A stretch of 32,271 bases of DNA from Alphaproteobacteria bacterium (GTDB lineage: Bacteria; Pseudomonadota; Alphaproteobacteria; GCA-2731375), in NCBI GenBank assembly GCA_963577885.1, contig CAUZBE010000002.1:1-32271 (forward strand), written 5' to 3'. The number at the start of each line of letters is the position of its first letter. Positions within the stretch are counted from its first letter, which is position 1. Positions 1 through 32,271 of this stretch are shown piece by piece. The notes under the pieces are model-generated. The model saw only the letters and a program-made list of their open reading frames with translations, did no database searches and was not told the DNA's origin. Made by a program: the position numbers and the translations under genes.

Positions 1-176
1 CGGAACAATTGTGGGAAACCACCCTGGATCCAGACGCCCGCACCCTGCTGCAGGTTCAGGTCAAGGAATTGGACGACGCGGATGAGGTCTTTTCCACCTT
101 GATGGGCGACGAGGTGGAGCCACGCCGGGATTTTATCCAAACCAATGCTCTGAATGTGGTCAACCTGGATATCTAG
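1..176 (+). CDS. gyrB: DNA gyrase subunit B, C-terminal end (5' part lies outside the window)
   Basis: The frame starting at nt 3 reads [57 protein letters not shown], with stop TAG at 174-176. This is the conserved GyrB-type tail (LMGD.VEPRR.FI..NAL...N.D.). ParE tails that I recall differ here. Confidence 0.8.
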
Positions 177-179
177 ACC

Positions 180-2144
180 GTGAAGAAACCAGCCGCTGCC
201 AAGGGCAAGCCGGCCGCAAAATCATTCGGGGGTGGCTGGCTGAGCCGCCTGTTCTATTGGCTGATCGTTTTGGCGGTTTGGGGTGTGATCGCCGTGATGG
301 GGGTGATCGCCTGGTACGCCTATGACCTGCCGTCGGTAGACAAGCTATCCGCGATCCAGCGCAAGCCGACCCTTACCCTGCTGGATTATAAGGGCCGGCA
401 GATTGCCCAGTTTGGTGACGTTTATGGCGAACCGGTACAACTGAAACAGTTGCCCAGCCATTTGCTGGGCGCCGTAATGGCCACGGAAGACCGGCGTTTC
501 TACAGTCATTTCGGTGTCGATCCCATCGGCCTGGCCCGCGCCATGGTCAATAATCTGGTGGCCGGGCGCATCGTCCAGGGTGGCAGCACCATCAGCCAGC
601 AATTAGCCAAGAATGTTTTTCTGACCCCCCGGCGTACCTTAAAGCGCAAGGTTCAGGAATTCCTGCTGGCGCTGTGGCTGGAAGCTAATTTTTCCAAGCA
701 GCAAATTCTGGCCTTGTATTTGAATCGGGTATATCTCGGCGCCGGCGCCTATGGGGTTGACGCAGCGGCCCGGCGCTATTTCGGCAAGCCCGCGGCACGG
801 GTCAATCTGGCAGAAGCGGCCATGTTGGCGGGCCTTTTGAAGGCGCCGTCACGCCTGGCGCCGACCCGCGATATTAAGGCGGCACGGGACCGCGCCGCGG
901 TGGTACTGAACAGCATGGTCGAGGCGGGCTACATAAATACGGCGGCAGCAAACAGCGCCAAGGCCCGGCCCGCGGGCCTGCAGCGGCGCGATGGCGGCGC
1001 GGGCGCCCGGACCTCGCGCTATTTCGCCGATTGGACGATGGACCGCCTGGCGGATTATCTAGGTCCCACGGAGCACAATCTAATCATCAAGACCACCCTG
1101 GATCGTGATATGCAGGCCGCGGCGGAAGCCGCTATGGCCCGCCTGTTCGCCAGCGCGGCGGGTAAGCAGAATATCGGGCAGGGCGCCCTGTTGGCCATGG
1201 CCTTAGATGGCGGGGTCCGGGCCATGGTCGGGGGCCGGGACTATGGCAAAAGCCAGTTCAATCGCGCCACCCAGGCCCGGCGACAACCGGGTTCGGCCTT
1301 TAAGCCAATTGTCTTCCTGGCCGGCCTGGAAGCCGGCCTGCGGCCCGATACCAAGTTCACGGACAAGCCTATTACCGTCGACGGCTGGTCGCCGAAGAAT
1401 TATGCCGGCAAGTATCGCGGCCAAATCACCTTCAGCCAAGCCCTGGCCTATTCCTCGAACTCGGTGGCCTTACAGGTTCAGGAACGGGTGGGCCGGGACA
1501 AGGTCGCGGCCGTAGCCCGGCGCCTGGGACTCACGTCGCCTATTCCCCGCCATCCCTCCGTCGCACTAGGGACAACCGGGGTTAGCCTGCTGCAATTAAC
1601 CGCCGTTTACACGGCCCTGGCCAATCACGGTGGCGGCGTCCTACCCCACGGAATTATAGAAGTGCATGACGGCAAGGGCAATGTGTTGTACCAGCGCCGT
1701 GGTTCGGGCCGGGGCGAGGTTGCCCGGCCCCGGCATGCAGCGGAGTTGAGCCAAATTCTGGCCAACGTGATCACTGTAGGCACCGGCCGGGCCGCCAAAA
1801 TCAACCGCCCCGCCGCCGGCAAGACCGGTACCAGCCAGAACTACCGCGACGCCTGGTTCGTGGGTTATACCAACCAATTGGTCGCCGGCGTCTGGCTGGG
1901 CAACGACAACGGCGCGCCGATGCACCGGGTGACGGGCGGTGGCGCGCCGGCCCGGTTGTGGCGCGATTTCATGACCGTCGCCCACAAGGGCCTGCCGGCG
2001 CTAGTCCTGAACCAGCCGAGCGAAAAGCAGCGCGCGCGCGCCAACACCGAAAACCTGTTCGACCGCCTGTGGCAAGGCCTAGTTGCCAGTGGGGATAGAC
2101 AGGCCGGCGACCCCAATGATCCCCACAACCGGGACAGCCCCTAG
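180..2144 (+). CDS. Class A penicillin-binding protein (bifunctional peptidoglycan glycosyltransferase/transpeptidase), PBP1A family
   Basis: 654-aa ORF with a basic N-terminus plus one TM helix. The GT51 motif EDRRFYSHFGVDP and GGSTISQQLAKN are present. Transpeptidase motifs SAFKP (SxxK), SSN and KTGT are present. The GTG start lies 3 nt after the gyrB stop. Confidence 0.9.
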   Translation: MKKPAAAKGKPAAKSFGGGWLSRLFYWLIVLAVWGVIAVMGVIAWYAYDLPSVDKLSAIQRKPTLTLLDYKGRQIAQFGDVYGEPVQLKQLPSHLLGAVMATEDRRFYSHFGVDPIGLARAMVNNLVAGRIVQGGSTISQQLAKNVFLTPRRTLKRKVQEFLLALWLEANFSKQQILALYLNRVYLGAGAYGVDAAARRYFGKPAARVNLAEAAMLAGLLKAPSRLAPTRDIKAARDRAAVVLNSMVEAGYINTAAANSAKARPAGLQRRDGGAGARTSRYFADWTMDRLADYLGPTEHNLIIKTTLDRDMQAAAEAAMARLFASAAGKQNIGQGALLAMALDGGVRAMVGGRDYGKSQFNRATQARRQPGSAFKPIVFLAGLEAGLRPDTKFTDKPITVDGWSPKNYAGKYRGQITFSQALAYSSNSVALQVQERVGRDKVAAVARRLGLTSPIPRHPSVALGTTGVSLLQLTAVYTALANHGGGVLPHGIIEVHDGKGNVLYQRRGSGRGEVARPRHAAELSQILANVITVGTGRAAKINRPAAGKTGTSQNYRDAWFVGYTNQLVAGVWLGNDNGAPMHRVTGGGAPARLWRDFMTVAHKGLPALVLNQPSEKQRARANTENLFDRLWQGLVASGDRQAGDPNDPHNRDSP

Positions 2145-2241
2145 AGCACTTCGGACTATAGTCATGTTGCGATCAGGCGCGCTTGCCGTCTATCCTGGTT
2201 GCTGTTCACCAGCATGGCAATGACGCGTAACAGGGTGGGAT

Positions 2242-3846
2242 ATGACCATCGACAGCTTTGATTACATCATCGTCGGCGCCGGCACCGCTGGCTGTGTTTT
2301 GGCCAACCGCCTATCTGCCAACCCCAAGACCTCGGTGCTGCTCTTGGAAGCCGGGGGTAAGGATAATTACCATTGGATACATATTCCGGTCGGCTACCTC
2401 TATACCCTGGGCAATCCACGCACGGATTGGTGCTTCAAGACTGAAGCCGAAGCGGGCCTAAACGGGCGCGCCATCGACTATGCCCGGGGCAAGGTCCTGG
2501 GCGGCTGTTCTTCCATCAACGGTATGATCTATATGCGCGGTCAGGCCCGCGACTATGATCAATGGCGCCAGATGGGTAATGTGGGCTGGTCATGGGACGA
2601 CGTGCTGCCCTATTTCCGCAAATCGGAGGATCATTACGCCGGCGCCAATGATATGCATGGGGCGGACGGTGAATGGCGGGTGGAGGAACAACGCCTGTCC
2701 TGGGAGATACTGGCAGCCTTTCGCGAAGCGGCGGCGGAAGTGGGCATTCCCAAGACCGATGATTTCAATCTCGGTGATAACGAGGGCTGTGGCTATTTTC
2801 AGGTCAACCAAAGGCGCGGTGTGCGCTGGAGCGCGGCTAAAGCCTTCCTAAAACCGGTTATGGGGCGAGCCAACCTGAAGGTTCTGACCCATGCTCAGGC
2901 GACGCGTATCATAATCGAGGATGGCCGCGCCACGGGCCTCGAATATCTTCACAACGGCACCTCGGCCCGGGCCCAGGCGCGGGGCGCGGTCATTCTCTCG
3001 GGCGGCGCCGTCGCCTCGCCGCAATTGTTGGAGCTTTCCGGCGTCGGCCAGGGCGAATTGTTGCAACAACACGGCATACCGGCGCGCCATGAATTGCCAG
3101 GTGTCGGCGAAAATCTGCAGGATCACCTACAAATCCGCCTAGTCTACAAAGTCTCTAACACCCGCACTTTGAATCTACGCGCCAATAGCCTGTTGGGGCG
3201 CCTCGCCATGGGCTTGGAATATGGCCTGTTTCGCACCGGGCCCCTGACCATGTCGCCCAGCCAGCTTGGCGCCTTCGCCAAAAGCGATCCCAGTAAAGAA
3301 ACCGCCAATCTGCAATATCATGTCCAACCCTTGAGCACGGACAAGCTGGGCGAGGACCTGCATCCGTTCGATGCGTTCACCGCCTCGGTCTGTAATATCC
3401 GCCCGGAAAGCCGAGGCAGCATCCATATCGCCGGCCCTGATCCCCTGCGCCAACCCCATATCCGCCCGAACTATCTCTCCACCGAGGCGGACCGGGCTGT
3501 CGCCGCCGACGCAATCCGCCTGACCCGCAAAATTTGCGCCGCCGATGCCCTGGCCCCCTATCGGCCGGAGGAATTTCGCCCCGGCGCCGCCGTGGGCAAT
3601 GACCCGGGCGACCTGCTCAAGGCGGTCGGAGACCTGGCCACCACCATTTTCCATCCCGTCAGCACCTGCCGCATGGGTGACGACAACCGGGCCGTGGTCG
3701 ACGGCCGCCTGGCCGTACACGGTATTGTCGGCCTGCGCGTCGTGGATGCCTCGGTGATGCCCACCATCACGTCGGGTAATACCAATTCCCCCGTGGTTAT
3801 GATCGCGGAGAAAGCGGCGGAAATGATCATTCAGGACGGGCGTTGA
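2242..3846 (+). CDS. GMC-family FAD-dependent oxidoreductase (choline/alcohol dehydrogenase-like)
   Basis: 534 aa. N-terminal FAD fold DYIIVGAGTAGCVLANRLS, GMC signature GKVLGGCSSINGMIYMRG, and C-terminal HPVSTCRMG...VVDASVMP. RBS-like AGGGTGGGA precedes the ATG. Confidence 0.9.
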   Translation: MTIDSFDYIIVGAGTAGCVLANRLSANPKTSVLLLEAGGKDNYHWIHIPVGYLYTLGNPRTDWCFKTEAEAGLNGRAIDYARGKVLGGCSSINGMIYMRGQARDYDQWRQMGNVGWSWDDVLPYFRKSEDHYAGANDMHGADGEWRVEEQRLSWEILAAFREAAAEVGIPKTDDFNLGDNEGCGYFQVNQRRGVRWSAAKAFLKPVMGRANLKVLTHAQATRIIIEDGRATGLEYLHNGTSARAQARGAVILSGGAVASPQLLELSGVGQGELLQQHGIPARHELPGVGENLQDHLQIRLVYKVSNTRTLNLRANSLLGRLAMGLEYGLFRTGPLTMSPSQLGAFAKSDPSKETANLQYHVQPLSTDKLGEDLHPFDAFTASVCNIRPESRGSIHIAGPDPLRQPHIRPNYLSTEADRAVAADAIRLTRKICAADALAPYRPEEFRPGAAVGNDPGDLLKAVGDLATTIFHPVSTCRMGDDNRAVVDGRLAVHGIVGLRVVDASVMPTITSGNTNSPVVMIAEKAAEMIIQDGR

Positions 3847-3925
3847 ATGCCGGCGCCAATCAAAGGCGCAAATTCACTCATGCTTTGCCTTGACGCCACC
3901 CCTCCGTACCGTAAGCTGCGCCACC

Positions 3926-4144
3926 ATGCTTAGTCTGCCAAAAATCATGTTGCTTCTGGCCGTGGTCGCCGTGGTTGTGGTGATTTCCCGGAGTTTACGC
4001 AGCAGAGCGGCGAAACCCGGCGGCGATGCCGAAAAACCGGCGGAAAATAAGGCGCTGGACCTAAGCCCGTGTCCGGTCTGCGGTAATTTCGTGGCAGCCG
4101 ACACGCGCGGCTGCGAGCGGACCGAGTGTCCCTACGCGGTTTGA
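3926..4144 (+). CDS. Small membrane-anchored Cys-rich (zinc-ribbon-like) protein, function unknown
   Basis: The ORF is open from 3890 (TTG). The first ATG at 3926 gives 72 aa: a hydrophobic N-terminus (MLSLPKIMLLLAVVAVVVVI), then CPVCGNFV...CERTEC (CxxC plus CxxxxC). Codon usage matches the neighbours. No family assignment is possible by eye. Confidence 0.45.
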   Translation: MLSLPKIMLLLAVVAVVVVISRSLRSRAAKPGGDAEKPAENKALDLSPCPVCGNFVAADTRGCERTECPYAV

Positions 4145-4259
4145 TCCCGCAAGCCATTGCCAAGGTGCGGGACGGCGACTAGGTTGCGCCCAACTCGAAC
4201 CTGCAAGCACCTGACCGCAATCGAAGCCGCATTCATAATTCCATGGATTTGCTACCGCC

Positions 4260-5165
4260 ATGACCGGCACGCCGAACTTTAATACCAAGACCTTTCAGGG
4301 CCTGACCCTAGCCTTGCAGCATTATTGGGCCGAACAGGGGTGCGTTATCCTGCAACCCTATGACATGGAAGTGGGCGCTGGTACCTTTCATTGGGCCACG
4401 ATCCTGCGTTCTCTGGGCAGCAAAAGCTGGAATGCGGCATACGTGCAGCCCTCGCGCCGGCCCACCGATGGGCGCTATGGCGAGAACCCGAACCGCCTGC
4501 AGCATTATTACCAATTCCAGGTGATCATGAAGCCGTCACCGCCTGATTTTCAGGATCTCTACCTGGGCAGCCTGGCCGCCATCGGTCTGGACGCTTCCAA
4601 CCACGACATCCGTTTTGTCGAGGATGATTGGGAAAGTCCGACCTTAGGCGCCTGGGGCCTGGGGTGGGAGGTCTGGTGCGATGGCATGGAAGTCAGCCAG
4701 TTCACCTATTTTCAACAGGTCTGCGGCTATGACTGCTACCCGGTTTCCGGTGAGTTGACCTATGGCCTGGAGCGTCTGGCCATGTATATCCAGGGGGTCG
4801 ACCATTTCCAGAAACTGGCCTGGAACGAATCGGGGAACAAGCGGTCAAAATCCTACGCCGATGTCTATTTGGCAGCGGAGCAGCAATTCTCAGCCTATAA
4901 TTTTGAGCACGCCAATACAGATATGCTGTTTCGCCATTTCGCGGATGCGGAGGCGGAATGCGCTTCTTTGGTCACGGCCAAACTGCCGTTGCCGGCATAT
5001 GACCAGTGCGTCAAGGCCTCGCATCTGTTCAACTTACTGGACGCCCGCGGGGTCATATCGGTGACCGAACGGGCCGCCTATATCGGTCGGGTGCGGGAAA
5101 TGGCCAAGGCCTGCGCCACTGCGTATCTCGCCGCCGAAGGTGAGCCGGTTGGGGGGGCAGCCTGA
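4260..5165 (+). CDS. glyQ: Glycine--tRNA ligase alpha subunit
   Basis: 301 aa. [33 protein letters not shown] and [28 protein letters not shown] are hallmark GlyQ sequences. Confidence 0.97.
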
Positions 5166-5166
5166 G

Positions 5167-7221
5167 ATGGCGGATTTGCTGTTGGAGCTGTTCGGAGAGG
5201 AAATTCCCGCCCGCATGCAGTCTCGCGCGGCGGACGATCTGAAACGCCTGGTCTGTGCTGGCCTGAAGGCAGCGGAATTACCCTTCGCAGGCGCCGAGGC
5301 CTTTGTCACGCCGCGCCGCCTTGTTTTGCATATCACTGGCCTGCCATTGGCCCAACCCGACATGCGCGAGGAACGGCGTGGCCCCCGCGTGGATGCGCCG
5401 GAAAAGGCCACCGAAGGTTTTCTGCGCGGTAGCGGCCTTACCCGGGCGCAATGCGAAGAGCGGGAAATGCCAAAAGGCACGTTCCTGTTTGCCATTATCG
5501 AACGCCAGGGCCGGCCCACCGGCGAAGTCCTGGGCGATATACTGCCCACCGCCTTTGCCGAGATGCCCTGGCCCAAGTCCATGCGCTGGGGGTCCGGCAC
5601 GACCCGTTGGGTGCGCCCCTTGCAATCGATCCTGGTCTTGTTCGATGGCGGGGTCGTGCCATTGACCTTTGCCGGCATCTATAGTGGCGATCAAACTCGG
5701 GGCCACCGTTTTCATGCACCGCAGCCGTTTACCGTTTCAGATTTCGCCGATTTCCGGGATAAATTGGCGGCGGCGAAAGTGCTGATAGATCCGGCCGAGC
5801 GGCGGCAACGCATCGTGGACGGTGCGGCGCAATTGGCCCAGGATGCCGGTCTTAGCCTGGCGGCGGACGAGGGCCTGGTGGCGGAGATCGCCGGCCTGGT
5901 GGAATGGCCGGTGCCTATGTTGGGCACCTTCGACCGGCGTTTTCTAGTCGTCCCGGCTGAGGTTCTGGTGACCACCATGAAAGTGAACCAGAAATATCTA
6001 CCCCTCCGCGATCAGAAAGGAAAATTGGCGCCAAATTTCATCACCGTGGCTAATTTGGCGGCGCGGAACGGCGGCGGACAGATCATCGCCGGCAACGAAT
6101 ATGTCCTGACCGCCCGTCTGGCGGATGCGGAATTCTTTTGGCAACAGGATCTGAAAAAAACCCTGGAAAGCCGCCTGCCGGCCCTGGATGAGATGGTTTT
6201 TCACGCCAAGCTGGGCAGCCTGGGTGACAAGGTTGCGCGGATCGAAAAGCTGGCCGCCGCTCTGGCGCAATACGTGCCCGGTGCGAATGGCGAGACGGCC
6301 CGCCGTGCGGCGCATTTGTGCAAGGCGGACCTGGTCAGCTACATGGTCTATGAATTCCCCGAAGTTCAGGGCGTGATGGGCTGCTACTATGCCCGCAATG
6401 ATGGCGAGGCCGAAGACGTCGCGGAGGCAATCCTGCAACATTATTCCCCCGTCGGACCGTCCGACGAGTGCCCCACGGCGCCGACGGCGGTCTGCCTCGC
6501 CCTGGCCGACAAGCTGGATACCCTGGTTGGATTCTGGGCGATCGATCAAAAGCCCACCGGCTCCCGCGATCCCTTCGCCCTGCGCCGCGCCGCCCTGGGA
6601 GTCATCCGCATGATGTTGGAGAATAATCTGCGGCTGCCGTTGCACGAGGTGTTTGCGACGGCGCTTGGCGGCTATCAACTGGATAATGGTAAAGATCTAG
6701 ACCTGTTGGATTTCTTTGCCGACCGCCTGAAAGTGTATTTACGGGAACAGGGCGTGCGGCACGATCTGATACAGGCGATCTTTGCCCTGGGCGGCGAAGA
6801 CGATCTGGTGCGCCTGATGGCGCGAGTAGCCGCCCTGGAGGCGTTTCTGGAAAGCGAAGATGGTGCCAATTTGCTGGTGGCCTATCGCCGGGCCGCCAAT
6901 ATCCTGCGTATCGAGGAAAAAAAGGACGGCACGCCTCATGATGGCGCCGTCGATCCCGCGCTGCTGCAACATGATGAGGAGACGACCCTGGCGGAAGAGC
7001 TCGCCTCGGCAACCGTTAAGATCGATGCCACGCTGGCCGCCGAAGATTTCGCCGCGGCCATGGCAGCTATGGCCGGTTTGCGGCGGCCCATTGACGATTT
7101 TTTTAACGAAGTAACGGTAAACAGTGAAGATCCCGCGCAACGGGGCAATCGTCTGCGTCTGTTGTCGCGAATTCGCGCCACTTTGCGCAAGGTGGCCGAA
7201 TTTAGCGAGATTGAAGGCTGA
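5167..7221 (+). CDS. glyS: Glycine--tRNA ligase beta subunit
   Basis: The ATG at 5167 lies 1 nt after the glyQ stop (TGA 5163-5165). The N-terminus MADLLLELFGEEIPARMQ is the typical GlyS start. 684 aa. The ORF-track start at 5140 overlaps glyQ and is less likely. Confidence 0.95.
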   Translation: MADLLLELFGEEIPARMQSRAADDLKRLVCAGLKAAELPFAGAEAFVTPRRLVLHITGLPLAQPDMREERRGPRVDAPEKATEGFLRGSGLTRAQCEEREMPKGTFLFAIIERQGRPTGEVLGDILPTAFAEMPWPKSMRWGSGTTRWVRPLQSILVLFDGGVVPLTFAGIYSGDQTRGHRFHAPQPFTVSDFADFRDKLAAAKVLIDPAERRQRIVDGAAQLAQDAGLSLAADEGLVAEIAGLVEWPVPMLGTFDRRFLVVPAEVLVTTMKVNQKYLPLRDQKGKLAPNFITVANLAARNGGGQIIAGNEYVLTARLADAEFFWQQDLKKTLESRLPALDEMVFHAKLGSLGDKVARIEKLAAALAQYVPGANGETARRAAHLCKADLVSYMVYEFPEVQGVMGCYYARNDGEAEDVAEAILQHYSPVGPSDECPTAPTAVCLALADKLDTLVGFWAIDQKPTGSRDPFALRRAALGVIRMMLENNLRLPLHEVFATALGGYQLDNGKDLDLLDFFADRLKVYLREQGVRHDLIQAIFALGGEDDLVRLMARVAALEAFLESEDGANLLVAYRRAANILRIEEKKDGTPHDGAVDPALLQHDEETTLAEELASATVKIDATLAAEDFAAAMAAMAGLRRPIDDFFNEVTVNSEDPAQRGNRLRLLSRIRATLRKVAEFSEIEG

Positions 7222-7247
7222 ATAGAAAGGTGCCGAAAGGTATTGCC

Positions 7248-9959
7248 ATGACGAAATGGATTTACAGCTTTGGTGTTGGCTGGGCCGACGGCGGCGCCGC
7301 CGACAAGAATTTGTTGGGTGGCAAGGGTGCGAACCTGGCCGAGATGTCAGGTCTGGGCCTGCCGGTGCCGCCGGGTTTTACGCTGACCACTGAGGTCTGT
7401 ACCGCCTATTATGAAAATGGCGAAACCTACCCTACCGGCTTGCAGGATCAGGTTGCCGCCGCCTTAGCGGCGGTGGAAAAGATCGTCGGCGCGACGTTTG
7501 GTGATAACACCAACCCGCTGTTGGTTTCCGTCCGCTCCGGCGCCCGGGCTTCCATGCCCGGCATGATGGATACGGTGTTGAACCTTGGGTTAAACGATAG
7601 CACCGTGCAGGCGCTGGCCAGGGAAAGTGGCAACGAACGCTTTGCCTGGGACAGCTATCGCCGTTTTATCCAGATGTATTCCGATGTTGTCCTGGGCATC
7701 GATCATTACCATTTCGAAGAACTGCTGGAGATTCATAAGGAGAATTTAGGCCTGCAACTGGACACCGATCTTTCGTCGGACGAACTGCGCCAACTGGTGG
7801 ATCAGTTCAAGGCTAAGATAAAAAGCGAAGGGGGACAAGCATTCCCCCAGGATGTCAGCGCCCAGCTTTGGGGTGCGATCAGCGCCGTCTTCGGTTCATG
7901 GCAAAACGTCCGCGCGGCCACCTATCGCCGCCTGCACGATATCCCGGCCAGTTGGGGCACCGCCGTTAATATCCAGGCCATGGTGTTTGGCAACATGGGC
8001 GAGGATTCAGCCACGGGCGTCGCCTTTACCCGCGATCCTTCCACCGGTGAAAGACGCTTTTTCGGTGAGTATCTGATCAATGCCCAAGGCGAAGACGTGG
8101 TTGCCGGTATCCGTACGCCACAGCATCTGACCAAGGCCGCGCGCCTGGAGGCGAAGGACGATAAGCCGTCGCTGGAAGAGGTGATGCCGAAGGTCTTCGC
8201 TGAATTGGAGATCATATATAAACGGCTGGAAGCCCATTACCGGGATATGCAGGATATCGAATTCACCGTGCAGCGGGATAGCCTGTATATGCTGCAAACC
8301 CGGTCTGGTAAACGTTCCGCCAATGCCGCCATAAAAATAGCCGTAGAAATGGCTGGCGAGGGCTTGCTAAGCCGGGAAGAGGCCATTCAACGGGTGGATC
8401 CGAATTCGCTGGATCAATTGCTGCATCCTACCCTGGACCCTGACGCAAATCGGCAGATCATGACCCGGGGCCTGCCCGCCTCCCCAGGTGCTGCCACGGG
8501 CAAGGTGGTGTTTTCCGCCGATCAGGCGGAGAGCCTGGCTGCTCAAGGCGAGGCAATCCTGTTGGTGCGGATCGAAACGTCACCGGAAGATATCCACGGC
8601 ATGCATGCGGCCCGTGGCATCTTGACCTCCCGTGGGGGCATGACGAGCCATGCGGCGGTGGTCGCGCGCGGCATGGGCCGGCCCTGTGTTTCGGGCGCCG
8701 GACAATTGCGCATTGATTATCAAACCCAGACCATGCGGATCGGCGATGTCACCGTCGGGGCCGGCGATGTCATCACCATTGATGGCAGCAGCGGCGACGT
8801 GATGTTGGGTGAAGTGGCGACGATACAGCCGGAATTGTCGGGCGACTTCGGTATCCTGATGAGTTGGGCGGACGAGATCCGCGAGTTGGGCATCCGCACC
8901 AATGCCGAAACACCTACCGAGGCGAAAGCGGCGATTGAATTCGGCGCCGAAGGCATCGGCCTGTGCCGTACCGAGCACATGTTCTTCGATGCCGACCGCA
9001 TCCTAGCCGTGCGTGAGATGATCCTGGCCCAGGATTTGGCGGGCCGGCAGGCGGCCTTAGCCAAGATTCTGCCCATGCAGCGGCAGGATTTCGTTGATCT
9101 GTTCACCATCATGATCGGTTTGCCCGTAACGATCCGTTTGTTGGATCCGCCATTACACGAATTTCTGCCTAAATCCGATGATGAATTGGCGCAGCTGGCC
9201 GCCGCGACGGGAATTTCCGCCGAGGATCTACGCTATCGGGCCAACCAGCTGCATGAATACAATCCCATGCTGGGACATCGTGGCTGCCGTTTGGGCATTT
9301 CCTATCCAGAAATTTATGAGATGCAGGCGCGGGCCATCTTCGAGGCGGCCTCCATCGTCAGTTCCGAGCTAGGCGAAACCGTGGTGCCGGAGGTTATGAT
9401 CCCGCTGATCGCCAGCAAGGCGGAGTTCGTATATTTAAAGGAACGCATCGCCGCCGTGGCTGATCTGGTTTCAACGGAACAGGGTATTAGCCTGGATTAT
9501 CTGATCGGCACCATGATCGAGCTGCCGCGCGCCGCACTGCGGGCCGGCGAAATTGCCGAAGAGGCAGAATTTTTCTCGTTTGGCACCAATGATCTTACCC
9601 AGACGGTATTCGGTATCAGCCGCGATGATTCGGCTAGTTTTCTGGAAGATTACCGCGGCAAAGGCGTCATGGATGCCGATCCGTTCGCGACCTTGGACAA
9701 AGAGGGCGTCGGTGAATTGGTGCAATTGGCGGCCAAGCGGGGGCGCAAGACCCGGGCCGGTTTGAAATTGGGCATCTGCGGTGAACATGGCGGCGATCCG
9801 GCCTCCATCGCCTTTTGTCAGGCCATTGGCCTGGATTATGTATCCTGTTCGCCCTTCCGCGTGCCCATCGCCCGACTGGCGGCGGCGCAAGCGGCAGTCA
9901 AAAGCACCAGCCGAGCACTGGCTTTAAACATCAACCTTGGATTTCCGCGGCGGTCCTAG
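7248..9959 (+). CDS. ppdK: Pyruvate, phosphate dikinase
   Basis: N-terminus MTKWIYSFG...ADGGAADKNLLGGKGANLAEM. Phosphohistidine motif GGMTSHAAVVARGMG. PEP-utilising C-terminal domain (GLCRTEHMFF, SFGTNDLTQ, CGEHGGDP). GAAAGG lies 7 nt upstream of the ATG at 7248. The upstream GTG at 7230 lacks sensible RBS spacing. Confidence 0.95.
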   Translation: MTKWIYSFGVGWADGGAADKNLLGGKGANLAEMSGLGLPVPPGFTLTTEVCTAYYENGETYPTGLQDQVAAALAAVEKIVGATFGDNTNPLLVSVRSGARASMPGMMDTVLNLGLNDSTVQALARESGNERFAWDSYRRFIQMYSDVVLGIDHYHFEELLEIHKENLGLQLDTDLSSDELRQLVDQFKAKIKSEGGQAFPQDVSAQLWGAISAVFGSWQNVRAATYRRLHDIPASWGTAVNIQAMVFGNMGEDSATGVAFTRDPSTGERRFFGEYLINAQGEDVVAGIRTPQHLTKAARLEAKDDKPSLEEVMPKVFAELEIIYKRLEAHYRDMQDIEFTVQRDSLYMLQTRSGKRSANAAIKIAVEMAGEGLLSREEAIQRVDPNSLDQLLHPTLDPDANRQIMTRGLPASPGAATGKVVFSADQAESLAAQGEAILLVRIETSPEDIHGMHAARGILTSRGGMTSHAAVVARGMGRPCVSGAGQLRIDYQTQTMRIGDVTVGAGDVITIDGSSGDVMLGEVATIQPELSGDFGILMSWADEIRELGIRTNAETPTEAKAAIEFGAEGIGLCRTEHMFFDADRILAVREMILAQDLAGRQAALAKILPMQRQDFVDLFTIMIGLPVTIRLLDPPLHEFLPKSDDELAQLAAATGISAEDLRYRANQLHEYNPMLGHRGCRLGISYPEIYEMQARAIFEAASIVSSELGETVVPEVMIPLIASKAEFVYLKERIAAVADLVSTEQGISLDYLIGTMIELPRAALRAGEIAEEAEFFSFGTNDLTQTVFGISRDDSASFLEDYRGKGVMDADPFATLDKEGVGELVQLAAKRGRKTRAGLKLGICGEHGGDPASIAFCQAIGLDYVSCSPFRVPIARLAAAQAAVKSTSRALALNINLGFPRRS

Positions 9960-9982
9960 GGCATTTTCATTCTGAATTTTCT

Positions 9983-10648
9983 CTATTCGCGTTTAATCAT
10001 GCCGATGAATTCATAGCGAACGCCACGGACCGATTTGATCACGCTTTCCTTGGTGCCATATTTGTTCAGTTTTTGCCGCAGGCGCCCAATTAGGACGTCA
10101 ATATTCCGGCTGCCGGCTTGCATGACATAACCCAGCGCCTCGCGGTGCAGAGTATCCCGATCCACGGTTCTGCCCACATTATCAATCAAGGTTTGCAAGA
10201 GCCAGGATTTCCCCGCCGTTGATTGGGTGTCCTGGCCCTGCGGGTTGGTCAAACGTTGAAAGGCGCTTTCAAAGCGCCAGCCTGGAACCGTAGGGCGCAG
10301 CACACTGCGAATGCGGGCCAGTAATTTCCGTGATTTAAACGGCCTGGTTACGTAATCGTCGGCGCCAACTTCCAAACTAACGACCACATCGACGGATGCA
10401 CCCTTGCCGGTCAGCATGACGATACCCGCATCGGTCTTTTCGCGCAGAACCTTGGCCAAGATTAGGCCATCGCCATCAGGCAATTTCAGGTCGAGGATTA
10501 CCAGATCTACCGGCTATTATTCAATCACCGCGCGCATCTCGGCGCCATTGGCGGCATCAATGACGGCGAACTCCTCAGGTTCCAGATGATCGCGCAAAAC
10601 CAGCCGCAAATCCGGATCGTCATCGACAATTAGAATTAATTCAATCAT
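9983..10648 (-). pseudogene. OmpR/PhoB-family response regulator interrupted by two consecutive in-frame stop codons
   Basis: The minus-strand ORFs 10517..10735 and 9983..10483 are in the same frame. Read through, they give MIELILIVDDDPDLRLVLRDHLEPEEFAVIDAANGAEMRAVIE-TAA-TAG-PVDLVILDLKLPDGDG...IVMLTGKG...GADDYVTRPF..., followed by a winged-helix tail (RNIDVLIGRLRQKL...VRGVRYEF). The stops are at 10517-10519 and 10514-10516. The conserved receiver Lys of the KPF motif is Arg (RPF). Gene GC is about 50% by hand count, lower than the neighbours. Confidence 0.8.
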
Positions 10649-10740
10649 CTTATTTTCCGTTAACAAATTATCTTCGCAGACCCTGTTTGGCTGGTCAAAC
10701 CGCACAAAATAGCCGGCAAATACCGCCCCAATCATCCATG

Positions 10741-10870
10741 ATGAAATGATACTGCTAATATTACTATATTAAAATACATTATAAGTATACGAATTTTAGA
10801 AATTACTATTACATTATTATATATTTTATAATTTTAAATATAGACAATAGAGTATTATGAATATTTTCGG
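10741..10870. promoter_or_regulatory. Extremely AT-rich intergenic block upstream of the response-regulator pseudogene and downstream of ftsY, possibly promoter/operator DNA
   Basis: About 130 bp of almost pure A/T in a genome of about 60% GC. It contains a duplicated ATTACTAT...TACATTAT unit (TTACTAT at 10761 and 10803, TACATTA at 10775 and 10810) and several TATAAT-like hexamers. Any function is inferred only from position. Confidence 0.3.
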
Positions 10871-10948
10871 TTTCTATACGCCGTAGCTTAGTTCTTTTTT
10901 GTTGTGAGCATTACCGGTCGCTGTCTGCGGCAGCTGGAAATTTGCCGA

Positions 10949-11881
10949 TTATTCTTTCAGTCCAACAACAGCGCGGGCGAATTCCGCGGCGGCAAAGGGC
11001 TGCAAATCATCAACCCCCTCGCCGATGCCAATAAAATGTACTGGCAGGGCAAAACGTTCCGCCAAGGCGACCAGCACGCCGCCGCGGGCGGTGCCGTCCA
11101 ACTTGGTCATTGCCAGGCCGGTGACGTTGCAGACTTCGGCAAAGACCTCCACCTGGCACAAGGCATTCTGTCCGGTGGTCGCGTCCAACACTAAAAGGCA
11201 ATCGTGCGGCGCGGTATTGTCCAATTTGCCCAGCACCCGCACGACCTTGGCCAATTCATCCATCAGATAGGTCTTGTTTTGCAAGCGCCCTGCGGTGTCC
11301 ACCAAAAGTACATCGGCCCCCATGGATTTGGCCTGCTGCATCCCCTCGTAAGCAACCGCCGCCGGATCGGCGCCAACATCACGCCGGACTACGACCGCAC
11401 CGGTGCGTTGGCCCCAAATCTCCAACTGTTCAATGGCCGCGGCGCGGAAGGTATCGGCGGCGGCCAGGACAACAGATTTGCCTTCCGCCCGCAAATTATA
11501 GGCAATTTTGCCGATGGTCGTGGTCTTCCCCGTACCATTCACGCCGATGACCAAAACCACATGGGGGCGTTTTGATCCGTCAAAGATCAAGGGCCGGGCC
11601 ACTGGTTCCAATATTTCGGTCACCACGTCCGCCAGGGCCGCTTTAATCTCGTCGCCGCTGATTTCCTTGTCAAAACTGTCGGCTGCGAACCGGCCGCTGA
11701 CCCGCGCCGCGACGGCCGGGCCTAGATCTGCGGCGATTAGCAGATCCTCCAACTCTTCCAGGGCCGCCGCATCCAATTTGCGTTTGGTGAATACCGCCGT
11801 CAGGCTGGTGTTGAAGTTGCCCGCCGTGCGGCTGAGCCCCGCCTTCAGCCGTGAAAACAGGCCGGGCTTACCCATGCTCAT
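10949..11881 (-). CDS. ftsY: Signal recognition particle receptor FtsY
   Basis: 310 aa. SRP-GTPase motifs GVNGTGKTTTIGKIA, DTAGR and TKLDGTARGG. The start ATG overlaps the mtaB stop (ATGA at 11878-11881). Confidence 0.95.
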   Translation of the reverse strand: MSMGKPGLFSRLKAGLSRTAGNFNTSLTAVFTKRKLDAAALEELEDLLIAADLGPAVAARVSGRFAADSFDKEISGDEIKAALADVVTEILEPVARPLIFDGSKRPHVVLVIGVNGTGKTTTIGKIAYNLRAEGKSVVLAAADTFRAAAIEQLEIWGQRTGAVVVRRDVGADPAAVAYEGMQQAKSMGADVLLVDTAGRLQNKTYLMDELAKVVRVLGKLDNTAPHDCLLVLDATTGQNALCQVEVFAEVCNVTGLAMTKLDGTARGGVLVALAERFALPVHFIGIGEGVDDLQPFAAAEFARAVVGLKE

Positions 11882-13131
11882 GCGGCCAGGCGCCCGATCA
11901 AGTGGTCCGGGGTTGCCGCGACGATATCGACGTTGACGATCCCGCTTTTCGGGGCCGCTGCGGGCTGATCCAGAAGAATCAGCGCGAATTGCTCGCTGCG
12001 TCCCTGGCCCGGCCGTTCCAGCAACATGCGTTGCCTGCGCCCAACCTGGCCGTCCAAAAATCCGGCCAACGATGCCGCGCCCTTATCCCGCAACAAGGCA
12101 GCGCGCCGTCGCCTCTCGTCTCCCGGGACCTGGGGCATGCGCGCCGCCGGCGTGCCGGGCCGCTCGGAGTAAGGAAAAACGTGCAAATAGGTCAGCCCGC
12201 AGTCATCGATCAGGGACAGAGAATTCTGGAATTGCACCTCGCTCTCGGTAGGAAAGCCGGCGATCAAATCGGCGCCGAACACCATATCGGGGCGGCCAGC
12301 GCGCAAGCGCCGGCATAGGTCGATGGCCTGGGCCCGGCTATGACGGCGGGCCATGCGCTTCAAAATTAAATCGTCGCCCGCCTGCAGACTAAGGTGTAAG
12401 TGGGGCATTACCCGTTCCTCATACAGCAACACCTGTTCCAGATCCGGGTCGATTTCCACCGCATCCAGGGACGACAGTCGCAGGCGCGGCAGTTCTGGCA
12501 CCGCGCGTAACAACCGGCGCACCAGTTGGCCCAAGCTGGGCCGGCCCGGCAGGTCATTGCCATAGGCCGTGATATCAACGCCGGTTAGAACCACCTCGGC
12601 ATAACCATTTTCTACCAGCGTCCTGATCTGCTGAACAATTGCGCCCATGGTTACCGAGCGCGAGGGGCCGCGGGCGAATGGGATAATGCAAAACGTGCAA
12701 CGGTGGTCGCAGCCCTGTTGCACCTGCATGAAGGCGCGGCTGCGGCCGTCAAAGCCGGGCACCAGATGGCCCGCCAGTTGTTCCACCGACATGATATCTT
12801 CAACCAGAATCTTGCCGTCCAGAGGCATGACAAAATTCGCTCCATGCAGTTTTTCCCGGTTGCCAAGGACCCGGTCGACCTCGTCCATGGCCGCGAACGC
12901 CGCGGGCTCCAACTGTGCCGCGCAGCCTGTCACCACGATGGTCGCCCCTGGCCGTTGCCGGCGTGCCTTCCGGATGGCCTGACGAGCCTGACGCACCGCC
13001 TCATTGGTCACCGCGCAGGTGTTAACGATGACCGCATCGTGCAGGCCCGCACTTTCCGCCTGGTCCCGCATCACCTGAGCCTCATAGGCATTCAGGCGGC
13101 AGCCAAAATTTATAACTTGCAGTTCCCTCAT
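11878..13131 (-). CDS. mtaB: tRNA (N6-threonylcarbamoyladenosine37-C2)-methylthiotransferase, MiaB-like radical SAM enzyme
   Basis: 417 aa. N-terminal UPF0004 domain FGCRLNAYEAQVM...NTCAVT, radical-SAM cluster CDHRCTFCIIPFARG, and a TRAM-like C-terminus. The length and the FGCRLN start fit MtaB better than MiaB or RimO. Confidence 0.85.
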   Translation of the reverse strand: MRELQVINFGCRLNAYEAQVMRDQAESAGLHDAVIVNTCAVTNEAVRQARQAIRKARRQRPGATIVVTGCAAQLEPAAFAAMDEVDRVLGNREKLHGANFVMPLDGKILVEDIMSVEQLAGHLVPGFDGRSRAFMQVQQGCDHRCTFCIIPFARGPSRSVTMGAIVQQIRTLVENGYAEVVLTGVDITAYGNDLPGRPSLGQLVRRLLRAVPELPRLRLSSLDAVEIDPDLEQVLLYEERVMPHLHLSLQAGDDLILKRMARRHSRAQAIDLCRRLRAGRPDMVFGADLIAGFPTESEVQFQNSLSLIDDCGLTYLHVFPYSERPGTPAARMPQVPGDERRRRAALLRDKGAASLAGFLDGQVGRRQRMLLERPGQGRSEQFALILLDQPAAAPKSGIVNVDIVAATPDHLIGRLAA

Positions 13132-14048
13132 GCCACTGATCTTGATCCAGGCTGCGTCCCTGCCCGCGTTGCTGGGCCGATCAGGCTGTCATCTATAACA
13201 CCTGAAAAGGCGGTTGCCGCCGGGCCGGTCATCAGGACGTGGCCATCACCGGCACGCCATTCGACGGTCAAGGCACCGCCATCCAGGTTCAGCCTTGCCC
13301 GGCGCCCGCATTTGCCGCGCCGGTGAGCGGCGACCAGGGCGGCGCAGGCGCCCGAACCACAGGCCAGGGTTAATCCCGCCCCCCGTTCCCAGACCCGCAG
13401 ACGCAACGCATCGACGCCCAGGACCTGGACCACACCGATGTTGGCCCGTTCAGGAAAAAGGGCGTTGTTCTCTAAAACCGGGCCAACCGCCGCAAGGTCG
13501 ACCGCGTCCAGATCGTCAACAAAGAATACCGCGTGAGGATTGCCAATGCCGACCGCGCAGGGCTCCGCCAACGCGGGCCCCCGATCCGGTTCAAGTGACA
13601 GATCCAGACACAAACTGTCCATCGCATGGGCCAATGGAATGTCCTGCCAGTCCAGATAGGCGGGCCCCATGTCCACTTCTATGCCCCCGTCTTCGACCAG
13701 GCGGCTGGGCACCAGGCCGGCCCGGGTTTCGATAGTCGCATGATCGCGGCCGCTTTCGGCAAATAGCAGGCTGGCCACGCAACGGGTGCCGTTGCCGCAG
13801 GCTTGCGCTTCGCTACCATCGGGATTGTGAATGCGCATGAAGGCATCGCCCTGATCAGACGGCTCGATCGAGATAACCTGATCGCAGCCGACGCCCGTAT
13901 GGCGGTCCGCCATGGCCCGGGCCAGGGCGGCGTCCACGCGCAAAGAGCCAAGGCGCAAATCAAGCACAACAAAATCGTTGCCTGCGCCATGCATCTTCAG
14001 AAAGGTTTGCTTCATCTGACCCATGGGCTGGATATAGGCAATTCCCAC
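13128..14048 (-). CDS. dapF: Diaminopimelate epimerase
   Basis: FLKMHGAGNDFVVLD N-terminus and two catalytic Cys motifs (ACGNGTRC, ACGSGACA). The stop overlaps the mtaB start (ATGA at 13128-13131). The start is uncertain: GTG 14048, ATG 14024 and ATG 14015 are all possible. Confidence 0.92.
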   Translation of the reverse strand: MGIAYIQPMGQMKQTFLKMHGAGNDFVVLDLRLGSLRVDAALARAMADRHTGVGCDQVISIEPSDQGDAFMRIHNPDGSEAQACGNGTRCVASLLFAESGRDHATIETRAGLVPSRLVEDGGIEVDMGPAYLDWQDIPLAHAMDSLCLDLSLEPDRGPALAEPCAVGIGNPHAVFFVDDLDAVDLAAVGPVLENNALFPERANIGVVQVLGVDALRLRVWERGAGLTLACGSGACAALVAAHRRGKCGRRARLNLDGGALTVEWRAGDGHVLMTGPAATAFSGVIDDSLIGPATRAGTQPGSRSVA

Positions 14049-14292
14049 CCCGCCGTCCAGCGCACATTGGTTAGAAAAGCCGTGAGTCGAGGAGCGCTGT
14101 TAATACTTCGTTGACCGGGCAAACGGATATTTGATGAAAGACCGAGGGCATCCAGCGATCAATGTTGCGATCCCGATAAATCTAGGATGAAAATGAGTTT
14201 TCCGCGCTTCCGTCCGCTTATTGCCTGTCCGAGCCTGGCCGCCATCGCGAAACCTTCCGATCAGCTTTATCGCTGGCATTCAGGCTAACGCC

Positions 14293-14639
14293 ATGGCCAT
14301 AACAATGATATCCACGGTCAGTCCGCTGGCCGAAGCGTTGAACGCCCTCACCGCCTTGGCCACCCATTGGTACGACTTGTGCGGCGGGCGGACCTATCCG
14401 CCCCGGCGTGATGCGATCCGGCTGACTTGCGCCCCTATCTGGACAATTTCTGTGTCCTTGAGGTCGTCTTTAATTCGGCTGATTTCATTTATCGCCTGTT
14501 CGGCAGCATCCTTGTCGATTACGTGCACCAGGATGCGACCGGCAAAAGCGTTCTAGATTTGGTATCGGCGGAATTAGGGAAAGGCATATTCAAACAGCTG
14601 CAGGAAACCATCCAAGCCGGTGATAAGCGCAGCGCATGA
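14293..14639 (+). pseudogene. PAS_5 (PF07310-like) small PAS-domain gene, frameshifted and C-terminally truncated
   Basis: Frame 1 reads ...LATHWYDLCGGRTYPPRRDAI. From about 14413 a different frame continues PADLRPYLDNFCVLEVVFNSADFIYRLFGSILVDYVHQDATGKSVLDL..., ending at 14639. Joined, they reproduce the family pattern W...CGGR..P.R.DIDP.DL.P.L....L.EV.....F.YRL.G as I recall it. A 1-nt shift is needed and the usual C-terminal third is not recognisable. Confidence 0.45.
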
Positions 14640-14833
14640 CCACGTGGCGACTGCAGAACATAACCGTGCGCCAGGCCGGCCGGTGTCAGATCATCAATAA
14701 ACCAGCCCGCGCGCAGCACCGGCTATCTGATCCCGAATTCACCCAATTCTGCACACCTAACCTCGTGACCCCATGCGGGTAATGATAAGCTAGGCACGGC
14801 GAAATGCAGACCATCAACAAGGGAGATTGAACA

Positions 14834-15292
14834 ATGAGTGCTGAAGCGAGGGTGAAGGAACTAGGTATCGAGCTGCCAATGCCGCCAACCCCGGTGGGCA
14901 GCTATGTGGGGGCAGTGCGGACCGGTAATCTGATTTATATTTCAGGTCAAGGTCCGCGCAAGCCGGATAATAGCTCCCTCACCGGCAAAGTCGGCGCCGA
15001 CGTGAGCATAGAAGAGGCCCAGGCCGCGGCCCGGCTGGTGGGCCTGAACGCTCTGGCTACCCTGCGGGCCGAGATCGGTAGCCTGGATCAGGTCAAGCGC
15101 GTCGTCAAAGTCTTCGGCATGGTGAATGCCACAGCAGATTTTTGCGAGCATCCGAAAGTCATCAACGGATTTTCCGACCTGATGTTCGAGATTTTTGGCG
15201 AAGCCGGACGGCATGCCCGATCCGCTGTCGGCATGAGCTCCCTGCCCTTCCAGATCCCGGTAGAGGTGGAAATGATTGTCGAACTGGTTTAG
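14834..15292 (+). CDS. RidA/YjgF/TdcF-family protein (reactive-intermediate deaminase-like)
   Basis: 152 aa. YVGAVRTGNLIYISGQGP, then the C-terminal HARSAVGMSSLPFQIPVEVEMIV, which retains the family Arg (ARSAV). A strong RBS (AGGGAGA) precedes the ATG. Confidence 0.85.
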   Translation: MSAEARVKELGIELPMPPTPVGSYVGAVRTGNLIYISGQGPRKPDNSSLTGKVGADVSIEEAQAAARLVGLNALATLRAEIGSLDQVKRVVKVFGMVNATADFCEHPKVINGFSDLMFEIFGEAGRHARSAVGMSSLPFQIPVEVEMIVELV

Positions 15293-15326
15293 ATGACAGG
15301 AAAAGTGGAAGAAGGATGGCAGGCGC

Positions 15327-16493
15327 ATGAAGATCAGATCTGTCGAGGCCACCTGGCTTTGCGTACCCATACCCGAGGACAAGCAGCATACCTCTGACTT
15401 TGGGCGCATGAGCTCTTTCAATACGGTGCTGGTGCGCATCGAGACCGAGGACGGCCTGATCGGCCATGGCGAGGCCAAGGCCGGGGTCGGCAATCTGGGC
15501 GATGGCCGGGCCCTGGTGGCATTGATCCAGGACGAGTTGGGTGCACAGTTGATCGGTCAGGATGCCCGCCGCATCGCCGGCCATTGGGAGGAAATGTATA
15601 ATGGCAGCCGGACTCATTTCGCGGTCGAGCGGGGGCATGTCTTTCCGGCCTTGGGCCGGCGCGGCCTGACCATTTCCGCCATCAGCGGCATCGACATTGC
15701 GCTTTGGGATCTTCTGGGCCAATCCTTGGGGGTGCCGGTCTGGCAGCTTTTAGGTGGCAAATGTCGTGACAGTCTGGCGGCCTATGCATCGGGCGGCTGG
15801 GCCCCGGCTGAGAGCATCGGCGAACAATTGGCCGGTTATATGGCTGCCGCCGGTTTCGGCGCCGTGAAAATGCGGGTTGGCTCCGCAGATGGCGATGCCC
15901 GAACCTCGGCCCGGCGGGTCGCCGCCGCCCGCGAATACCTGGGCGAAGGCGTGGCGATAATGGCCGATGCCCACGGGACCTTTGATTGCGCCGAAGCCAA
16001 GCGGTTCTGCCGTCTGGTCGCCGATTGCGATCTGGCCTGGCTGGAGGAGCCGGTTACAGCGGACGACATCGCGGGCTGCGCCGAGATCCGTGCCAGTACC
16101 GATATCCCCATCGCGGCGGGGGAAAGTATCTTCACCCGCTTTGATTTCCGCGACCTGGCCATGGCCCGCGCGGTCGATATCTTTCAGCCGGATCTGGCCA
16201 TCTGTGGCGGCATAACCGAGGCCATGCGCATCGCCGCCCTGGCCAGCAGTCAGCAAATCCGCCTGGCGCCGCACATGTGGGGCGGGGCGGTCATGTTCGC
16301 CGCCGGCCTGCAAATTTGCGCCACGGCGCCGGCAGCCTTTATCGTGGAATATTCCCTGGGTCATAATCCCTTGATGCACGATCTGGTGGCGCAGCGTTTC
16401 ACGGTTGAGGGTGGACGGATCGACATTCCGGACCGCCCCGGTCTGGGCCTGACCATCGACATGGATTTTGTCCGCACCTATGCTGTCAATTGA
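15327..16493 (+). CDS. Enolase-superfamily enzyme, mandelate racemase/muconate lactonising enzyme family (acid-sugar dehydratase or racemase-like)
   Basis: 388 aa. N-terminal capping domain (VLVRIETEDGLIGHGEA), barrel motifs AVKMRVG, MADAHG (metal Asp), WLEEP (Glu) and AAGES (Glu), plus a PH..GG region. The substrate cannot be assigned from sequence alone. Confidence 0.85.
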   Translation: MKIRSVEATWLCVPIPEDKQHTSDFGRMSSFNTVLVRIETEDGLIGHGEAKAGVGNLGDGRALVALIQDELGAQLIGQDARRIAGHWEEMYNGSRTHFAVERGHVFPALGRRGLTISAISGIDIALWDLLGQSLGVPVWQLLGGKCRDSLAAYASGGWAPAESIGEQLAGYMAAAGFGAVKMRVGSADGDARTSARRVAAAREYLGEGVAIMADAHGTFDCAEAKRFCRLVADCDLAWLEEPVTADDIAGCAEIRASTDIPIAAGESIFTRFDFRDLAMARAVDIFQPDLAICGGITEAMRIAALASSQQIRLAPHMWGGAVMFAAGLQICATAPAAFIVEYSLGHNPLMHDLVAQRFTVEGGRIDIPDRPGLGLTIDMDFVRTYAVN

Positions 16494-16526
16494 CCATTCC
16501 TGACCCCACGTACTAGGAGATCGCCC

Positions 16527-17651
16527 ATGCAACTCGGCATGTTCACGATGCCCCTACACGACCCGGCCCGAAACCTGACGGATGTTTTGTCCGAGGATCG
16601 GGAGGCCGTGTTGCTAGCCGACAGCCTGGGCATGGCGGAAGCCTGGTGTGGCGAACATGTCAGCTCCACCGCCGAGCCCGTAGCCTCGTCCCTGATGTTC
16701 TTCGCCTCGCTGATCGAGCAGACCAAGGCCATAAAATTCGCCTCCGGCGTTTTGAACCTACCGCAACAGCACCCGGCGCAAGTGGCAGCGCAAGTCGCCA
16801 ATTTTGATCATATGTCACGGGGTCGCTATATCATGGGCATCGGCCCCGGCGGCCTGATCAGTGATTTTGAATTGCTGAGCCTAACCGATCAGAAACAGCG
16901 CCGCGAAATGATGTTGGAATCCATCGGCATTATTCAAGAGATCTGGACGTCGGGCGGCCCGGGCTATGACATAGACGGCAAATACTGGCCCGTGAAACTG
17001 CAAGATGCCGTCATACCGCACCTGGGCATCGGGCAGATCTGTCGAACTTACCAGCAACCTTTCCCAACCGTTTGTTTGTCCATCGTCTCACCCCATTCAT
17101 CATCAGCAACCATGGCGGCGGAACGGGGCTGGGAAATTGTTTCCGCTAATTTCATTCAATCCCGCTATATCCAAAGCCATTGGCAAGCCTATAAAAAGGG
17201 TTGTGAGAATGTGCGACGGCGGGCGGACCCCAAGGTCTGGCGCATCGCCCGCTCCATCCTGGTCACGGATGATGCCCAACGGGCCGAAGACTACGTGGCG
17301 GATCCCAACGGCGGCCTGAGCTTCTATTTCCGCTATTTCATGGATCAATACCGCCGCCGCGGCATCTTGGAGATGTTGAAGCCTGATACCGCCGTCACCG
17401 ACGATGATTTGGAACTGAATGATATTATCCGTTCTATGGTAACCCATGGTGATGCCGCCGACGTGCTGGATCAACTGGTGGCGTTGTGCGAGCAGTGGGG
17501 TGAATTTGGCACCCTGTTGATGGTTGGCCACGATTGGGACGATCAGGCTATTTGGCGCCGCTCCATGAGCCTGCTGGCGGAGCAGGTCATGCCCCGCCTG
17601 AATCAGCATTTGGAGAGCCAGCGTTCGGCGGAAATCTCGGCAGCGGAATAA
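16527..17651 (+). CDS. LLM-class (luciferase-like) flavin-dependent oxidoreductase/monooxygenase
   Basis: 374 aa. MQLGMFTMPLHDP....DREAVLLADSLGMAEAWCGEHVSS is the typical start of the LimB-like LLM subgroup. It lies 33 nt downstream of the MR/MLE gene on the same strand. Confidence 0.85.
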   Translation: MQLGMFTMPLHDPARNLTDVLSEDREAVLLADSLGMAEAWCGEHVSSTAEPVASSLMFFASLIEQTKAIKFASGVLNLPQQHPAQVAAQVANFDHMSRGRYIMGIGPGGLISDFELLSLTDQKQRREMMLESIGIIQEIWTSGGPGYDIDGKYWPVKLQDAVIPHLGIGQICRTYQQPFPTVCLSIVSPHSSSATMAAERGWEIVSANFIQSRYIQSHWQAYKKGCENVRRRADPKVWRIARSILVTDDAQRAEDYVADPNGGLSFYFRYFMDQYRRRGILEMLKPDTAVTDDDLELNDIIRSMVTHGDAADVLDQLVALCEQWGEFGTLLMVGHDWDDQAIWRRSMSLLAEQVMPRLNQHLESQRSAEISAAE

Positions 17652-17663
17652 TGATGGCGGGCC

Positions 17664-18632
17664 ATGACCGCCGTCTTGGCCTGGTTATCAGCCCTGCCAC
17701 CGGCTTGCTATTGCCTATCTGGTCGCCTCAGCCGCCTATGTCTCTTTGTGGCGCGGCGACCACGACGGCTTGATCCATGCGGCGGGCCGCGATTTCATAA
17801 ATCTTTGGACCGCATCGCAATGGGTGGAGGCCAACCGCGCGGCGGATATTTTCGATCAGGGGACGTTCGCGGCAGCACAGCGCCAGCCGATGGGCCCTGC
17901 TTCCCGCTATATTTCTGGTCCTTTCCGCCCGATACCCTGTTCCTGACCTAGAAGCTATCCAGCCAGCCTTATCTCGGCGCTTTCGTTTTTTGGGGCCTCT
18001 GCGTCCTGTTTCTGATGCTGTACGCGGTGCACATGTTCTGGCCGTCTAAACATTTTCCCTGGCTGTTATTGCTAGCGCCGTCCAGTTTTCTGATTTTTTT
18101 CTGGGCTAGAACTAATTTATTACCACTGCCCTGACCCTGGCCAGCTTCGCGCTATTACCACTCCGCCCTGCCCTTCCAGACACGCTTCATGACAGGGGGC
18201 GAAAGGCTGTTTCAATGGATGATGGTAAGCTGGCTCATGTCCGGGCGGATCGCCAGTTTATCCGGATCCCTGAGACTAGCCCTGCAGGCGGTTCTGGCCG
18301 TTGCTGCCATAGTCATGGTCTATCGGGTCTTTCGCAGGTCCGGGGATTGGCGTTTGCAGGTTTCCCTGCTGTTCGCCGCGAACCTGGTGGCCGGCCCGAA
18401 GGGCTCCAATTACGACATGGGCATGATCTCAGTGGCATCGATCTATCTGGTCTGGGCGGCGGTTGAAAACGGTCGGCGGCGAGGCGAAATGGGCATCGTT
18501 GCGGCCTGTTGGCAATTGCCACTGATCGTGATGCCGTTGAATGCCTTCGGGGCGCCGCTGTTTTTGACGAGGTTGCTAATTTGCCTGTGTCGCCGCCTGA
18601 ACCTGGCCGCAAGCCACGCCGCCGCAAACTAG
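17664..18632 (+). pseudogene. Degraded polytopic membrane glycosyltransferase-like gene (GT87/DUF2029-like), with several frameshifts and in-frame stops
   Basis: Recognisable pieces lie in all three + frames. Frame 1: RLAIAYLVASAAYVSLWRGDHDGLIHAAGRDFINLWTASQWVEANRAADIFDQGTFAAAQRQPMGP. Frame 0: PLYFWSFPPDTLFLT-TAG(17949-17951)-KLSSQPYLGAFVFWGLCVLFLMLYAV...LLPLP-TGA. Frame 2: TALTLASFALLPLRPALP. Frame 0 again (18189-18632) is a hydrophobic C-terminal part. The DF.N.W...(I)YD...F....YPP-type pattern suggests GT87/DUF2029, and that family call comes from memory. Confidence 0.55.
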
Positions 18633-19606
18633 GACCGCACCTGCGGCGGTACGTGGGCCTCGAACCAGACCGCGACCGGGGCCAGTGCCGGATGCCGCAG
18701 CGCCTGATCCAGCAAATGCCAGAGCCGGGGTAGATGGACTAGGTAGCCTGGCTGTCCCTGCCTAGCTAGGCGGGTAAAAACGGCGATGACACGAACGTGG
18801 CGTTGCGCCGCCATGACGGCATGGGATAACTCGAAATCCGCCGGGGCAATGTGCGGAAAGGCGACGTGGTATCGGGCTAGACAATCCGCTGTCACGTCCG
18901 CGCCGACGTCGCGCCGGGCATCCTGCAGTAGCGAAACCAAATCGTATGTCACCGGGCCAATGCCGGCATCCTGAAAATCAATTAGACCGCAGGCCTGAAC
19001 CGATGGGCGGCCCGCTAGGTAAATTAGATTTCCTGCATGAAAATCCCGCAGCAGCAGCGATTGCGGCACGGCCATGGCTTGACGCAAGGGCACAGTCCAG
19101 GCACGGCTGAAATCGGCAATTATGCTCTCGCCCACCGGGCCCAGAATTTGGGGCAGATAACTTTCACAGAACAACATGGTCTGTTGCAGGAACTGCGGCC
19201 CGTCGAACACCGGCAAGGAAGCGGTTTCAGGTTCCGCAACAAAATTTCGGTGCAGATGGATCAAGGTGTCGACGGCAAGCCGATACAAGGGCAAGGGTGC
19301 CGATCCGCTATCCAATAGGGCAGTATATGTATCATCACCAAAATCCTCCACCAGCAGCAACCCATTATTCGGGTCGGCGGCCAGAATTAGTGGCGCGGAC
19401 AGGTTCACCGTGTCCAACAGGCTGGCGACAGAGATAAAACTCGTGGCAGTTTTGCTCGTCGGGGCCACCATCAACAATGCGCTGCGGTCTCCCAGAGTCA
19501 GACGTTCATAACGGCGAGAAGAGGCATCGCCCGCCAAGGGCGCGCGGCTGGCGTCCCGCCACTTAAGATGCCCCAGGAAGGCAGTCACATGCGCCGTGCT
19601 CAGCAT
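18629..19606 (-). CDS. amgK: Aminoglycoside-phosphotransferase-fold kinase, anomeric MurNAc/GlcNAc kinase (AmgK)-like
   Basis: LAGDASSRRYERL, RDFHAGNLIYL (catalytic loop) and IDFQDAGIGPVTYDLVSLLQDAR motifs. It lies directly downstream of tsaE, as in many proteobacteria. The ATG at 19606 (MLSTAHV...) is 4 nt after the tsaE stop. The longer ORF reaching 19714 overlaps tsaE by about 100 nt and is unlikely. Confidence 0.7.
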   Translation of the reverse strand: MLSTAHVTAFLGHLKWRDASRAPLAGDASSRRYERLTLGDRSALLMVAPTSKTATSFISVASLLDTVNLSAPLILAADPNNGLLLVEDFGDDTYTALLDSGSAPLPLYRLAVDTLIHLHRNFVAEPETASLPVFDGPQFLQQTMLFCESYLPQILGPVGESIIADFSRAWTVPLRQAMAVPQSLLLRDFHAGNLIYLAGRPSVQACGLIDFQDAGIGPVTYDLVSLLQDARRDVGADVTADCLARYHVAFPHIAPADFELSHAVMAAQRHVRVIAVFTRLARQGQPGYLVHLPRLWHLLDQALRHPALAPVAVWFEAHVPPQVRS

Positions 19607-19610
19607 GCCC

Positions 19611-20090
19611 TCACCAAAGGATTTGCCAGCGTTCGGGGCCAGAGGCATCGCCGATCGCGCGCAGCGACAATTGCCGGCTGTCACCGTCCCCGGCTTCGGA
19701 CAAATGAATTTCAATGCGGTGCCTAGGCAACCACGGCCCCAGGCGTTCGGGCCATTCGATTAGGCAGATGCCGTCGTCGAAAGCATCCTCGATGCCCAAC
19801 TCGATGACCTCATCGGGCGCGGCAAGACGATACAGATCGAAATGCCAGACTGTACCCAGGGCGGTATCGTAGGTCAGCAATAGATTGAAAGTCGGACTGG
19901 GTATGTCTTCATCGACGGCCAGGGCGTGTAGAAAGCCACGGGCAAAGGTCGTCTTGCCCGCGCCCAGGTCACCGTACAGACAAAACACGTCCCCCCGCCG
20001 GGCCAGTGCCGCCACGCTGGCTGCCGCGGCCGCCGTTGCCTCCGTATTGGGCAATAATCGGCGGCTCTCAAATATTGGGGGGTTGCTCAA
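19611..20090 (-). CDS. tsaE: tRNA threonylcarbamoyladenosine biosynthesis ATPase TsaE
   Basis: 159 aa. P-loop YGDLGAGKTTFARGF, then SPTFNLL..Y and HFDLYRL, the classic TsaE/YjeE motifs. Confidence 0.9.
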   Translation of the reverse strand: MSNPPIFESRRLLPNTEATAAAAASVAALARRGDVFCLYGDLGAGKTTFARGFLHALAVDEDIPSPTFNLLLTYDTALGTVWHFDLYRLAAPDEVIELGIEDAFDDGICLIEWPERLGPWLPRHRIEIHLSEAGDGDSRQLSLRAIGDASGPERWQILW

Positions 20091-20220
20091 TCCCCATCAC
20101 CAGTCGCCACGGCAAACAAATCAGCCCAGCCGCCCATCTCTGTCGTCCTCTGCGCAGTGTTACTGCTGCGAAGCTTAAGCGCCGTTCGACGCCAAGACAA
20201 GCAAGGCCGGGGCGATCGCG

Positions 20221-21516
20221 TTAGTAGCGGTAATAGTCTGGCTTGAACGGGCCTTCGGTACCGACGCCGATATATTTGGCTTGCTCGCTGCTCAACGTGG
20301 TCAGATGTACGCCCAGCTTCTCCAGATGCAGGGCCGCGACCTTCTCGTCCAAATGCTTGGGCAGGGTATAGACCTTGCACTCATATTCGGCATGTTTTTC
20401 CCACAACTCGATTTGCGCCAGCACCTGGTTGGTGAACGAGGCGCTCATCACAAAGCTGGGGTGGCCGGTGCCGCAGCCCAGGTTCACCAAGCGCCCTTCG
20501 GCTAGAACGATCAGGCGGCGGCCATTGGGTAGTTCGACCTCGTCAACCTGGGGCTTGACGTTGTGCCAAGGGTGATTACGCAAGGCATCGATTTGAATTT
20601 CGCTATCGAAATGGCCAATATTGCAGACGATGGCCCGGTCCTTCATCTCCCGCATATGCTCTATGGTGATGACATCCTTGTTGCCGGTGCAGGTCACAAA
20701 GATATCGCCCAGGGGCGCAGCCTCTTCCATGGTCGCGACCTGATAGCCTTCCATGGCCGCCTGCAGGGCGCAGATGGGATCAATCTCGGTGACCATCACC
20801 CGGGCCCCCTGGCTGCGCAGCGAAGCAGCGGAACCTTTGCCCACGTCGCCAAAGCCACAGACTACGCCAACCTTACCCGCCATCATAACATCCGTGGCGC
20901 GCTTGATGCCGTCCACCAGGCTTTCCCGGCAGCCATAAAGATTATCAAATTTGGACTTGGTGACCGAATCGTTGACGTTGATGGCGGGGACTACCAGGGT
21001 GCCGTCCCGCGCCATCTCGTACAAACGGTGGACGCCGGTAGTGGTTTCCTCGCTCAAGCCGCGCACATCCTTCATCAGCTCAGGATATTTTTCGTGCATG
21101 AGGCCGGTGAGGTCGCCGCCATCGTCCAGGATCATGTTAGGGCGCCAGCCGTCGGGCCCGATGATGGTCTGCTCGATACACCACCAGAACTCCTCCTCTG
21201 TTTCACCCTTCCAGGCGAAGGTGGGTATCTTCGCCGCGGCCATGGCGGCGGCGGCCTGATCCTGGGTGGAAAAGATGTTGCAGGATGACCAGCGCACTTC
21301 CGCGCCCAGCGCCAACAAGGTTTCCATCAACACCGCCGTCTGGATTGTCATATGCAGACAACCGGCGATGCGGGCGCCCTGCAAGGGTTTTCTGGGACCG
21401 AATTCCTCGCGCAACGCCATCAGGCCCGGCATCTCGGTCTCGGCAATAGTGGTTTCCTTGCGGCCCCAATCGGCCAGTGAAATGTCGGCAACCTTATAGT
21501 CGGTAAACGCGCTCAT
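20221..21516 (-). CDS. ahcY: Adenosylhomocysteinase
   Basis: [21 protein letters not shown] start, NAD-binding [15 protein letters not shown], and the C-terminal ...[16 protein letters not shown] lies 7 nt upstream of the ATG at 21516. The TTG at 21546 from the ORF track is unlikely. Confidence 0.97.
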
Positions 21517-21797
21517 GGATGGTCTCCCAGGGGCTGATCGAAGCAAGCCCTATTGTCCGTTAGAGTATATCCCATGTAGATACGCTCGGACCGTTTAAAA
21601 AAGAACGGTTTTTCCAATCACTAGATATCGAAAAGCGATTTTCTTTGATCCAAAATTGTTCAAACAGGCCGCCACAGTAGAAATTTCAGGCCCATATAAC
21701 GGTTACGAATCACCGTTGGTGAAGTCTGCGGCGCTGTTTAGCAAATAGGCTGGAATCGCGCAAGCATCAAAAAATCCTTATATGTTTAATCATTCAT

Positions 21798-22994
21798 TTA
21801 CTTTTTAGATTTAGGGCGCAGGCGAACGGCCAGAGCGAACATGACACAGCCCAAGGATAAGGCCACCAGCCACCAAGTCTGCCAGATCCCAAAGCTGAGA
21901 TTGGCCACGGTAAGGCCCGCCAGCAGCAGTCCGGTGGCCACGGCCCGTTCGCTACGCCGGCCTAGGTCCCCGGCACGCAACCACAGGCCAGCCAGCAATA
22001 TCGCCCATAAAACCGCCCCGACGCCACCAAGTTCCAACCAGATTTGCAGGCTCGCATTATGTGGGTGGAGGCCCATTATGTTGCCTCCCCCTGGCAGCTT
22101 GGTATTGCCGCCGGGTATCCGCCGCGAGGCGTCCATGCCCCAGCCCAGAACCGGCGCTTCGGCGATGCGTTCGGCCGTGAAGCGCCAGATATGCAGGCGA
22201 TGCAAACCGGAATAGTGGTTACTGTTGAAATATCCGGCCAGGCGCTCCGGCGCCAGCAAAGTGGTGGGCAATAGCGGCGCGCCCAGAACTCCGACCACCA
22301 AAAGGCCCGCTAATAGACGCTGCAGCCACGGCCCGGACCACCAGGCCACAACCGCGCCCGCCAGCGCCAGCGCCCCTGCAATCTGATTGCTGTTAGAGAC
22401 GCCCAGCATGATCACCGCCATGGCGGCCGCGATCGCCGTCGTAGCCCAGACCCGGCGGTCCCGCTGCAACAAGACCAAGGCGCAGGGTCCGGCGGCCAGC
22501 AGCAGCAGTGTTTCAGACCGGTTCAGAATGGTTCTCTGAAATTCATCAGCCCGTCCCAGCCACTCAAACCATAATTGGTAGGCGGCGGCGCCGGACAGGC
22601 TTTCCAACCCCAACAGCAGGGCCGCGAGGGTAAAAGCGGCCACCAATACCCGGCCGATCGGGCCTCTATCGCCAGGTTCAAGGTCATTTATACCGTCGAG
22701 CACGATCAGCGCCATGGCGGCCACGCCTACCAATCTTGCAAAGGTCCAAATTGCGGCTGCGTCATCCAACGCCCACAGGGCGGAGAGCAGGGCCCAGGCA
22801 CCTATCATGGCGGCCAGAATGGCGCTGCGGCCCTGGAAAGGACGGCGCAACTGGCCCTGACGCCAACGCCGTGGCAGCAGCCATAGGGCGACGACGAACA
22901 ACAACAGCACCAGGGCTTTTGGCGCAACGATGCCCACGGGAGCAAACAGGGCGGCCAGTAGGAACAGCGGGCGGGCTCGGGCGGACGGCATCAA
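21798..22994 (-). CDS. O-antigen ligase / O-antigen polymerase-like (Wzy_C-type) polytopic membrane protein
   Basis: 398 aa and almost entirely hydrophobic, with about 10 or more predicted TM segments and one larger loop (RLHIWRFTAERIAEAPVLGWGMDASRRIPGG). The start overlaps the upstream glycosyltransferase stop (ATGA at 22991-22994). The family call rests on topology plus gene context. Confidence 0.65.
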   Translation of the reverse strand: MMPSARARPLFLLAALFAPVGIVAPKALVLLLFVVALWLLPRRWRQGQLRRPFQGRSAILAAMIGAWALLSALWALDDAAAIWTFARLVGVAAMALIVLDGINDLEPGDRGPIGRVLVAAFTLAALLLGLESLSGAAAYQLWFEWLGRADEFQRTILNRSETLLLLAAGPCALVLLQRDRRVWATTAIAAAMAVIMLGVSNSNQIAGALALAGAVVAWWSGPWLQRLLAGLLVVGVLGAPLLPTTLLAPERLAGYFNSNHYSGLHRLHIWRFTAERIAEAPVLGWGMDASRRIPGGNTKLPGGGNIMGLHPHNASLQIWLELGGVGAVLWAILLAGLWLRAGDLGRRSERAVATGLLLAGLTVANLSFGIWQTWWLVALSLGCVMFALAVRLRPKSKK

Positions 22995-24136
22995 CCCGCG
23001 CCCTTTGCCGGCCGAACCGCATCATAGGCAGCCAAAGTATCGGCAACAAAGGCCTCGACCGTGAATTCCGCCAGGGCCAGCTGGCGGGCCGCAAGGCCCA
23101 TGGCCGCACGCAAGTCGGTATCATCCAGTAGTTTTTTAATGGCGGCGGCGGTGGCCGGGCCATCCCGCACGGGCACCAGAAAACCGCTTTCCCCGTGGCG
23201 GACAACTTCCCGGCAGCCGGGCACATCGGCGGTGACAGTGGGCAGACCGCAGGCCGCCGCCTCTATCAAGCCGCGGGGCAGGCCTTCACGATAGCTGGGC
23301 ATGCAGATAACGTGGGCCTGGGCTAAAACCGCCGGCATATCCGTGCGAAAGCCCCACCATTCGACCAGTCCTTCCGCCTCCCAGCCACGGATCGTCGCCT
23401 CGGCCACGTCCGTGGGATTGGCCGGATCGCGGCGGCCGACCAGGATGAAGCGGGCGGTGGTGCCGGCGGCTTTCAGCTGCCGGGCGGCATGGATGAATTC
23501 ATGCACCCCCTTGTCACCCAGAATGCGTGCCGGAAACATGACCACGACAGGCCCGTCTGGCGGGGAGATGGGGGTAAAGGTCGTCATATCCACGCCACAA
23601 CCCTTGATCATCAGGGTGATGTCTTGGCGGACTAGGCCGTGATCGAGAAAAAGCCTCAAGTCATCGGGATTTTGAAAGATCACCCGGGCATTCGGGTGGC
23701 CCAAGGCAAAGCGGTACAAGGGCATGATCAGGGCCCGGATCAGCCTGGCCGGCCAATCGTCCCGGATGAATAAAAAACCCAGGCCGGTAACCGCGTGCAC
23801 CACCCCCGGCACCCCCAACAGGCGCGAGGCCAAGCCCCCGAAAATGACCGGTTTCATGGCCACGTGATGCACCAGATCCGGTTTGATCCCGCGGATTAGA
23901 CGCAAACAGCTGACAAGCAGGCGCGTCTCTCCCAACAGGCCGCGGCCGCCCCGTTTCAGGGGCAGGTCGTAATATTGAAAGCCGCAATCACGAATGACCG
24001 CGACGGAGGCGGCCTCGAAGGGGGCCGCCACATGTACCTCGTAGCCGTCCTTTTGCGCGGCCAGGGCCACGGGTAAACGGTGCGTGGTAAAAAACAAGGC
24101 TTCGTTCATCAGGAATAACAAACGCGGTCCGGTCAT
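22991..24136 (-). CDS. Glycosyltransferase, GT4 family (GT-B fold)
   Basis: N-terminal [32 protein letters not shown], and a C-terminal EX7E-type region [33 protein letters not shown]. The ATG at 24136 overlaps the asnB-like stop (ATGA at 24133-24136). The longer ORF reaching 24196 is unlikely. Confidence 0.8.
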
Positions 24137-26046
24137 TGTGCCCGACCGTCCAGCCAGGACTGGAACATCAGAATATCCCACAGCTGATGTTGCCAATTGC
24201 GTCGGCCCGAAAGATGTTCGGCCCAGAGGCGGCGGATCGGGGCGGGATTGAAATAGCCGTCACCTCTCAGGCGTTCGGGCGCCAGCAAATCCTCAGCCCA
24301 TTCGCGCAAGGGGCCGCGCAACCAGTCGTGGATCGGCACCGCGAAGCCCATTTTGGGCCGCTCGATCAATGCCCTGGGCACATGGCGGTAGAGCACTTGG
24401 CGCAGCAGCCGCTTAGATACGCCGCCGCCCAGCTTCATGGTGAGCGGCAGGGACCAGGCGAAGGCCACGACGCGATGATCCAGCAGGGGCACCCGAGCTT
24501 CCAGGCTGACGGCCATGGAGGCGCGGTCGACCTTGGTCAAAATGTCGTCGGGCATATAGGTCATGGCATCCAGATACATCATCGCGTGGGCCGGGTTCGC
24601 CAGATCGGCGCCCTGATGCGGGGCCAACCCGCCACTCCGGTTCAGCACCATGGCTTCGGCCTGGGGCCAATGGCTGGTCAGGCCTTCGTACATCTGGGCC
24701 GCATCGCGGGCGTGCAGGACACCGGCCAGCTTGTGCAGTTTGTCGCCTGGATTGTTCTGGCCCAGATATTTCGCCAGACGGTCCCATTGCTGTGGCGGCA
24801 GGGCGGTCAACAGGGTGGCCAGGGCGCCTTTGACGGGACCTGGCAACCAGCCGGTGGCGCGGATCAGGCGCTCTACCCAAAGATAACGGTTGTAACCGCC
24901 AAAAATTTCGTCTCCACCATCCCCGGACAAGACCACGGTGACTTTTTCCCGGGCCATTTTTGACACCAGATAGGTCGGTATCTGCGATGAATCGGCGAAT
25001 GGCTCATCATACATCCCACCCAGACGGGGCACCACATCCAAGGCATCGGCCTCGGATAGATACAGCTCGTTATGATCGGTGCCCAAATGTTTGGCGACAG
25101 CCCGCGCGTCGACGGCCTCATCATAGCCAGCAGCGGAGAAGCCGATGGAAAAGGTCTGGATCGGGCGGCTGGATTGCTGCTGCGTCAGGGCCGCGACAGT
25201 GGATGAATCTATACCTCCCGACAGAAATACCCCCAACGGAACATCAGCCACCATACGGCAGCGCACCGCCTCGGCCAGCAACTTTTCTAGTTCCCCTGCG
25301 GCTTCTTTTTCGCTGCCCCGAAAGCGGTTTGCCTGGCCCTGTTCGGCCACCTGGCGCAAGGACCAGTATGGTGCTAAATCGATCTTGCCATCCGGTCCAC
25401 AGCGCAGGATTGTCGCGACCGGCAGCTTACGTACGCCAGCGTAAATGGTTCCGGGCGCGGGCACGCAGTTTCGTTTCAGGTAGAGGACCAGGGCGTCCCG
25501 GTCGATAACACCTTGAAAAGACGGATGGGCGCGCAGGGCCTGAATTTCCGAAGCGAAGATCAGATGCCGGCCCATTTGCGCGTAATACAGCGGCTTGATC
25601 CCCAGCCGGTCGCGGATCAGCACCAAGGTGCGGTCCCGACGATCCCACAAGGCGATGGCGAACATGCCGACAAAGCGTCCCACTGCGGCCTCCACGCCCC
25701 ATTCGACAATCGCGGCCAGAATCACTTCGGTATCCGAATGACCGTTGAAACCATGGCCTGTCGCCGATAATTCTTGGCGTAATTCGGCGAAGTTATAGAC
25801 CTCGCCGTTGTAGGCGATGACATAGCGGCCATCGTGGGAGGCCATGGGCTGGGCCCCCTCGGCGGAGAGATCAATGATCGACAGGCGGCGATGGCCCAGG
25901 GCGATGCCGGCATCGGCATCGACCCAATGGCCGCCCGAGTCCGGCCCCCGATGCAGCAGCGTGGCCGCCATGGCCTGGACCTGACGGGTCAGGATCTCGG
26001 CCGGCGTGGCCGGTTCACGCTCTAACGACCCTGCTAGGCCACACAT
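24133..26046 (-). CDS. asnB: Asparagine synthase (glutamine-hydrolysing)-family amidotransferase, polysaccharide-cluster type
   Basis: 637 aa. Ntn nucleophile start MCGLAGS, HRGPD, GEVYNF, and the PP-loop [14 protein letters not shown]. It is first in a three-gene translationally coupled unit. Confidence 0.88.
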
Positions 26047-26416
26047 CTAATACCCCAATCAGGATTGCTCAAGACTGACCCCGACGAGAAACAATCTCAT
26101 ACCTGCCAAGCCACTTGGTCAAAATCTGGCCGCCCATCCCTGTCAAATTTCACGTCCAGAGTCCATCCACACCTACCTTGGACGGCTATCCGAATCGAAT
26201 CAGCAGATCATAGAATAGCGCCGTTCCCCCGCAAGCCGGGAATTGCGCCGAAACCTGCCTGAGCCGCTATTGTATTTGCGTCCATGGGTTATTGTAGGAC
26301 GCTATGCCGTCCGAAAGACGAAACCATTTCGCCCGCACGGGTACTATAATGCCTGGCGGAACATCCCGGTGTGATGGCATAAGGAGGTGATGGCGAATGG
26401 GCCGCGTGCGCGATAA

Positions 26417-26548
26417 TCAGGCCGCCGGCAGCTTAGCAAAGTCCGTCCGGCGCTTTTCTGTGAAGGCAGCGATGGCCTCGCAGTTCGCGGGCGCGCCGGT
26501 CAGGCGGCCAGCCAGCAGGACCCCAGGGAGGGAATGACCGCCTAAAGC
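26417..26548 (-). pseudogene. Possible remnant of an enoyl-CoA hydratase/crotonase C-terminus
   Basis: A short minus-strand frame bounded by stops reads ALGGHSLPGVLLAGRLTGAPANCEAIAAFTEKRRTDFAKLPAA. The E.IAAF.EKR...F motif is the canonical crotonase tail, but no upstream body is present. Only about 40 codons survive, so this is tentative. Confidence 0.3.
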
Positions 26549-26735
26549 CTATGTTTTCTGCGGGTATTACGACCTATTTCGATTGCTACCCGCAAACCTA
26601 CCCCCAAACTAGCTTGGCATTGAAAGCGTAGTCGGGTCCCTTTGGGCAAATCCGGAACAGCCCCCAATGCCGCAACAATTAAAGCTTTCACAAAGAGCTC
26701 CCGTCATCGACAGAGGGCGACGGAGAGCAGCGTTC

Positions 26736-26882
26736 CGCGCACACGATGCCTGGGATAGCCCATCGAGGACCGAGGCCCACCGGCAGGCCATGATGGAGCT
26801 CATCGACACCGGACCCGCTCACATCGCGCACCCCGCAAGGTGGGCTCCGTTCGTGGTGGTTGGTGAAGGTGCGAGGCGGTAG
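26736..26882 (+). pseudogene. Remnant of a CHAT-domain protein C-terminus
   Basis: The end of ORF 26667..26882 reads ...RAHDAWDSPSRTEAHRQAMMELIDTGPAHIAHPARWAPFVVVGEGARR. (A)LRQAM..LI.....HP..WAPFVVVGEG is the characteristic CHAT-family tail. No CHAT catalytic core lies upstream, and the spacing suggests an internal deletion. Confidence 0.45.
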
Positions 26883-26985
26883 CTGTCCGACTACCGCTCA
26901 CCAGCCCCAGAGACCATCATGCCGATGGCAACCAGGACGGTCATGCACTAACATTTAAACCGGACCACTCAACGGGGGCCTACCA

Positions 26986-28398
26986 ATGGGAAATAAAACA
27001 TTAATTGTTTCTGATTACTCGCCAACCAACGCGCATAGATATCCTGCGGCTGTTAAGGCTGGAGGACTTGTATTTTTGTCGGGTGTTAGGCCTTCTAATA
27101 AAAGTGATAGCCGCAGGGGTTTTAATGATATCCCGGTTGGTGGCTATAATAAAAAACAAGGCTTTAGCATGGTTGATAGTTTGGAAAGTAAAGTTGCCTA
27201 TGATTCTTGGTTTTCTCATAAAAATATGGACGCTGTACTTGAAATGGCGGGTAGTGGCGGCGACCAAATTCTCCGGCAACATATTTGGCAAAAAGATAAA
27301 CGATTTTTTCCTATTTATGAGGACATTCGCCAGGTATTGCAAAAGGTACCATCTCCAAGTAGTGGCCTTGGGGTATCAGAAGTATTCGGAGATCCGTATT
27401 TTACGATAGGTATTGACGCAATCGCAGTTTGTCCTGATGAAAATCCAAATTTGCCGTCTCGGGAGGTTATTGCGGCAATGGATGACAAGGATTTACCAGC
27501 GGCATCATTCTATTCCCAGGCAGTTCGTTCCGGGCCGTTAGTTTTTACGGCAGGGCATATACCTATTAAAACCTCGGAGCGTGGCAAACCTCTCGTCAAT
27601 TCCTTCGAAGATTTACCCATGGAAGGCCGTTTTCTTGAAACAGGACGTAGTCACCCGGACAGTCGAGACGGCCCAATTGCGTCACAAAGTTGGCATGTCT
27701 ACAAAGAATTAGAAAGGACCTTGCGAAAGCAGGGGTTGGAATTATCTGATACAATTAATGCAACAGTATTTTTGGCTGATATAAGAGATTTTCCGACATT
27801 TCACCGAATTCATAATCACATTTTCCGCGAAAAAAATACAGCTCTTACTGTCTCGGGGTTCGATGAAGTAGGGCATCGTGGTTGTCTTATCGAAATTGAG
27901 TTGACTGCCTCAGCCTCCATGAAGAATTTCGATAAGAATACATTCGACTGGCCTATTAAAGCGCCCTTTGCGGCCCCCTCAGCGACAAGTGCAGGGGGGT
28001 TTATATTTTATTCGGGGGTATTAGGTCTCAATTCAAGTAGTGAAATAGTTCAAAGTTTTAATGATTTTTGTTTTACTCCCGCAGATCTAGGTAAAATACT
28101 TGAAAATAATGAGGGGCACCCTAGCCTAGTGTGCCAATGTTGGGCGGCATTCGATTTATTATCAGAAAACGCCGAAAAAGCTAATTCAAGTTTAGATGAC
28201 CTGGTAAAAATCACTGTTTATTTAAAGAAAGCTGGGCATTTTAAGGTCTTTGATGAGGTGGCGTCGGAGTTCTTAAGTGAGGAAAACTTACCAGCTTTAG
28301 AGTGTGTGCTCATACCAAATCCGGGTCCAGTTCACGATGCGGTGGTCCAAATTGAGGCAATAGGATTTAGAAATGAAAAAAGGGCCGAGCTGATTTGA
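26986..28398 (+). CDS. Protein composed of three tandem RidA/YjgF (endoribonuclease L-PSP)-like domains; low-GC cassette
   Basis: 470 aa. There are three repeats of the family pattern. (1) YPAAVKAGGLVFLSGVRP...ILRQHIWQKDKRFFPIYEDI...IGIDAIAV. (2) YSQAVRSGPLVFTAGHIP...TINATVFLADIRDFPTFHRIH...CLIEIELTA. (3) PSATSAGGFIFYSGVLG...LVKITVYLKKAGHFKVFDEV...AVVQIEAIGF. Each repeat carries a similar insertion (GFNDIP / SFEDLP / SFNDFC ... W). GC is roughly 30-45% on hand-counted lines, versus about 60% in the flanks. Confidence 0.75.
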   Translation: MGNKTLIVSDYSPTNAHRYPAAVKAGGLVFLSGVRPSNKSDSRRGFNDIPVGGYNKKQGFSMVDSLESKVAYDSWFSHKNMDAVLEMAGSGGDQILRQHIWQKDKRFFPIYEDIRQVLQKVPSPSSGLGVSEVFGDPYFTIGIDAIAVCPDENPNLPSREVIAAMDDKDLPAASFYSQAVRSGPLVFTAGHIPIKTSERGKPLVNSFEDLPMEGRFLETGRSHPDSRDGPIASQSWHVYKELERTLRKQGLELSDTINATVFLADIRDFPTFHRIHNHIFREKNTALTVSGFDEVGHRGCLIEIELTASASMKNFDKNTFDWPIKAPFAAPSATSAGGFIFYSGVLGLNSSSEIVQSFNDFCFTPADLGKILENNEGHPSLVCQCWAAFDLLSENAEKANSSLDDLVKITVYLKKAGHFKVFDEVASEFLSEENLPALECVLIPNPGPVHDAVVQIEAIGFRNEKRAELI

Positions 28399-28454
28399 AT
28401 TACGATAAGCAAAAATAAGGACTCATGAACCGGGCATTTCTGTTTTCTCCTTAG

Positions 28455-28600
28455 GAAAGTTTTAATGCCCGCTTTAGGGACGAACTGCTAAACGGTGAAA
28501 TCTTCTACACCCTGAAAGAGGCCCAGATCATCATCGAAATATGGAGGAAACATTACAACACAAAGAGACTGCACAGTGCTTTGGGCTACGGCACCAAGAT
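28455..28600 (+). mobile_element. IS3-family transposase (rve/DDE integrase core) C-terminal fragment, a dead IS remnant
   Basis: The frame after stop TAG 28452-28454 reads ESFNARFRDELLNGEIFYTLKEAQIIIEIWRKHYNTKRLHSALGY. This matches the conserved IS3-family OrfB tail (SFN.R.RDELLN.E.F.SL.EA...IE.WR..YN..RPHS.LGY), with the RPH motif mutated to RLH. The upstream catalytic domain is absent and no inverted repeats were recognised. Confidence 0.7.
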
Positions 28601-28649
28601 GCCAGCAGTGAGACCCCTCCGCTACATCGATAGGCGACTATCAGACTTG

Positions 28650-31600
28650 CTATTTCAGTTCGTCAAGTAGTGCCTTCGCGTCTCTGAGGTCCGGTGTGTC
28701 AAGGCCCTCAGTAAACCATTCGTAAATTGTGCTCAAAACACCTCGCGCTTCGTCGTGTCGGCCGGTACCAGCCTGTATGCGAGCGAGGCTTACCGCGGCG
28801 CGCAACTCGAGCATTTTAGCCTGCTGCTGTCGGGCAATTTTGAGCGCGAGGTTAAAACATTCCTCACTGGCGTCGGTGTTTTCTTCGGGCTGGAGCATTA
28901 AAAGCCCACCCTTGATTCGAATTATCTCTGCCAAACACTTTTTTTCTCCAGTCGCCTCGACTAAACGTAAAGCCTCAGTGATCGACTCCAGGCCTTGTTC
29001 CGGCCTGCCAGCCCAACCTTGAACCTCAGCGAGCACGGCCAAGAATTCTGGTACGCGCAAACCCGCCCCGGTGCGTTGCCAGGCCGCCAGCCCCTTGCTG
29101 ATTTCGGCGACGCCATTTTCGAGGTCACCTTCTACGGCTGTCGCCCAGCCATGCACAGCATTGCCCAGACTGCCATAGTTCAGAACGCCATGTTCCTGAC
29201 TCAAAGCAATGCAAATCTCAGCCTGTTGGCGCGCCACCGTCGCATCACGGCAGAGTAGATAATAATAACTGGTAAAAAAATGTGCCAGAATCAATGTCAT
29301 TGGGTGGCCAAGATTTTCAGCGCTGGCTAAGGTCTCTTGGGCGCTATTGGCGGCTTGCTCAAGATGGCCGAGATACCATTGAGACTGCATCAAATGGGAA
29401 CTGGCACAGACACCCGGATCGTGGCCGCCGTAGAGGAGGACATGAGTTTTATGCTCGGCAGAATCATAGTCGTCGTGCCCACGTTGGGAATGCTGTCGGC
29501 ACAGCTCGAAATCGGCCGTGGAGAGAAAGCTTGTCCAAGCTGAATGGCGCGCCTGTAATAACAGTATGGGCTTATCCTGTCGCTCGGCGACTTCCAGCAG
29601 TTCATGCGAAAGACCATGCGCAGGCACTAAACGGGCGCCCTGTTGCGCGTTGATCCAAAGCCCCCAGGTGAAGGCAAACTGTTGCTCCGGCGTTCCCACC
29701 CGTTGACACAGATCGCGAGCCGCAGTGTAGGCGTCAGTGACCTCTGGTGCTGCATAACCCTTGTTCGCAAGAAGCACCGTGCCTCGCATGAGTCTAAGGT
29801 CCAGCTCGCTTCGATCTCGCTCCAAGCCTTCCGGCAATGCTGTGACCAGTTCGAGGCCCCTCTCTAAATGCGCAATAGCCTCGTGGTTGGCAGATCGTTC
29901 GACGGCACGATTTCCCGCGCGTGCCCAATAGAAGACAGCCCGGTCGGTCTGCCCCGCTTCCGAGAAATGATGGGCCAGAACCTCGGGCATGGTCTGAAAA
30001 ATTTCTGGAAAATCTCGTTCGCTGGTCTCTGCTATGTCACGATGTAGCTCCCGGCGACGGCTGATCAAAAGCGACTCATACGCCGCATCCTGAACCAATG
30101 TTTGCTTGAAAGCATAGATCCTATCCGTCGCCGCACCTTGGCGAATTACAAGCCCGGATCGAACCAATTTCTCCAAATCGCTTTCAAGTTGGAGTTCTTG
30201 CTGTTCGGTAATTGCGGCCAGCAAATCATGGCTAAACTCACGACCTATGACGGCGCCAATCTGCGCGAGACGCTTAGCGCTACCGAGCCGGTCGATGCTT
30301 GCCATGAGAGAAGCCTGAAGCGTGGTCGGAATGTTGCCCATGTTTGCGATGTCACCACTGTCCAGGACCGTTTGGGTTAGCGCTTCGACGAATAGGGGCA
30401 CACCGTCTGCACGCGCTACAATTCGTTCAATGATATAGCTTGTCAGATCCTCACCGCCGGAGGCGTGTACAATTTCGGCGCCTTGTTCGCGGCTGAGCCG
30501 GTTCAATGCGACCGATGTAAGGTGTGGTTGGTCGGGCCAGATATCGGATCGCTCCGGACGATGGGTAATTAGCACTAGGACGCGAGCGCCTTGCACCTGC
30601 GCCATAATCTCCGCCACCAGGGATTTGGTCGTCGGATCGATCCAATGGGCGTCTTCCACCACGAAGAGTACCGGCCTCAGTTGGCTCAACGCGGTCACTT
30701 GATCAACCAATGCCTCTATCGTGCGGGCCCGGAGCAACTGTGGACTTAGCTCTAGCGAGCCATACCTATCCTCTGCCGGTAAAGAGAGCAGGGTCGCGAA
30801 GATAGGCGCAATGCTTGCGATGTTCGCATTGGAAAGGCGCAACAATGATTCGAGTTTGTCAAGTTTGGTGTCAATATCGTCTTCGGTGGAGAATCTGGCT
30901 GCCCGCGTCAGCCTCTGGATGATGGGATAGAGCGCGGTGTTCGCGTGAAGGGGCGAGCACTGGTAGCGCAAACCAAAATGGGTTTCATTTAGGATTTCAT
31001 CGCGCAATGTGCGCACAAGGCGTGACTTGCCGATGCCGGGTCCGCCGGCCAGCAGTACTACTTGGCCCTCTCCGCCTTTTGCCTGCGACCATCGCTCCGT
31101 TAGTAGACCTAATTCATGCTTCCGACCAACGAAACGGGTGAGTGTTTCTTCATGTCGCGCGTCGAACCGGCTTTCCGCCTGGCCTTCGCCGGTGACCGCC
31201 CAACACGGCACAGATTGTTCAAATCCTTTGAGATTATGTGGGCCGAGATCCTCAAGTACAAATACCATGCCGATCAGTTGCCTAGTCAACGCATTAATCA
31301 CCACCTGTCCGGGCAACGCCATACCTTGAAGTCGCGCCGCCAGGTTTGGGGTCTCTCCGCTTACGGCTTCCAAATCCGAGGCCGTATCGCCGACCAAGTC
31401 ACCAACGACCACTTGACCTGTCGCTATGCCAACTCGTGCGCGTAGAGTTTCGCCGACAATTTTGATCTTTTCGACGGCGGTGTGGGCGTCGAGCGCAGCA
31501 CGGACCGCTCGGGCGGCTTGGTCCTCATGCGCATGAGGCCAGCCGAAATATGCGAGCACGCCATCGCCCAGAAACTTCGCAATATGTCCCTCATAGCGGA

Positions 31601-31973
31601 TCACGGCGCTTGCTACGGCATCTTGGTATCGCGCCATAATATCGCGTAGGTCTTCTGGGTCGAGGCGGCGGGATAATTCAGTCGAACCCACCAAGTCACA
31701 AAACATGACTGTCAGCTGACGACGTTCGGCAGTAGTTGAACGATGGTCCTGATCTTTGGCAACCTGAATGCTTGCCGGGGCGACTTCTTTGCTGCCTAGC
31801 TGTGCAATGGCACGAAGCAGTCGTTTGCTGTCTCCTAAGTTGACGCCAAGTTGTTGTAGATCGTCTTTGTCCAAGTCCGCGACGACATCAACACCGATGC
31901 CGTTCTCTACAAATACGTCGCCATATTTGCCTAGCCCGAGTTCTTCCAACCACTGGCGAATATCATCTTCCAT
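28650..31973 (-). CDS. Multidomain signalling protein: N-terminal SAM domain, class III adenylate/guanylate cyclase domain, STAND/AAA_16-type NTPase, and C-terminal TPR-like repeats
   Basis: 1107 aa. GGGGAGAG lies about 9 nt upstream of the ATG. SAM-like aa 3-60 (IRQWLEELGLGKYGDVFVENGIGVDVVADLDKDDLQQLGVNLGDSKRLLRAI). Cyclase aa ~84-262 (RRQLTVMFCDLVGST, IAKFLGDGVLAYFG, GIATGQVVVGDLVG, ETPNLAARLQ). Walker A LLAGGPGIGKSRLV (aa ~307-320) and Walker B LFVVEDAHWID (aa ~436-446). The last ~400 aa are helical repeat (TPR-like) sequence. GC is about 45-53% on hand-counted lines. Confidence 0.9.
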   Translation of the reverse strand: MEDDIRQWLEELGLGKYGDVFVENGIGVDVVADLDKDDLQQLGVNLGDSKRLLRAIAQLGSKEVAPASIQVAKDQDHRSTTAERRQLTVMFCDLVGSTELSRRLDPEDLRDIMARYQDAVASAVIRYEGHIAKFLGDGVLAYFGWPHAHEDQAARAVRAALDAHTAVEKIKIVGETLRARVGIATGQVVVGDLVGDTASDLEAVSGETPNLAARLQGMALPGQVVINALTRQLIGMVFVLEDLGPHNLKGFEQSVPCWAVTGEGQAESRFDARHEETLTRFVGRKHELGLLTERWSQAKGGEGQVVLLAGGPGIGKSRLVRTLRDEILNETHFGLRYQCSPLHANTALYPIIQRLTRAARFSTEDDIDTKLDKLESLLRLSNANIASIAPIFATLLSLPAEDRYGSLELSPQLLRARTIEALVDQVTALSQLRPVLFVVEDAHWIDPTTKSLVAEIMAQVQGARVLVLITHRPERSDIWPDQPHLTSVALNRLSREQGAEIVHASGGEDLTSYIIERIVARADGVPLFVEALTQTVLDSGDIANMGNIPTTLQASLMASIDRLGSAKRLAQIGAVIGREFSHDLLAAITEQQELQLESDLEKLVRSGLVIRQGAATDRIYAFKQTLVQDAAYESLLISRRRELHRDIAETSERDFPEIFQTMPEVLAHHFSEAGQTDRAVFYWARAGNRAVERSANHEAIAHLERGLELVTALPEGLERDRSELDLRLMRGTVLLANKGYAAPEVTDAYTAARDLCQRVGTPEQQFAFTWGLWINAQQGARLVPAHGLSHELLEVAERQDKPILLLQARHSAWTSFLSTADFELCRQHSQRGHDDYDSAEHKTHVLLYGGHDPGVCASSHLMQSQWYLGHLEQAANSAQETLASAENLGHPMTLILAHFFTSYYYLLCRDATVARQQAEICIALSQEHGVLNYGSLGNAVHGWATAVEGDLENGVAEISKGLAAWQRTGAGLRVPEFLAVLAEVQGWAGRPEQGLESITEALRLVEATGEKKCLAEIIRIKGGLLMLQPEENTDASEECFNLALKIARQQQAKMLELRAAVSLARIQAGTGRHDEARGVLSTIYEWFTEGLDTPDLRDAKALLDELK

Positions 31974-32271
31974 CGACGCTTGCTCTCCCCAACGGTCAGC
32001 TTAGCAGGCTGAGTGAGATCGGGGAATAACTTCGAATTTCAGAACCATTTTACGCACCTGTTAATGGCAGCTATGGTCCCAAGAAGTCTGTAAACGTTTC
32101 CTAAAATATCGCTCACTCCTGGAGGCCCTATTAGCCAAACGAGTACTGGTTTGAATATCCCCGTAACTCATAAATCTCAGGCCACAAGTTGGCGCCACTC
32201 GGCCAGAGCGGTCGCGCGGCTCTGCTTGAATACGTCGCGGCGGATTAGCGGAGGTGGTTGCTGAGCTCGGG

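Follow-up and report, generated by a model that had tools for sequence, protein, structure and literature searches.

A horizontally acquired, low-GC gene encodes an Arg-less chain of three Rid/YjgF-fold domains with a putative single functional cleft

Rid proteins are almost universal, and we know of no activity for the Rid subfamilies that lack the catalytic Arg. The chorismatases FkbO and Hyg5 are single-chain RidA-like pseudo-trimers known from crystallography; they are reported (FkbO structure, Juneja et al. 2014) to be monomers with a pseudo-threefold symmetry akin to that of the RidA trimer and with one inter-domain active site, and their conserved cleft lies between the central and C-terminal domains. 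The 'Toblerone' fold of the cyanuric acid hydrolase AtzD has been proposed to be a concatenation of three YjgF-superfamily monomers (PMC3758960). Within the Rid proteins themselves, the '3x-RidA' proteins, such as EF_0115 of Enterococcus faecalis, were described as 'presumably covalently linked trimer units' and placed within the RidA subfamily, whose members normally carry the catalytic Arg (Niehaus et al. 2015, BMC Genomics 16:382, PMC4433059). In the literature, '3x-RidA' was found only in that paper, according to which replacement of the Arg almost abolishes imine hydrolysis in RidA, Rid7, which is without the Arg, does not hydrolyse imines and the roles of the Arg-less Rid lineages are 'completely unknown'. 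A literature search for recent Rid4-Rid7 structures gave nothing relevant.

In the window, that is, the whole stretch of 32,271 nucleotides analysed here, we found an ORF (Table 1) whose product is one chain of three Rid/YjgF-fold domains (D1, D2 and D3). The whole protein matched the superfamily profile PF01042 in 4 stretches with 111.6 bits (cut-off 27.3), and the domains scanned singly gave 61.9 bits for D2, 37.4 for D3 and 24.5 for D1, the last just below the gathering cut-off. D1 is a Rid domain despite this score, because the internal comparisons by BLASTP (D1-D2 1e-11, D2-D3 7e-10, D1-D3 7e-6) and by profile-profile alignment with hhalign (D1-D2 97.9%, E 4.5e-13; D1-D3 98.1%, E 1.1e-13; D2-D3 99.2%, E 9.9e-20) linked it to the other two, and because it matched the Rid structure 3lyb with an E of 1e-6. 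The three consecutive Rid copies proposed in the original prediction were thus borne out by Pfam, BLASTP and hhalign, and the fold motifs quoted there were all present (AGGLVFLSG, SGPLVFTAG and AGGFIFYSG; ATVFLAD and ITVYLKK; IDAIAV, IEIELTA and VQIEAIG). The same insertion, of 20-30 residues, was found in each domain (GFNDIP...W75, SFEDLP...W236 and SFNDFC...W386), as had been noticed from the sequence, and the hhalign domain-domain alignments continued through it. Three homologous Rid domains in one chain are consistent with the internal triplication that had been suggested.

Table 1. Coordinates of the triple-Rid ORF, its parts and the adjoining features in the window
Feature	Position	Strand	Description and basis
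Transferred cassette, 1.55 kb	26891..28437	.	blastn and both junction alignments; 94.5% nucleotide identity to contig L017
71-aa ORF, probable gene fragment	26667..26882	+	PF12770 (CHAT) E 0.003, positions 229-289 of 289, below gathering score
Triple-Rid ORF	26986..28398	+	ATG start, 470 aa, intact; GC 0.427, GC3 0.35
Domain 1 (D1), aa 1-160	26986..27465	+	Rid fold, variable insertion aa 37-72; secondary structure from AlphaFold2 run
D1 motif QILRQHIWQKDKRFFP, aa 94-109	27265..27312	+	Alignment, conservation and domain alignment
Domain 2 (D2), aa 161-312	27466..27921	+	Most conserved of the three domains
D2 insertion, aa 197-235 (...GKPLVNSFEDLPMEGRFLETGRSHPDSRDGPIASQ)	27574..27690	+	Aligns with insertion of 3lyb
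Domain 3 (D3), aa 313-470	27922..28395	+	Rid fold, weak conservation
IS3-type transposase C-terminal remnant	28461..28595	+	rve_3 positions 22-66 of 67, Pfam E 9.2e-15; GC 0.41-0.46

The alignments placed no Arg at or beside the PAR position in any of the three domains, in agreement with the earlier reading of the sequence, and the separate one-domain Rid gene of the window (14834..15292) keeps this residue (GRHARSAV), as had also been stated. At the position of Arg105 (E. coli numbering), PSPS-SGLGV in D1 stands against PYPArAAIG, NTALTVSG in D2 against PYPARATVA and LPALECV in D3 against KPARVAV, E. coli RidA serving as the reference in one of these comparisons. D2 has Leu/Ser at this site and keeps the equivalents of Tyr17 (Y176) and Glu120 (E303/E305). 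Among the 201 domains that were compared from other triple representatives, 199 likewise had no Arg at this site, and the RidA subfamily model TIGR00004 gave 95.8 bits, below its cut-off of 106.25, in 5 stretches over the three domains. With the Arg needed for RidA-type imine hydrolysis missing, canonical deaminase chemistry is probably absent, as had been anticipated, and 2-aminoacrylate/imine deamination would not be the reaction that we propose. It is accordingly hard to see an ordinary RidA-type enamine/imine deaminase here, with the fusion as a covalent trimer that has three working sites, and we regard this as distinctly unlikely: the Arg on which the activity depends (PMC4433059) is lost from all three domains, Rid7 without it is inactive, the TIGR00004 score is sub-cut-off, and the strongly unequal conservation of the domains described below does not agree with three equivalent sites. 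The database names of the homologues nevertheless speak for a deaminase, as do the Tyr17 and Glu120 equivalents of D2, the gene of a PLP-dependent Cys/Met-metabolism enzyme 260 bp downstream in one close clade (L004-L006, L015) and a putative amidase, by a reading of the ORF, that adjoins the homologue in L013.

The 470-aa protein belongs to a large Arg-less triple-Rid family, the unit of which is a Rid domain of the 3lyb type with its insertion. We found homologues in 295 clusters at 90% identity and in 448 clusters at 50% identity, mainly in Alphaproteobacteria, Betaproteobacteria and Nitrospinota; three domains were recognised in 79 of the 150 best representatives, and at least 155 species genomes encode the triple architecture. 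Since the covalent-trimer idea had already been published and this exact architecture is common, the design is not new. Whether it is 'common and functionally annotated' receives a divided answer, because the annotation consists of generic names only ('enamine deaminase RidA', '2-iminobutanoate/2-iminopropanoate deaminase', 'Rid family hydrolase'). The protein shares with 3x-RidA three tandem Rid domains in one chain, but it differs in the missing Arg, in the 3lyb-type insertions and in its very unequal domains, a separation made by description and not by sequence. The structure 3lyb (KP1_3112, Klebsiella pneumoniae) was the best sequence match of D2 (E 8e-14) as well as of D1, and it matched the family profile with an E of 9e-24. 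Its sequence includes the insertion seen in the three domains (VNGFQDVP...GPILAQSWY) and likewise lacks the Arg; in contrast to the triple-Rid proteins, it is a single domain of 165 aa with four chains in the entry, labelled 'putative endoribonuclease', and no paper mentioning 3LYB or KP1_3112 was found in the literature. As this single-domain Rid protein has both traits, neither the insertion nor the loss of Arg is peculiar to triple-Rid proteins, and both may be older than the fusion; the 'unusual' insertion of the original prediction is indeed shared by the three domains, and it is not unique to this protein. The family offers a large, tractable set of Arg-less Rid proteins, and its strong conservation signal shows where to mutate.

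The AlphaFold2 model of the 470-aa protein (pLDDT 89.1, pTM 0.92) was compared with the PDB using Foldseek, and the best whole-chain matches were the chorismatases 5a3k, 5ag3 and 4bps (E ~6e-14, probability 1.00, 415 aligned columns), with a TM of 0.62-0.65 that is normalised to the ~335-aa target and has a model as its query. The next match was 3lyb, over one domain, with a TM of about 0.9. The model superposes all three domains on the crystallographic chorismatase pseudo-trimer, as a structure prediction had been expected to show, suggesting that they probably pack as a RidA-like pseudo-trimer in the manner of the chorismatases, whose fold the model shares. The protein would then join chorismatase and AtzD as a homotrimer that fusion has made into an asymmetric single chain.

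Despite the matching fold, membership of the chorismatases was rejected on sequence grounds: neither the sequence nor a 38-member family profile retrieved any PDB chorismatase chain at E<=10, and no chorismatase model was among the NCBIfam matches at the same threshold. These best whole-chain matches are what could suggest a chorismate-hydrolysing enzyme of the FkbO/Hyg5/XanB2 type; such an assignment is highly improbable, given the structural-alignment identity of 13-15%, a genomic context different from that of the chorismatases, the recurrent neighbours of the triple-Rid genes including none for shikimate, polyketide or xanthomonadin pathways, and a chain ~135 residues longer (470 against ~335 aa) owing to its three insertions. 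AtzD/barbiturase Toblerone membership was also rejected, since none of these proteins was found in the top 50 Foldseek matches or in the PDB-sequence profile search.

The three domains are conserved very unequally. Invariant columns numbered 39 of 145 in D2 (aa 166-310), 20 of 138 in D1 (aa 13-150), 15 of these 20 residues lying in its C-terminal half, and 9 of 145 in D3 (aa 318-462). Of the 39 residues of the D2 insertion, 16 are invariant, and the insertions of D1 and D3 have no invariant residue. The dN/dS values were 0.07 for D1, 0.12 for D2 and 0.27 for D3. About 20 invariant His, Asp, Glu, Arg and Lys are concentrated in D1/D2, and the D1 motif QILRQHIWQKDKRFFP, which by alignment corresponds to strand beta4 and the start of helix alpha2 of RidA, holds the invariant Q94, R97, H99, W101, Q102, D104, K105, R106 and F108; this region is presumably the face that a RidA subunit lends to the cleft of its neighbour. 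From this conservation, the pseudo-trimer may be functionally asymmetric, with almost every polar residue that is invariant (His, Asp, Glu, Arg) located in D2, including its insertion, or in the C-terminal half of D1, and with D3 mainly completing the barrel; the single-chain fusion could have let three 'subunits' specialise.

Because the invariant polar residues lie in D2 and the C-terminal half of D1 and D3 is degenerate, there is probably one catalytic inter-domain cleft (D1/D2), the common placing of these residues being by homology to RidA topology and not by measured distances. The protein had been predicted to have three non-equivalent clefts; the non-equivalence of the domains stands, and three useful clefts do not, since the conservation points to a dominant D1/D2 cleft and a degenerate D3, so that the functional cleft would probably be one and not three. 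A second site stays conceivable, because several residues of the primary face of D3 are still conserved (P327, P331, G347, A437, Q455 and E457). The logic of a single cleft is the same as in the chorismatases, although the conservation points here to the N-terminal and central domains and not to the central/C-terminal cleft of those enzymes. It is unlike that of AtzD/barbiturase, which have the active site in the central barrel with threefold symmetry and a metal site. Domain-specific HMMs were also used to look for a cyclic permutation of the domains in distant triple-Rid families, which was rejected: a few weak 'D3-D1-D2' patterns were seen, and most of these families had three D2-like domains.

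The gene in the window is a solitary low-GC cassette, horizontally acquired from a lineage of ~43% GC. The contrast in GC reported earlier was confirmed, the neighbouring host genes having a GC of 0.58-0.63 and a GC3 of 0.67-0.75, in a genome of GC 0.58-0.62 (Table 1 gives the values of the ORF). The switch had been placed at the start codon region; 100-bp bins did show the drop across about 26900-27000, while the homology breakpoint lies at 26891, 95 bp upstream of the ATG. The cassette is shared with a Rhodospirillales MAG (UWMA-0295, contig L017), in which the flanks beyond it are unrelated on both sides, and the transposase remnant starts 24 bp beyond its end; together with the low GC, these observations agree with the horizontal acquisition that had been proposed. 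The 71-aa ORF, which resembles only the last ~60 positions of CHAT and gave no match at E 0.001 in a separate search, ends 9 bp before the cassette. At the cassette ends, only short chance matches were found when terminal repeats and target-site duplications were sought.

The triple-Rid ORF had a dN/dS of 0.15 against the 87% homologue L001 and of 0.10-0.15 against L017, and the window copy keeps all the family-invariant residues. At the level of the sequence, this copy has been under purifying selection since the divergence of the copies, the dN/dS being no sign of present-day expression. The intact ORF with every invariant residue and this dN/dS against the 94.5%-identical copy, which reports on selection since divergence and not on expression today, make it very unlikely that the gene is an unused hitch-hiker of the source genome, left by a decayed mobile element and becoming a pseudogene. 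What could suggest such a fate is the position between two gene fragments, the C-terminal remains of a CHAT protein and of a transposase, the absence of all the usual partners of the family beside the window copy, an ORF that runs 7 codons past the stop of L017 and P0002, and a scan of 26500..28750 for promoter-like and terminator-like sites, in which the counts were at or below the shuffled expectation and none was sensibly placed for the + strand ORF at either end. The tail of 7 residues at the end of D3 (EKRAELI) has no counterpart in the closest homologues. The window copy and L001 are both flanked by adenylate/guanylate-cyclase signalling genes; a larger island shared by the two was rejected, because the flanking cyclases were only 29% identical over 182 residues and are not a co-transferred block. 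Taken alone, the copy in the window is unremarkable: a horizontally acquired member of a widespread, already known family with generic annotation.

Among the homologues, 67 of 85 loci had a Liv-type ABC or TctABC importer within 7 kb (35 with each type), frequently in the company of enzymes of CoA esters. A VOC gene was found in 25 loci, mostly immediately downstream of the triple-Rid gene; the VOC protein scores above the equivalog cut-off for methylmalonyl-CoA epimerase and in P0094 is fused to the triple-Rid protein. MenB/BadI-like crotonase, CoA-transferase III, MR_MLE, SDR, OYE, Zn-ADH and LysR genes were the other recurrent partners. These importer-rich neighbourhoods, the inequality of the domains and the solitary cassette nature of the window copy are what is new here. 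The neighbourhoods are heterogeneous, and therefore no single substrate emerges: at least three cluster types recur, and in the closest clades there are also surroundings with an amidase/hydantoinase, a TauD-like dioxygenase or a PLP enzyme. The importers of the TctABC and Liv types, the methylmalonyl-CoA-epimerase-like VOC, the MenB/BadI-like crotonase, CoA-transferase III and MR_MLE do narrow the search for it.

The transporters and LysR regulators beside the homologues, as well as the cyclase signalling genes around the window copy and L001, could also be those of a non-catalytic small-molecule binder or regulator that uses its clefts for ligand binding only, consistent with the loss of the canonical catalytic Arg and with the carboxylates held in Rid clefts in crystal structures (PMC4433059; PMC1884159). 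We consider this unlikely, because the roughly 20 invariant charged and His residues of D1/D2 are more typical of an active site, the gene is embedded among catabolic enzymes, often tightly linked or fused, and the proteins nearest to it in whole-chain structure are enzymes.

The neighbourhoods and the chemistry of the fold suggest an enzyme that probably acts on a small carboxylate or CoA-pathway intermediate imported by TctABC or Liv-type ABC systems. Its chemistry may be an acid/base-assisted water addition or tautomerisation at an sp2 carbon, a theme that would be common to RidA and chorismatase. The best explanation overall, which we hold to be rather probable, is an asymmetric Arg-less pseudo-trimer with one D1/D2 cleft, a putative carboxylate/CoA-pathway enzyme of which the window holds a horizontally acquired copy. 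Much more tentatively, the family might represent a new enzyme class, in which a D1/D2 cleft specialised by fusion would work under an invariant GRSHPDSRDGPIA loop lid, perhaps with a metal, at an unassigned step of the catabolism of Tct/ABC-imported carboxylates via CoA esters; H191, H223, H273, H276, H297, D225, D268, E294 and E303, all of them invariant, are the candidate metal residues. If true, a Rid lineage without the Arg would thereby gain its first assigned function. Cultured hosts of the triple-Rid family in which genetics could be done include Rhizobium sp. NFR07, Maritimibacter alkaliphilus and Chachezhania antarctica.

The profile PF01042 (Endoribonuclease L-PSP, Rid family; Pfam) matched the whole triple-Rid protein in four stretches with 111.6 bits. 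When the protein was split at residues 160 and 312 and the profile was run on each third, the second (D2, 61.9 bits) and third (D3, 37.4 bits) domains exceeded the gathering cut-off of 27.3 bits and the first (D1, 24.5 bits) fell slightly below it. That D1 is a Rid domain was settled by comparing the protein's own domains, both with BLASTP (D1-D2 1e-11, D2-D3 7e-10, D1-D3 7e-6) and with profile-profile hhalign, using per-domain alignments from 38 family members (D1-D2 97.9%, E 4.5e-13; D1-D3 98.1%, E 1.1e-13; D2-D3 99.2%, E 9.9e-20). The three RidA/YjgF copies of the original prediction were thus recovered, as was every sequence motif quoted in it, and the three-domain architecture and the membership of the Rid family are supported with high confidence.

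The inter-domain hhalign alignments covered the insertion of each domain without a break, and the stretch from beta3 to alpha1 had 30-40 residues in each one of the domains according to the AlphaFold2 secondary structure; in canonical RidA this gap is of about 10 residues. The insertion was indeed common to the three copies, but it could not be called unusual, since it is also carried by 3lyb (PDB), a single-domain Klebsiella 'putative endoribonuclease' of 165 aa that was the top solved sequence relative of D2 and also of D1, and in which the Arg at the PAR position is missing as well. Alignment revealed no Arg at or adjoining the PAR position in D1, D2 or D3, as had been predicted, while the one-domain Rid gene of the window keeps it (GRHARSAV); in other triple-domain representatives it was missing from 199 of 201 domains. 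The Arg-less subfamilies Rid4-7 have been described as having 'completely unknown' functions and as proteins that 'most likely are not imine hydrolases' (Niehaus et al. 2015, PMC4433059). The sequence of the triple-Rid protein is consistent with the expected lack of canonical deaminase chemistry.

An AlphaFold2 model, built with an alignment (A1) of 38 full-length homologues of 46-87% identity, had a mean pLDDT of 89.1 and a pTM of 0.92, the latter implying that the relative placement of the domains was confidently predicted. Its best Foldseek matches in the PDB were the chorismatases Hyg5/FkbO (5a3k, 5ag3, 4bps), with E values of ~6e-14 over 415 aligned columns, TM scores of 0.62-0.65 normalised to the target (~335 residues) and 13-15% identity, followed by 3lyb (one domain, TM ~0.9) and then by chains of ordinary RidA trimers. 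In the FkbO structure paper, chorismatases are reported to be monomeric, with a pseudo-threefold symmetry that relates them to the trimer of RidA. Superposition of the model on chorismatases across the three domains supports the proposed reading of the chain as a covalent RidA-like pseudo-trimer.

The domains were not equivalent, in agreement with the original prediction, as seen from the invariant columns of A1 (table below) and from the dN/dS against the 87%-identical homologue of locus L001, which was 0.07 for D1, 0.12 for D2 and 0.27 for D3. The RidA cleft is composed of the 'primary' face of one subunit (beta1-beta2 loop Tyr, SG(Q) turn, beta5 Arg strand and beta6 Glu) and the alpha2 start of its neighbour (described in part in PMC4433059 and PMC1884159). 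Both faces were conserved in D1 and in D2, and the secondary face of D3 was weakly conserved. Only the D1/D2 cleft was therefore highly conserved on both faces, in either ring direction, from which we infer that it may hold the single principal active site. This logic parallels that of chorismatases, in which one cleft is catalytic. Invariance at many His, Asp, Glu and Arg positions hints at catalysis in the putative site, perhaps aided by a metal, although the latter is speculative. About 15 of the representatives listed had the D1/D2/D3 specialisation of the window family, and in distant triple-Rid families of ~25-31% identity (P0144, P0145, P0151, P0153, P0158, P0161, P0164, P0165 and others) the three domains resembled D2 about equally, a more symmetric architecture.

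Features of the window and conservation of the triple-Rid domains in A1
Feature	Position	Strand	Details
One-domain Rid gene	14834..15292	+	PF14588
One-domain Rid, MR_MLE enolase-superfamily enzyme, luciferase-like monooxygenase, in this order	14834-17651	+	
Probable CHAT C-terminal fragment	26667-26882	+	71-aa ORF, ...HPARWAPFVVVGEG; ends 9 bp before cassette
Cassette	26892..28437		
Triple-Rid ORF	26986..28398	+	open frame, 470 aa, ATG start
Tail EKRAELI	28375-28398	+	7 residues
IS3-type transposase C-terminal remnant	about 28461-28600	+	rve_3, E 9e-15; FNARFRDELLNGEIFYTLKEAQIIIEIWRKHYNTKRLHSALGY; final 45 codons, 24 bp after cassette
SAM / adenylate-guanylate cyclase / AAA_16 / TPR signalling protein	28650-31973	-	1107 aa
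D1	aa 1-160		invariant columns 20/138, 15 of them in C-terminal half (LRQHIWQxDKRFFP, PSSGLGV)
D2	aa 161-312		invariant columns 39/145
D2 insertion			invariant columns 16/39, GRSHPDSRDGPIA
D3	aa 313-470		invariant columns 9/145
D1 and D3 insertions			invariant columns 0

A word-indexed search returned 295 matching clusters (90% identity); full-length proteins (~456-470 aa, 46-100% identity) made up at least 120 of them, under the database names 'enamine deaminase RidA' or 'Rid family hydrolase'. Exhaustive search of 50%-identity representatives gave 448 clusters at E<=1e-3; three Rid domains were present in 79 of the best 150 of these, including 67 of the 69 with at least 430 aa. In one distant relative, P0240 (803 aa), a single chain comprised six Rid-type domains, and its N-terminal region resembled a signal peptide. 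With each species represented by one genome, a pattern scan yielded 155 loci, mostly from Alphaproteobacteria (Rhodospirillaceae, SAR116, OCS116, Rhizobiales, Paracoccaceae and Acetobacteraceae), Betaproteobacteria and Nitrospinota, a few being cultured strains. The architecture is thus common, and the covalent trimer did not stand as a new concept, because '3x-RidA' proteins had been described as 'presumably covalently linked trimer units' (Niehaus et al. 2015, PMC4433059) and the cyanuric acid hydrolase fold had been derived from three concatenated YjgF monomers (Peat et al. 2013, PMC3758960). Searches of PDB sequences, with the protein itself and with the family profile, gave no chorismatase or AtzD match at E<=10; the family is thus a lineage of its own that shares their kind of architecture. 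What keeps its interest is the function of this large Arg-less triple-Rid family, with a single specialised D1/D2 cleft as the clear prediction.

Gene neighbourhoods were analysed with precomputed Pfam annotation for nine loci and ORF clustering over 85 non-redundant loci. An importer was found within 7 kb of the triple-Rid gene in 67 of the 85 (Liv-type ABC in 35, TctABC in 35, both in 3), and a VOC protein of 155-166 aa in 25, mostly directly downstream, as in L007, L008, L011 and L012; in L011 it overlaps the triple-Rid stop codon. A VOC representative scored 118.7, above the NCBIfam equivalog cut-off of 114.95 for methylmalonyl-CoA epimerase. In P0094 (625 aa) a VOC/glyoxalase domain was fused to the triple-Rid C-terminus, although this single-member cluster may have arisen as an artefact of assembly or read-through. 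Other partners were SDR (24 loci), Zn-ADH (21), alpha/beta hydrolase (18), MenB/BadI-like crotonase (17), OYE (17), MR_MLE (15; also beside the one-domain Rid gene of the window), Amidohydro_2 (13), single-domain Rid (13), LysR (11) and CoA-transferase III (10). Twelve loci, mostly from Paracoccaceae/Rhodobacteraceae, had two triple-Rid paralogues, flanking tctCBA in most; in most of L066-L068, L070, L076-L078, L081, L085, L087 and L091 the flanked tctCBA was accompanied by Amidohydro_2, crotonase, CoA-transferase III, MR_MLE, VOC and single-domain Rid genes. The closest clades varied more, with TctCBA and a PLP Cys/Met enzyme, amidase and hydantoinase, or TauD-like dioxygenase and flavoprotein; all but the Pfam-annotated Cys/Met enzyme were named by reading ORF sequences. 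The recurrent importers and partner genes place the family in the catabolism of small organic acids coupled to their uptake, often by way of CoA esters. That the protein would be a catabolic enzyme working through a single cleft seems to us an evenly balanced proposition, and any specific chemistry could be proposed only with low confidence.

The triple-Rid gene had a GC of 0.427 and a GC3 of 0.35, versus 0.58-0.63 and 0.67-0.75 in nearby genes of the host, a Rhodospirillaceae-like alphaproteobacterium whose SAHH shared 88% identity with its counterpart in an uncultured Rhodospirillaceae MAG, corroborating the low-GC cassette. At most other loci the gene equalled or slightly exceeded its flanks in GC, and the closest full homologue (L001, with 87% aa identity) lay in a native contig whose GC, 0.43, matches that of the window gene. 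L017, a 1.7-kb contig of Rhodospirillales MAG UWMA-0295, was 94.5% identical in DNA to the cassette interval with unrelated flanks on either side, delimiting a cassette of ~1.55 kb. The transposase remnant and the probable CHAT fragment on either side of the cassette point the same way. These observations together argue, with high confidence, that the gene was acquired horizontally, as originally proposed. A dN/dS of 0.10-0.15 against L017 pointed to purifying selection since the split, and the ORF was intact and kept all family-invariant residues. The usual partner genes were absent from the window, and no terminal repeats at the cassette ends, promoter or terminator stood out.

The IS3-type remnant was likewise low in GC, and the upstream part of the transposase was not present beside it in the window. 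The 71-aa ORF aligned only with the end of the CHAT domain (last ~60 positions; E 0.003, under the gathering score) and is probably a truncated gene. The C-terminal tail was missing in the closest relatives (L017 stops after ...GFRN and P0002 ends ...GIRN), which indicates that the stop codon has moved recently. In L013, L016 and L018 (Rhodospirillaceae) the GC of the triple-Rid gene was 0.07-0.11 below that of the flanks, suggesting further independent transfers. The cyclase gene was of intermediate composition (GC 0.554, GC3 0.567 versus a host GC3 of 0.67-0.75) and is thus possibly foreign too; the L001 triple-Rid gene was also flanked by cyclase-TPR genes, only 29% identical to that of the window.

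Follow-up and report, generated by a model that had tools for sequence, protein, structure and literature searches.

Several described proteins join a STAND ATPase to a class III cyclase or to a TPR sensor. In Mycobacterium tuberculosis, Rv0386, Rv1358 and Rv2488c start with a class III cyclase, continue with a P-loop STAND ATPase and TPR repeats, and end in a LuxR-type DNA-binding domain. The mycobacterial proteins have been shown to act as cyclases, while no study has addressed what their ATPase does; in the Rv0386 group an atypical Gln-Asn substrate pair is reported to give both guanylyl and adenylyl cyclase activity, and Rv0386 is assigned to class IIIc (bioRxiv 10.1101/2024.03.06.583649). 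MalT from E. coli and PH0952 from P. horikoshii are STAND proteins with a TPR sensor and a DNA-binding domain as effector. Autoinhibition of both proteins in the resting state and the inducer- and ATP-dependent head-to-tail multimerization of MalT are experimentally established (PMC6468293). In mammals, the full-length soluble adenylyl cyclase (sACfl, ADCY10) has a soluble class III cyclase and, after it, a predicted STAND P-loop module. STAND regulation of this cyclase is described as an open question; no tested nucleotide changed the activity of the full-length enzyme differently from that of the truncated isoform (PMC12802110), and STAND control of a cyclase is thus demonstrated nowhere. 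The two tandem catalytic domains of sAC form a pseudo-heterodimer, so that its active site needs no oligomerization.

The gene studied here lies in a 32,271-nucleotide stretch of DNA from an Alphaproteobacteria bacterium (GCA_963577885.1), which is called the window throughout. Its product follows the mycobacterial order of cyclase, STAND ATPase and TPR, but it has a SAM domain, which the mycobacterial proteins lack, and no HTH. It combines STAND and TPR as MalT and PH0952 do, whereas its effector is an enzyme; sequence similarity to these two proteins is undetectable by profile search. As in sAC, a soluble class III cyclase stands ahead of a STAND module, which in sAC is predicted; the catalytic domain of sAC is recognizable as a relative (4clf, E 2e-8), and sAC has no SAM domain.

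Overall architecture

The gene is a complete open reading frame with an ATG start, encoding 1107 residues plus stop according to the ORF listing. The features are as follows (AF2, AlphaFold2).

28650..31973, minus strand: SAM/class III cyclase/STAND NTPase/TPR-like solenoid ORF (ORF list, Pfam, AF2, metagenome copies)
31794..31973, minus strand: SAM domain, aa 1-60, five-helix bundle (Pfam, PDB sequence matches, AF2)
31185..31727, minus strand: catalytic domain of the class III nucleotidyl cyclase, aa 83-263 (Pfam, CyaB match, Foldseek, conserved residues)
30075..31142, minus strand: STAND NOD, aa 278-633 (Pfam AAA_16, AF2, Foldseek)
31023..31046, minus strand: Walker A GGPGIGKS, aa 310-317 (conservation in 77 relatives)
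30645..30662, minus strand: Walker B VVEDAH, aa 438-443, within the conserved VVEDAHWID block (conservation in 77 relatives)
28653..30065, minus strand: TPR-like α-solenoid of some 26 helices, aa 637-1107, presumably the sensor (AF2; sub-threshold TPR_12)

The original prediction had described one ORF fusing these four modules, and this is exactly what Pfam, a confident AlphaFold2 model (mean pLDDT 89.7, pTM 0.74) and Foldseek agree upon. The same three sources bear out its comparison with NLR/STAND proteins: the layout is tripartite, with an enzymatic module at the N-terminus, the NOD in the middle and a repeat sensor at the C-terminus. It was also right that a DNA-binding output is missing. 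Pfam finds neither the LuxR-type HTH that marks MalT/LAL-type proteins nor any other HTH or DNA-binding domain in the 1107 residues, and the modelled solenoid reaches the C-terminus. At least 13 full-length metagenome copies, 99-100% identical, occur in several samples; on this evidence the gene is kept up rather than decaying.

One profile spans nearly the entire protein. TIGR03903 (NCBIfam, TOMM system kinase/cyclase fusion protein) aligns aa 57-1064 with profile positions 260-1265 of 1267 (E 3.9e-158). Membership in this family was rejected: the score of 528.5 bits lies below the cut-off of 705.75, and nothing in the protein aligns with the kinase part of the profile, positions 1-259. Where TIGR03903 has an N-terminal kinase of about 260 residues the window protein has a SAM domain of 60 residues, and no TOMM/RiPP genes are found nearby in the window.

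The SAM domain and the cyclase

The N-terminus matches SAM_1 (PF00536) at aa 3-59 with 51.5 bits (E 1.3e-13, cut-off 23) and SAM_2 (PF07647) with 38.6 bits (E 1.2e-9, cut-off 20.5). In sequence searches of the PDB it retrieves the SAM domains of Caskin and Eph proteins, down to E 5.5e-8. The five helices are modelled at residues 2-11, 15-23, 28-31, 36-41 and 46-59 (pLDDT 82-95), and the following residues 62-81 are predicted to be disordered. Polymerization is not a property of every SAM domain. Some relatives have a double zinc ribbon in the SAM position, others a kinase.

The catalytic domain matches Guanylate_cyc (PF00211) at aa 85-260 (E 3.8e-17, 62.9 bits, cut-off 21.9). Sequence searches of the PDB and Foldseek identify bacterial cyclases as the closest solved catalytic domains, namely CyaB (3r5g), Cya2 (2w01) and CyaC (1wc0/1wc1), which we take to be class IIIb enzymes. 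The nearest by sequence is CyaB from P. aeruginosa (E 1.4e-22). Structurally, the Foldseek TM-score normalized to the target is 0.8-0.9 for CyaC, Cya2, CyaB and RhGC.

The original prediction had judged this domain competent from the motifs FCDLVGS, FLGDG with its preceding Lys, and PNLAARL. All of them are present, and their conservation speaks for an apparently competent enzyme. Among 77 diverse relatives the metal-binding aspartates D93 (FCDLVGS) and D137 (FLGDG) are each kept in 76, as is the transition-state residue N210, and R214 (PNLAARL) is kept in all 77. The two positions which specify the substrate are more variable. At K133 the relatives have Lys in 48 cases, Arg in 13 and Gln in 13. 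The second position, A203, is Ala in 40, Ser in 15 and Thr in 11 of the 77, and the HMMER alignment to CyaB has a one-residue gap here. As a rule, Lys paired with Asp or Thr indicates ATP, and Glu paired with Cys indicates GTP; Thr at the second position is typical of class IIIb. The Lys-Ala pair of the window protein also differs from the Gln-Asn pair of the Rv0386 group. The output is most likely that of a class III adenylate cyclase, but the substrate assignment is uncertain because the non-canonical Ala is neither the Asp nor the class IIIb Thr.

The STAND module and its presumed sensor

The central module is matched by AAA_16 at aa 280-467 (E 5.1e-19, 69.8 bits, cut-off 32.6). Its secondary structure in the AlphaFold2 model delimits a P-loop nucleotide-binding domain (NBD, 285-490), a helical domain (495-540) and a winged-helix domain (552-633). 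With Foldseek the NOD matches PH0952 (6mfv, 2.4e-12), Apaf-1 (3sfz, 2.8e-9) and Avs3 (8dgc, 1.4e-8). The protein has the GxxxxGK[ST] motif, an acidic Walker B and the order NBD, helical domain and winged helix followed by a repeat sensor.

Walker A GGPGIGKS and Walker B VVEDAH, both noted at the outset, sit inside family motifs which are nearly invariant among the 77 relatives. G310, G313, G315, K316 and S317 of Walker A, and E440, D441, H443, W444 and D446 of the VVEDAHWID block, are kept in 76-77 of them. An invariant arginine just after a β-strand, R472, is intact as well; we take it to be the sensor-1 arginine. Within Walker A, G311 and P312 depart from the usual family Glu and Ala, position 311 being Glu in 72 of 77 relatives.

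G311 is one of four near-invariant NOD residues which are replaced in the window protein, the others being A531 (for Glu), S559 (for Arg) and Q624 (for His). The switch may therefore behave atypically. Q624 lies in the winged-helix motif FKHALVQDAAY, where 106 of 108 family sequences have His. In Apaf-1 and NLR proteins, a conserved His of the winged-helix domain makes contact with ADP; in plant NLRs its mutation causes auto-activation. These changes, confined to the window lineage and fixed in 13 of the 13 population copies examined, would suit a degenerate or rewired switch, that is, a constitutive or NTP-independent cyclase, or a scaffold whose cyclase is regulated otherwise. We regard this as unlikely: the Walker A Lys and Ser, the Walker B acidic pair and R472 are all intact, the entire 1107-residue ORF is intact across samples, and position 624 is only a putative counterpart of the ADP-contacting His.

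The C-terminal region had been predicted as about 400 residues of TPR-like repeats. The repeats are confirmed as an uninterrupted solenoid of helical hairpins in the AlphaFold2 model, running from helix 637-654 to helix 1094-1106 (block pLDDT mostly >90), whereas the length is revised to about 470 residues (aa 637-1107). In Pfam, TPR_12 at aa 1027-1085 stays below the cut-off. The NOD and solenoid together find their best structural match in the STAND-TPR protein PH0952 (6mfv, E 2.4e-12 over 839 columns). The solenoid is the least conserved region of the family. Conservation, taken as how frequent the commonest residue is in a column, averages 0.35-0.50 there, compared with 0.53-0.73 in the cyclase and 0.46-0.70 in the NOD.

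Proposed mechanism

With moderate confidence, we favour a solo cytoplasmic signal transducer of the MalT/PH0952 type which would use a class III cyclase as output, with adenylate cyclase as the likeliest activity, and feed the general cNMP pool. In the resting state the NOD would hold ADP. A cytoplasmic ligand, either a small molecule or a protein, would bind the TPR solenoid, whereupon the NOD would open, exchange ADP for ATP and multimerize head to tail. Multimerization would bring the N-terminal cyclase domains together; since it is the dimer interface that creates the catalytic sites, these domains would be active only as dimers. The SAM domain, on its disordered tether of about 20 residues, may provide additional self-association or dock a partner. 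The cyclic nucleotide would then join the general pool of the cell and be read by CRP/Clr-type receptors encoded elsewhere in the source genome, which is incomplete, rather than by a linked effector. In S. meliloti, many cyclases feed the cAMP/cGMP regulator Clr (PMC5498481, PMC13001267).

A bolder form of this idea, to which we give little credence, makes the family a bacterial NLR-like cytosolic receptor in which STAND oligomerization, driven by a ligand, would assemble the cyclase dimers directly, with a diffusible cyclic nucleotide as its sole output read by unlinked receptors. Candidate triggers would be danger signals, phage proteins or signals from a host. If true, a STAND switch would be coupled to second-messenger synthesis, a coupling shown so far in no organism, and the protein would offer a tractable model of how the STAND module works in mammalian sACfl.

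A large family of relatives

Novelty of the architecture, which is very common, is not borne out. Relatives fall into 28,941 clusters (50% identity) at E<=1e-30, and the SAM domain is included in 137 of the 150 best cluster representatives. Such proteins already carry database annotations, for instance 'class 3 adenylate cyclase/predicted ATPase', and those with SAM, cyclase and AAA ATPase were mentioned for root nodule bacteria in 2015 (PMC4653623). Proteins with the same four modules and length, SAM included, occur in S. meliloti (WP_192936188.1, on pSymA, 44% identical over the full length), Bradyrhizobium sp. 195 (WP_247973510.1) and Sulfitobacter mediterraneus P0050, at 44-51% full-length identity. 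They are solo genes, often on an accessory replicon. Compared with them the window protein forms a divergent branch, with lineage-specific changes at the four near-invariant NOD residues; the best match from beyond its 90% cluster shares 58% identity with it. Our literature searches returned no experimental characterization of the rhizobial and proteobacterial relatives, no biochemical data on SAM-bearing members and no functional study of the SAM-cyclase-STAND-TPR architecture. The window protein is a further, divergent member of a very large known family without a lab-tested function.

Members of the family are spread widely through free-living lineages of the sea, soil and groundwater, among them Nitrospirota, Acidobacteriota, Planctomycetota, Binatota and Trueperaceae. 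This distribution argues against a host-interaction factor mimicking eukaryotes, as suggested for root nodule bacteria, in which the SAM domain would dock on host SAM proteins and the cyclase would raise cAMP in the host cell. SAM_1 is mainly a eukaryotic domain, proteins combining SAM, cyclase and AAA are over-represented in root nodule bacteria, and many copies lie on symbiosis megaplasmids. Yet a zinc ribbon or a kinase can stand in for the SAM domain, the scanned neighbours include no secretion-system genes, and a cytoplasmic STAND protein of 1107 residues would be an improbable secretion substrate. We consider such a role highly improbable. Rhizobial megaplasmids carry 2-4 paralogues each, and several copies per genome or megaplasmid are typical of expanded signalling families.

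Genomic neighbourhood and the question of defence

The gene has no linked partner. The scan took in the two closest genes to either side at 79 homologous loci, 270 genes altogether, and no neighbour is conserved among these loci. The 139 immediately adjacent genes match 124 Pfam families, none of them matched by more than four genes, and the 131 next-nearest genes are scattered in the same way over more than 100 unrelated families, with only two single transposase-family matches. Metabolic and transport genes of various kinds make up these neighbours. A cNMP-binding domain occurs in only two of the 139 adjacent genes, both bare domains of 150 aa without an effector domain and from two related MAGs. 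In the window, none of the 19 other large ORFs has such a domain, as anticipated by the original prediction. The arrangement that defines Pycsar, a cyclase adjoining a cNMP-binding effector, is therefore absent from the window and from the homologous loci.

The original prediction had read the locus as accessory or defence-type cargo, and had weighed this against a core gene in conserved housekeeping synteny without mobile or defence association. Neither conserved housekeeping synteny nor a defence association is seen at the homologous loci, and a link to a mobile element is seen at the window copy. The defence part is not sustained: besides the missing conserved neighbour, PADLOC yields nothing but generic matches and detects no enrichment of defence genes among the 139 adjacent genes, and no full-length relative is present in 50,697 phage records.

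An Avs-type antiviral sensor, whose TPR would recognize a phage protein and whose STAND oligomerization would raise a cNMP alarm activating an effector as in Pycsar, is accordingly improbable in our estimate. It would share the tripartite STAND logic and the structural similarity to Avs3 and Apaf-1, and a variable sensor, foreign-composition, IS-flanked and strain-variable DNA and a CHAT-protease stub nearby would all be in keeping with it. Moreover, the cyclase domain matches the PycC models of PADLOC at about 1e-15. These matches are at the level of the domain only, however, and the closest solved catalytic domains are purine-nucleotide signalling cyclases; PADLOC gives no Avs or other STAND match for the 1107-residue protein. 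In contrast to Avs and Pycsar, the protein carries none of the nuclease, protease, TIR or sirtuin effectors, it has no adjacent cNMP-activated effector and no defence-island context, and the presence of 2-4 paralogues on a megaplasmid also speaks against this role. Membership among Avs/antiviral STAND proteins was rejected, with PADLOC STAND models unmatched and the scanned homologue neighbours, two genes to either side, enriched neither in defence genes nor in mobile elements.

Accessory DNA at the window copy

The lower GC content and the adjacent IS remnant, both claimed earlier, are real. The gene has a GC3 of 0.567, compared with 0.62-0.75 for 18 other genes of the window, and a neighbouring RidA-like gene has 0.350. 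The IS remnant is a transposase stub:

32177..32242, minus strand: final 21 codons of a transposase gene of the IS6 family, RRDVFKQSRATALAEWRQLVA followed by the stop (longer stub in L088)

The stub lies upstream on the strand of the cyclase gene and ends 204 nt ahead of its ATG. A strain variant, L088, retains 52 transposase codons, 52% identical to residues 182-233 of the 234-residue IS6 transposase from Ruegeria conchae (WP_170608766.1, E 6e-18). We propose that the window copy is an accessory gene, acquired horizontally next to an IS6 element, a reading that agrees with the low GC3, the stub and the strain-variable upstream flank. The upstream junctions vary among strains: the window and L088 are identical at every base over 266 nt upstream of the ATG and share only isolated matches beyond. 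A CHAT-protease stub is located 1.8 kb from the gene.

Domain architecture and fold

The cyclase-STAND gene is an uninterrupted ORF of 1107 codons with an ATG start (28650..31973, - strand), and its product carries the four parts originally read from the sequence: a SAM domain, a class III cyclase, a STAND NTPase and TPR-like repeats. Three Pfam domains score over their curated thresholds. An AlphaFold2 model of the 1107-aa protein, computed with 108 homologues as input, is confident (mean pLDDT 89.7, pTM 0.74) and sets the domain borders.

Domains of the protein (AlphaFold2 borders in residues, with Pfam matches)
1-60, SAM five-helix bundle (SAM_1, 3-59, E 1.3e-13)
62-81, disordered tether
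83-263, cyclase domain (Guanylate_cyc, 85-260, E 3.8e-17)
267-277, short flexible linker
285-490, P-loop NBD (AAA_16, 280-467, E 5.1e-19)
495-540, helical domain
552-633, winged-helix domain (WHD)
637-1107, continuous helical-hairpin solenoid (TPR_12, 1027-1085, sub-threshold)

The NBD, the helical domain and the WHD together constitute the NOD of the STAND module, and the solenoid is the presumed sensor. When the model is compared with the PDB by Foldseek, the top match is PH0952 (6mfv, E 2.4e-12, 839 columns), to our knowledge the sole solved STAND protein with a TPR sensor. It is followed by class III cyclase domains (TM-score normalised to the target, 0.8-0.9), Apaf-1 and Avs3. A NOD-only family profile, searched against the PDB in order to align the conserved winged-helix histidine to Apaf-1 or MalT, returned only generic P-loop matches (ABC, Clp); the STAND assignment therefore relies on Foldseek.

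The 1107-aa protein contains no DNA-binding domain, in line with the original prediction, and the missing HTH excludes it from the LAL/MalT regulators. The N-terminal module appears to be swappable. In the close relatives L012, L016, L033 and L071 (homologous loci) a double zinc ribbon (CxxC...CxxC, repeated) takes the place of the SAM domain while the rest of the protein is unchanged, and the NCBIfam family TIGR03903 has a protein kinase at the N-terminus of the cyclase-NOD-TPR body which it has in common with the window protein. The latter scores 528 bits against the TIGR03903 model, under the cut-off, and lacks the kinase, and is thus excluded from that family.

Catalytic and switch residues

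Conservation was measured across 77 aligned relatives drawn from many phyla. The cyclase and NTPase motifs named in the original prediction are all present and nearly invariant: D93, D137 and N210 are each conserved in 76 relatives and R214 in all 77, and there is little variation in the Walker B block VVEDAHWID or in the glycines and the Lys-Ser pair of Walker A (GxxGxGKS). The substrate lysine K133 is variable in the family (K in 48, R in 13, Q in 13), and the second specificity position, an alanine in the window protein, is A in 40 relatives, S in 15 and T in 11. Judged from these two positions, ATP would be the likeliest substrate. The nearest solved cyclase relatives are bacterial CyaB, Cya2 and CyaC, which we take to belong to class IIIb.

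At four positions the NOD departs from a residue that 100 or more of 108 close relatives share.

Substituted NOD residues (window protein versus close relatives)
G311, usually E in relatives
A531, usually E in relatives
S559, usually R in relatives
Q624, in the winged-helix motif FKHALVQDAAY (codon 30102..30104), His in 106 of 108 relatives

All four are fixed in the 13 near-identical population copies examined, and the switch of the window copy may therefore be tuned differently from that of the family. The same substitutions would fit a stronger reading, in which the STAND switch of this copy is degenerate or rewired; we regard this as unlikely, if the most serious of the alternatives.

Proposed activation mechanism

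The active sites of class III cyclases form at a dimer interface. In MalT and PH0952, STAND proteins with a TPR sensor, the resting state is closed and ADP-bound and is held by NBD-WHD, NBD-arm and NBD-sensor contacts; MalT-type proteins multimerise head to tail after binding of inducer and ATP (PMC6468293). The fusion of an enzyme that must dimerise to a NOD that multimerises on activation suggests a simple activation mechanism. Binding of a ligand to the solenoid would release the NOD, whose multimerisation would pair the cyclase domains and switch on cNMP synthesis. The SAM domain might contribute self-association or a docking function, and CRP/Clr-type receptors would read the product in trans, as happens in Sinorhizobium meliloti, a species whose many cyclases supply Clr (PMC5498481, PMC13001267). 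By analogy with these systems, a ligand-gated, multimerisation-driven STAND cyclase whose product is read in trans is the reading towards which we lean, by a modest degree. That the protein is instead an effector directed at eukaryotes seems to us highly improbable.

The Clr/CRP-type box that controls S. meliloti cyaF2, HGTYHCNNNNGRWACW, has 0 matches in the window, with 0.3 expected by chance. A promoter and terminator scan around the gene gave only intragenic consensus matches and was uninformative.

MalT and PH0952 are the best mechanistic model for the window protein. Its closest relatives are uncharacterised SAM-cyclase-AAA_16 proteins. The best-studied proteins of similar layout are Rv0386, Rv1358 and Rv2488c of Mycobacterium tuberculosis (cyclase, MalT-type ATPase, TPR), which differ by a LuxR HTH. 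For the Rv0386 type, cyclase activity has been shown and the role of the ATPase is unstudied (bioRxiv 10.1101/2024.03.06.583649). The full-length isoform of mammalian soluble adenylyl cyclase (sAC) shares the cyclase and predicted STAND layout, and a 2025 biochemical study of this STAND-bearing form found no isoform-specific regulator (PMC12802110). If the ligand-gated mechanism were shown in a soluble bacterial protein, it would clarify both the role of the ATPase in Rv0386-type cyclases and how the sAC C-terminus regulates the enzyme.

An abundant and already annotated family

The SAM-cyclase-STAND-TPR architecture is very common, and its supposed novelty is not borne out. Searched exhaustively with HMMER, 1.84 billion cluster representatives yielded 28,941 matches at E<=1e-30. 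The best 150 of these all score about 800 bits or more, and 137 of the 150 begin at or before query residue 16 and therefore include the SAM domain. A word-indexed search scored at least 8000 candidates; most of the best 120 are full-length, 45-58% identical and have the same Pfam set, and many already bear the name 'class 3 adenylate cyclase/predicted ATPase'. Scanning one genome per species yielded at least 554 relatives, sometimes two copies per genome, in Alpha-, Beta- and Gammaproteobacteria, Nitrospirota, Acidobacteriota, Planctomycetota, Binatota and Trueperaceae. Furthermore, 226 plasmid records carry full-length copies, mostly megaplasmids of Sinorhizobium or Rhizobium, on each of which 2-4 copies are found; the protein of S. 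meliloti pSymA (WP_192936188.1) shows 44% identity along the whole length, including the SAM domain.

The SWACOS clade of STAND proteins was reportedly defined by Leipe et al. (2004) partly through cyclase fusions. Proteins combining SAM, cyclase and AAA ATPase have been mentioned in print in a study of root nodule bacteria (Seshadri et al., 2015; PMC4653623). Our literature search found no functional paper on SAM-bearing cyclases and nothing on 'TIGR03903', and the text-searchable supplements of a 2026 STAND survey nowhere mention cyclases. The window gene is thus a somewhat divergent member of an abundant known family which is experimentally uncharacterised. As a discovery the architecture has little weight; the interest lies in a family of tens of thousands of sequence clusters, with several copies per rhizobial genome, relatives in M. 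tuberculosis and a counterpart of similar layout in mammals, full-length sAC.

Genomic neighbourhoods and the question of defence

The original prediction saw a fit with accessory or defence-type cargo. In 79 homologous loci with flanks of up to 10 kb, clustering of the ORFs within six genes of the homologue revealed no conserved partner gene: the largest cluster other than the family's own is present in 11 loci, where its position varies, and the sole recurrent neighbour is a further copy of the same cyclase-STAND family. The 139 immediately adjacent genes match 124 Pfam families, each matched by at most four genes (commonest are MFS_1 and SCO4226-like), and the 131 next-nearest neighbours match 117, with transposases as two single matches. 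A cNMP-binding domain is found in two of the 139 adjacent genes, both encoding bare proteins of ~150 aa, so that only two of the 79 loci have such a neighbour.

Stretches with a cNMP-binding neighbour (two related soil Proteobacteria MAGs)
L059:5321-6358, neighbour directly downstream of the homologue, convergent
L078:3996-4505, neighbour directly downstream of the homologue, convergent

PADLOC matched the window protein through PycC cyclase-domain models only. Among the neighbours it reported generic methyltransferase and cyclase matches, one RtcR-like regulator, a few other singles and two TIR-effector matches, which are most likely the two cNMP-binding proteins. The 50,697 phage genomes searched contain isolated cyclase domains only, with no relative of the NOD or the solenoid. 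Since there is no conserved neighbour, no defence enrichment and no full-length phage relative, the family is, at the depth examined, without a linked effector or a defence-island association, and it behaves like an expanded set of solo signalling genes. An antiviral STAND function, which the PycC matches might recall, is hence very doubtful in our view. The protein is excluded from Avs, with no model match and no defence context, and from Pycsar, as it lacks an effector. For annotation, a STAND module with TPRs and an enzymatic N-terminus on foreign DNA is insufficient for a defence call.

Accessory DNA around the window copy

The window copy is accessory DNA, as the original prediction suggested from its lower GC and a nearby IS remnant. 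The GC3 of the cyclase gene is 0.567 versus 0.62-0.75 for 18 other window genes, which are ordinary alphaproteobacterial chromosome genes (class A PBP, glyQS, ppdK, ftsY, dapF, ahcY, a polysaccharide cluster). The convergent RidA-like gene is more foreign still (GC 0.427, GC3 0.350). It adjoins the cyclase gene in every strain variant, and in other genomes none of the 79 homologous loci has it as a neighbour.

Features flanking the cyclase gene in the window
26667..26882, + strand, ORF of 71 codons ending HPARWAPFVVVGEGARR, CHAT protease C-terminal end (E 0.003, profile 229-289 of 289)
26986..28398, + strand, RidA/YjgF-repeat protein, 470 aa, at least two Ribonuc_L-PSP domains
32177..32242, - strand, last 21 codons of an IS6 transposase, RRDVFKQSRATALAEWRQLVA and the stop

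Other metagenomes contain at least 13 full-length copies with 99-100% identity to the protein, and P0267, a further 1107-aa protein of the same cluster, is encoded on at least 10 contigs. Downstream, gene order is identical in every copy examined, as far as each contig reaches. Upstream, the flank has at least three forms in the population of the same organism (variant contigs L085:1-8442, L086:1-2620, L087:1-5875, L088:1-853), with junctions roughly 628 and 266 nt ahead of the ATG. This variation probably made the assembly break off 376 nt upstream of the cyclase gene, where the contig ends.

Upstream forms
Form 1, LIV-type ABC transporter operon, with IS3 orfA further up
Form 2, SDR / RidA / MGMT / OMP set
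Form 3 (L088), junction 266 nt from the ATG, longer IS6 transposase stub

The L088 stub retains 52 codons from the 3′ end of an IS6-family transposase gene, interrupted by an internal stop, and shares 52% identity with residues 182-233 of a 234-residue Ruegeria IS6 transposase (E 6e-18). As the window retains the last 21 of these codons, the IS remnant is real. It was detected solely by tblastn and pairwise comparison; Pfam gave no transposase match for the small ORFs in the 26.0-27.0 kb gap or in the upstream flanks of the strain variants. A reading of the L088 upstream ORF as the tail of a serine recombinase was dropped, with nothing in Pfam or tblastn backing it. A search for boundaries of the putative islet (about 26.0-32.3 kb of the window) gave no tRNA genes, and repeats at chance level only.

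The CHAT-end ORF lies beyond the other end of the low-GC gene pair, where 940 bp separate the asparagine-synthase-like gene from the RidA-like gene. It matches the last 60 profile positions weakly, under the gathering score; by this match it resembles the 3′ remnant of a CHAT gene that has been lost.

Lastly, elsewhere in the window, a local GC dip (0.479 at 10-11 kb) holds a response-regulator-like ORF (9983..10483, - strand) with only the C-terminal half of the receiver (profile 52-111 of 111) and Trans_reg_C. It may be a truncated gene or have a mis-called start codon.
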